Below are positions 1 to 64,000 of a stretch of 64,000 bases of DNA, piece after piece. Numbering within the stretch: position 1 is the first letter of the stretch; each line of letters starts with the position of its first letter. A model generated the notes under the pieces. It was not told the DNA's origin. It did no database searches and saw only the letters and a program-made list of their open reading frames with translations. The stretch is from Squalus acanthias. Its lineage: Eukaryota. Both the position numbers and the translations under genes were made by a program. Location: the NCBI GenBank assembly GCA_030390025.1, contig CM059431.1, forward strand, positions 135,720,001-135,784,000, given 5' to 3'.

Positions 1-2477
1 ATTTAAGATAGTTATGGAAAAGGACAATGATAGACCTGGAATAAAAATTCTAAATTGGGGAAAAGCAAATTTTGCTAAGCTCAGAGGGGATTTAGCCATA
101 GTGGACTGGAAACAGCTACTTGAAGGTAAATCAGTGTCAGAGCAGTGGGAGACATTCAAGGAGGAGATCCGGAGGGTTCAGACCAAATATGTGCCCTTAA
201 AGAAAAAAGGTGGGACTAGCAAATCTAGAGCCCCCTGGATGTCTAGAGACATACAGGGTAGGATAAAGAAAAAAAGGGAGGCGTATGACAGATACCGAGG
301 ACTAAATACAGTAAACTCTTTCGTATCCGGCACCTACAGGACCAGGATGGTGCCAGTTGATGAAAAATTCTGGATAACAGAGAGGTAGGCAATTTTTAAC
401 ACAAAAAAAATAAAAACCACTGACTAACTCGGCCACCGGGGGAAACTCGGATTCGGAAAAACGAAAAATGGATGGATTCGGCAAGATTACCGGTTATCTA
501 TTTTGCCGGTTATTAAAGAATTTCAGATGATGAAGTGCTGTTTAAACAAGAGTTTACTGTACTCCAGAATCTTTAGAGGAGTACAGAAAGTACAGGGGTG
601 CAATTAAAAAGGATATTAGGAAAGCAAAGAGAGAGCATGAAAAATTCTCGGCAAGTAAAATCAAGGAAAACCCAAAGATGTTTTATAAATATATTAAGAG
701 TAAGAGGATAACTAAAGAAAGGGTAGGGCCTATTAGAGATCATGAGGGTAATCTGTGTGTGGAGGTGGAAGACGTCGGTAGGGTTCTTAATGAATACTTT
801 GCGTCTGTTTTCACAAAGGAGAGGGATGAAACAGACATTGCTATCAGGGGGGAGGAGTGTGAAATATCAGATGAATTAACATAGTGAGAGAGGAAGTATT
901 AAGGGGTTTAGCAGCTTTAAAAGTGGATAAATCCCCAGGCCCGGATGAAATGTATCCCAGGCTGTTAAGCGAAGCAAAAGAGGAAATAGCAGAGGCCCTG
1001 ACCATCATTTTTCAATCCTCTCTGGCTTCAGGTGTGGTGCCGGAGGACTGGAGGACTGCTAATGTGGTACCCTTGTTTAAAAAGGGAGAAAAGGATAGAC
1101 CAAGTAATTACAGGCCAGTCAGCCTAACCTCGGTCGTGGGAAAATTATTGGAAAGAATTCTGAAGGACAGGATAAATCTTCATTTAGAAAGACACAGATT
1201 AATCAAGGATAGTCAGCACGGATTTGTTAAGGGAAGGTCGTGTCTGACAAACTTGATTGAATTTTTTGAGGAGGTAACAAGGAGGGTAGATGAGGGTAGT
1301 GCGTTTGATGTAGTGTATATGGACTTTAGCAAGGGTTTTGATAAGGTTCCACATGGCAGACTGGTCATGAAGTTAAAAGCCCATGGGATCCAGGGCAAAG
1401 TGTCAAGTTGGATTCAAAACTGGCTCGGAGACAGGAAGCAGAGGGCAATGGTTGATGGGTGGTTTTGTGACTGGAAGGCTGTTTCCAGTGGGGTTCCACA
1501 GGGCTCAGTACTAGGTCCCTTGCTTTTTGTGGTATATATCAATGATCTAGACTTGAATATAGGGGGTATGATTAAGAAGTTTGCAGATGATACTAAAATC
1601 GGCTGTGTGGTTGATACTGAAGAAGAAAGCTGTAGACTGCAGGAAGATATCAATAAATTGGTCAGGTGGGCAGAACATTGGCAAATGGAATTCAATCCGA
1701 AGAAGTGTGAGGTAATGCATTTGCGGAGGGCTAACAAGGAAAGGGAATACACGTTTAATGGTAGGACACTGAGTAGTGTAGAGGAACAAAGGGACCTTGG
1801 ACTGCATGTCCACAGACCCCTGAAGGTAGCAGGCCAGGTAGATAAGGTGGTTAAGAAGGCATACGGAATGCTTGCCTTTATTAACCGTGGCATAGAATAC
1901 AAGAGCAGGGGGGTTATGCTTCAACTGTATAAAACACTAGTTAAGCCTCAGCTGGAGTACTGCGTGCAGTTCTGGTCACACATTACAGGAAAGATGTGAT
2001 TGCACTAGAATGGGTACAGAGGAGATTTACAAGGATGAGGAAAGACTGGATAGGCTGGGTTTGTTTTCCTTGGAACAGAGGAGGCTGAGGGGAGAACTTA
2101 TTGAGGTGTATAAAATTATAAGGGGCATAGATAAAGTGGATAGAAAGGACCTATTTCCCTTAGCAGAGGGGTCAAAAACCAAGGGGCACAGATTTAAAGT
2201 AATTGGGGGAAGGTTTAGAGGGTATTTGAGGGGAAATTTCTTCACCCAGAGGGTTGTGGGGGTCTGAAACTCGCTGCCTGAAAGGGTGGTAGAGGCAGGA
2301 ACCCTAACCACATTTAAAAAGTACTTGGATATGCACTTGGGATGCTCTAACCTGCAGGGCTACGGATCAAGAGCTGGGAAGTGGGATTAGGCTGGATAGT
2401 TCTTTGTTGGCCGGCGCGGACACGATGGGCCGAAATGGCCTCCTTCCGTGCTGTAACTTTCTATGATTCTATGATTC
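1..2477 (+). mobile_element. CR1-clade LINE running in from the window edge, frameshifted ORF2 (linker + RT), interrupted by a MITE at 309-559
   Basis: ORFs 14-388, 678-884, 884-1999 and 2010-2267 carry [36 protein letters not shown] and LFSLEQRRLRG. The 3' UTR has a GGCC-GAAAT-GGCC hairpin and a (TTCTATGA)n tail at 2459-2477. Confidence 0.95.
309..559. mobile_element. Tc1/mariner-superfamily (Tigger/pogo-like) MITE
   Basis: Perfect 12-bp TIR CAGTAAACTCTT (309-320) / AAGAGTTTACTG (548-559), with TA on both sides (307-308, 560-561). Removing it restores the CR1 reading G-L-N-T-P-E-S-L-E-E-Y. Confidence 0.88.
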
Positions 2478-3469
2478 GAAAACATCTGCTCCTTATGAAA
2501 ATTAACCCAGGAGAAATGAATCAGGCCACAGGGAACCAGGGTGAGAGGTATTGCCCACAGTAAACCAACTTTTCGCAGTGACAGGAGTTGGCAAGATGTG
2601 GCACACAGTCAGTAGTTCTGTTTTGGGGAGGGGCAGTCACTCAGTCTAAAAGGAAAATGATAAGGAAGAGATGGTATGACTAGCCAGGATTTGCCTGTCA
2701 AATCTAATGTGAGATTTTATTCCTCTCTACCATTTCAGTCACTTCAGAGTAATGTTCAATAAGCAAATCAAGACCTAAGAACTTCAGAAATTAAGATCAC
2801 CCTGAGGTTTGGTAGGACTATAAATCACTCTATGTGGGTGAAGCTCTCTACAGTGAGCACAAATTTATTAAATGTATCTTTTTATATATACTAAAAGAGC
2901 AAGTTTACTTACATTTTCGTATGAAATTTCACTTTTTTTTCAAATAAATATTTGTTGCTTATCAAGATCACTGCTAGGAAAGAAACTGTCATGACTAGGG
3001 ATTATTGGTTATTTGACCTAACATGGATTTTTGATTTAATTGGTGATATGTTTCTGATATGAGCTGAGGTTTATTTTTTTAAGGTTAAATCCTCAAAGGT
3101 CCAGCATCCATTCTATAATCTTAACAGAAAAAGACATACTGGTGCTACTGTGACAAAGATGGCATTGGTATGCTTATGAGCTAACGTAACAGTTAATGAG
3201 CCAACCATTGAATCTGTTATTATTAATAATCTGGGGCAATAAATACATGGCTTATATTATGTTTCAAATACTTCCAGTAGGCAATTACACTTGAGATGTT
3301 AAGAGGAACTGAATTAGCTGACAGGAGCCTCTACTGAGAAGTAGTATCCAGTTTGATTTAGCAGGTCTAATGACCAACCCCCGGACAGGTAAGGAACATA
3401 AGGTGACCGCTCAATACACAATACACCAGGGCAGGTGAGAGAAGACCCAGGTCTAGACTAAAAATGAAA

Positions 3470-4976
3470 ATAGAGCACTGGACACAGGAAAGGCTATGGG
3501 CCCCAACAATATCCCAGCTGTCGTGCTGAAGACTTGTGCTCCAGAACTAGCCGCACCTCTAGCCAAGCTGTTCCAGTACAGCTACAACACTGGCATCTAC
3601 CCAACAAAGTGGAAAATTGTCCAGGTATGTCCTGTCCACAAAAAGCAGGACAAATCCAATCCAGCCAATTACCGCCCCATCAGCCTACTCTCGATCATCA
3701 GCAAAGTGATGGAAGGGGTCGTTGACAGTGCTATCAAGCGGCCCCTAATCACAAATAACCTGCTCACCGATGCTCAGTTTGGGTTCCACCAAGACCACTC
3801 TGCTTCAGACTTCATTACAGTCTTGGTCCAAGCATGAACAAAAGAGCTAATTCCAGAGGTGAGGTGAGTGTGACTGCCCATGACATCAAGGCAGAATTTG
3901 ACTGAGTTTGGTATCAAGGAGCCCGAGTAAAATTGAAGCTAATGGGAATCAGGGTGAAAACTCTTCATTGGCTGGAGTCATACCTAGCACAAAGGAAGAT
4001 GGTTGTGGTTGTTCGAGGCCAATCATTTCAGCCCCAGGACATCGCAGTAGGAGATCCTCAGGGCAGTGTCCTAGGCCCAACCATCTTCAGCTGCTTCATC
4101 AATGATCTTCCCTCCAACATAAGGTCAGAAGTGGAGATGTTCGCTGATGATTGCACAGTGTTCAGTTCCATTCGCAACTCCTCAGATAATGAAGCAGTCC
4201 GTGCCCGCATGCAGCAAGACCTGGACAACATTCAAGCTTGGGTTGATAAGTGGCAACTAACATTTGTGCCACACAAGTGCGAAGCAATAACCATCTCCAA
4301 CAAGAGAAAGTCTAACCACCGTCCCTTGACATTCAACAGCATTACCATCGTCGAATCCCCCAACATCAACATCCTGGGGGTCACCATTGACCAGAAACTT
4401 AACTGGACCAGCCTCGTAAATACTGTGGCTATAAGAGCAGGTCAGAGGCTGGGTATTCTGTGGCGAGTGACTCACCTTCTTACTCCCCAAAGCCTTTCCA
4501 CCATCTACAAGGCACAAGTAAGGAGTGTGATGGAATACTCTCCACTTGCCTGGATGAGTGCAGCTCCAACAACACTCAAGAAGCTCAACACCATCGAGGA
4601 CAAAGCAGCCCGCTCGATTGGCACCCCATCCACCACCTTAAACAGTCTCTCCCTCCACAACCAGTGCACTGTGGCTGCAGTGTGTACCATCTACAAGATG
4701 CACTGCAGCAACTTGCCAAGACTTCTTCGGCAGCACCTCCCAAATCTACGACCTCTTCCACCTAGAATGACAACAGCAGCAAGCGCATGGGAACATTGCT
4801 GTTCCTTCAGCATCGCTGGGTCAAAATCCTGGAACTCCCTCCCTAACAACCTTCACCACATGGGCTGCAGAGGTTCAAGAAGGCAGCTCAGCACCACCTT
4901 CTCGAGGGCAATTAGGGCTGGGCAATAAATGCTGGCCTGCCAGTGATGCCCACATCCTGTGAATGAATAAAAAAAA
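3470..4976 (+). mobile_element. Second LINE family (CR1/Jockey group), 5'-truncated degenerate RT, short poly(A) tail
   Basis: ORFs 3496-3837 (NYRPISLLS, QFGF) and 3933-4928 ([12 protein letters not shown]). The 3' end GGCAATAAATGCTGGCC...AATGAATAAAAAAAA differs from the TTCTATGA-tailed CR1s. Confidence 0.88.
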
Positions 4977-5883
4977 TGTTATTTTGATTTCAGCCAGGGC
5001 AGACCAGAAAGAACAAAAGTGAAAATTTAGCCTACAACCAAGAAAGTGTAGCATGTTTTATTTGCTTTGTATTTTGAGAATAATTACAGAAAAAGTTAAA
5101 ACAGTTTCGAATAGCTACTCTGTTAAGCCACATGCATTCTATAAAATGAGCCAGCTTCTTGACTTCACCATCACCTCCCCTCATCAGAGTGTTCATCATT
5201 TCTGTCTTTTTGAAGATTGGAGAAGAACACATGTACAAGGGTCGCAATATCTAGTTTGCATAACAAGGAGGTCATTGTTACACTTTCTCCAGTTGTGCTA
5301 CTGTTTAACTAGATATTAGGCACTATCAACATACTCCTAAACTCAAGGGATGCAGGACTTCCTTACAGAAGTGACCAGTGCCACTGAATCTGAGAGAATA
5401 GCTGGCAAAATTCGGATCCGTAGCGCCCACTTTTTGGCACTATGGGTGACGTTTTGAGTCCAAAATGGCGTCCGCGCCATGCACGCACACTTCTGGTGCG
5501 GGCTGCGTCGAACACTACTTTGATGAGGTCGTTAGTGTGGGCGCTGGGAATGTGCACTGGAATTATGTAGAGTAGGCAGATCATGACATCAGTCAGCGTG
5601 TAACGTTGATTTGAAGCCAGCGCTGCCATTTTCAACCTCAATGCTGTATCTAACGCACGCACAGCTGAATATGCATTCAGCAGCAGGAAGGACCCTCTAC
5701 CAGCACTATTTAAAGGGATCATCAACTGCTTTCAAGTTAGTTGCTGATTGATTTCTACTGGCTCTTGGTGAGGTTGTAGAAGTGTTTGGTGATTTTGTTA
5801 TCTTATTTGAAGTTGCTGAAGTCTATAGGGAGTGGTGTGGTACGTTACGTCAAGGCTTCTGCTGAGACCAGTTGCTCCCAGAC

Positions 5884-6993
5884 ATGGGTGCAGTAGTTTG
5901 TATCTCCCTTGGCCTGCAGCATGACCGGGAGAATAAGCAGAGGCAACACAGAGCAGGACAAGCTGCTCGAAGAGGGAGGACGAGGGGGAGAAGGGCTCTC
6001 AGTAGGAGGCCATATCCATCCAGGGTCTTCAGAGAGTAATTCTCTTACCTTAAACGCAGTGAGGAACAGTGTATGTGATGTCTCCTCTTCACTAAGGAAG
6101 TGCTCACTGAAATCTGCCACCTGTTGCAGGCAGAACTGCAGACTCAGAGCAGGGCAAGGACATCATTGTCAGTGGCTGTGATGGAGAGCGTGGCCATGAA
6201 TTTTTATGCATCGGGCTCCTTCCAGGCTGGAGCAAGCGATATTTCAACATCTCCCAGTTGACCATGCGCTGTTGTACTGAGGCTCTCCATGCAGAGAGGT
6301 GAATACATTTCATTCTCTCTTGCCAGAGTGAAACAGGCGGAGCAAGCACATGGCTTCACCAGGATAGCAGGCTTCCCCATGATGCAGGATGCCATTGACT
6401 GCACGCAAGTCATTTTGCAGGTGGTGCACGTGAATTCTGAGATGTACTGCAACCGGAAGGGATTCCACTCCCTCAATTTCCAGCTGGTATGCAACCATAC
6501 ACAGTGCATTATGCAGGTCAGTGCTTGGTATCCTTGCAGCAGTCATGATGCCTTCATTCCGCTGCAGTCCATTGTACCATCCACATTTGAGCCACCATGA
6601 CAAACCAGAGGGTGGCTGCTCGGCGACAAGGGCTATCCACTAACCACCTGGCTCATGGCTCCGGTGGGCAACCCAATCACATGTGGGCAGCATGCATATA
6701 ACGAAAGCCATGCTGCCACATGGAAACTGATAGAGCAGACCATTGGCGTCCTTAAACAACGCTTCTACTGATAGACCGCACTGGAGGATCCCTGTAGTAC
6801 TCTCTAGAACTCATCTCAAGATTTGTCGTGGTCTGCTGCATGCTCCACAACCTCGCCATCATGAGGGCACAGCCCTTGCCACCATGTATACGGCAAAGAG
6901 CTGAGGAGGAGGAGGAGGAGGAAAGGAGAAGGCAACCAACCCTTTCTGGCCAAGCTGTCCCGTGATCAACTCATTTGACTGCGGTACCAGTGA
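5884..6993 (+). pseudogene. Harbinger transposase (HARBI1-like DDE nuclease) with frameshifts and stops
   Basis: [25 protein letters not shown] and SHDAFI in ORF 6289-6600. Downstream: WLLGDKGYPL..WLM, IEQTIGVLKQRF, CCMLHNLA and an acidic GAG tract. Confidence 0.9.
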
Positions 6994-7157
6994 ACACAAC
7001 CCCAATTCCCCATTCAGCAAAAGTCCCACACCTTACCTTCCTTCTGTTACTGACCATCACAATGTCCTCTTCGCCATAATGCCATAATAAAGCCGCCACA
7101 AAACAAACATTCCAAACCAAATTTATAAATCATACCATCCAATATTACATAACAAGG

Positions 7158-8927
7158 TCAACTAATCCCCCTTGTGCATCCGTTAGTGCCAGTCTTCCGT
7201 GTGCCTTTGCCTGTCCTATGTAGTGCTATCCCAGTGGCTGCAGCATGGCTGGTGGAAGGCTGCTGACTTTCAGTGGGGAGACTGCAGATGACCTTGAAGG
7301 ATGAACTCAAGCAGCTAGAAGGCCCAGCTTCGGACTGCACCACCTTGGCAAGGGCGGCAGCAGTCCGGGCTGCCTGGTTGACAGGCAAAAGCAAGGGCAC
7401 TGGCGGAGTGGCAGTGGTGGGAGCATGAATGCTGCCATCCTGAGAGAGGACGGTAGGTTTGTGCTCCTCGGAGCCACTGCCACTCCCCCAGGGTGGTGCC
7501 TCAGCAATCCTAGTAATCTGTTGGAGGACAGATTGTTGGATTGCTGTGACACCCTGCACTTCCCTTTCAACACTAGTAACTGCAGCTAGGATGGCAGCAG
7601 TCTGAGCTTGCATGGCAGCAAGCTAAGCTTGCATGACAGAAGTCTGAGCTTCTACTGCAGCACCCAGATGTTGGGTGGCTTCTGCTTGTGCTGCAATGGA
7701 AGCTGAGACATCGACCATCAGATGCTGCATCATGGTTAGCTACACAAGTGCGCTAATGGAGTTGCCCATCACTTCCATGCTGTCTGCCAATGCAACTCGT
7801 ATTTCATTGTGCATACCCATCAGTCTTCTTCCATAGACCGCCCCATCGAAGTCCTCATCTGCGTCCTGTGCAGCAGAACTCGTGTGCAACCTCTCCTTCC
7901 AAGGAGCTGGCACCTGTGCTACCCTTTCCCCCTGCTCATGCCCGGTGTCTCACCACGTGCAGATCCCGCGTCTAAACTATCTTCTAAATTATGGAGAGTG
8001 AGGGTATCTGAGCCGGTGGCTGCGAGTGTGAAATCGAGTGCCAGTGCGTCTTCAGCATCACTTCTTTCTTCCTCTGGCAGCTCCTGTTCCTCCACCTATG
8101 CCTGGCCAGGTTGCAGTCCTTGGCTATCTGAAAGGAGAAAGGCACAAGGGTAGGGTTGCAGTGAGGGGATGGTGGGAAAGCAAGAGGTACATGCTTACAC
8201 CATCTGCAGTTTGTAAATCAGAAGAGATTGCTGGATGAGGGGGAAGTGCAAAAGGAGGATTAGGTATGAGGATAACATTATCTTGGATTGTTTCAGCCCC
8301 ATCGCTCGCCACGGGCTCAGCGATGGCCACTCCAATAAACACCCTCTCCTCCATAGGTCATACAAGCGTGGCTGTCTCCCTGCGGCTAGCCCCTGCTGCC
8401 TCCGGTTATGAGCCAACTTGTCCTGCAAGAGAGCGGGAAGTGTGTCAGTGAGTGTGATGCAATGTGTTTGGATGATGTGCCTGACATGGCAGTGTGTGCA
8501 AGCTGTGAGATGTGGGTGTGAGGCTTGTAGCAGTGTGTGAGGGTGAGGTGAAGCTATGAATATGAGGTATGAGTCAAGATTGATGGAGATTGTTGGCAGG
8601 TGTCTGAAGGGGGATTGGTGAATTGAGCATTGTCTGAGCCTAGTGGTTCAGTTGTAAGGATATGGCAATTGAGCATGAATTCACTGACCTTGACTACTTG
8701 TGTGAGGTCATTAAACTTCTTTCGGCACTACATTCAGGTCCTCGGGGCTATACTGCTGGCATTGACCGCGACAGCTATCTGCTCCAATTGCCTTCTCAAA
8801 GTTTGTCTGGAGGGCCTCCTGGCCCTCTGTGGATACAGGACCTCTCTCATCCTGTCTACCTCCTGCACCAAGGCCTCCATGCTACATCAGAGCATCTTGG
8901 AGCCCACTCTCTGCCCTGTTGCACCAT
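7158..8927 (-). pseudogene. Harbinger Myb/SANT-like DNA-binding protein gene, three exons, degenerate
   Basis: Exon 1 at about 8927-8689 (EALVQEV..REVLYP...CRKKFNDL) ends at AAG|GTCAGT. Exon 2 starts at TTGCAG|GACAAG, 8422 (DKLAHNRRQQ). A long low-complexity exon 3 spans about 8127-7158. Confidence 0.75.
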
Positions 8928-9899
8928 CAGAACATCTTCTTGCTCACACTCTCTTCCCCAGCCACTTCCAGCACCTGCTGCAGCTAAGGTGTAGGCTGCC
9001 TTTAATTAGTGGAGGCTAGCTTTAAGTGGTGCTAGCCTCGCGCAAACTTGGGCACCCTGCTGAGGCGTGCAGCCACTCAGCAGCGCGTTCAGTGCTGGGA
9101 TGCATGCTACTATTATTTAAATTAATAGGCAGTACAAAGTTTGTGTGCTGCCTGCATCAGAAGGAACGGGCGCACGTTGATCGCGCATCGGGATCCCCGC
9201 ACTCGTTTTCGGACCTTGTCCAATTTTTAGGCTAATATCTAAGGCAGATCAAAAATTTGTAACAGAAATGTTTCTCATTTCAGGCACCAGATGTCAGCAC
9301 CAAGCATGTCCTGGTCAGGTTATAGCACAATAATATGCAAAGTGACGCTCCCTCTACTCTACCCTAACCTACCTCTACAATATGCTTGAGCCAGAAAGGC
9401 TGCTACAAAATTTTTTATTTTTTTTTGCATTTTCCACATTGGTTATCTATGGCCTCTTTGCTGTTGATTTAGTGCAAAATTCTGGTCAGTGTTATTCTAT
9501 GGGCCTATGCCCATTAGGAGCTTGGATTGAGACTGCCCACATTAATTCCCTATAGCACACTTAAAGTTAATAGACAGTGGAAACATTCTTTTCCATGAAT
9601 CTGTATTTGATTTTAACTTGGCTGAAAGGCTAATTTCTAACCATCCATTTGGGTCGTGTGAATTGTAAATTTATTTGACACTCTTGCACTTAACCCTAAG
9701 ACCATGAGGAAATCATGAGAACACTACAAACTCGTAGATATATTTAAAAGCTCAGTAAACGGTTTGCAGACTGTCAGCTGAAGATTGTGTCTCCTGGTTC
9801 AATTTATCACTCGGCTGTGTGTGATACAGCCAAGAAGAGGACTAGCACAGCCACACTGTCATTTTTCACACTTGACACTATGTAAGTTTGTAGAACATA

Positions 9900-10258
9900 G
9901 GGGGAGATCTCAGCCCACATCCAGTGCTCAAAAATTATTTTTTTAAAGTCGGTGATTTTTTTCACGACGGCAGGCCACCGCACCTTGAAATGGCGCCCCG
10001 TGAGTGGCCGATCTCACTGTTCACCACCCCTGCAGCAGTCGGTAACATCGAAGGGGAATTTTTCTCCCGAGGCGCTACTGGGCGCTGCGCCCGAAGATGA
10101 CATCATGATCACCGGGCGCAGAAGATCGGGGCGATACCCAGTAGCGCCGCCGCTAACTTCCCGCGGAATTTCGCAGGAGCTGCGCTTTAGCGCCTTGGCG
10201 GGGCGAAAAACCATTTGCACTTCCCACCGGAGACGCTAACAATGGGAATTTCACCTCC
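9900..10258. mobile_element. Harbinger-type MITE
   Basis: GGGGGAGATCTC ... GAATTTCACCTCC ends flanked by ATA on both sides. Internal TAGCGCC/GGCGCT repeats. Confidence 0.7.
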
Positions 10259-10870
10259 ATAATGTTTTACCTGCTTTACCTGATCATGGCTTTTTGAGTG
10301 TTAATTGCAGATTGATTTTTCTGGAAAAGGAAATCACCCCTTGTCTATGTTTCCATGAGAATGCACAGTATGGCTGTTTCCTCAGTAATAGAGATAATGC
10401 AGAACAGTCCATTTTAAACCAGATTTTCATGCTAGTTTGTCAAAGCTAATTTAATCACAGTCAACACATGTAGCATCTATGATTTCCAGTTCACAAGTTA
10501 TTCTCAGTCACAAGAGTGCCAATGAGGGGAGGTGCAGCTAATGCTGTTCTCCACTGACATGAAAATTACATTTGATTGTAGATGTTTGATAAATGATACA
10601 ATCTAGATCATCAAACAAGCTGACTAAGTGCTCTGTGTAGAGCAGCAGCCTGTGGTTTTCAAACTGTGGTGATTCCACAGGGCTCCTAAACCTGGTTAGG
10701 ATTTGCTTTGGGTTTATGAGCTCTTGCTCTGTAGACTGGCAGCATTTTTCATCTGTATCAATCATAGTTCTCTCCCAATTCTTATGCCATTTCTGAATTG
10801 AAATTCTCCCTGCATTTCAGGTTAATGTTTTCTGGAGTGAATGAAAAACTCATGCTCACAATGAGACTTA

Positions 10871-11753
10871 GGGGGAAAATTTCGGTTGCTTTGCGCCTCC
10901 CATTAGCGCCTTAAGAGGGCGCTAATGGGGCGCAAAGCAACTAGCGCCCATGCGTGGCGATGTTTGCGCCACTTGCGAAATTAACCAGACATTTTGCGGC
11001 GGCGCTAAACACTACCACCACGATCTTCTGCGCCCGCAGATCGTGACGTCAGTCGAGAGTGCAACGCCCCGGTAGCACCCCGGACTGGATATTGAGTGGC
11101 GCCCCCTGTCTTACCACCTGCCGTTAGCAACGACAGGTTGAGGGGAGCATTTTGCAGTCGGGAAGGGACTGGGGGAGCGCTATTTAAAGGTGACTGCTTC
11201 CTGCCTTTTTTTGTCGGTGACATTTTTACACCACGCATTCTGAGAGAGAGAGAGAGAGACTTCTGGAGAGATTCAACACTGTGTGAAGGAGTTTTGGGTA
11301 CTGAGCAGCACTTTGCAGGTTCATTTTGATTTGACCTTCCTTGTATCGATTTAGAAGAGACTTTGGGGGCTGCACTCTGAGCTCTTTCCCTGGGACTCTC
11401 CATTGTTCTTTCCAGCAGATTTCATGTACAGGTCTCTCCAGGCCGAGATTCAAGGCTGCAATGAGGAGGGTGTGGATGGAGAGCAAGATCGACTCTCCCC
11501 TTTAAGAACTGGCCAGCTGTGTTCCATTGCTGACTGACATCACATGAGCTTCACCAGCGCTCTGAGGTAGCGCCTCGCTCCTCGGCGTTAGCGCCTTAAG
11601 AGAGGTGTGAAGCGCCTGATTTAGCGCTCCAATCACCTCCAGGGGCGATAAAAGCCAAGTTTGTAGTTGTAGGCGATAATTAGCGCCAGGTGCTAAACTT
11701 TGCGCCCAGCTGATAATTGCGTCCCAAACAGGGCAATACCGAATTTCTCCCCC
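10871..11753. mobile_element. Harbinger-type MITE family A, complete copy
   Basis: TIR GGGGGAAAATTTCGGT / ACCGAATTTCTCCCCC (14/16), TSD TTA (10868-70, 11754-56). A second copy lies at 42538-43380. Confidence 0.92.
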
Positions 11754-11844
11754 TTAGTCTTGCTGAATGGTGACTCAGTTACACAGGCTGTATTGTAAAA
11801 CCCTAGGAATAATTAATAGGTATAAGGGAAAATCAGAAAGACTG

Positions 11845-12275
11845 AAATTTAGCACACAAAAACGAGTGGGCTGGATTCGGGTCAGATGTTAAAATTAAAA
11901 AAATCTAAACCCTGATCCCAACCTGCCTCCAACCTGCCTGCACTTCTGGATTTTACAGAGGTGGGACAAGGGGTGGGCAGCCAACCCACTCCCAAGAGGC
12001 GGATTGGCAATTTAAATATTTTATTGAGGCTGGTAGCCTTTGATTTAATCTGCTTCGCAGGTTTTACAGTAGGCAGCCGGGTTTCCAAGGCCGCGGGAAA
12101 CCCGGCAGCTGAAGTGCGGCAAGGACAGCTTTGGGAGAAGGTTAGTGCCTTCACCGCACTGCTTGTGGGCTAAGAGGAGCAGGAGCACAGCATACGGGGA
12201 GTCCCGGACTTCCGAGTTTCCCATCTGAAACTCCATCCCCCCGCCCCTGTTAATACCCAGGCCAATGGTTTTCAT
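11845..12275. mobile_element. Probable fragment of a non-autonomous DNA transposon (Harbinger-like terminus)
   Basis: Resembles the termini of the 21680 and 34471 elements (GTTAAAATT..., CCCAACCTGCCTCC, GAGGCGG..TTTAAAT). No paired TIR found. Confidence 0.45.
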
Positions 12276-12946
12276 TCTTGAGTTAAGCCAGCATAGTTCT
12301 AATTAATTAACCTCAGTATACCTCAAACACTTTCTTATTGCGGAATTCCTTTTGGTATGAGACTACTGTTTACTTGACACAACCTAATAGAAGTGATAAG
12401 AAACATGTTGGAAATCTGAACTAAAAACCAATCACATTTGTGAGAAATTAATGGCAGGGCACACAATACGCCCAAGTGCTGAATATAAATCTTTTATCCT
12501 CATGGGTTTTACGCTACAGTTCCTTTTAAAAGAAAATGCATCTGAATCTGACTGGGCTTTTACTGTATTTAGAATTGTCTGTCAATTGGTTAACTGTTCA
12601 CCACTTAAAAATTGAATTACCAAGAACCTGGATCAGGAATGAACCGCTGAAAAGTTGGCAAGATTTTTGCTGTTTGAAAATGCTGTGGTATTTTTTTGCA
12701 CCGTTGCTTCTTTTTATTCATTTTTAAAGAAATTGTACAATGCCATATTTTTAGATTTTTTACCTTATTTTTCTTCCCAGAAAGAATTTGGGAATGAGTT
12801 TACGTGTGTTTTAAAATGAAGTGAATTCACATCGTTTTTTAAAAAGTAACATGTTGCAGACATTGAGCTATGTATTAAAGCCAGATAGGCCAGTTTGTGG
12901 AATGTTGCAACTCATAGTCTATCTCAAATGGGTACAATAAAGGTCA

Positions 12947-13000
12947 CGGACTAAATTCGGTTGATTTGCGCCTCCCATTAGCTACCCAATTTTTACCCCC
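12947..13000. mobile_element. Minimal remnant of MITE family A (left and right termini fused)
   Basis: AAATTCGGTTGATTTGCGCCTCCCATTAGC matches the left end at 10878-10908 and is joined directly to TACCCAATTTTTACCCCC, which matches the right end. Confidence 0.7.
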
Positions 13001-13489
13001 TAATGTCTCAACACAGGCTTATTAAGTCAAGATGGCCCCTATTTATTTTGAGAATAGCTGAAGATGTTTTCATTAAACCCACATCTGAAGGAAGGAGGAG
13101 AGGTAGCCGGTTTTATTTACAGGCCTACTGGCATATCATTGATTGGAGCTAGAGTCAGATGAACAGCCCTCCCACTGGCTGGGAAGGCAGAGTGAAACAG
13201 TTAGTCTGTCAGATAGATGTGGGGAGGAAACCTTGCCTAGTGAGGTAAAACTTGTTTATCTCAAGCTAAGTGCTGATCAGGACAGAAGGTGACTTGAAAA
13301 AATTAAGCAAACCTACTAATAGGGATGGTGTGACGTATTTTATAATTTTTTTTGTTCTCGAGGATGTTTCTGTTGTTAGCAGAATTAAGGTGAGATTTGA
13401 TAATATCTGTTGCTCTGTACATTGACTTGCTGTCCGTAAAATAGACCAGTCTAGCAATTTGTATCTAGCCTTATCTCACTAAAATGTTT

Positions 13490-13892
13490 CATAAGAACTT
13501 AAGAACATAAGAAATAGAAGCAGGAGTAGGCCATTTGGCCCTCTGCCATTCAATAAGATCATGGCTGATCTTCTACCTCATCTCCACTTTCCTGTACTAT
13601 CCCCATATCCCTTGATTCCCTTAATATTCAAAAATCTATTGATCTCTGTCTTGAATATTGAGCCTCCATAGCTCTCTGGGGTAGAGAATTCCAAAGATTC
13701 ACCACCCTCTGAGTGAAGAAATTTTTCCTCATCTCAGTCCTAAATGACTGACCCCTTATTCTGAGACTGTGACCCCTGGTTCTAGACTCCCCAGCCAGGG
13801 GAAACATCCTCCCTGCATCTACCCTGTCAAGCCCTGTAAGAATTTTGTATGTTTCAATGAGATCACCTCTCCTTCTTCTAAACTCTAGAGAA
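13490..13892 (-). mobile_element. CR1 3' fragment
   Basis: (CATAAGAA)n, i.e. a TTCTTATG tail on the minus strand. Reverse strand encodes SLEFRRRRGDLIETYKIL and FFTQRVVNLWN. Confidence 0.9.
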
Positions 13893-14114
13893 AAAGGTTG
13901 AGTAGACTAGGCCTCAATTGATCATTGGAAAGATTGGAAAAGCGCAGCAGAGGGTACGTGCAAAAGACACAATATCCAGTTCAGATCACAAGGGAGTCCC
14001 CCAGGTTACACAATTGTTCAATTAGGTACTGGGTACTACGGGCATACTTCTGAACCTAAGATGCTTGGGCCACTTACAGGAGTTACTAGCACCACTTTAC
14101 TCGAGAAAATATCG

Positions 14115-15415
14115 GCAGACTGGGAACAAGGGAGAATCAGGATGAATATAAAATACAGAGGAGAAGTGAAAAAGGAAATAAGAGGGGCAATGAGACAGTA
14201 CAAGAATATATTGGCGGCTAACATAAAGGGGAATCCAAAGGTCCTCTATAGGCATATTAACAGTAAAAGGGGTGTCAGAGGAGTGGTGAGGCCGATTAGG
14301 GACCAAAATGGAGATCTATTGATGGAGGCAGAAGGCATGGCTGAGGTACTAAATGAGTACTTTGCATTGGTGTTTACCAAGGAAGAGGACTTTACCAAAG
14401 CTATGGTAAATGAGGAGGTTTCTGGGATACTGGATGAGATAAAAATAGATAAAGAGGATGTACTGCAAAGGCTGGTGATAATTAAAATGGATACATCACC
14501 CGATCCAGATGAGATGCATCCTAGGTTACTAAGGGAAGTAAGAGTAGAAATTGCGAAGATGCTGGCCAATATCTTCCAATCCTCCTTAGATACAGGGGTG
14601 GTGCCGGAGGACTGGAGGATTGCAAATGTTACACCCTTGTTCAAAAAAGAGGAGAAAGATAAACCTGGTAATTACTGGCCAGTCAGTTTAATGTCACTGT
14701 TGGGGGAAGCTTTGAGAAACAATAATCCGAGAGAAAATTAACAGCCACTTGGACAAACAGGGACTAATAAAGGAGAGCATGGATTTGTTAAAGGCAAATC
14801 GTGTTTAACTAAGTTTATTGAGTTTTTTGATGAGGTAACAGAAAGAGTGGATGAGGGCAGAGCAGTTGATGTTGTATATATGGACTTTCAAAAGGCATTT
14901 GATAAAGTGCCACATGCTAGGCTTGTTAGCAATGTTGAAGCCCATGGGATAAAAGGGGCAGTAGCAGCATGGATACAAAATTGGCAAAGGGATAGAAAAC
15001 AGAGAGTTGTGGTGAATGGTTGTTTTTTGGACTGGAGGGAGGTATACAGTGGCGTTCCCCAAGGTTCACTACTAGGACCACTGCTGTTCTTGATATATAT
15101 TAATGACTTGGACTTGGGTGTACAGGGCACAATTTTGAAATTTGAAGATGACACAGAACTTGGAAGTGTAATAAACAGTGAGGAAGATAGTAATAGACTT
15201 CAAGAGGTCATAGATCGGCTGGTGGAATGGGCGGACACATGGCAGATAAAATTCAACGCAGATAAGTGAAGTGATACATTTTGGAAAGAAAAATGAGGAG
15301 TGGCAATATAAATTAAATGGTAAAATTTTAAAGTGGGTGGAGGAACAGCGAAACCTGGGGTTTCACAAACACAAATGATGATGGGACAAGTTGAGAAGGC
15401 TGTTAAAAAATCTGA
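14115..15415 (+). mobile_element. CR1 internal fragment, degenerate RT
   Basis: ORFs 14061-14741 and 14847-15269 with VVPEDWRIANV, DFQKAFDKV and GVPQGS. Confidence 0.92.
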
Positions 15416-16507
15416 AAACGTTTCTTGGAATGTTTCTACTGCTGATATTAAATTGTCTGTAATTCCGCGACTCATGTTTCAGTTTTTTCCTGCATTCAGG
15501 AATATGTGAGCCACCCTCATCAGGTACAAATTAACTGGATAGTGCTCAGGACTGGGAACTTGTTTAGCAACCATGGAACCATAGCTCAGATTTCAAGAGA
15601 GGTGGGGAGAGACTTGGGAAAATCAATTGCTCATTCTGTTTAATGTGTTTCTTGTACAAGAAAGTTTTTGTAGTACATCAGACCAAGAGCTCTAAGTAAC
15701 ACCCCCCTGGATGTTGGGTGAGAATATGATAGAACTTGGCTGTAATGTTCTCTACCAACAGTTACATGCTTCTAAGTTATCTTTGTTGTGTTACTTGAAC
15801 ATTTACCTCCTGATTTGTTGATATGCTGTTCACCTCAAGGTAGTTTCCTTCAGCCTGGAGTGCTCATGTAAGTGTAGCTCTGGGTTTCTCTATAACCACT
15901 GGCCCAACAATTCTGTGACCAATTAACAAGAGACAAATTTATAAAGGGATATGATCGGTACAAGTGGAAAAGGTAGAAGCAATGGAAGGGGTGAAAATTG
16001 ATAGACAGGATGTCCTAGAAAGACCGGGTATGCTTAGAGTGGATAAGTCATCTGGTCCAGATGGCTTGCATCCCAGGTTGCCAAGGGAATTGTGGGGGGG
16101 AGATAGCGGAAGCGCTTGCCATAATTTTCCAATCTTCTCTAGATGAGGGGGAGGTGCCTGAGGATTGGAAAGTGGCAAATGTGACACCATTGTTCAAGAA
16201 AGGGTGTAAGGACAATCCTAGTAACTACAGGCCGGTCAGTTTAACATCAGTGGTGGGTAAAGTTTTAGAAATAATAATCAAGAAAAAAATTAACGGGCTC
16301 TTGGAGAGGTTTAAGCTAATTAAGGAGAGCCAACACGGATTTGTAAAAGGCAGATCATGTTTGACTAATCTAATTGAATTTTTTGATGAAGTATCAGGGG
16401 GGATTGATAAAGGGAATGCAATGGATGTTGTCTACGTGGAATTTAGGAAGGCGTTTGACAAAGTGCCATATAGAAGGTTGGTTGACAAAGTTAAGGCTCA
16501 TGGAATA

Positions 16508-18141
16508 CTTCTCTTCTTAGGCAGTCCCTCGGAACCGAGGATGACTTGCTTCCACATTAAAAATGAGTTCTCAGGTAACTGATGAGTCTAATGTGGGACC
16601 TACAGTCTCTGTCACAGGTGGGGCAGACGATGGTTGAAGGGGCGGGTGGGTGGGGTGCTTGGGTTGACGTGCGCTCCTTGCGCTTGGCTTCCGCTTGCTC
16701 CCGGCGAAGAGACTCGAGGTGTTCGGCGCCTTCCCGGATGCTTCTCCTCCACTTTGTGCGGTCTTGGGCCAGGGATTCCCAGGTGTCAGTGGGGATGTTG
16801 CACTTTTTCAAGGAGGCTTTGAGGGTGTCCTTGAAGCATTTTCTCTGCCCACCTGGGGCTCTCCTGCCCTGTTGGAGCTCCGAGTAGAGCACTTGTTTTG
16901 GGAGTCTCGTATCGGGCATGCGGACGATGAGACCCGTCCATCGGTGCTGATCGAGCGTGGTCAAAGCTTCGATGCTGGGGATGTTGGTTTTGAGCGAGAA
17001 CACTGACGTTGGTGCACCTATCCTGCCACTGGATTTGCAGAATCTTGCGGAGGCAGCGTTGGTGGTACCTCTCCAGTGCTTTGAGGTGCCTGCTGTACGT
17101 GGTCCATGTCTCTGAGGCGTACAGAGGCGAGTATCACTGCTGCTCTGTAGACCATGAGCTTAGTGCCGGGTTTGAGGTCCTGGTCTTCCGAAGGCTGCAC
17201 TGGCACACTGAAGGCGGTGTTGGACTTCGTCATCGACATCTGCCCTTGTTGACAGTAGGTTCCCGAGGTATGGAAAGTGGTCCACGTTGTCCAAGGCCTT
17301 GTCGTGGATTTTGATAATCGGGGGGGCAGTACTGTGTGGTGGGGGCAGGTTGGTAGAGGACCTTTGTCTTACGGATGTTTAGTGTAAGGCCCATGCTCTC
17401 GTATGCTTTGGTGAAGGTGTTGACGATAGTTTGGAGTTCCACCTCTGAATGAGCGCAGACGCAAGCGTCGTCTGCATACTGTAATTCGACGACAGAGGAT
17501 GGGGCGACCTTGGATCTGGACTGGAGGCGACGGAGGTTGAACAGTTTCCCGTTTGTTCTGTAAATTAGCTCCACTCCAGCGGGGAGCTTACTGAGGGTGA
17601 GATGAAGCATTGCAGCCAGGAAGATCGAGAAGAGCGTTGGTGCGATGACACAGCCTTGCTTGACCCTGGTCCGTACATGAATTGGGTCTAATGTGCAACC
17701 GTTGGTCAGGATCATGGCTTGCATGTCGTTGTGAAGCAGGCGGAAGATGGTGACAAACTTTTGAGGGTAGCCGAATTTGAGGAGCACACTCCATACTCCT
17801 TCATGGTTGACAGTGTCGAAGGCCTTTGTGAGATCAAAGAAGGCCATGTACAGGGTTGGTGCTGTTCCCTGCATTTCTCTTGTAATTGACGTGCGGTGAA
17901 GATCATGTCCATTGTGCCCCTTAGTCGGCGGAATCCGCATTGCGACTCTGGGAGGAGCTCTTCGGCCACTGGGAATAGACGATTGAGGAGGATTCTTGCG
18001 ATGACTTTCCCTGTGGCAGACAGCAGGAAAACTCCTCTGTAATTACCGCAATTGGACTTGTCATCTTTCTTGAAGATGGTCACAATTACAGCATCTCTGA
18101 GATCCCCTGGCATGCTCTCCTCCTTCCAGATAAGAGAAATT
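16508..18141 (-). mobile_element. RTE-clade LINE, 5'-truncated
   Basis: Minus ORFs: NYRGVFLLS, QCGFR, DLTKAFDTV, VKQGCVIAP, LQYADD, RWTG..RM.D.RLPKQ and a C-terminal CPTC zinc knuckle. AAG-type tail. GAATA duplication at 16503-07 and 18142-46. Confidence 0.9.
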
Positions 18142-19094
18142 GAATAGGTGGGTCAGTGGCAGCTTGGATAAGGAATTGGCTTAAGGATAGAAAACAGCGA
18201 GTTGTGGTAAATGGCTGTTTTTCAGACTGGAGGATGGTAGACAGTGGTGTTCCCCAAGGGTCAGTGCTGGGGCCACTGCTTTTTGTGATATGTATAAATG
18301 ACCTGGATATTGGAATACAGAGTAGAATTTCTAAATTTGCCGATGACACCAAACTTGGGGGTGTGGCAAACAGTGAGGATGATACCAATCAACTGCAGCA
18401 GGACATAGAAAGGCTAGCAGAATGGGCAGACAAGTGGCAGATGGATTTTAATACAGAGAAGTGTGAGGTGATGCATTTTGGCAGAAGGAACAGGGAGAGG
18501 CAATATACACTTAATGGCACAGTTTTAAAGAGTTTGCAGGGACAGAGGGTCCTGGGAGTTAATGTGCATAGGTCCCTGAAGGTGACAGGACATACTGAAA
18601 GAGTGGTTAGCAAAGCATTTGGGATCTTGGGCTTCATAAATAGAGGTATTGAGTACAAAAGTAGATAAGTTATGCTGAACCTTTATAAAGCACTGGTTAG
18701 GCCGCAACTGGAGTATTGCATCCAGTTCTGGTCACCACACTTTAGGAAGGATGTGAAGGCACTTGAGAGGGTGTAGAGGAGATTTACCAGAATGGTTCTG
18801 GGGATGGGAGATCTTAGCTACAAGGACAAGTTGGAGAAGCTGGATTTGTTTTCATTAGAGCAAAGGAGGTTGAGGGGTGATTTGATAGAGGTGTACAAGA
18901 TTATGACGGGTTTGGATAGGCTAGACGGGGAAAGGCTGTCCCCACTAATTAATGGTACAAGGACTAGGGGACACAGATTTAAGGTTTTGGGCAAGAGATA
19001 CAGGAGGGATGTGAGGAAAATCTTTTTCACGCAGCGAGTGGTGATGACCTGGATCTCGCTGCCGACAGAATTGGTGGAAGCGGAGACACTCAAT

Positions 19095-19946
19095 GGCCCT
19101 GAAATTCGCCTCTCCGGCTTGCCGCGGAGGTAAGGATCGCGCGCGCACTTACCTACCGCGCCTGCCATTGTGTTTTGGGCCCACGGGAACTTCAGCTCCT
19201 GGGCCTGCTCCAACTGCGTGCGTGTCCCAGAGGCGCAGTTAGTGCGATGCGTCCCCTGGGATCACGTGGGCCATGGAGAGCCAATGGCAGCAGACCATCT
19301 TTCATTCATAGATTTGACAGGAAGACCTGTCAAATCTGTGAATTGAAATCGGCCCCAAAAGAACAGCTAAACTTAAAATAATTTTTTTTTTAAATCACAT
19401 TTATAAAATAACTATAGTTAAATAAATTAACCACGTTAAACAAAAATTTTAATTTTTGAAAAAATTAAAATACTTTTTAAAAGTGATAAAAATAAACTTA
19501 CCTTTCTTTAAAGTATCTAAAAAAGATAAACCTGTTGAAAAAAAATTTAAATTATACTTAATTAACCACTTACCTTGTTGAAAACGGCTTCTGCGCCTCC
19601 TTGTAACTCTACCTGAGGAAGGGGCGATAGCTCCGAAAGCTTGTAATTTTAAATAAATCTGTTGGACTATAACCTGGTGTTGTGCGACTTCTCATTTTTG
19701 TCCTTTTTATAAGCATTAGTTCTTCAATACTTACCCTCCCGTAGAAATCTGAAAAAAAATTTAAGTTTTCTGCGTGCGCGCAGCCTCTAGCGCGCACGTG
19801 GTTCACCTAGGAACCGCCCCCTTCACCAGACCGGAAGTTCCGGTTTCCCGCGCATGCGCAGTGCATGCAGGAAACCGGCACTTCGGAACGCCTTACGGGT
19901 GAGTACGCACTGTGTACTCACCCGGGAAGGGCCGAATTTTTGGCCC
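19095..19946. mobile_element. Harbinger-type MITE family B, copy 1 (GC-rich ends, AT-rich core)
   Basis: TIR GGCCCTGAAATTCG / CGAATTTTTGGCCC, TSD AAT (19092-94, 19947-49). Homologous to 32531-33306. Confidence 0.9.
19610..19645 (+). ncRNA. Minimal type I hammerhead ribozyme motif in a Penelope-type fragment (about 19605-19698)
   Basis: TAC-CTGAGGA-A-[GGGGC GATA GCTCC]-GAAA-GC-TT-GTA: conserved core, stem II, palindromic AAGCTT stem III and a 3-bp stem I. Followed by AATAAA. Absent from the sister MITE copy. Confidence 0.7.
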
Positions 19947-20199
19947 AATGTTTTCAAGGGGAGACTGGATAGGCACTTGAGGGAAATAAACTTGCAGGGC
20001 TACTGGGATAGAGCGGGGCAATGGGACTGACTGGATCGCTCCACAGAGAGCTGGCACGGACTCGATGGGCCGAATGGCCTCCTTCTGTGCCGTTTTGACT
20101 CTATGATACACTGGGACCTTTCATGCTCCCTCTGAATCTGTGAAATTTGAATGGCAATCACACTTGGAACTTGTCTGCAATCTTTACATTTTGAAGTAA

Positions 20200-21100
20200 A
20201 TGGGGGTTATTTTGGTGAAAGGATGAGAACAGATGCCAAGTGGGTGCAGTGCTAACAAGATAGGCCTGTTTGAAAGTCTGGTTTTCGCATGCAATTTTAG
20301 GCCTCATTGTTGATTACCATAATTTGAACTTGCCTGGAGGCTAAAACAGACACCTGCAGGTTTAGCACTGAAGTGCTGATTAGAAGCAATTTTCATGGAG
20401 CGCTATAGATGGGCTCCTCGCACCCACTTCCACTGAATGTGTGGAGTGCACTGGTTGACACACAATGGCAGGTTTCAGGATAGCTCAAGGACCAAGGGGG
20501 AGGGCGCACATGTTCCCGGACTTGACAATGGAGGTGTTGGTGGAGGAGATCCAGAGGAGTAGGGATGTCCTGTGCCTGAAGGGGGGAAGGAGTCCACCTC
20601 TCTCCTGCAGCAGCTGGTGCTGCTCTGCCTGGCCTCATGTCCTCCTCCCATGCCTCCAGGGGGACTCCAGCAAGGTGCCGATGACCAAGCACTCCCTTTC
20701 TCCTGGTGTCTAATAAGGTGGAGTAGCACAGCACTCACTTTTTGTAGGTGAAGTCCTCAGAGAATTTCCAGAATAAATGCTGATAGAATGTTGGTGAAAT
20801 CTTGACAAACAGTCCTAGAAAGTCTCCTGATGTGTTCAAAAGTCCTCTTTAAACCTCCAGCATCAAGTTAAAAGTAAAAGTTGAGGATGCCTTTAATTAG
20901 CAGTCAAAATCCTCAGCAACGACTTGTTTACTCCTATTCAGCTGGTTGCTGTTAGAGGGCTTCGGTCAAACGCTATCCACCAAAATGCTGTGCAGCCTCT
21001 TTAATGAGTGCTAGCTCTCAATTTTAAGTGGCAATCAGCACCTTAATGACCCTCAGGGCAGTCATTCCTAGCTTCAATTCCTTTACCAAGATGGTGTCTT
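20200..21100. mobile_element. Internally deleted Harbinger remnant (Myb N-terminus on + fused to a probable transposase 5' region on -)
   Basis: ORF 20465 (RGRAHMFPDLTMEVLVEEIQRSRDVL) resembles the other Myb exon 1 copies. Starts with GGGGGTTATTTTGG. Confidence 0.55.
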
Positions 21101-21111
21101 ATGTTAAACGC

Positions 21112-22760
21112 ATGGTGTATATGGACTTCCAAAAGGCATTCAACAAAATGTCATATATAAGCTTGCCAGCACAGTTGAAGCCCATGGAATAAAAGGGACT
21201 GTGGCAGCATGGATACAAAATTGGCTAAGTGACAGGAAACAGAGAGTAGTGGAGAACGATTTTTTTTCGGACTGGTGGAAGGTATACAGTGGTGTTCCCC
21301 AGGGGTCGGTACTAGGACCACTGTTTCTCGTGATATATATTAATGACTTGGACTTGGGTGTACAGGGCACAATTTCAAAATTTGCAGGTGACACAAAACT
21401 TGTAAGTATAGTGAACAGTGAGGAGAATAGTTATAGACTTCAAGAGGACATAGACAGGCTGGTGAAATGGGTGGACACGTGGCAGATGAAATTTAATGCA
21501 GAAAAGTGCGAAGTGACACATTTTGGTAGGAAGAACAAGGAAAGGCAATATAAACTAAAGGGGGTGCATAAACAGAGAGACCTGGGGGTATATGTGCACA
21601 AATCGTTGAAGGTGGCAGGACAGGTTGAGAAAGAGGTTAAAAAAGCATACGGATCCTAGGCTTTACAAATAGAGGCATAGGGCTCGATTTTGCCAGGCCC
21701 GAGGAGGCAGGAATGGAGGTGTGTGGGGGGTTAAAATTGCAAAAAATGGCGGGCAGGCCCGACCCCACCTCTGAGCAATTTTCCCAAATGCGTGGTTTCT
21801 GATCTCGTCTCAGTCCCGCCTCCAAGAGGCGGGATAGGCCCTTAACAACCACTTAATTGCCTCTATAATCCCATTTTGAGAGGCCTTTCTGATCCTCCTC
21901 CCACTCCTCCCCCTCCTCCCACTCCCAGCAAAGGCCAAAAGCTTCCCAGTCTTTGCAGACCTTACATGCAGCAGGCGACTTTCAGACTGAAAACACTAAT
22001 TTGGTCAGGGGTTCCCACATGCTAGAACTCAATTGCCCAATTAGGGGGAAATCGAATAATTCTCCCACATCCAATTGGAGTCGGGTGGCTAACACGAAAA
22101 GTGGATGACACGACCCCAGCCCGCCCCACTGACAAAATCCAGCCTATAGATTACAAAAGCAAGGAAGTTATGATGAACCTTTATAAAACACTGGTTTGGC
22201 CTCAACTAGAGTATTCTGTTCAATTCTGGGCACCAAACTTTAGGAAGGATGTGAAGGCCTTAGAGAAGGTGCAGAAAAGATTTACAAGAATGGTTCCAGG
22301 GATGAGGGACTTCAGTTACGTGGATAGACTGGAGAAGCTGGGGTTATTCTCTTTAGAGCAGAGAAGGTTGAGAGGAGATTTGATAGAGATGTTCAAAATC
22401 ATGAGGGGTCTGGACAGCGTAGATAGAAAGAAACTGTTCCCATTGGCAGAAGGGTCGAGAACCAGAGGACACAGATTTAAGGTGATTGGCAGAAGAACCA
22501 AAGGCGACATGAGGAAAAACATTTTTACGCAGCGAGTGGTTATGATCTGGAATGCACTGCCTGAAAGGGTGGTGGAGGCAAATTCAGTTGTGGCTTTCAA
22601 AGGGAATTGGATAAGTACCTGAAGGGAAAAAAATTGCCGGGCTACGGGGAAAGGGCGGGGGAGTGGGACTAGCTGAAGTGCTCTTGCAGAGAGCCAGCCT
22701 GGGCTCGACGGGCCGAATGGCCTCCTTCTGTGCTATAAACATTTTATGATTCTATGATTA
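21112..22760 (+). mobile_element. CR1 3' portion, interrupted by a MITE
   Basis: ORFs 21201-21659 and 22149-22622 rejoin as RGI|DYKS. TTCTATGA tail at about 22743-22760. Confidence 0.93.
21680..22145. mobile_element. Harbinger-type MITE related to family C
   Basis: TIR GGGCTCGATTTTG / CAAAATCCAGCCT, TSD ATA (21677-79, 22146-48). Right half resembles 35050-35226. Confidence 0.88.
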
Positions 22761-22809
22761 TGCAGGCGGTGCAAATCAAAGCCCCAACTTGGCCACCTCA
22801 GATCTCTTT

Positions 22810-24537
22810 GGGCGCGATTTTCACCAGTTTCTTTAGGCACTAAAGTATTTTCTCACACATTCGCCGCGATGTTGCTGGCACCCAGCAGACCCGATTGGTG
22901 GCGAGTCAGCTGTGAAATTTTAAATGATTGACAGTGGGTCAGGAACACCTGCATTTCCCGATGTCGAGTCTATCAGCGCTGAGCAGACCCGACCAACAGC
23001 AGCAGGGGACCTCATTCAAATCATTAGTGGCTTGCTTACTGCTACTTAACACCACTTTTTTTCCCAGCTTTTTACCTTTCACAGGTCTCCCATGGGTTTC
23101 CCGCTGTGCCTAGACATCATCAGTGAAGCTGAGGTGGGAGGTCAGTGGCCATTGAATCAGCTGATGAGTTGACAGCTTCAAATGTCAATTCAAATCTCCC
23201 AGCTGATTCAGATATCTTCCCTTAAGCACCAGCATCTCTAAACTGCATTTCCACTACAGATTCAGGATGCTGCAAGTCTTTACACAAGTCTCCATGCAGT
23301 CTGACCTCATTACCTTTCCCACCATTGACAGATCGCTTCTGTCATCTCTGCATCACCTGCCATCTATTCCATCAACATGGGTACAATTCAAACTCTCTCA
23401 CCTTTGTCCTCAGAATATGACCACGTTCAGCCCCAACACCAGCATCACCAACAACCACACCAACCTTCTCTGCAATCACCTGATGCTGCACAGGACAGAG
23501 GACATCAGTACCCGACCACATTGTTACCCGGATGGCCTCACCATGGCCAGATTTACTTCACTTGACGCTGCACACATGATGCGCCAGTTTGGCACCACCT
23601 CACACCAACACCATAAAGCATCCCTACAATGTCCAAGCCATTCCTTTCACACTCATCACCATTGTGGGGGGTACCGTTATGTCTCACCATTCACTACAAC
23701 TCACTAAGCCACTTCCAAAGGTGCACACAAATCTGTGCAAGAGAGCAAAGTGTTGAAAATAAAGATTTCAATGTTTGACAGCACATTAACAGAACCTTCA
23801 CATGAACATTGGCTAAAACCCACAAGTGCCTCCCCTTATGTTTTGTTAATTGGTATGATTGGACTAGGATGAGGTTGAGTGTGAGCGGTGGCTAGTGAGA
23901 TGGGGAAGTGATAATGTAGATAGAGAGGGATGGGTGGAGGTGCAAATTAAGTTGGTGTGAGTAAGGATATGCAGGAGTAGGGTAAGGAAGGCAGAGTGAC
24001 GGGGATGTGATGAGTGGCACAGCAGGATGAGGTTGAGTGTGGCTTGGCAGTAACATTTCGTGATCTACTGAGATCTTTGAAAGGTTTGTGCCACTGCAGC
24101 CTGGTCCTCCTGACGACATCCCTGCTTGTGCCCTCCTGTGCAATGTGCAACCAGGCTGCGTTGGTCTCCTGGGGAGCTCTCTTCCGCCCTTTGAAAGGGA
24201 TGAGGACCTCCCTATGTGCTGTGACTCCCTCCATAAGCATATGGAGGGAGTCATGGGAGAGCCTGGGTGCTGCCGTACACCTTTGTGCAGTGTTTGTCGG
24301 TGTTTGCAGCACCTCAATGCTGTAGAACACTGATAAAACAAATGTCAAAATCAATTTGTGCATGGTCCCTTGAAGGAAACTGGCTGATGACGCATCATAA
24401 TTGACATAATTAAATCCACTTCCTTCAATTGGCCGGGAAACTCGCTGGGCGGGCTTAACAAGCCCAATCGGGAAAGTCATGTCGGAGGGCAGGATGGAGC
24501 CGCCATGGACCCGCCGAGCTAGGGAAAATCGCGGCCC
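22810..24537. mobile_element. Non-autonomous Harbinger retaining Myb exon 1 (minus, about 24050-24300)
   Basis: TIR GGGCGCGATTTTC / GAAAATCGCGGCCC. AAPRLSHDSLHMLMEGV..HREVL...W...FKDL. Internal sequence is homologous to 55550-55860 and 57280-57680. Confidence 0.8.
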
Positions 24538-24611
24538 TTAATCCACAGCATCATAATTAGTGTTTGAAAATACATCTCATCAAAATGTGAATGATCCAAA
24601 CAAATGTCTTA

Positions 24612-25315
24612 GGGCGCGAAATTCAGTAGCGCCCCATTTCGGAGCGGTAACGCTGGCAAGGCGGGACATCCTGCGCCTGGCGAGGAAGTCTTGTCCTGGC
24701 CGTGAAATTTACCTTACCGCCCCGCCCAGGAAGTGGAGCGCCATGTCGGGCGCTCCACTTCCTGGTGAGGCAGTAACCGTGGCGATGTCAGGTGCGATCG
24801 GCAGCACTCCGCGGAGGCTCCATGGAGTGCTGCCACGTTTCAACGCCCCTCCCCTCCAGTTAAGGGGAGGGCCACTGCGCACTCTGCAGGGCCTCCGATG
24901 GCCCCAACTAGGCCACCAGGTGCTAGGCCGCGCGTTGGCAGCCAGGACAACGCCACGGCACACCACGGAGGGCCGACCTGGAGGCTGGCCAAAAAACGAA
25001 AATGGTGGCGCGGGCCGCAGTCGCACCTCCCCTTTAATTACCGCCCCGCGAGCGGAGGTCGGCCCAGGCTCGCGACCTGCGAGACTAGCGCTAACACCAC
25101 CCATGGCAGCCTTGTGGGATGCAGCAGAGTTTCTGCCGCGGCGCGGTAAGGGGACACGGCAGTGGCGTGGCAGCCTGGGGAGCTACCGGCAGGGGTGTGG
25201 CACTATCGGGTAGCATCTTAGCAACTCCCCACCGAATTTCGCGCAAGGTGCTTTTTTCGCGCCCCCCCCCCCCCCGGCGATAACGGCAGGTGCAAAGGAG
25301 CCGAATTTCGCCCCC
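24612..25315. mobile_element. GC-rich Harbinger-type MITE
   Basis: TIR GGGCGCGAAATTCAG / CCGAATTTCGCCCCC, TSD TTA (24609-11, 25316-18). Confidence 0.88.
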
Positions 25316-25475
25316 TTAATGTTTTATCCTCTCTTCCTCCTGAAAGCACTCAATCTTGCTGACTATTTGGTCTGTAGCCATTTACTCTAGTACCTCATTC
25401 AAGTGACCATTCTTCATATGTAAGCCAAACAATTGACTACCACCATACTATTTGACCATGGAGGACATGACAGCT

Positions 25476-27636
25476 AACAACAATAACTTGTATTTATATA
25501 GTGACATAATAAAGACTCACTACGCACTTGGTTGAACATAAAGCAAGGCTTTAATCGACTTGTAACAAAACATGGAGGTCTAGTTAGCAGTCACTAACTT
25601 CCTGTTTCCAGATTGTCTCTGCCCAAGGTGGGCCCACGCCCGAGTATTTATACTCCCTAGACAGCGCCCCAGCTGGCCGCCCAGTAGTACTTCCTGTGTT
25701 ACTTCTTGTAGAAGTTGCGATTTATGACATATAGCACCTTTAATGTAGTAAAACGACCCAAGGTGCTCTCACAGGAGTGTTATAGAGCCACATAAGGAGA
25801 AATTAGGGCAGTTGATCAAAACATTGGTCAAAGAGGTAGGTTTTAAAGTGAGTCTTAAAGGAGGAAAGAGACATAGAGAGGCAAAGAGGTTTAGGGAGGG
25901 AATTTCCAGGATTTAGGGGCTTGGCAGCTGAAGGCACGGCCACCAATGGTGGAGCGATTATAATCAGGGGTGCTCAAGAGGCCAAAATTCGAGGAGTGCA
26001 GATATCTCAGAGGGGTTGTGGGGCTGGAGGAGATTCCAGAGACAGGGAGGGGCGAGGCCACGGAGGGATTTGAAAACAAGGTTGAGAATTTTAAAATAGA
26101 GGTGTTGCTTAACCGGGAGTCAATGTAGGTCAGTGAGCACAGGGGTGATGGATGAACAGGACTTGGTGCGAGTTAGGACACAGGCAGCCGAGTTTTGGAT
26201 GACCTCAAGTTTAGGTAGGGTAGAACGTGGGAGACCAGTCAGGAGTGCATTGGAATCATAAAGTCTAGAGGTAGCAAAGGCATGGATGAGGGTTTCAGCA
26301 GCAGATGAGCTGAGGCAGGGGCGGAGTCGGACGATGTTATGGAGGTGGAAATAGGCGGTCTTATTTATGGCGCGGCTATGTGGTCGGAAGCTCATTTCAG
26401 GTTAAAATAAGACACCAAGGTTGCAAACAGTCTGGTTCAGCCTCAGACAGATGCTAGGGAGAGCGATGGAATCAGTGGCTTGGGTTTGAGGCAGGGACAA
26501 TGGCTTCAGTCTTCCCAATATTTAGTTGGAGGAAATTTCTGCACATCAAGTACTGGATATCAGACAAGCAGTCTGACAATTTAGAGACAGTGGAGGGGAC
26601 AGAGGGAATTGTTGGTGAAGTAGTACTGGCTGTCGTCAGCATACATGTAAAAATTGACGCTGTGTTTTAGGATGACGTCGCCGAGGAGCAGCATGTAGAT
26701 GAGAAATAGGAAGGGGCCAAGGATAGATCCTTAGGGGACACCAGAGGTAACGATGTGGGAGCAGGAAGAGAAGCTATTGCAGATAATTCTCTGGCTACAA
26801 TTAGATAGATAAGAATGGAACGAGGCGAGTGCAGTTCCACTCAGCTGGACAATGGTGGAGAGGAGTTGGAGGAGGATGGAGTGGTCAACCGTGTCAAAGG
26901 CTGCAGACATTCAGAGATGGATGAGGAGGGATAGTTTACCATATTCAAGAGCCATTTTGGTACTATTGCAGAGGCGGAAACCTGATTGGAGGGATTCAAA
27001 CATGGAGTTCTGGGAAAGATGGGCATGGATTTGGGAGGTGACAACACATTCAAGGACTTTGGAGAGGAAAGGGGGGTTGGAGATGGGGCGGTAGTTTGCA
27101 AGGATGGAGGGATCAAGGTTTGTTTTTTGGAGGGGAGGGGTGATGACGGCAGATTTGAAGGAGAGGGGGAGAGTACCCAAGGAGAGAGAACCGTTAACAA
27201 TATCAGCTAACATGGGAGCCAGAAAAGGAAGTTGGGTGTTCAGCAGTTTAGTGGGAATAGGGTCGAGGGAGCAGGAAATGGGTCTCATGGACAAGATGAG
27301 CTCAGAGAGGGCATGGGGGGAGATAGGAGAGAAACTGGAGAAAGATGCAAGTTCAGGGCTAAGGCATGGGGGGAGCCTTAGAGGAAATTTGGTCTAGTGG
27401 GTTAGGGGAAGGAAGGGAAGTGGTAGAGGCAGCTGAACGGATGGTCTCAATCTTAGCGATAAAGAAGTCCATGAGCTCCTTGCACATGTTGTTGAAGGTG
27501 AGAGTGGAGGAGACAGGGGAGAGGGGTTTAAGAAGATGGTTTGCAGTAGAGAAAAGAAGCTGGGGTTTATCTTTGCATTCTAGAATGATCCTGAAATAGT
27601 GAGCAGTTTTAGCAGATGAGAGCAGGACCTGATAGT
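25476..27636 (-). mobile_element. L2-clade LINE, degenerate, 5'-truncated
   Basis: Minus ORFs SCSLDPIPT, NYRPISN.PFLSKVLE, QSGFR, AYFHLHNIVRLRP, LIHAF.TSRL and IQNSAA...ITPVL. 3' end GCTATATAAATACAAG(TTG)n. Confidence 0.9.
25502..25729 (-). mobile_element. Short solo LTR (228 bp) inserted in the L2 tail
   Basis: TG...CA ends (TGACATAA / TTATGACA) and 5-bp TSD TATAG (25497-501, 25730-34). Minus strand has TATAAATA followed by ATTAAA. Confidence 0.85.
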
Positions 27637-27670
27637 TCTGATGAAAGGTCATCGACCTGAAACGTTAACT
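27634..27670 (+). ncRNA. Minimal type I hammerhead ribozyme motif at the start of a Penelope-type repeat fragment (to about 27740)
   Basis: AGTT-CTGATGA-A-[AGGTC ATC GACCT]-GAAA-CG-TT-AACT: 4-bp stem I, canonical core, 5-bp stem II, palindromic AACGTT stem III. Confidence 0.78.
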
Positions 27671-27989
27671 CTCTTTCTCTCTCCACGGATGCTGCCTGGC
27701 CTGCTGAGTTTTTCCAGCGTTTTCTGTTGTTATTCCCGATAGTGCTTTATGTGGTCCAGCCAAATCTGGCGGTGAATGGCTAAACCAGTTGTTCGCCATA
27801 TCCGTTCAAGTCTGCGCCCCTTGGACTTAAGGGAGCGGAGATGAGGGCCGTACCAGGTGGAGCAGCCAGGGTGAGAGAGAGTAATGGTTTTATAGGGACT
27901 AGGGCATCAAAGGTGGTGGTGAGGATGTGGTTGAGCAGATCGGTAGCTGCAGAGCGCAATCATGTTTTCACTTATCATCCACGCTCATT

Positions 27990-28200
27990 ACACTTTAGAT
28001 TGAGGGTGGGTTACTGGATAATGGGTAAGAACCCTGGACTGATAGTTCCCTCCGCTATCCCAGGGGAGGATAGTTGTAGTGTCTCAACTGTTGCTCTGTC
28101 TGAGACCAACTAGCTCAGCACAACCCAGGTATCAAACCGGAGACCTTCTGGTTTGTATGGCTTTAGAACTAAAGTGGGCAGTGCCATTTCACCCGGCTAA
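27990..28200 (-). mobile_element. Possible old tRNA-derived SINE fragment
   Basis: Minus strand has a B-box-like GGTTTGATACC in a SINE-head-like context. Weak evidence. Confidence 0.3.
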
Positions 28201-28854
28201 TGTAGAGGGTAAAGCTGCATTAATCTAATGGCATCTGCTGACTCCAACCTCAAAAAACCCTCCACCCCAATGTGGCATTTCTATTTCTCATAGCATATGT
28301 TCTAATAGTTACTGAATTACCCAATTAGTGACAAATTATGGACCATTTTGTTCTGTGTAACTTGTCCCTGTGAGGACTTTGAATGAGGTTGTCCAAACCT
28401 GTTTCATTTCTGGCAAATGATTGAGACTGTGTTCAGTGCCTTTAGCTTCTCACAACTAGATTGAGGCTGCCCAATTCCATTTCAGTCTGCCAAATGGATT
28501 GAGAGCTGTCAGAGAGGAGAGGTTATCACTCTGGATTTTAACCCCAATTCCCAGGACTTCTGACATGATTTTAATTATATTTAATGTTATTGATGACAGG
28601 GAATGATCCTGTTGCCCTAGCCTAACACAATGAATGTTGGAATACATCAATAATGGAAGATGTAAAAAATGCACTAATTTCTTCCTTTAGTTTCTGCGCA
28701 CAGTTTGGCATATTGTGTAAATGATAAAAGCCCAGCAAAAATATTCAATAAGCAACTAAATTGTTTGTAGTTAGTTACATTAATAAGCTTCATGTGGCAG
28801 TTTTTTGTGTTTATTTACCAGTCAATTGTGTTCTACAGCAAAGTGTAGAAATGC

Positions 28855-29340
28855 AGTGATCATAGAGGATTTGATGGTCAGGGGGATAGACAGATGCTTC
28901 TGCAACCGTTGACGTGAGTCCCACATAGTGTGTTGACTCCCTGGTGCCAGGGTAAAGAACATCACTGAGAGGGTGCAGACCATTTTAAGAGGGGAAGGGG
29001 AACAGCCAGAAGTCGTGGTTCATGTGGGAGCCAATGACATAGGAAGGAAAAGGGTTGAGGTACTACAGTCTGAGATTCAGGAGCTAGGGAGGAAATTAAA
29101 GAGCAGGACCTCAAAGGTAGTAATCTCTGGATTACTCCCAGTGCCACGTGCTAGTGAGTATAGGAATAGTAGAATAAGACAGGTTTCCACGTGGCTGGAG
29201 AAATGGTGCAGGAGGGAAGACTTCAGATTCCTGAGGTATTGGGACCAGTTCTGAAGCAGGAGGGACCTGTTCAAAGTGGACAGATTGCATCTGGGACCAA
29301 TGTCCTCGCGTGACGGTTAACTTGTGCTGTGGGGTGGGTG
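28855..29340 (+). pseudogene. CR1 ORF1 SGNH/GDSL esterase-like domain
   Basis: ORF 28973-29254 EVVVHVGANDIG...KVVISGLLPVP. The downstream DRLHL matches the SGNH DxxH block. Stops are present. Confidence 0.8.
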
Positions 29341-30032
29341 ATTACGGATGGGCACCAGGATGAAACATTAGAAAATAGAAACAAGGTGCACAGAGGGCTG
29401 GGAGAGACAAATAGCACTAGGGTGAAGAATAGTTCAGAAATGGGAGCCAAATGTGAGGCAGTCTAAGATGGGTTTGGAGTGCATGTGTGTAAATGCACGT
29501 AGCATGGCTAATAAGGTTGGTGAGCTGCAGGCACAAGTCGCCACATATGACTATGGTATAGTGACAATAACAGAGAAGGGGAGGATTGGGAATTTAATAT
29601 TTCTGGCTACAAAACATTCGCTATGATGGGGAAGAAAAAAACGAGGGAGGTGGCTGTATTTATCAAAGAAACTATTATAGCTTCAGAGAGGAGCTGTTAC
29701 TGCATGCATACTATAGGCCCCCAAATAGTGGGAAAGAGCAAATTTTCAGGCAAACTTCAGAAAGATGCAAGAACTACAGTGTAGTGATAATGGGGGACTT
29801 CAATTATCCTAATATAGAATGGGATAGTAACAGTGTAAAGGGAACAGAGAAGGAATTCCTGAAATGTGTACAAGAGAACATTCTTGATCAGTGTGTTTTC
29901 AGCCCAATAAAAAATGAAGCAGTACTGGATCCAGTTCTGTAGAATGAAGTGAGGAAAGTAGAGCATGTTTCAGTGGGAGAGCACTTGGGGAACAGTGATC
30001 ATAATATAATAATATCATTAGGTTTAGAATAG

Positions 30033-30758
30033 TGTTAGATTCGAATTTGGAGAAACCTCAGACGGAGACAGAATTGAGGACAAGTTCAGAATTTATTAAA
30101 ACAAACAAAAGACTTGTGCACAAGGGAGAGCCACTCAGCTTCCTCAGGCTAGGGGTGCATTCTCTGAGGGACAAGTAATGGTTCATTCAAGTTATACATT
30201 TCTATAAGCACCGCCCACTTACTACAGAATGGGGCATACATGTATAAACAGTGTCACTACAGTTACTCTCTATTGGTTATATGGTGAGTCACTCAACTGT
30301 CGGGCCCTCCCCTTGAACTCGGATACCTCCTGACCATGCCAGTCACAGATGTTGGTTGTCTCATCCTACTCCCCAAATTCTTGCTGTTATCTCTTCCTCT
30401 TTGTAGGCATAGTTTATAATTTGAGAAAACATATTTTATCCCTAACTGTCGAACAAGCGGGATGGCTCAAGGCCGCAATGGCTTTTGCGCTCAGCGACTG
30501 GAACAGTGTTGGTTGTTAATTGCACCCTTATCTTTTGGGAGGCCAGGCTGTGTTTTGACAATGGCTCTACTGAGGCTGTGAATACACACACATTCCAAAG
30601 TTTGATAAGAGAAGAGGCCCCTTGCTGTCTGCAAATGTGTTTCAGTCAGCTAAACCTGCATAGTCAAGTATCCCAGAATTCATTGGAAACAAGCTGAACC
30701 TTTTCAGTTAACATAGTCAAGTATCCCAGAATTCTTTGGGAACAAGCTGGATCCTTCA
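30033..30758 (-). mobile_element. ERV-like solo LTR (726 bp)
   Basis: TG...CA ends and 4-bp TSD ATAG (30029-32, 30759-62). Minus strand begins TGAAGGATCC and has a tandem repeat of about 42 bp, CCAAT, a GC-box-like motif and AATAAA near its 3' end. Confidence 0.85.
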
Positions 30759-30949
30759 ATAGTTATGGAAAAGGACAAAGAACAATCAAGCGTAAAACTA
30801 TTTAACTGGAGGAGGGCTAACCTGGTGAGTTGAAAAGGGATCTGGGCCAGGTGGATTGGAATCAAAAATTGGTAGGCAAAACAATAATCAAACAATTGAA
30901 ACATCAAAGAGGAAATGGTTTGGATACAGAGTAGACATATTCCCATGAG

Positions 30950-31120
30950 GTTTTGCCTACCAAATTTTGATTCCAATTCACCTGGGCCAGATCCCTTTTC
31001 AACTCACTGAGGTTAGCCCTCCTCCAGTTAAAGAGTTTTATGCCTAATTATTCTTTGTCCTTTTCCATAACTATTCTAAATCTATTATGATCACTGTTCC
31101 CCGAGTGCTCTCCCACTGAA
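30950..31120 (-). repeat. Inverted duplication of adjacent CR1 sequence (29969-30032 + 30763-30882)
   Basis: Reverse complement reads TTCAGTGGGAGAGCAC...TTTAGAATAGTTATGGAAAAGGAC...GGTAGGCAAAAC. Confidence 0.9.
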
Positions 31121-31150
31121 GCTAGAGCTCCCTGGATGACTAAAGATATA

Positions 31151-31899
31151 GGGGGAAAAATTGGGTTGCTTTGCACCGCCCGTTAGCGCCCCTGGGGGCG
31201 CAAACAGGGAACAAAGCCCCTAGCACCTGGGCGCGGCGCCACTAACTACTCCCGCAAAATTCAGTGGGAGGTTAGCGGCGGTGGTAGCCGGTAGTGCCCT
31301 ATGGCGTTGCACCTCCGGCGATGACGTCATCGCCATGCACAGTGTTCCGCTCGCGCCCCGGCTGCAAACTTTGGTTGCGCCCCCTGACCTACCGCCAGAC
31401 GATGTGTCTGACAGGGTCAGGGTGGCATTTTTGAGGCCGCGGCAGCGCATATTAAAGGGCAGGTGTCAGGCAGCCATTTTTTTTTGGCCCGCCTGCCAGC
31501 ACCTGCTCCCTTCCACTTCTTCATGCAGGGTGCCGGCTGTGATCGGTCAGCCTGGCACTCCCCTTGAGTGCCAGGCTGTTTTCCCAGCACCCCGCTCCCC
31601 AGTGGGCCAGCAGGGCCCCGGTGTGCGCTGCGCTAGGCCCCTCCCCTTTAATTAAGGGAGGAAGCCTGTAATACCACGGCGCTACGTGCCGAAGCGCGTG
31701 GCGCTGTTGCACGTAGTGCCACGATATTCAATGGTAGTACCCCAGGAAGCAGGGGGAGTGCTTCCAGTAGCGCCCCACCTGCTGCTTGGGATGCTACCAC
31801 TGAATTTACGTCACAAGGGCGCTAACTTTTTCGAGGCGCTAAAAGTAGCGCCCCGGCGGAGTTAGCGTCCTAAAGGGGGTGCCACCGAATTTTTCCCCC
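31151..31899. mobile_element. Harbinger-type MITE with family A-like termini
   Basis: TIR GGGGGAAAAATTGGGT / ACCGAATTTTTCCCCC, TSD ATA (31148-50, 31900-02). Removal restores the CR1 reading PWMTKDIEVKM. Confidence 0.9.
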
Positions 31900-32530
31900 A
31901 TAGAGGTTAAAATGATACAGAAAAAGGAGGCTTATGACAAAAGTAATGTTCATAATACAATAGAGAACCAAGCTGAATCTAGAAAATGCAGAGGAGATCT
32001 AAAAAAGGGAATAAGAGGGGCGAAGGGAGAGTGTGAGAATAGATTAGTGGCTAACATAAAAAGGAACCCGGAAGTCTTTATAAACACATAAATAGTAAAA
32101 TGGTGGTCAAAGGAAGGCTGGGGGTGATTAGGGATCAAAAAGAAGGTATTCTTGTGGAGGCAGAGGGCATAATAATTTGCATCTGTCTTCATTAGAGAAA
32201 AGGATGCTGCCAATGTAGCGGTAAAGGAGGACATAGTAGTGACATTGGATAGGATAAAACTAGATAAAGAGAAAGGTACTTAAAGGTTTGGCAGTCCTCA
32301 AAGTAGAAAAGTTATACAGTCCAGATGTGATGCATCCTAGGTTACTGAGGGAATTAAGGGTGGAAATTGTGGAGGCTCTGGCCACAATCTTCCAATTCTT
32401 CTTGGATATGAGGGTAGTGCCAGAGGACTGGAGGGTTGCAAATATTACACCTCTGTTCAAAAAAGGAGAGTGGGAATAACTACAGGCCAGTCATCCTAAT
32501 GACAGTGGTGAGCAAACTTTTAGAGACAAT

Positions 32531-33306
32531 GGCCCAGAAATTCACGTGTCCGGCTTGCCGCGGGGGTAAGGATCACGCGCGCTCTTACCTACCGCGCCTG
32601 CCGTTGTGTTTTGGGCTCACGGGAACTTCGGGTCCTGGGCCTCTCCCAACTGCCGGCGCGCCGTGCTTGCGTGTTCCAGGGGCGCAGTTAGTGCGATGTG
32701 ACCCCTGGGATCACGTGGGCCATGGAGAGCCAATGGCAGCAGACCATCTTTCATTCATAGATTTGACAGGAGACCTGTCAAATCTGTGAATTGAAATCGG
32801 ACCCAAAAGAACAGCTAAACTTAAAATAATTTTTTTTTAAAAGCCGTCACATTTATAAAATAACTATAGTTGAATAAATTAACCACTTTAAACAAAAATT
32901 AAAATTTTTGAAAAAATTAAAATACTTTTTAAAAGTTATAAAAATAAACTTACCTTTCTTTAAAGTATCTAAAAAAGATAAAACTGTTGAAAAAAATTTA
33001 AAATTATACTTAATTAACCACTTACCTTGTTCAAAACGGCTTGCGCGCAGTGCTTGCGTGTCCTTTTCATTAGCGTAGTATCTTCCATACTTAACCTCGC
33101 GTAGAAACCTGAAAAAAAATCTAAGTGTGCTGCGTGCGCGCAGCCTCTAGCGCGCATGCGGTTCACCTAGGAACCGCCCCCTTCACCATACCGGAAGTTC
33201 CAGTTTCCCGCGCATGCGCAGTGCATGCAGGAAACCGGCACTTCGGGAAGCAATACGGGTGAGTACACAATCTGTACTCACCCGGGAAGGGCCGAATTTT
33301 TGGGCC
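32531..33306. mobile_element. Harbinger-type MITE family B, copy 2
   Basis: TIR GGCCCAGAAATTC / GAATTTTTGGGCC. Colinear with 19095-19946 but lacks the hammerhead insert. Confidence 0.9.
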
Positions 33307-34333
33307 ATAAATCCAGATCAAAAATAATTGGCATTTAGAAAAGTTTGGGATAATAAATGAAAGTCAGCATGGATTTGTTAAAGGCAAATTGTGTTTGACT
33401 ATCTTGATCAAGTTCTTTGATGAAGTAACAGAGAAGGTTGATGGGGGTAGTGTAGTTGATGTTGTGTATATAGACTTTCAAATGTCATTTGAAAAAGTAC
33501 CACATAATAGACTTGTTAGCAAAATTAAAGGGACAGTGGCAGCATGGATACTAAATTGGTTAAGGGGCAGAAAGCAGAGAGTTGTGGTGAACGGTTGATT
33601 TTCAGACTGAAGGGAAGTATAAAGTGGTGTTCCCCAGGGGTTGGTATTAGGATCACTTTTTTTGATATCTATCAATGACCTTACCTTGGGTATACAGGGC
33701 ATAATTTCAAAGTTTGCAGATGACACAAAACTCAAAAATGTAGTAAACATGAGGAGGATAGTATCGAACTTCAAGAGGACATAGACTGGTGAAACGGGCA
33801 GACACATGGCAGATAAAATTTAACACAGAAAGTGTGAAGTGATACATTTGGTATAATGAGGTGAGGCAATATAAACTAAATGGCACAATTTGAGAAGGCT
33901 GTTAAAATAGTATATGGGATCCTTGGCTTTATTAATAGAGGAATAGAGTACAAAAGCAAGGAATTATGCAAAACCTTTTGTAAAAAAATTGTTAGGTCTC
34001 AACTGGAGTATTGTGTTCAACTCCAGGAACCACACTTTAGGAAGGATGTTAACGCCTTAGTGAGAGTGCAGAAGAGATTTACTGGAATGGTACCAGAGCT
34101 GAGGGACTTCAGTTACGTGGAGAGACTGGAGGAGCTGAGGTTGTTCTCCTTAGAGCAGAGAAGGTTAAGAGGAGATATGATAGAGTTGTTCAAAATCATG
34201 ACTGGTTTTGAATGGCCACAATATTCCAGCTGGGGCCTAACCTGTGTTTTATACAAGTTTAGCATAACTTCCTTGATTTTGTACTCTATGCTTCTATTTA
34301 TAAAGCCAAGGATCCCATATGCCTCCTTAACAG

Positions 34334-34920
34334 AAAGAAAATACTGCAGATGCTGGAAATCTGAAATAAAAACAGAAAATGCTGGAGATACTCAGCAGAT
34401 CAGGCAGCATCTGTGAAGAGAGAAACAGAGTTAACGTTTCAGCTCGATGAAATGGGAAACCTGAAACGTTGGGCTGTATTTTGAATGACCCATGGAGTCG
34501 GGTTTGGAGGCGTGTGGGGGGTTAAATTTGTGGGGTCGGGGTTTCCGACCCCATCCCGACTCCATCCCGCCTCCACGCAATTTTGACATAATCAGTCACG
34601 GGGTTCCCGACTCCGTCCCGCCTTCAAGAGGCGGGAGAGGCCATTAAAGCCCTTAACAAGCTCTAAATTGGCTCTGTAATGCCATTTTGAAACGCTGTAG
34701 CTAGTTTAACCCTTTTCTGACGTGAAGCACGCCTGGTGTGAAACACTCCAGTGAAACCTGGCGGGAGCACAAGTGGATAGCTGACTATCGGCTGCAGGTC
34801 CACTATTACAACGGAAATGTGATGAAGGTAGTAGTAGTAGTATTAGGTCTGAACGTCGCCTCTGATGCTGCTGCATTGAATGTCTTCAGAGACTGCCTGG
34901 GAGGACTTGCTTGGCAAAAA

Positions 34921-34951
<31 letters not shown>

Positions 34952-35293
34952 CCCACATTTTTGCATCCAGGTCCACTCACATCAAAAGCCAGGCAGGTCC
35001 TCTCTCACCAACAGTCTCTGAGACTAGGCAGTCAGCAATGATGACATCATCAGAGGCGGCTTTCAGACTGAAAACACCAATTAGTTCATGGGTTCCCACA
35101 TGCTCCAACTCAATTGCCCAATTAAGTGAAAATTGCATCAGGCATCCACATTAATCTGGAGTCGGGGGGGAAACACGAAATGCGGATTACACGACCCCAA
35201 CCCGACCCCAAGACAAAATCCAGCCCGTTAACTCTGTTTCTCTCTTCACAGATGCTGCCTGACCTGCTGAGTATCTCCAGCATTTTCTGTTTT
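34334..35293. mobile_element. Penelope-type inverted-repeat element with truncated hammerhead halves, split by a MITE
   Basis: Arms at about 34358-34440 and 35227-35293 are reverse complements and match 27659-27735. Flanking 16-bp duplication TATGCCTC(C/T)TTAACAG at 34318-33 and 35294-309. Confidence 0.75.
34471..35226. mobile_element. Harbinger-type MITE family C, copy 1
   Basis: TIR GGGCTGTATTTTG / CAAAATCCAGCCC, TSD GTT (34468-70, 35227-29). An inverted copy lies at 54418-55225. Confidence 0.92.
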
Positions 35294-35804
35294 TATGCCT
35301 CTTTAACAGCCTTTGCAACTTGTCCTGCCACCTTCAAAGACTTGTGTTTGTATACCCCCAGGTCTCTCTGTTCCTGCACCCCCTTTAAAATTATACCACT
35401 TAGTTTAAATTGCTTCTCCTCATTCTTCCTATCAAGACGAATAACTTCACACTTCTCTGTGTTAAATTTCATCTGCCATGTGTCTTCCCATTTCACCAAT
35501 CTGTCTATATCCTCCTGGACTCCGTTACTATCCTCCTCACTGTTTACAACATTGATGGACTCACAAAAAAATATAAAAATAATTCCATATATAAACATCC
35601 GTCTTTCTGGCCCCATTAACGAAAGTGACATGTCACCCCTACCAGACCTCACAAGACTTCATTATATCATCAAGCAATAAAGTTAAATCAAATGGCAACA
35701 TAGACTGTAAATTTCCTCAAGGTTTGGCAGAACTTCTTTCTGCATTTTTGGACACCCCATTATAGAAAGGACATTAAGAGTGTACAGTGTAGAGTGATCC
35801 AGAT

Positions 35805-37026
35805 ATCATAGAATCATAGAATAGTTACAGCAGGGAAGTCCATGTCAGCTCTCTGCAAGAGCACTTCAGCTAGTCCCACTCCCCCACCCTTTCCCCGTAG
35901 CCCTGCAAATTTCTTTCCTTCAGATACTTATCCAACTCCCTTTTGAAAGCTGTGATTGAGTCTGCCTCCACTCCCCTTTCTGGCAGTGCATTCCATACCT
36001 TAACCACCAGCTGCGTAAAAAAGTGTTTTCTTACATCGCCTTTGGCTCTTTTGCCAATCACCTTAAAGTCCTCTGGTTCTCAACCCTTCTGCCAATAGGA
36101 ACAGTTTCCCACTATCTACTCTGTCCAGACCCCGCATGATTTTGAACACCTCTATCAAATCTCCTCTCAGTCTTCTCTGCTCCAAGGAGAACAACCCCAG
36201 CTTCTCCAGTCTATCAACGTAACTGAAGTCCTTCATTCCTGGAATCATTCTCGTAAATCTTTTCTGCACCCTCTCTAAGGGCTTCACATCCTTCCTAAAG
36301 TGTGGTGCCCAGAATTGGACACAGTACTCCAGTTGGGGCCGAACCAGTGTTTTATACAGGTTCATCATAACTTCCTTGCTTTTGTTCTCTATACCTCTAT
36401 TTACAAAGCCCAGGATCTTGTAAGTCTTTTTAACTGCTTTCTCAACCTGCCCTGCCACCTTCAACGATTTGTGCACACACACCCCCAGGTCTCTCTGTTC
36501 GTGCACCCCCTTCAGGATTATACCATTTAGTTTATATGTCCTCTCCTCATTCTTCCTACCAAAATGTATCACTTCACACTTTTCTGCGTTAAATTTCATC
36601 TGCCACGTGTCCACCCATTTCAGCAGGCTATCTATGTCTTCCTGTCTATCACTCTTCTCCTCACTGTTCACTATACTTCCAAGTTTTGTGTCAACTGCAA
36701 ATTTTGAAATTGTGCCCTGTACATCCACGTCCAAGTCATTAATATATATCAAGAAAAGCAGTGGTCCTAGAACCGACCCCTGGGGAACACCGCTGTGTAC
36801 CTTCCCCCAGTCCGAAAAACAACTGTTCACCACTACTCTCTGTTTCCTATCACTTCGCCAATTTCGTATCCATGCTGCCACTGTCCTTTTTATTCCATGG
36901 GCTTCAACTTTGCTGGCAAGCCTTTTATGTGGCTCTTTGTTGAACGCCTTTTGGAAATCCATGTACACTACGTCAACCGCAATACCTTCATCAATCCTCT
37001 CTGTTACCTCATCAAAGAACTCAATC
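35805..37026 (-). mobile_element. CR1 3' portion
   Basis: Minus ORF 36063-37121 RT motifs and an (ATCATAGA)n tail at 35805-35822. Confidence 0.93.
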
Positions 37027-37320
37027 AGGGATGAGAAACTATAGTTAAGTGGAGGGACTTGAGCTATTGGAGCAGAGTAGACTAAGGAGATTTGATAGAA
37101 GTTTTTAAAATTCTGAAACATTTTGATAGAGTTGAAGAGGCAAAGACCATTTCCTCTGGGTGGGGAATAATTTACATGAGGTCATCAATGTAAAATTGAT
37201 GATTTAAATTTAAAGTTGTTACTAAGAGTGAAAAGATTGGGTAGGAGAAAATTCTTTATGCAGGGAGTTGTTAGAGTTTTGCCATCGGGGGAGTATGAGA
37301 GAGAAAGGTTGGAGGGTAGA
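37026..37320 (+). mobile_element. Old CR1 3' fragment
   Basis: Degenerate GMRNYS..LEQSRL.GDLIEVFKIL..FFMQ.VV. Confidence 0.6.
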
Positions 37321-37448
37321 GATGAGAGACTGATCACCTATCAAATGATATGGGTAGTGAACTATGTGTTCAGTTTTTGAACTTTGGGGCCAAGAGAACT
37401 GATAGTGAAAATTTACCCCAACCAGTTTGAAGAATTGAGAGAAAGGGG

Positions 37449-37747
37449 TAGATTTTCATCTTTACTACCTGGGTGGTTGGCATCTCCTGGGTGCAGCGCA
37501 GAGAGGAAAATCTGGCAGGGAGGAACAGAATGTAGCAGAATGGGCTTGATTTTCCTTCTATTTAAATTAAAGCCATGGAGAGTGTACAATATAAACTCAT
37601 CCCCATTTCAGGGATGAGAAACTATAGTTAAGAGGGAGGAAAATCTGGTGGTTTCTGGAACAGGTGTGTGATCCTTCCTGCCAGATTTTCCTCTCTGCGC
37701 TTCACCCAGGTGATGCTTACCAACCAGGCAGTAAAGATGAAAATCTA
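37449..37747. repeat. Foldback: about 76-bp imperfect inverted repeat
   Basis: 37449-37524 versus 37672-37747. The spacer holds a 24-bp copy of 37026-37049. Confidence 0.85.
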
Positions 37748-37772
37748 TCACAACTTTTTTTTAAAACACTTT

Positions 37773-38065
37773 GGGGGAAAAATTCGGTTGCTTTGCGCCT
37801 CCCGTTAGCGCCTTTAAGAAGGGGAGGAAGGTGCAGTATCGCAGCGCGACGTGCCGTAGCGTGTGGCGCTGCAGGATGTAGCGCCGTGATATTCCCTCAC
37901 ATGCGCCCCAAGAGGGAGGCGGGGTGCCTCTAGTAGTGCCCCGCTTCCCTCTTGGGGCGCTTCCACTCAATTTCGGCCACAGGGGCGCTAATTTTTCAGG
38001 GGCACTAAAAGTAGCGCCCCGGCGAAGTTAGCGCCCCAAAAGGGGCGCAACTCAATTTTTCCCTC
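37773..38065. mobile_element. Short Harbinger-type MITE (deletion derivative of the 31151 type)
   Basis: TIR GGGGGAAAAATTCGGTTG / CAACTCAATTTTTCCCTC, TSD TTT. Confidence 0.85.
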
Positions 38066-38139
38066 TTTACTCTTATTATTCCTCCCTTCCCTGTCTGCAC
38101 CTTCCTCTCCTAAGGATGCTGAGTCTTGCAGAGGTATGT

Positions 38140-40165
38140 GGGGGTGAAATTGGAGGCTTTAGTGCCGGCCACTACCACCATGAAATGGCGAAAAGACGGC
38201 GGCCAGCGCTCTTCCACCAGCTGGTGGCGGATCCATCGGCACGGCCGATTTTGGACCTGCCAATAATACTGCCGGGAGATTTAAATGAAAGCGATTGTGA
38301 CGTCAGTGAGTGTGTAACACTCACTTGACACCTGATCTCCAACATTGCATTTAGCCATTGTGCTTACCATCAGCACAGAACAACAACAGAGAGAGCTGTC
38401 GTCTACCGGCAGGAAGCAGGCTGCAGCAGCAATATTTAAAGGCATCATCATCAATCAGTTGTACATGGCATGGTTCAGCTGTTTCAGTGACTGTTTGCTA
38501 CTTCCTGCAACTGAAACAGCTCTCTTTAGTTATTTCAAGGTTTTCTGGTAACAGGGAGTGTTGTTTCAAGTGCAGAGGTCCCTCATTATTTGTTAAAGGC
38601 TCTACTCACAACACTTGCTCACAGTCATGGGGGATGTACTGGCAGTCGACCTTGCCCTCCAGGATTTACAGCAGAGGGAGCAGAGGCTGTGAGGAAGACG
38701 GGAACCTGCATGCAGAGGCAGGAGAAGGAGGGCCCTGAGGGCTCTCAACAGGAGGCCTTCCCCACCTGGGGTCTTCCGACAGCACATCTCCTACCTTGAA
38801 TTAAGCAAGGAGCAGTGTCTTAGGAGGCTACACTTCAGCAAGGAGGTGGTCACAGAACTCTGCCACCTCCTGCAACCAGACCTGCAGCCTGACAGCAGGG
38901 TGAACACGACTCTCCCAGTGGCAGTCAAGGTCACCGTGGCCCAACACATCCCCATCATACCATCCCTGTGTCACGGAATATCGCATCGCTCTCCTGGGCA
39001 CAAAGCTGAAATGAGACACACCACAAAAAATTCCAAACATAATTATTAAATTTAGCAATAATCACAAGACATAAATTTTAAATTATACTATTGACTAATC
39101 ACCCTGCTGCAATCCCTTAGTGTCTGTCTTTCACGTGGCTTTTCCTATTTTAGTGCTCCTACGAAGTGCGCCCCCAGTGGCTGCAGCATGGCTGGTGGAA
39201 GGCTGCTAACATTTAGTAGGGAGACTGCAGGTGGCCTTGCAGGACAACCTCGAGCAGCTCTGGACCTAGAAGGCCCGGCTGTAGACTGCACCTCCTCAGC
39301 CTGGGCGGCGGCAGTCTGGGCTGGCTGCCACACAGGCAAGGGCAATGGCGGAGTGGCAGTGGTGGGAAGAGAAATGCTGTCATCCTGAGAGAGGACAGCA
39401 GGGTCCTGTTTCACTGGCCCACTGTCACTCCCCTAGAGCAGCGCCTCAGCACTACCACCAATCTGTTGGAGCACAGATTGCTGGCCTGCTGCAACACCCT
39501 GCAATCCCCGGTCGACGGTGGGCAACTCAGCCACAATGGCAGCAGTCAGAGCTTGGGTGGCTTCAAGTTGAGACTGCATGACCGCAGTCTGAGCTTCCGC
39601 TGCAGCACTAAGATGTTGGGTCACTTCTGCCTGTGCTACCATGCACGCCATCACGTCTGGGTCATCACGGTCTCTCTGGGAGTGTACGATCATTTCCAGG
39701 CTGGAAATCCTGGGATCCATGTTCTGCGCAGAGACCCGTGCAATGTTGGAGGTGGACTCCTCCACGTTTCTTGCCATTGCCGAGAAGCTCTCTGGCAGCC
39801 TTGCCATTGCACCCATCATTTCCGTGCGCATGCCCATCAACCTTCTTCTGAAGTCCTCCCCATTGAGGTCCTCATCTGAGTCCTGTGCAGCAGAACACGC
39901 GTTGAACTCGCCCTCCAGGGAGTTGGCCCATGAGCTACCCTTTCTCCCTGGTCTTGCTGCAGTCCACTTATGCCCGGTACATCACCTAGTGGAGATCCCA
40001 CTTCTACACTAGCCTCTAAAGTTCCTCATAGTGCCATTTTCTGAGCTGGTGTCTACAAGTGAGACATGCAATGACACAATGTCTTCTTCCTCCTCCTCTT
40101 CTCCTCCTCGCTCTCAGCGGTGCCCTTGGGGACAGGCTGCTCAGCTGCTTGTTGATTATCAGAAA
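38140..40165. mobile_element. Partial two-gene Harbinger: left TIR, transposase 5' part (38627-38940, +), Myb-gene last exon (about 39110-40155, -)
   Basis: GGGGGTGAAATTGG start. YLELSKEQCLRRLHFSKEVVTELCHLLQPDL...LPVAVKVT. Minus strand is homologous to 7158-8130. Confidence 0.8.
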
Positions 40166-40177
40166 GTACAAAGACAC

Positions 40178-40592
40178 AAAGAAAGAAAGAAAAACTTGGA
40201 TTTATATAGCACCCTTCATGACCACCGGACGTCTCAAAGCGTTTTACAGCCAATGAAGTACTTTTGGAGTGTAGTCACTGTTGTAATGTAGGAAATGTGG
40301 CAGCCAATTTGTGCACAGCAAGCTCCCACAAACAGAAATGTGATAATGACTGGATAATCTGTTTTTTTTTGTTATGTTGTTATGTTGATGAGGGATTGGC
40401 CAGGACACTGGGGATAACTCCCATGCTCTTCTTCGAAATAGTGCCATGGGATCTTTTACGTCCACTTGAGAGAGCAGAAGGAGCCTCAGTTTAACGTCTC
40501 ATCCGAAAGATGGCACCTCCGACAATGCAGCACTCCCTCAGCTCTGCACTGGAGTGTCAGCCTAGATTTTTGTGCTCAAGTCCCTGGAGTGA
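40178..40592 (-). mobile_element. DeuSINE-like SINE with an L2-type 3' tail, 5'-truncated
   Basis: Minus strand GATGAGACGTTAAAC...AAAGATCCCATGGCACT...TGTCCTGGCCAA (recalled Deu-domain pattern). Tail GCTATATAAAT resembles the L2 end at about 25490. (TCTT)n end. Confidence 0.7.
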
Positions 40593-41059
40593 CCCTGGAG
40601 TGAACCAGCACCCACAGCCAGCGTATCACAGATAATCACGGGTATGCTACACTCAGTGAACATGCCGGATTGAGGAATCACTCCCCGACTATCTACTTGA
40701 GAAGTAGATAGGAGCTTGCACTAGGGTTGCCAACTCTGGTTGGATGCATTCCTGGAGGTTTCATCACGTGATGGTCTGACCACATGACTTCTACAAATGT
40801 TATTGCATTTACCTTCTAAAGGTTGGGTCCCCTGTACAGGATCTTTGCTCGTGGTTTTGCACCAGCAGCTGTTGTGTGAGAAGTTCCAAGAACCAGGAGG
40901 ACGGGGAAGAAGGAAAATCAAAGGTGGGAGAGTGATTTACAGAGGAAAAATCAAAGGTGGGAGGACCAATAACTAATGGTAACTCACTGAAATTGCACTA
41001 ATAACTAATAGTAAAGTGGTAACACTCAGATTCTCCTCATAACCAACAGTAATACAATA

Positions 41060-41758
41060 GCTCACTGATAGTAACTGGTAGTAAAAGGTATAATGACCCC
41101 GTTCTTCTTCTTCTCCTTCTTCTTCTTCTTCTCCTTCTCTCTCCTCTCCCTCTTCTTGGTCAATCACTGGCTGGGCAGGCTGCATTTCTTGGGTGTGTGA
41201 AATGAGGAAGACACAAGGGTGTAGTTGTGGTGAGGAGAGAGCAGGAAATCAAGAGGTGCATGCGAGAAGGAGGATAACGTATGAGGATAACAGCATTTTG
41301 TTTCCCTTCAGCCCCGCCGCTGGCGAAGGGCTCAGCCATGCCCCTGCCAAGAATGCACTGCGCCAACCAGAGCCACTAATGCCTGGTCGCTAAAGCGGCG
41401 AGCTCTCTCCCTGGGCCTCTGAGTAGGTGTTTGCAGGCCGAAGTTCAATGCTGCAATGAGCAGGGTGTGGCTGGCCAGCAAGTTGGCCCCTCCCCTTTAA
41501 GAACTGGACGACGCCAGTGTGTCTGAGTTCCATGGTAACTGACATCGCCTGAACTTCGGTAGTGTTCTGAGGTAACGCCTCGCTTCCCGACGTTAGCACC
41601 TTAAGAGAGGTGTGTAGCGCTTGATTTAGTGCTCAAATCACCTCCAGGGTTGCTGGAGGTGAATTTTGCAGTCGGCGACGATAATTAGCGCCGGGCGCTA
41701 AACTTTGCACCCAGCCGATATTAGCGCCCCAAAATGGGCGATACCCAATTTTTCCCCC
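41060..41758. mobile_element. Harbinger right-end fragment sharing the family A right arm
   Basis: 41440-41758 aligns to 11445-11753 and ends ACCCAATTTTTCCCC. 41160-41345 resembles the Myb-gene intron/exon region at 8100-8330. Confidence 0.75.
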
Positions 41759-42199
41759 AAAGACTCCCATTTGGGAATTCTTTTTAACGACAATTTTTTT
41801 TTCAGAAGGCAGTTGAGCTGTAAGGGCTGAAAACTGCATATTTTTGCATCATTTTTATTTTTATCATTTCAGAAGGCATTGCCCTTTTTAGAAAACGACA
41901 ATGCATTGCCCTTTTAAGATCCCACAATGCTTTGTGAAATCAGAGCCTTGCTTTTAGAAGCTGTTGAAGTTGCAATGCTGCTTGGGCACACCACGTTGGT
42001 GCCTGATGCCTGGATGAACGCCACTAGTAGAGCGTTATATGGTGAGTTTAGCGCTGGGCTAATAATCATCAGTTCCCAGCGCCAAATTTTTTAGTCCTGC
42101 TAGCACCACAATTTTCGACAGCCATTAACCCCTGACCGCGGTGCCACTGGTAGCTTTCATGACGGCTACGAATTTCTAGGCCAATTACCTTATCAGGAT

Positions 42200-44290
42200 T
42201 GCCAAGCTAAGACTCCTTTTAAGATTTCTCTTACTCTCTACACAGCCCTGCAACGTCAGACTTTAGTCCCAGCACTATCAATCCTTCACTCCCTGCTGCC
42301 CAAGCCTCTCCTTCAATCACAACAGGACACTTCACAACATCTCCTTCTGCTGGCACTCACACACTCAACACATGCTAAGCTGCCTCACAACCCTCACAAC
42401 CCTTCAGCAGTACACACTCCCACTTTTCTTGCAGGAGAAACTGGCACACAATCAGAGGGAGACCTCAAGAACAGGTAGAGGTCCCCCATGTTGCAACAAA
42501 GGACACTACCATCAATATCATTGGCAGAGGGAGGACACTAATGGGGCGCAAAGCCGCTAACGCCCGGGCGCAGCGATGTTTGCGCCGCTCGGGAACTTAA
42601 CTAGAGATTGTGCGGCGGCGCTAAACTTTACCGCTGCGACCACCTGCGCGCACAGATTGTGACGTCATTCCATGGTGCAACGCCCTTGTGGCGCCCCGGA
42701 GCGGAAATTGAGTGGCGCCCCCTGCCTTACCGCCTGGCGCATCCAACGACCAGAAGACTGGAACGCTATCAATCGCTGTGGGGCTGGGGGGGGCGCTATT
42801 TAAAGGGGGCCTCTTCCTGTCTTTTATTGTTGGTGGCATTTTTGAACTACGCATTCTGAGAGAGAGAGGGAGAGACTTCTGGAGAGATTCAACGTTGTGT
42901 GAAGGAGTTTTGGGTACTGAGCAGCACTTTGCAGGTTCATTTTGATTTGCCATTCCTTGTATCGATTTAGCAGAGACTGTGGGAGCTGCACTCTGAGCTC
43001 TTTGCCTGGTAATCTCCATTGTTCTTTCCAGCACATTTGATGTGCAAGTCTCTCCAGGCCGCGATTCAAGGCTGCAATGAACAGGATGTGGATGGAAAGC
43101 AAGATTAACCATCCCCTTTAAGAACTGGCCCGTGCCATTGTGTGTGTGTTCCATTGCTGACTGACATTACATGAGCTTCGCCAGCGCTCTGAGTTAGCGC
43201 CTCACTCCTTGGCCTTTGCGCCTTAAGACAGGTGTGCAGCACCTGATTTAGCGCTCCACTCACCTCCCGGGGCGGTAAAAGTGAAGTTTCCAGTCAGTGC
43301 CGATAATTAGCGCCAGGCGCTAATATTTGCGTCCAGACGATATTTGCGCCCCAAATGGGGCGCGACCTAATTTCTACCCCATAGTGTTGGAGGCCATGTA
43401 CAGCAGGGTTTTTGAGCATTTTACTTTCCTTTTCTGTTTCCACTTCACTCTAGCTCACACACGCACACACGCCCACACACAAACAGCATGACAACCTGGA
43501 GCTGCATTGCACTACCATTCAGCTACTACTGCTTACTTTTGCCATTACATGCTAGTCTTTGTCCCTCTGACATTTTTCTAGGTCCTTCAGACAACTTGGG
43601 CCCTGCAGCTGTGCAGACAAAGGGTGCAACCCTCCTGAAGATGCACCGTCACTCAATCTTACCCTTCAAAGCACTGGCACAGATACTGGCACCCCATGTG
43701 GTATAGCTAGTGAGTTAGAAGGGTCTGTACAGAGCACAAGAGAGCAGCAGCAAGTGGAAGTGGAAATAACTGCCCAGGAAATGACTTGCCAAGTTTGGGT
43801 ACGAGCTCAGGCTGAAGAGGACTTTGAGGCCCAACCTTTAAAAGAAGAATGATTTCTGCATCCCAGCAATTGCTGACTGTTCCCTGCCTGCCATCAGTCA
43901 CTTGCTAATGCAAGCATGAGATGCAGACTGACTGATGTTGCTGATCTCCTCTGTTCCAGCCTGGAAGGAGCCAGAGGCAAAGTTCAGGACTGCAGTGACT
44001 TTGACTGCAACAGGAAATGCAGTGCCAGCTGTGGCAGGTCTTGTGACTGGAAGCGACACAGCCCTGTGACAACCTCCCGAGAGAAGCACAGCCCCCTTAC
44101 ACACTGCTCCTCGGACAAGTGCAAGTATGTTATCCTGGGCTTTTTGTGCAGATTTGTGCTTCTTTCTGCAGCTCTATGTGCTTCTTCCACTGGTTGCTGC
44201 TGCTTCTCTTCCTCTAGCTAGAATGGAGTTGCTAGAATGATTTCCAGCTTGAAAAAATCTACATTGTCAATACCTCCTTAAGATTTCAGA
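42200..44290. mobile_element. Degenerate Harbinger (Myb exons +, transposase 5' part -), interrupted by MITE A and CR1, probably continuing at 49184-49570
   Basis: TTGCAG|EKLAHNQRETSRTG at about 42434. Minus-strand 43898-44190 reads YLHLSEEQC...FPVAVKVTAVLNFASGSFQ...ISQSA.H.CI. Confidence 0.72.
42538..43380. mobile_element. MITE family A, copy 2 (left TIR missing)
   Basis: Colinear with 10922-11753. Right end CTAATTTCTACCCC followed by ATA. Confidence 0.88.
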
Positions 44291-44465
44291 AGGTTGTCCT
44301 AGGGGGAGTGTTTGCTAGTGCTGTTGGGGAGGGTTTAAACTAAAGTGGCAGGGGGTTGGGAACCTGAGCAGGGAGACAGAGGAAAGGGAAACAAGGAAAA
44401 AAGCAAAAGACAGGAAGGAGAAAAACAAAAGTAGAAGGCAAAGAACTCAACGGTTAAAATCAAAC

Positions 44466-47400
44466 ATGGTCACTGTATTAAATAATTCATATACGTCTGA
44501 GAACGTTAAAAAAACAAGCCTGAAGGCTTTGTGTCTTAATGCAAGGAGCATTCGGAACAAGGCGGATGAATTAGCTGCGGAAATAGAGGTAAATGAATAC
44601 GATTTGATTGGGATTACAGAAACATGGCTCCAGGGTGGCCAAGGCTGGGAACTCAGCATCCAGGGGTATTCAATATTTAGGAAAGATAGGCAAAAAAGAA
44701 AGGGAGGTGGGGTAGCATTGCTGGATAAAGAGGGGATTAACACAATTGAAAAGAAGGGTATTAGCTCTGATGATGCAGAATCTGTATGGGTAGAACTGAG
44801 AAATAACAAGGGGCAGAAAAAGTTAGTGGGAGTGGTATATAGACCTCCAAACAGTAATACGGAGGTTGAGGATGGCATTAAAAGGGAAATTAGAGAAGCA
44901 TGCAGTAATGGCACAGCAGTCATCGTGGGTGACTTTAATTTACATATAGATTGGGCTAACCAAATTAGTAAAAATACTGTGGAGGAGGAATTCCTAGAAT
45001 GTTTACGGGATGGTTTTCTGGAACAATATGTCGAGGAACCAACCAGAGATCAGGCCATCTTAGACTGGGTATTATGTAACGAGAAAGGATTAATTAGCAA
45101 TCTTGTTGTACGAGGCCCCTTCGGTCAGAGTGATCATAATATGATAGAATTCTTCATTAGGATGAAGAGTGAAGTAGTTGAATCAGAGACTAGGGTCCTG
45201 AATTTAAATAAAGGAAACTATGATGGTATGAGGCGCGAATTGGGTAGGATTGATTGGGGAATGTCACTCAAAGGGTTGACGGTGGATAGGCAATGGCAAA
45301 CATTCAAAGACTGCATGGATGAACTACAGAATTTGTTCATCCCAGTGTGGCATAAGAATAAAACAAAAAGGGTGACTCAACCATGGCTAACAAGGGAAAT
45401 TAGGGATAGCATAAGATCCAAGGAGGGGGCATATAAATTGGCCAGAAAAAGCGGTAACACTGAGGATTGGGAGCAGTTTAGGATTCAACAAAGGAGGACA
45501 AAGGGATTAATTAAGAAGGGGAAAATAGAATATGAAAGTAAGCTTGCAGGGAACATAAAAACTGACTGTAAGAGCTTTTATAGATATGTGAAGAGAAAAA
45601 GATTAGTGAAATCAAGTGTAGGTCCCTTGCAGTCAGAAGCGGGGGAAGTTATAATGGGGAACAAAGAAATGGCAGATCAATTAAATGCATATTTTAGTTC
45701 TGTATTCACAAAGGAGGACACAAATAACCTCCCAGAGATGTTGGAGAACATAGGGTCTGATGAAAGGGAGGAACTGAAAGAAATCAGTATTTGCAGGGAA
45801 ATGGTGTTAGGGAAATTGACGGGATTGAAGGCCGATAAATCCCCAGGGCCTGATAATCTACATCCTAGGGTACTTAAGGAAGTGGCCCTAGAAATAGTAG
45901 ATGCATTGCTGATCATCTTCCAACATTCGATGGAATCTGGAACTGTACCCATGGATTGGAGGGTAGCTAATGTTACCCCACTATTCAAAAAGGGTGGTAG
46001 AGAGAAAGCGGGGAATTACAGACCGGTAAGCCTGACATCGGTAGTGGGGAAAATGCTAGAGTCCATTATAAAGGATGTAATAGCTGAGCACTTGAAAAAC
46101 AGTGACAGGATCGGACAAAGTCAACATGGATTTACAAAAGGTAAATCGTGCTTGACTAATCTACTGGAATTTTTTGAGGATGTAACTGGGAAAATAGATA
46201 AGGGAGAACCAGTAGATGTGGTGTATTTGGACTTTCAAAAGGCTTTTGATAAGGTCCCGCATAAGAGATTAGCGTGTAAAGTTAAGGCACATGGGATTGG
46301 GGGCAAGGTATTGACTTGGATAGAGAACAGGTTGGCGGACAGAAAGCAGAGAGTAGGAATTAATGGGTCTTTTTCCGAGTGGCAGGCAGTGACTAGTGGG
46401 GTACCACAGGGTTCAGTCCTTGGACCCCAGCTATTCACAATATATATAAATGATCTAGATAAGGGAGCTAAATGTAACATCTCCAAGTTTGCAGATGACA
46501 CAAAGCTGGGTGGGCGTGTGTGCTGTGAGGAGGATACCGAGAAACTCCAGGATGATTTGGACAGGTTGGGTGAGTGGGCAGAAGCGTGGCAGATGCAATA
46601 TAACGTGGATAAATGCGAGGTTATCCACTTTGGTGTCAAAAACAGAAAGGCAGACTATTATCTGAATGGCAATAGATTGGGAGAAGGGGAAGTGCAACGA
46701 GACCTGGGTGTCCTTGTGCACCAGTCGCTTAAGGTAAGCATGCAGGTGCAGCAGGCGGTGAAGAAGGCAAATGGTATAGAACATAGAACATAGAACAGTA
46801 CAGCACAGTACAGGCCCTTCGGCCCTCGATGTTGTGCCGAGCATTGTCCGAAACCAAGATCAAGCTATCTCACTCCCTATCATTCTGGTGTGCTCCATGT
46901 GCTTATCCAATAACCGCTTGAAAGTTCCTAAAGTGTCCGACTCCACTATCACAGCAGGCAGTCCATTCCACACCCCAACCACTGTCTGAGTAAAGAATCT
47001 ACCTCGGACATCCCTTCTATATCTCCCCCCATACACCTTATAGTTATGCCCCCTTGTAACAGCTACATCCACCCGAGGAAATAATCTCTGAACATCCACT
47101 CTATCTATCCCCCTCATCATCTTATAAACCTCTATTAAGTCGCCTCTCATCCTCCTCCGCTCTAAAGAGAAAAGCCCTAGCTCCCTCAATCTTTCCTCAT
47201 AAGACCTCCCCCCCAAACCAGGCAGCATCCTGGTAAATCTCCTTTGCACTCTTTCCAATGCTTCCACGTCCTTCCTATAGTGAGGTGACCAGAACTGCAC
47301 ACAATATTCCAAATGTGGTCTCACCAAGGTCCTGTACAGTTGCAGCATAACCTCACGGTTCTTAAACTCAAACCCCTTGTTAATAAACGCTAACACACTA

Positions 47401-49086
47401 TAGGCCTTCTTTACTGCTCTATCCACTTGAGTGGCAACCTTCAGAGATCTGTGGATATGAACCCCCAGATCCCTCTGTTCCTCCACGTTCCTCAGAACCC
47501 TGCCGTTGACCCTGTAATCCTTATTCAAATTTGCCCTACCAAAATGAATCACCTCGCACTTATCAGGGTTAAATTCCATCTGCCATTTTTCGGCCCAGCT
47601 CTGCATCCTATCAATGTCTCTTTGCAGCTTACAACAGCCCTCCACCTCATCCACTACTCCACCAATCTTGGTGTCATCAGCAAATTTACTGATCCACCCT
47701 TCAGTCCCCTCCTCCAAGTTATTGATAAAAATCACAAACAGCAGAGGACCCAGCACCGACCCCTGTGGCACACCGCTGGTAACTGGTCTCCAGTCCGAAA
47801 AATTTTCCCTCTGCCTTCTATGAGATAGCCAGTTACTTATCCAATCGGCCAAATTTCCCTCTATCCCACAATTCCTCACTTTCTTCATGAGCCGACCATA
47901 GGGAACCTGATCAAACGCCTTACTAAAATCCATGTATACGACATCAACTGCTCTACCTTCATCTACACACTTAGTTACCTCCTCAAAGAATTCAATCAAA
48001 TTTGTTAGGCAAGACTTACCCTTCACGAATCCATGTTGACTATCCCGGATTAAGTTGCATCTTTCCAAATGGTCATAAATCCTATCCCTCAGGACCTTTT
48101 CCATTATCTTACCAACCACCGAAGTAAGACTAACCGGCCTATAATTACCAGGGTCATTCCTATTTCCTTTCTTGAAGAGAGGAACAACATTCGCCACTCT
48201 CCAGTCCTCTGGCACCATCCCCGTGGACAGTGAGGACCCAAAGATCAAAGCCAAAGGCTCTGCAATCTCCTCCCTTGCCTCCCAAAGAATCCTAGGATAT
48301 ATCCCATCTGGCCCAGGGGACTTATCGACCCTCAGGTTCTTCAAAATTACTAAAACATCTTCCCTCAGAACATCTACCTCCTCCAGCCTATCCACCTTTA
48401 TCACACTCTCATCCTCAAAAACATGGCCCCTCTCCTCGGTGAACACTGATGAAAAGTATTCATTCATCACCTCTCCTATCTCTTCTGACTCCATGCACAA
48501 GTTCCCACTACTGTCCTTGATTGGCCCTACCCTCATGTTGGCCTTCATAGCGAAAGGGTTTGAGTATAGGAACAGGGATGTCCTGCTGCAGTTGTACAGG
48601 GCCTTGGTGAGACCACACCTTGAGTACTGTGTGCAGTTTTGGTCACCTTATCTGAGGAAGGATGTTCTTGCCATGGAAGGAGTTCAGCGAAGATTCACAA
48701 GGCTGATACCTGGGATGGCAGGAATGACACATGAGGAGAGATTGGGTCAATTGGGCTTATACTCGCTGGAGTATAGAAGAATGAGAGGGGATCTCATCGA
48801 AACATATAAAATTCTGACAGGTCTGGACAAACTAGATGCAGGAAGAATGTTCCCGATGGTCGGAGAGTCCAGAACCAGGGGTCATAATCTAAGGATAACG
48901 GGTAAGCCATTTAGGACAGAAATGAGGAAGAATTTCTTCACCCAGAGAGTGGTGAACCTGTGGAATTCTCTACCACAGAAGGTAGTTGAGGCCAAGTCAT
49001 TAAATATATTCAAGAATGAGTTAGATATATTTCTTAAAGCTAAAGGTATCAAGGGATATGGGGAGAAGGCAGGTACAGGGTACTGA
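44466..49086 (+). CDS. CR1 ORF2 (APE endonuclease + reverse transcriptase); 44466-46775 joined to 48535-49086 gives 953 codons, currently disrupted by the insertion
   Basis: LNARS, ITETW, VYRPP, GDFN, ILDWV and SDH (EN); [19 protein letters not shown] and FADD (RT). The join reads KKANG|MLAFI in frame with no stops. Confidence 0.9.
46776..48534 (-). mobile_element. Young 5'-truncated CR1 of a different subfamily, nested antisense
   Basis: Open RT ORF from 48534 to 46860 with one short in-frame deletion near RRQRENF. (ATAGAAC)n tail at 46776-46797. Confidence 0.96.
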
Positions 49087-49594
49087 GTTTGGATGATCAG
49101 CCATGATCTCATCGAATGGCGGAGCAGGTTCGAGGGGCCGAATGGCCTACTCCTGCTCCTATCTTCTATGTTTCTATGTTTACTACAGGCACTTTAGAAT
49201 CGAGGAACTTGCCAAAAACCACGAAAAACTACCTGCAAAATGTCTCCCATACAGTTGCAGCAATTTAAATGGGAGCAGGTGAGGATCATTAAAGTAGCGC
49301 TGGAAATAGCCACCCACTGAGATTTGTTGGCAGCCTAGGATTTCTGCGTAGGTTGAGGAAGTAGTGGTGGCAGTGTTGATTGAGGAGAAAATGATGTTGG
49401 GGTCTTTACTACATCACTTGACCCCTATTTCAATATTTGAGTTCGGACCCTGCCTTTTTCGAGCTGGAGCCTAAATCTGCCTAAACATCTGAGCAGCTGC
49501 GCCTCCAGCGGTAAACCTCTGACCCCGTGGACCTTTGGGGATTCTAGTATTCAGTGCCTTGTCAAGCTGCAGGCTGTCCAGAGGGTAGTACTTG

Positions 49595-50510
49595 TTTCAT
49601 TGCTGTTCTTGATATATATTAATGACTTAGACTTGGGGGTACAGGGCACAATTTCAAAATTTGCAGATGACACGAAACTTGGAAGTGACGAAGATCATAA
49701 TAGACTTCAAGAGGACATAGATGAAATGGGCAGATAAAATTCAATGCAGAAAAATGTGGAGAGACCATACACAATGGTACAATTTTAAAGGGGGTGCAAG
49801 AAGAGAAAGACTTGGGGTGTTTGAGTACAAATCCTTGAAGGTGGCAGGACAGATTAACAAAGCACTTAATAAAGCATATGGGATCCTGAGCTTTATAAAT
49901 AGAGGCAGAGAGTACAAAAGCCAGGACGTTATGCTAAACCCATATAAAACACCAGTTCACCCCCAGCTGGAGTATTGTGTCCAATTCTGGGCACCACGCT
50001 TTAGGAAGGACGTGAAGGCTTTGGAGAGGGTACAGAAGAGGTTTACTAGAATGTTACCAGGAATGAGGGATTACAGTTATGTTGAAAGACTGGAGAAGCT
50101 GAAGTTCTCCTTAGAGCAGAGAAGGCTAAAAGGAGATGTGATAGATGTTTTTAAATCATGAAGGATTTAGACAGAGTAAATAAAGAGAAACTGTTTCCAA
50201 TGGCTGAAGGGGATAATAATGAGAGGGCACAGATTTAAGGCGATTGGCAAAGAACCAGAGGCGACATGAGGAAAACTTTTTTACGCAACGAGTGGTTAGG
50301 ATTTGGAATGCCCTGCCTGATAGGGTGGTGGATGCAGATTCAATAGTAGCCTTCAAAAGGGAATTGGATAAATACCTAAGGAGAAAAAAATTGCAGGGAT
50401 ATGGGGAAAGAGCGGGGGAGTGGGAATATCTGGATTGCTCTTCGAAAGAGTAGGCGCAGACTCGATGGGCCGAATGGCCACCTTCTATGCTGTACTATTC
50501 TATGATTCTA
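49595..50510 (+). mobile_element. Degenerate CR1 3' portion
   Basis: YINDLD, KFADDT, QLEYCVQFW, and a TTCTATGATTCTA tail. Confidence 0.9.
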
Positions 50511-50728
50511 TAATTCATCCGTGACTTGCTTAATGCATCTGTGCAGAGCTGATTTGCTAATTTTAGTGATGTCTCCAATTTCACCCTGTGGAATAGAAGT
50601 TGTGAGTGGTTGTGACCTGTACAGCCAAAGGTAGTGTGGAGCCTGTAGTGGATCTGGGGTGTAGATCAGATTGCAGCATGTGGCATAATTCACCTTGTTT
50701 TGTAAAGCAAAGCTTTTGCTGACACTTC

Positions 50729-53236
50729 GGGCTTGATTTTAATTCCCGGGCCGGGTTGGAGTCGGGTTGCGTGGTGGGCGGTTTAATGATCTTGTGAGAA
50801 CATCAAAAGTGAGTATCCCATCTCACTTGACTTCACTCTGCTTCCCTTCTCTTCTCATCACCTGCACTCTGCTTTGGAAGCCTCCTCCTTCACATCCCAC
50901 CTTACTCTTAATTCCCTTGCACCCTTTCCTATCCATCTCTGTCTCTGCACTGAATCACTTCAGCATCCTGCCTATGCACCCTGTAGACTCGCTCTCACTG
51001 TCTTGCAGTGACAACAACTAACAATGCACAGGGAGCTACCTTCCTCTTGGCACCTTACCCCATCTTTGTCTCACTCAAATCTTCTATGGTAGGGATTAAT
51101 CACACTCACTCCATCACTGTGGCTGAAACACCGCTTGTGTCCCTCCTTGCAGGAAAAGATAGCCCACAATAAGAGGGAGAGAGCAATGACTGGAGGAGGA
51201 ACAGCTTCCCTTGCAGCATTGACCAGTGCTGAGGAGGCAGCAAACGAGGTTGTTGGAGGTGGCGAGGACCTGGAAGTGGGTGATGGGGAGACAGGCACAC
51301 TAGAGGAAGCTGGTGACATCATAGATTTTCATCCCTCTCATAAAGCAATGCAATAATGTGTTCATAGAGAATTGCTTTGTATCATCTGCTCAAAAGGATG
51401 TGTCTGCTACATCAATAGCAGATGTCTAATTCAAGCCTTTACTTTCCCACAGGACCATCAAGTGCCCCCCTCCCCACGATCCAGGACGAAGACTCGGACA
51501 TCTCCTCAGAGGAACCTGAAGCCTCTGAGGGAGCAGCGTCACCAAGACTCAGTGCACCCAGCACCAGTGCAGCAACGCACACCTCAGTGGGGCCATCGCG
51601 AGTTAGAGTAGTGTTGCCACCTGGTCTATCACAGCGCACAAGTGAGCATCAGCAGATGGTGGAGACAGCGACAGCAGTGAAGAGTCCTCGGCGGAGGTTG
51701 CAGGACTCTCCTAGCTTGGCTGAGCTGCATGCAGACGCTGTGCCTCTGGGGCCATCCAGAAAAAGAGCATTTTGTGAAATACAGGAATAAGTGCAGGTGT
51801 CTCTGCAAGGGTTTGCCTCCAGGGTTAATGTGAGTGTGGAGAGAATGGAGGAGTCCATCTCTAACATCAGCACTGCCGTGGTGGAGGCAATGGCGCATGA
51901 ACGCACCACCATGGATAGGATGGCAACCTCCTTGGTAAGGATGGCTATATCAGTGGAAAAGATGGCTACGGCCATGGAGGAAATAAGTCGCCAGAGTCAG
52001 GAAAACATGGTGACTGTTCAGAATAGAATGTCATCTCTGGAGGAGCGATGGGCAGCTATTGAGCAGAGAGACCAGAGCTTCATGGACGTCCTTTTGAGGA
52101 GGACTGCCAGTGCAGATACAGGTCCTCATCGTCCCCCTGATGTGCAGCAAGGTGCTGTCCAGCCATTTGCCAGCACTGAGGTGTGGCTGACCCATGAGAG
52201 GGATGTTGTTGGCAGGACAGAAGGAAGTGTGGGCTCCTCTCAAAGCGCTCGTACGACCATGCCACTACGGAGCCCTCGGTCAGAGACCCACTTTGCAGAG
52301 ACAACTGAGATGGCCATTTCAGCCCCTGCACAGCTGCAGGAAGAGCAGACTGTTGAAGAGCCCTCCCAGGCTCCCAAACCCAGAGGACGCCCGCCAAAGG
52401 CGTTTAAGCAGGTAGAAGTGATAGGAAATAAGAGGGTATAGCAGAGATGAAGTATGACGTTGGACAAGTGTCGCCTGCAATTACAGAGCCATATGGTGGC
52501 CACCTATAGTCAAAGAGTAAGCTTACGGTAGTGTGGCATGGCAGTGTGCATACCCTGGTTGACGGGCAGCAGTGAACTGGAAGGATGCTGCATTGGTCAC
52601 AACAGGGCATGCAAGGCTCCCTCGTCCTCCTCCTACTCCTCTTCCCTGGAGGATATGTGGTGAGCCACGCGGATGAGAGGGCATAAATGTTTTCCATCCC
52701 CTTGCTATAGATTTCATTTGAGGTAACAATCTTGCAAGCGCACAGTCGAAGTGGCCTGAAATAATTCCATTCAGGTCATACTGCAGATGGGTGTCAGCTT
52801 GAACAGTCACAAGGTCAGTAGACGTGCAAAATCTTATCCCAAACCTCCAACAGCAAAGTTGTTGCATTTGAATGTCAGCAATGTTTCAGGGGCGCTTTTA
52901 AAGTGCTCCACCAATGCAAACAAATCATGTCCTCCAGTAACTCGTCTCCTTGAACCTGGCCTGTTTCTGACTAGTCGGGAAACAGGAGCCAGTAGCAGGA
53001 AAATAGGAAACCACTGTGAAAATAGGATTAGCAAGGCAGTTAACAAGCTGTTAACTGCCGTAACTACCTGTCCTACCGGTTGGAGACGGGTCAGTTTGGG
53101 AGCAGCTAAACAAACACTCAGGAAAATCGGGTGGGGGCGGGATGGAGGCGGGTTGGGTGTCTGAAGCCATTTTTCCCGATTTTCCCAACAGACCCGCCTC
53201 CAAACCCACCTCCTCAGGGCTATTAAAATCGAGCCC
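50729..53236. mobile_element. Non-autonomous Harbinger retaining most of the Myb-like gene (+)
   Basis: TIR GGGCTTGATTTTAAT / ATTAAAATCGAGCCC (14/15), no matching TSD. FNDLVRTSK|GTGAGT; TTGCAG|EKIAHNKRERAMTGGG at about 51153; CCACAG|GACC at about 51454; long exon to about 52440. Confidence 0.82.
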
Positions 53237-53984
53237 ATGGTATCCTCTCTGAAATAGGGAGGGGAGAGAAAATTACAGCTGCACACCAAGCAGTAGAAAG
53301 ACAAATTTTCAAAGTAGTTCACAACAATTTAAAAAAAAATCTCCAAAATCCATTGAGAAATAAGGATTTTGCAAAGCTTCAAAATATATTTGCTGGGCTC
53401 AATAAATTCACTTCTGCCTTTATATCCGTGCCTAGCAACTCCAGACACCCATTTTATACAGGTGGGCACTTGACTCAGCTGTAATGAGGTGAAGATAACA
53501 GAAAATTAGATGTATGATATCAGAGTATTATTACAAATTAATTTCCATTCAACTACTCAAAAACGGACACGCGTTTCTCCCCACCAATGGGCAGAAAAGT
53601 CGGCACAGTTCCAGTGAGGAGAGACTTCTGCCCAATTTCCATTCCCAGCTGCCCATTTCACATTGCTACAACATGTGGCTGGGAGCACAATGTATTGACT
53701 TAAAAGATGAATTGCAAGAGGGCCAAAATGTTTTCATAAATGTGTGTTCTGGAAGAATAAACATAAAAATGGAAATGAATCTAACATTATTTTACTCACT
53801 AGTATAGAGCTCTATCCAGCTCTGTTACAGCGAGTGGGACACTGAAGCTTACTGATGGAAATAGAATCAGAGGCCGGAATTTTCCGGCTGCCGTGCATGC
53901 GGGATTGGAGGCGGGTCAGGAGTGAAAGTTGAAATAAATCGGAACGGGTCGGGAACCCACTGTCATCCCGCCTCCTCGCGGCAT

Positions 53985-54727
53985 CTCGCAGTTGGCCGTC
54001 CACAGATGCATTACACAGGTGACCGATGCCCTGTTTGACAAGTCAGACAATTATATCAACTTTGCCACTGATGTTAGTGTTAGTGAGTGTGCGCTCAGCT
54101 CTGGCTGGCTTCCCACGGGTGCAAGGCATCATCGACTGCACACATGTGGCCATCAAGGCACCCCATCATCACCCAGGAGTCTTTGTGAACCGTAAGGGCT
54201 TCCACTCCCTCAATGAGCAGCTCGTCTGCAACCATAGGAAGATCATCATGCATGTGTGCGCCAAATTCTCTGGCAGCTGCCATGACTCTTTCATCCTGTG
54301 CCAGTCCACCCTCCCTCAGCTTTCCAGCTGGCTGCTTGGAGACAAGGACTATCCACTGAATGAGTGGCTCATGGCACCCTTGAGGAGGCCAAGTACTGAG
54401 GCCGAGGAGAGATATATGGGCTGAATTTTGTCTTGGGGTTGGGTTGGGGTCGTGTCATCCGCATTTCGTGTTCCCCCCCCCCCGACTCCAGATTAATGTG
54501 GATGAATGATGCAATTTTCACTTAATTGGGCAATTGAGTTCCAGCATGTGGGAACCCATGAACCAATTAGTGGTTTCAGTCTGAAAGTCGCCTCTGATGA
54601 TGTCATCATTCCTGCTGCATTGCAGGTGAGAGACTGTCTACCTGGTCTCAGAGACTGTCTGGCTGTTGCTGAGAGAGGACCTGCCTGGCTTTTGATGTGA
54701 TTGGACCTGGATGCAAAATTGATATGT

Positions 54728-54758
<31 letters not shown>

Positions 54759-55563
54759 AGAGAATTTTTTTGCATCCAAGTCCTCTCACAGCAAAGGCCA
54801 GGCAGTCTCTGAACACATTCAATGCAGCAGCATCAGAGGCGACTTTCAGACCTAATACTACTACTACCTTCATCACATCTCCGTTGTAATAGTGGACCTG
54901 CAGCCGATAGTCAGCTATCCACTTGTGCTCCCGCCAGGTTTCACTGGAGTGTTTCACACCAGGCGTACTTCACGTCAGAAAAGGGTTAAACTAGCTACAA
55001 CGTTTCAAAATGGCATTACAGAGCCAATTTAGAGTTTGTTAAGGGCTTTAATGGCCTCTCCCGCCTCTTGGAGGCGGGACGGAGTCGGGAACCCCTGTGA
55101 CTGATTTTGTCAAAATTGCGTGGAGGCAGGATGGAGTCGGGATGGGGTCGGGACCCCCGACCCCGCAAATTTAACCCCCCACACGCCTCCAAACCCGACT
55201 CCATGGGTCATTCAAAATCCAGCCCATAATGTCCAACAGATGTGTCATAGAGCAGACAATAGGCATGCTTAAAATGCGCTTCAGATGCCTTGACAGATCT
55301 GGAGGAGCCCTTCAGTATGCACCAGCCAGGGTCTCCAGAATCGTCATCTGCAGTGCCCTGCACAACATAGCACAGCAGCGAGGATTAGCGCTGCATGAGT
55401 AGCAAGGCTCTGAGCACACAGCCTCTTCAGAGGAGGAGGACGAGCGTCAACTGGAAGATGAGGAAGAGGAGTAGGAGGAACATGCGGTCCAGATCCCACC
55501 AGCACCCAAGCACATTGCTGCCCGGGAGGCCTGGGATGGGCTCATCATGACCAGATTTACTTA
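53985..55563 (+). pseudogene. Harbinger (HARBI1-like) transposase, interrupted by MITE C
   Basis: [48 protein letters not shown] and EAEERY, then after the MITE TRCVIEQTIGMLKMRFRCLD and LHNIA. Confidence 0.92.
54418..55225. mobile_element. MITE family C, copy 2 (inverted relative to copy 1)
   Basis: TIR GGGCTGAATTTTG / CAAAATCCAGCCC. Reverse complement of 34471-35226. Confidence 0.92.
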
Positions 55564-55863
55564 ACTTCAGGCATTACACCCATATGGCTGCCATATGCTG
55601 TGCCAGGTTGGCACCACCCCACAGCAACACCATAAAGCATCCCTACAATGACCAGGCCATTCCTTTCACACTGACAACCATTGCTGGAGGTAACGTTATG
55701 TCTCACCATTCACTCCAACTCACTAAGCCACTTCCAAAGTTGCAGACAAAATTGGCCATGACTGGAAAGTGGTGAAAATAAATAGTTTTATCTGTGATAT
55801 AATATTAACGGAAGCTTAACACAAACAATTATTAAAACAACCAAGTGCTTACCCTTGTGCATC

Positions 55864-57672
55864 TACCAGTGTGTCTTTTTTATTTTACGTGTGCCTCTAC
55901 GAGGTGCTACCCCTGTGGCTTCAGCAGAGGTAGAGGCAGCCTGCTCACTTCCCTGCTGCAACTACATAGACACTTTTGGCGGACGTCCTCTGGGTCTTGG
56001 AGCCTGTGATGGCCCCACCAAAGTCTGCTACTCCTGTGACTGTGCAGGGGCAGACTCGGCCATCTCGATCCCAGGAGGCATCTGGGGCCCTGACTGAGGG
56101 GGATGCAATGGGGGAGAATGAGAAGAGCCTCCACTTCCATGTCCCCTCTCATCGTCATCCCTCTTATGGGCCACCCGCACTTCCCTGCTAGCAAGGAGCT
56201 GGAGAGCGCCTTGCAGCACAGCAGTGGGGCCATGAGGACCCAAGTCTACGTTGGCATCCCTCCTAGAGAGGAGGTCTATGAGCCTCTGCCATCTATTCTC
56301 CATAGAGACCACGTGCTCCAGAGAGTGGCGCTTTAGCTGCTCCATGCAGGTGGCCACCCTTTCCATTGCCTGAGACACGGTGGTGTTCATGTTGGAGATG
56401 GACTCCTCCATTCTCTGAACATTTGCAGACATCATGCTCGCAAAATCTGTCAAAGCCTCCTCCACTTCTTGCTGCACCTCCAGGATCGCCCTCTTTCTGG
56501 ATGGCCCCCGAGGCTCAGCGTCTGCATGCAGCTGAGCAGAGCTGTGAGCGTCCTGCGCCCTCCGGCGAGGAGTCTCCACTGCTGTCCCTGTCTCCACCAT
56601 CTGCTCTTGCTGGCTTGTGACACACCAGGTGACAACACTACTCTATCTCGCGTGGGACCCACCGAGGTGTGCATAGCTGTGCTGGTGCTGGGTGCGCTTA
56701 TGTCTGGCGATGGTGCGCCCTCAGAGGCTGGAGGCTCCTCTGAGGAGTCATCTTCCTCTTCCTCCTAGACAGTGGGGGGGACTCTTGATGGACCTGTGGG
56801 AGAGTAAAGAGATGATTTAGAAATTTCATGTCAAGAATGATTTAAATACCATTATGCAAATAATGAACATTCACTGGCTACTGACATCAATCCCCATATG
56901 AGTGACTGCTGTATGCCATGTGGCTGTAAGAGATGTAATTCTTTCACCAGGTTGCTGAGATGTCCCACCTCCAGCTGCTCTGCAACTCCTGAGACTTCCA
57001 GGGCGACCTCGCCTGCTGCAGTTAACATGGTTAATGATGGAGGGCCACCTCCGGTTCACTCCCTCTCCCTCTTATTGTGGGCTCTCTTCTCTGCAAGGAG
57101 GGAAAGAAGAGAAGTTTGAGTGAGAGTGATGGAATGAGTGTAAGGAATGGATGGGTAACATCTTTAGAGAGTGACTATGATGGAGTGGGGTGTCAATGCC
57201 AAATGGCCTCCTTGTGTGGTGTTCCTTGGTATGATTTCATTAGGATGAGGGTGAGTGTGAAGGGTGTTTATTCAGATGGGGATGTGATAATGTAGATAGA
57301 GAGAGAGGGATGAGTGGACATGCAAGATATGTTGGTGTGAGTAAGGATGTGCAGGAACAGGTTTAGGAAGGCCGAGTGATGGAGATGTGATGAGAGGCAC
57401 AGTGGGATGAAGTTGAGTGTGGCTTTGCACTCACCTTTCCTGATCTAATGAGACCATTGAAGCGTTTCAGCACTGCACCCAGGTCCTCCTCACAACATCC
57501 CTGCTGTTCACCTCCTCTGCTATCTCCAACCAACCTCGTTTGGTCTCTTGGGGAGGTCTCTTGTGCCCATCAGAAGGAAAGAGGACCTCCCTGCGTGCCC
57601 TCACTCCCTCCACAAGCATATAGAGCGAGTCATCTGAGAACCAGGGTGCAGCCTCTGCCTCTGTGCAGTCAT
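55864..57672 (-). pseudogene. Harbinger Myb/SANT-like gene, three exons, degenerate
   Basis: Exon 1 57672-57435 (FSDDSLYMLVEGVRARREVLFP...KRFN) ends AAG|GTGAGT. Exon 2 about 57090-56949 (KRAHNKRER..TGGG). Exon 3 runs from about 56793 and is homologous to 51454-52400. Confidence 0.78.
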
Positions 57673-58765
57673 GTTTTCAAGGCTTACCAAGACCGAAATG
57701 CTCTAATACAGTGCCTGCACAATCCTCGATGAACCTTCAAATGCAATGTGGCCAAGGCTCCTTTAAATATCCCAGCTGGAAATGAGTCATCGATGACATC
57801 ACCTGACCTGCACCATTTAATACGACCGGGTAATGCGCAGGGCTGCCTTAATAGGCACCATTAAGGGAAAGTCACTCATAGAAGCGGCATGAAATGAGGA
57901 ACGGGGTCCCGACCCACCATGCCAACCGCCCGCACACAACCCGCCCAGGTAAACAAAATTCCGGCCAGGGCATTTGGTAATATGGTCTTACCGTCAGCAC
58001 TTTAAGGCACCTGGGACAGCTTATTAAATTTTTCAAGAGTTGATGAGGAAAGTCACCAAGGCTAAGATGTCCTTTTCAGCCAGACAGTTTGTGGCAACTG
58101 TTTCTCCAAGTGCCATTTCTCTCAATCTCCGATCTCTGACCAATCTTACTTGCTACCGGGCCAATGGGCATGACTGCCTGTTCATCGGGTCTGGCGAGAT
58201 TTTCGGAATGTGCCTCCTGTCCGCGAGAATATGTGGTCACAAGCAACAATTTGGCAGTACAATGCAACTTAATAGAAAGAATAGACATTGGCGGAAGTCA
58301 TGCCTTGATGACATCGGATGGAAAAGTTTTGATCTGTAGTCTCACAGTCCACTGGAGATGAGATTGGCATAATCTTGTCTGCACATGTGGAATTATAGTT
58401 TACGAACTTCATTGATGGAGGGCAGATTAATGGATGGCCAGAATCAGGAGACAAGAATTTTCAAGTGAGCTGCTTCAGCTAGATATATTTTGAAAAAATC
58501 TTCATTGTAAGAAGATCCAGAGTAAATCAGCACTCTAGTAAGTTGCTTGTTTTGGTTATGCCCTTCATTTCAGTTACACCTTTTTATTGAAAAAAGTTGA
58601 CAATTTTTACCTTTTAAAGCCAACTAGGGTTTTATATAATTCACACAATATTCTTGGCAATTGTTTAACGTTAAAGCATCACTGCCAGCCCAAAATAATG
58701 AAAGCTATCATAAAAAATAAGAGTCCTAGATGTCTTTTATCCAGTGATATTTGGAGACAAACAAT

Positions 58766-59522
58766 GGCCGTGAATTTGCAGTCCGGATGACGGCAAACTG
58801 GCAGCGTTCGCCATCATTCCGCCTTTGAAGCTGATCTCAACTTTGGGATTTAGCGCATGCGCAGCCTAATGCAGAAATCCTGAAGTTGCGGTCTGTCATT
58901 CACTGCTCCTCCACAGGCTGTGCTGTGCCTCCCCCCCACCCCCACAGGGCCAGAAATCAGTGAAATCTCTCAAATCAGGGAAAATGACGAAAACTTTGGC
59001 TCTTCCGCAGTAATTACGCTGTTAAATTCCCCACTAAATGTTAAACCCAAAGGGATTAGGTTTAACTGGGGTTTTAACCACGTATTGACTGCTAAACAAA
59101 GGTTATGACCTGAAAAACTAAATTTAATTTTGTGCAGTGTCAAATTTATCCATTTTTATAAAAATTTAAATTTTTTTAAAACTTTAAAAAAAAAATTAAA
59201 GTTTATTCATCTTTATTTCAGGTTTGCCTTTTCCCTATGTGAGAGCCCAAATTTTTGCTTTGCTCTCTCAGTAACATTTATAAACAGTTAGAATTTTAAG
59301 AGCTTACTCGCTTCCTTGTTCGCTGAATGTGAGAATTCTGCATTTTGATTGGCTGCTTAGACAGCATGTTGATGTCACAGCAGCTCACACTAGGGTTGAT
59401 GTGAATTACACGTCAAAAAACCCAAACTTCTCGACACAGTGATCGCGAGATCTTTGTGCGAAGCTTACTTCGAGGCCAGCGGCAAACGTCTTTGCTTCAC
59501 CGTTGACCGCAAATTCTGGGTC
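58766..59522. mobile_element. Harbinger-type MITE with AT-rich core
   Basis: Imperfect TIR GGCCGTGAATTTGCAGTC / GACCGCAAATTCTGGGTC, flanks AAT and TAT. Confidence 0.72.
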
Positions 59523-59896
59523 TATACCTCATGTTGGTCGTATTGCCCTAACCACCAGTAAATAGATTGAAAAGTTTCATCAGCATTGAAGATGCAAACT
59601 AGTGCAAGGATTTCGTCAGCTTATAACTATAGCTTTTGGTATTCCCTCCTTGGTTATTATTCCTCAGTTAGTCTGAATGACTATAACTATAACTCAAAGG
59701 ACAAGTGTAGCAGAAGCAGCCCTGACAAATGTATTTACTGTGTGTAAATCGAAGAAGGTTATTAGTTTGTAGCAGTTACTCTGTGTAGGTAATAATAAAT
59801 CTTTTTTTAATACAGTCAATTTGGCTGAAATTTCAGTGGAGTTATTTGACCCTCGACATTTGGCTGCATTCTTTTCTAAGCCACACATAGAAAAAG

Positions 59897-59958
59897 TTTT
59901 TTTTTTTAATTCGTTTATGGGATGTGGGCGTCGCTGGCAAGGCCAGCATTTATTGCCT
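59897..59958 (-). mobile_element. Tail-only insertion of the poly(A) LINE family seen at 3470-4976 (or its partner SINE)
   Basis: Reverse complement GGCAATAAATGCTGGCCTTGCCAGCGACGCCCACATCCCATAAACGAATT(A)n matches 4921-4976. Confidence 0.85.
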
Positions 59959-60295
59959 ATTAAAGTGTCCTACAAGCAATATATTGTGGAAAAAGTATTG
60001 TATATGGTTTATGTTAAAGTGAGAATCCTAAAACTGCACATGCTTGCAGAATTCCTAGTATATGAGAGCGGATATTTCTGATGAGCTGCTGTAAATTTCT
60101 ATATTAGGGGAGACTTTCCTCTGAATGTGCTACATGTAATGAGATTTTAAACCCATTTATACAGATTAGTTTGTGATTTTGTTATGTATAGTGCACAGTC
60201 CCTAAGTTTTCTCCACAATTTCAAAGTGCATGTTAGAAAGAAAGAAGGGCAAAATGAAAGAAGGAAAAAACAGAAAAAGAATGAACTTACATAAT

Positions 60296-61110
60296 GCGAG
60301 TTGTGGTAAATGGCTGTTTTTCAGACTGGAGGATGGTAGACAGTGGTGTTCCCCAAGGGTCAGTGCTGGGGCCACTGCTTTTTTTGATATATATAAATGA
60401 CCTGGATATTGGAATACAGAGTACAATTTCTAAATTTGCCGATGACACCAAACTTGGGGGTGTGGCAAACAGTGAGGATGATACCAATCGACTGCAACAG
60501 GACATAGAAAGGCTAGCAGAATGGGCAGACAAGTGGCAGATGGAATTTAATACAGACAAGTGTGAGGTGATGCATTTTGGCAGAAGGAACAGGGAGAGGC
60601 AATATACACTTAATGGCACAGTTTTAAAGAGTGTGCAGGGACAGAGGGACCTGGGAGTTAATATGCATAGGTCCCTGAAGGTGGCAGGACATATTGAAAG
60701 ATTGGTTAGCAAAGCATATGGGATCTTTAGATTCATAAATAGAGGTATTGAGTACAGAAGTAGAGAAGTTATGCTAAACCTTTATAAAGTGCTGGTTAGG
60801 CCACAACTGGAGTATTGCGTCCAGTTCTGGTCACCACACTTTAGGAAGGATGTGAATGCACTTGAGAGGGTGCAGAGGAGATTTACCAGAATGTTTCTGG
60901 GGATGGGGGATCTTAGCTACAAGGACAGGTTGGAGAAGCTGGATTTGTTTTCATTAGAGCAAAGGAGGTTGAGGGGTGATTTGATAGAGGTGTACAAGAT
61001 TATGACAGGTTCAGATAGGCTAGACCGGGGAAGGCTGTTCCCACAAGGATGGTACAAGGACTAGGGGGACACAGATTTAAGGTTTTGGGCAAGAGATACA
61101 GGGGAGAGGT
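60296..61110 (+). mobile_element. CR1 RT fragment, same subfamily as 18196-19010
   Basis: ORF 60294-61064 is nearly identical to ORFs 18156 and 18792. Confidence 0.93.
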
Positions 61111-62890
61111 GAGAAAGTGAGAAAGGATATTAGCTCAGAAAATCAAGATGTAGAATCAATCTGGGTGGAGCTAAGAAGTACCAAGGGGCAGAAAACATTG
61201 GTGGGCCTCCAAACAGTAGTGGTAATGTAGGGGACGGCATCAAACAGGAAATTAGAGATGCATGTAACAAGGGTACTACAGTAATCATGGGTGACTTTAA
61301 TCTACATATAGACTGGCCAAACCAAATTAGCAATAATACTGTGGAGGATGAATTCCTGGAGTGTGTACGAGATGGTTTTTTAGACCAGTACGTTGAGGAG
61401 CCAACTAGGTAACAGGCTATCCTAGATTGGGTATTGTGCAATGAGAAGGGGTTAATTAATAATCTTGTTGTGCGGGGTCCTTTAGGGAAGAGTAACCATA
61501 ACATGATAGAATTCTTCATTAAGATGGAAGGTGAAGAAGTCCAATCTGAAACTAGGGTCCTAAATCTAAACAAAGGAAACTACGAAGGTATGAGGAGGGA
61601 GTTGGCTATGATAGATTGGGGAGCTTCATTAAATGGCATGACGGTGGATCGGCAATGGCTAACATTTAAGGAACGAATGCATGAATTGCAACAGTTATAT
61701 ATTCCTTTCTGGTGCAAAAACACAAAAGGAAAAGCGGCCCAACCATTGCAAACAAAAGAAATTAAGGATAGTATTAGCTCAAAGAGGAGTCATATAAAGT
61801 TGCCAGAAAAAGTAGCAAACCTGAGGATTGGGAGCAGTTCAGAATTCAGCAAAAAAGACCAAGAGATTGATTAAGAGGGGAAAAGTAGAGTATGAGAGTA
61901 AACTTGCAAGGAATATAAAAGCAGAGTGTAAAAGCTTCGACATGTATGAAAAAAAAATGTAGGTCCCTTACAGTCAGAAACGGGAGAATTTATAATGGGG
62001 AACAAGGAAATGGCAGAGCAATTAAACAAATACTTTGGTTCTGTCTTCATGGTAGAGAACACAAATAACTTCCCCGAAATGCTAAGGAACTAAGGGCCTA
62101 GTGAGAAGGAGGAATTAAAGGAAATTAGTATTAGTAAAAAATTAGTGCTGGAGAAATTAATGGGACTGAAAGTTGATAAATCCCCAGGGCCTGATAATTT
62201 GCATCCCAAAGTACTAAAAGAGGTAACCATGGAAATAGTGGATGCATTGGTTGTCATCTTCCAAAATTCTATAGATTATTGAACAGTCCCTGCAGATTGG
62301 AGGGTGGCAAATGTAACCCCACTATTTAAAAAAGGAGGGAGAGAGAAAACAGGGAACTGCAGACCGGTTAGCCTAACATCAGTAGTAGGGAAAATGCAAG
62401 AGTCTATTATAAAGGATGTGATGACAGGACACTTAGAAAATATCAACGGGATTAGACAAAGTCAACATGGATTTATGAAATGGAAATGGTGTTTGACAAA
62501 CCTACTTGTGTTTTTTGAGGATGTAACTGGTAGAATAGATAAGGGAGAACCAGTGGATGTGGTGTATTTGGATTTTAAGAAGGACTTTAATAAAGTCCCA
62601 CATAAGAGGTTAGTGTGCAAAATTAAAGCACATGGGATTGGGGGTAATATACTGGCATGGATTGAAAATTGGTTAACAGACAGGAAAGAGAGAGTATGAA
62701 TAAATGGGTCTTTTTCGGGGTGGCAGGCGGTGACTAGTGGGGTACCGCAGGGATCAGTGCTTGGGCCCCAGCTATTCACAATATATATCAATGATTTGGA
62801 TGAGGGAACCAACTGTAATATTTCCAAGTTTGCTGACGACACGAAACTAGGTGGGATTGTGAGTTGTGAGGAGGATGCAAAGTGGCTTCA
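61110..62890 (+). mobile_element. Degenerate CR1 (EN to RT)
   Basis: ESIWVEL, MGDFN, ILDWVLCNE, QHGF and KFADDT, with stops and frameshifts. Confidence 0.92.
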
Positions 62891-64000
62891 AGGCGCGAGT
62901 TGGCTAGGATGGACTGGGGAACGTTACTTAAAGGGTTGACGGTGGATAGGCAATGGCAAACATTTAAAGATCGCATGGATGAACTACAGAATTTGTTCAT
63001 CACTGTTTGGCATAAAAATAAAACAAAAAAGGTGACTCAACCGTGGCTAACAAGGGAAATTAGGGATAGCATAAGATCCAAGGAGAGGGCATATAAATTG
63101 GCCAGAAAAAGCAGCAAACCTGAGGATTGGGAGCAGTTTAGGATTCAGCAAAAGAGGACAAAGGGATTAATTAAGAGGGGGGAAATAGAGTATGAGAGTA
63201 AGCTTGCAGGGAACATAAAAACTGACTGTAAAAGCTTCTATAGATATGTGAAGAGAAAAAGATTGGTGAAGTCAAGTGTAGGTCCCTTGCAGTCAGAATC
63301 AGGGGAATTTATAATGGGGAACAAAGAAATGGCAGACCAATTAAATACATACTTTGGTTCTGTCTTCACAAAGGAGGACACAAATAACCTCCTAGAGATG
63401 TCGGGGAACATAGGGTCTAATGAGAGGGAGGAATTGAATGAAATCAGTATTTGTAGGGAAATGGTGTTTGGGAAATTGACGGGATTGAAGGCCGATAAAT
63501 CCCCAGGGCCTGATAATCTACATCCTAGGGTACTTAAGGAAGTTGCCCTAGAAATAGTAGATGCATTGCTGGTCATCTTCCAAAATTCTATAGACTCTGG
63601 AACAGTTCCCATGGATTGGAGGGTAGCTAATGTAACCCCACTATTTATAAAAGGTGGTAGAGAGAAAACGGGGAATAATAGACCGGTAAGCCTGACATCG
63701 GTAGTGGGCAAAATGCTAGAGTCCATTACTTGGAAAACAGTGACAGGATCGGACAAAGTCAACATGGATTTACAAAAGGTAAATCATGCTTGACTAATCT
63801 ACTGGAATTTTTTGAGGATGTAACTGATAGAATAGATAAGGGAGAACCGGTGGATGTGGTGTATTTGGACTTTCAGAAGGCTTTCGATAAGGTCCCACAT
63901 AAGAGATTAGCGTGCAAAGTTAAAGCACATGGGATTGGGGGTAAGGTACTGACTTGGATACAGAACTGGTTGGCAGACAGGAAGCAAAGAGTTGGAATAA
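62890..64000 (+). mobile_element. 5'-truncated CR1 closely related to the 44296-49182 element, running off the window
   Basis: ORF 62882-63793 is nearly identical to ORF2 residues encoded at 45230-46070, with one deletion frameshift at about 63728. Confidence 0.93.

Follow-up and report, generated by a model that had tools for sequence, protein, structure and literature searches.

Comparison of CR1 retrotransposons across lineages suggests that -1 ribosomal frameshifting at a conserved U_UUA_AAC heptamer probably joins their two reading frames into an ORF1-ORF2 fusion. The heptamer, its phase, the adjoining stop codon, the open -1 spacer and conservation at the level of single bases were found across CR1 lineages. 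The original prediction had read one such junction, in a window of 64,000 nucleotides (the whole stretch of Squalus acanthias DNA that was analysed), as a possible source of a Gag-Pol-like ORF1-ORF2 fusion. Cross-lineage conservation of the heptamer, the phase, the open -1 frame and the synonymous sites makes this reading a likely one. As far as sequence comparison goes, the window holds a recoding-like signal that is real and deeply conserved, in an otherwise ordinary dead CR1 copy.

The ORF1/ORF2 junction of the focal copy

The focal element and its parts lie in the window as follows:

44296..44343, + strand: remnant of the ORF1 esterase (SGNH), the final 15 codons (VLGGVFASAVGEGLN) and TAA, matched by tblastn to P0024 residues 300-314
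44334..44340, + strand: slippery heptamer U_UUA_AAC in the ORF1 phase, kept in related loci
44341..44343, + strand: ORF1 stop codon (TAA), adjoining the heptamer; a stop is also found here in 8/9 relatives with the exact heptamer
44340..44537, + strand: purine-rich, K/R/E-rich spacer from the slip site to the endonuclease, stop-free in the -1 frame (0 stops versus 5 and 6)
44351..44360, + strand: G-rich tract GGGGG-NN-GGG, a candidate single-stranded stimulator, starting 11 nt after the heptamer
44466..44468, + strand: candidate reinitiation start, the earliest ATG past the ORF1 stop and in frame with ORF2; its context is strong, with A at -3 and G at +4
44538..45137, + strand: APE endonuclease domain of ORF2 (Pfam PF03372, E 1.9e-11)
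45996..46646, + strand: reverse transcriptase domain of ORF2 (Pfam PF00078, E 2.8e-32)
46778..48534, - strand: second CR1 copy, an antisense insertion in the focal ORF2 (tblastn with P0001; minus-strand ORF)
48535..49181, + strand: remainder of the focal copy, namely the end of ORF2 (stop at 49084-49086), the hairpin of its 3' UTR and its short repeats at the terminus

The TTTAAAC at 44334-44340 had been placed in the ORF1 phase with the stop directly behind it, and the junction does read T-TTA-AAC-TAA. The phase is backed by the match of the remnant to the C-terminal part of P0024, one of the ORF1 representatives, with 13 of 15 residues identical over residues 300-314 (tblastn, E 0.026), and by upstream contigs: the loose ends of related contigs (runs X1 and X5), translated by eye, extend upstream as DGLHLGRTGT in the same frame as the remnant. 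The -1 frame, taken in the original prediction for the ORF2 frame, reads FKLKW... and belongs to an open frame of 824 codons (44319-46793) that carries Exo_endo_phos and RVT_1 (ORF list and Pfam). The long open stretch ahead of the first ATG was likewise borne out, the ATG at 44466 being codon 45 of the ORF2 frame with no stop earlier. Over the 207 nt from the heptamer to the endonuclease motif, the other two frames contain 5 and 6 stops and the -1 frame contains none. Two features of a canonical -1 signal, a phased X_XXY_YYZ heptamer and a downstream ORF open at -1, are thus present in the window. TTTAAAC occurs 10 times in the window, where 9.52 occurrences are expected; the heptamer alone is at chance level, so the case depends on the relatives of the focal copy.

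The depth of related contigs jumps at about 44295, which marks the 5' edge of the focal copy; the copy is 5'-truncated there, with 15 ORF1 codons left. Both truncated and interrupted, this genomic copy is dead. The ends of the antisense CR1 nested in it (46778-48534) show a mere 2-base duplication. The features that define the CR1 class were found, namely an APE endonuclease and a reverse transcriptase in ORF2 (Pfam) and an SGNH esterase ORF1 (the remnant matching P0024), and the ORF1 family profile matches PDB 4c1b (E 2.3e-37). The assignment of the focal element to CR1 itself rests on the likeness of its junction to CR1-labelled rows of the PMC13343379 supplement, as far as these rows were covered (see below). 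The focal family was found in sequencing runs under at least six organism labels. At about 28811-30011 the window holds another CR1, a decayed one that has an esterase ORF1 and an endonuclease; its junction region, heptamer included, has apparently been deleted, so that this miss carries no weight.

Conservation of the heptamer across CR1 lineages

To collect relatives, ORF1 esterases were gathered by homology, 8 of them were aligned and the alignment was scanned over metagenome contigs; the motif was not part of the pattern search. Of nine newly collected ORF1 proteins, seven have LN as their last residues; the other two are a fused model and a truncated protein. The scan yielded 31 ORF1-homology loci, 25 of them from a single assembly, and 20 of the 31 are cut before the ORF1 end. 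Among the remaining 11, which span it, TTTAAAC stands exactly at the ORF1 end in nine (six assemblies), with a stop after it in eight of these nine. The two exceptions are L009, a decayed T/A run, and L013, which is without the segment. Judged by their 3' repeats, the nine heptamer loci look amniote- or bird-type. ORF2 is stop-free at -1 from the heptamer to the endonuclease in 5 of the 6 loci that reach the endonuclease, L025 being frameshifted. The endonuclease motif lies at codon 40, 40, 40, 54 or 91 in the loci and at codon 69 in the window: the length of the spacer changes and the frame is kept. A decayed CR1 ORF1 fragment was also seen in a 506-base contig of a Providencia assembly (L002:83-456), probably as vertebrate contamination, and the viral and prokaryote sequence collections gave no usable matches.

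The conservation extends to bases that the protein does not fix. The U preceding Leu (in Ser, Cys and Ala codons alike), the TTA and the AAC are invariant in all six ORF1 tails that are intact, while a single codon is kept in just 4 of the 23 other columns in which the amino acid is invariant. Four-fold sites are 21-65% identical in pairwise comparison (five ORF1 copies), and TTA accounts for 7 of the 85 other ORF1 Leu codons. As the synonymous bases of the heptamer are fixed while other codons drift, the constraint acts on bases. Alignment of junctions had been put forward with the original prediction as its check, and the heptamer, the phase and the open -1 frame are all kept in CR1s found via ORF1 protein homology, synonymous positions included. 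When four runs were mapped to the window, no variant fell in 44326-44344 among the 40 variants listed.

Published consensus rows were compared in the same way (PMC13343379 supplement, first 400 letters of each row, species read from the row abbreviations). A search led by the GLH codons gave 13 matches, 8 of them with a CR1 ORF1 end, and the heptamer with its stop is present in 7 of these 8. EubMac_CR1-1, a row with low-confidence letters, is without the exact heptamer at its ORF1 end. A motif-led search gave 44 matches, 19 of which lie at the ORF1/ORF2 junction as judged by eye. By their abbreviations, the rows with a junction heptamer come from shark, ray, chimaera, bowfin, coelacanth, frog, lizard and crocodilian hosts. 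Three synonymous variants of the heptamer were found at no CR1 ORF1 end within the first 400 letters of the rows. One fish row labelled Crack (AldAff_Crack-2) has an esterase-like ORF1 end with the identical heptamer and stop; ORF1 is reported absent from vertebrate Crack elements (PMC13343379; here and below, papers are cited for the portions covered).

Two NCBI gene models of the stingray Hypanus (P0005 and P0013) run from ORF1 through FKL into the endonuclease in one frame. As annotated, they repeat this -1 reading in a ray, which is not a sign of expression. The name given to P0005, "hydroxyacid oxidase 2 isoform", looks like a misannotation.

The endings of ORF1 proteins point in the same direction. 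We compared 150 ORF1 representatives, 112 of which have an apparently full C-terminus. Endings compatible with a slippery site were found in 71 of the 112 (LN in 61, GN in 9, KN in 1), against a background of 0.8% for these dipeptides elsewhere in those proteins, in a set of related rows that was searched for with a profile ending in LN and arranged by a quick tree; the other 41 do not fit. The LN ending is kept across ORF1 tails of 25-39 residues, and all nine GN endings are QGN, as G_GGA_AAC requires. LN, GN and KN are the endings that U_UUA_AAC, G_GGA_AAC and A_AAA_AAC, respectively, would give, a correspondence drawn from protein for GN, KN and long-tail LN; these three are among the most shift-prone heptamers with mammalian ribosomes (PMC5009743). 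For the GN and long-tail LN lineages, neither longer fused proteins nor DNA was found, the latter in the viral contigs and the first 400 letters of the PMC13343379 supplement rows. Two ORF1 clades (7 and 8 rows), one of which shares the DGLHP motif with the crystallised ZfL2-1 type, have none of the three endings, so the esterase fold has no need of them. Some proteins of the GN clade end in FFH, FFR, LEN or QEN (P0079, P0095, P0122, P0139 and P0169), for which further slippery spellings (U_UUU_UUY, G_GAA_AAC) are possible at the protein level.

Downstream sequence and a model for ORF2 expression

Frameshifting by -1 is standard in retroviruses and coronaviruses. The coronavirus (IBV-type) and retroviral gag-pol arrangements share with CR1 the same heptamer and a gene order in which the polymerase comes second, at -1, behind a structural gene. 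UUUAAAC, originally described as a coronavirus-type slippery site, is identical to the IBV-type heptamer, named as highly shift-prone in PMC5009743. Unlike in coronaviruses and gag-pol, no downstream stem-loop or pseudoknot was found at the CR1 junction and the stop adjoins the heptamer. CR1 also differs from gag-pol in being a non-LTR retrotransposon whose ORF2 is without a protease match in Pfam.

The hairpin proposed as a stimulator (CAGG...CCTG) had to be given up: its folding energy is -6.5 kcal/mol (z about -1), 30 of 200 shuffled sequences fold equally well, and it is not kept in relatives. No conserved local fold was found downstream of the heptamer in the junctions compared, where z ranged from -2.85 to +1.14 with L004 alone clearly low. 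The stem-loop or pseudoknot of a canonical -1 signal was not found here, the pseudoknot being judged by the near-lack of pyrimidine partners in the window spacer, and Rfam gave no match at the junction at E up to 1. Two long-range pairings were tried and rejected. The best sites for a partner of the G-run in ORF2 were unlike between copies, and pairing with the element's own 3' end showed no cognate preference, with equally strong body windows in 2/30 (window copy), 25/26 (L005) and 14/23 (L008). The shark junction G-tract (44345-44363) is similar to the 5' arm of the hairpin in the 3' UTR of bird CR1 (PMC4316615), which is probably a coincidence given the lack of cognate pairing.

Besides the adjoining stop, the feature that does recur downstream is a run of at least 4 G. 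Its first G lies at +11 in eight of ten junctions and at +10 in one, L006 ending too early. Gly codons of the -1 frame could be a partial source of this conservation. With the G-quadruplex option of ViennaRNA, a weak two-tier structure was predicted in 3 of 9 junctions (window, L005 and L014). Natural use of a G-quadruplex for frameshifting was not known as of a 2016 review, in the portion covered (PMC5009743). The same review describes the PRRSV nsp2 frameshift, which is stimulated by nsp1-beta and PCBP and in which a short, C-rich, single-stranded stretch 11 nt past the shift site takes the place of an RNA structure, and an umbravirus frameshift site reported to depend on a nearby stop (PMC5009743). 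The distance of 11 nt is equal in PRRSV and CR1, and the motif is C-rich in the former and G-rich in the latter; the resemblance may be taken as a lead only.

If CR1 does frameshift at U_UUA_AAC, a fraction of ribosomes would slip back one base through tandem tRNA slippage on the heptamer. The pause would come from the adjoining stop and the G-run 11 nt downstream rather than from a hairpin or pseudoknot, with the G-run probably acting through a bound protein or as a weak two-tier G-quadruplex. The product would be a minor fusion of esterase, spacer, endonuclease and reverse transcriptase with the predicted junction ...GEGLN-LKWQG..., and a stop-adjacent AUG may serve in parallel in some lineages. 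Such a fusion would set a high ORF1p:ORF2p ratio and bring the reverse transcriptase into the ORF1p particle, as Gag-Pol does. A more far-reaching version can be put forward only tentatively: that -1 frameshifting is ancient in CR1, with swaps among U_UUA_AAC, G_GGA_AAC and A_AAA_AAC between deep lineages, and that it is driven by the G-run at +11 (through a host protein or a G-quadruplex) and not by an RNA fold. If true, the G-run would be a natural G-tract stimulator of frameshifting and a control point for CR1 activity; a structure-free stimulator would be of interest to the recoding field.

CR1 is the dominant mobile element of most non-mammalian vertebrates. CR1-group elements make up 22-34% of shark and ray genomes (PMC13343379). 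If frameshifting holds, the CR1 reverse transcriptase acts as part of an ORF1-ORF2 fusion, the annotated starts of ORF2 are wrong, and the apparent frame break at the junction is not decay. Among other LINEs, the literature searched names a -1 frameshift for ORF2 in the Dictyostelium TRE5-A and TRE3-A only, which are said to need it (PMC5911963); these are APE-type LINEs as well, with a host group and an ORF1 different from those of CR1. A frameshift within HeT-A gag is also mentioned (PMC5009743). No paper proposing -1 frameshifting for CR1 was found in the literature searched, the CR1 papers of the 1990s, Kapitonov and Jurka 2003 and Kojima 2005 lying outside its scope. The term "CR1" is absent from the first 300,000 of the 449,034 characters of PMC5009743, "frameshift" is absent from the main text of PMC13343379, PMC3905857, PMC3894237 and PMC2734521, and the portions covered of PMC4255032, PMC7175516, PMC4316615 and PMC2817409 added nothing on CR1 frameshifting.

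Reinitiation and other constraints on the junction

How ORF2 is translated in LINEs is an open question (PMC3894237, PMC5009743). The alternative that survives best, unlikely though we judge it, is termination followed by reinitiation, which would give a free ORF2 protein; ribosomes would restart at a nearby AUG (UAAUG or UAGnnAUG, SART1-like), at whichever AUG comes first downstream (44466 in the focal copy) or, as proposed for L1, with no AUG at all. SART1 uses translational coupling at UAAUG, which downstream structure is reported to affect (PMC3894237), and AUG-independent initiation is favoured for mammalian L1 ORF2 (PMC5009743). CR1 resembles both in its bicistronic LINE RNA and, in some lineages, in a UAAUG or stop-adjacent AUG. 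Of nine loci, five carry an in-frame AUG two bases past the stop, as codon 5 of the -1 frame, and the consensus rows ScyCan_CR1-1a, SquAca_CR1-17a and SquAca_CR1-6c have a UAAUG that overlaps it (PMC13343379 supplement, first 400 letters). Codons 4 and 5 of the junction register would match the positions at which P0002 and P0004 start. Since the ATG at 44466 precedes the endonuclease domain and its context is strong, the focal copy by itself leaves room for reinitiation. The stop-adjacent AUGs, the UAAUG rows and this context together make reinitiation possible.

Unlike SART1, however, the focal copy and several relatives are without UAAUG at the junction, and no SART1-like downstream structure was found. 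A stop-adjacent in-frame AUG of any kind is absent from the focal copy, L006, L010, L014, L025, P0005 and P0013, and in four of nine loci the AUG that comes first past the stop lies out of frame. At 44345, A makes up 52-89% of the summed depth in four runs; with 44346-44347 assumed unchanged, this G-to-A change would make an out-of-frame AUG the first after the stop, probably in most relatives of the focal copy. In the 110 nt ahead of the stop, only three of ten junctions contain UGGGA, which we take to be a TURBS-like motif, and its distance from the stop differs among them. The AUG comes and goes by lineage, yet the heptamer shows no decay where an AUG is present. Reinitiation would not need the fixed synonymous bases of the heptamer and leaves both these and the LN, GN and KN endings unexplained. 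The depth of related contigs collapses at 44438-44491, around the ATG at 44466, and this low cover has no evidential weight.

Less probable still is that the motif is kept for another cause, as a protein C-terminus or as a DNA or RNA element (the palindrome GTTTAAAC, a protein-binding site, or a signal for termination or processing), while ORF2 is expressed in an unrelated way. In its favour, the last helix region of the esterase ends with LN, no stimulatory RNA structure was found, and the junction 12-mer with its G-rich tail also occurs in the 5' UTR of SquAca_CR1-18 and SquAca_CR1-3, about 120-130 nt before the probable ORF1 start (same supplement, first 400 letters). Protein constraint, however, cannot fix synonymous bases, and two esterase clades do without such endings. 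The base preceding the heptamer is G, C, A or T, so the palindrome GTTTAAAC is not the conserved thing. Nor would a frame-blind element hold ORF2 at -1 across stop-free spacers of varied length. A splice acceptor is unlikely because both TAA and TGA variants occur and there is no pyrimidine tract.
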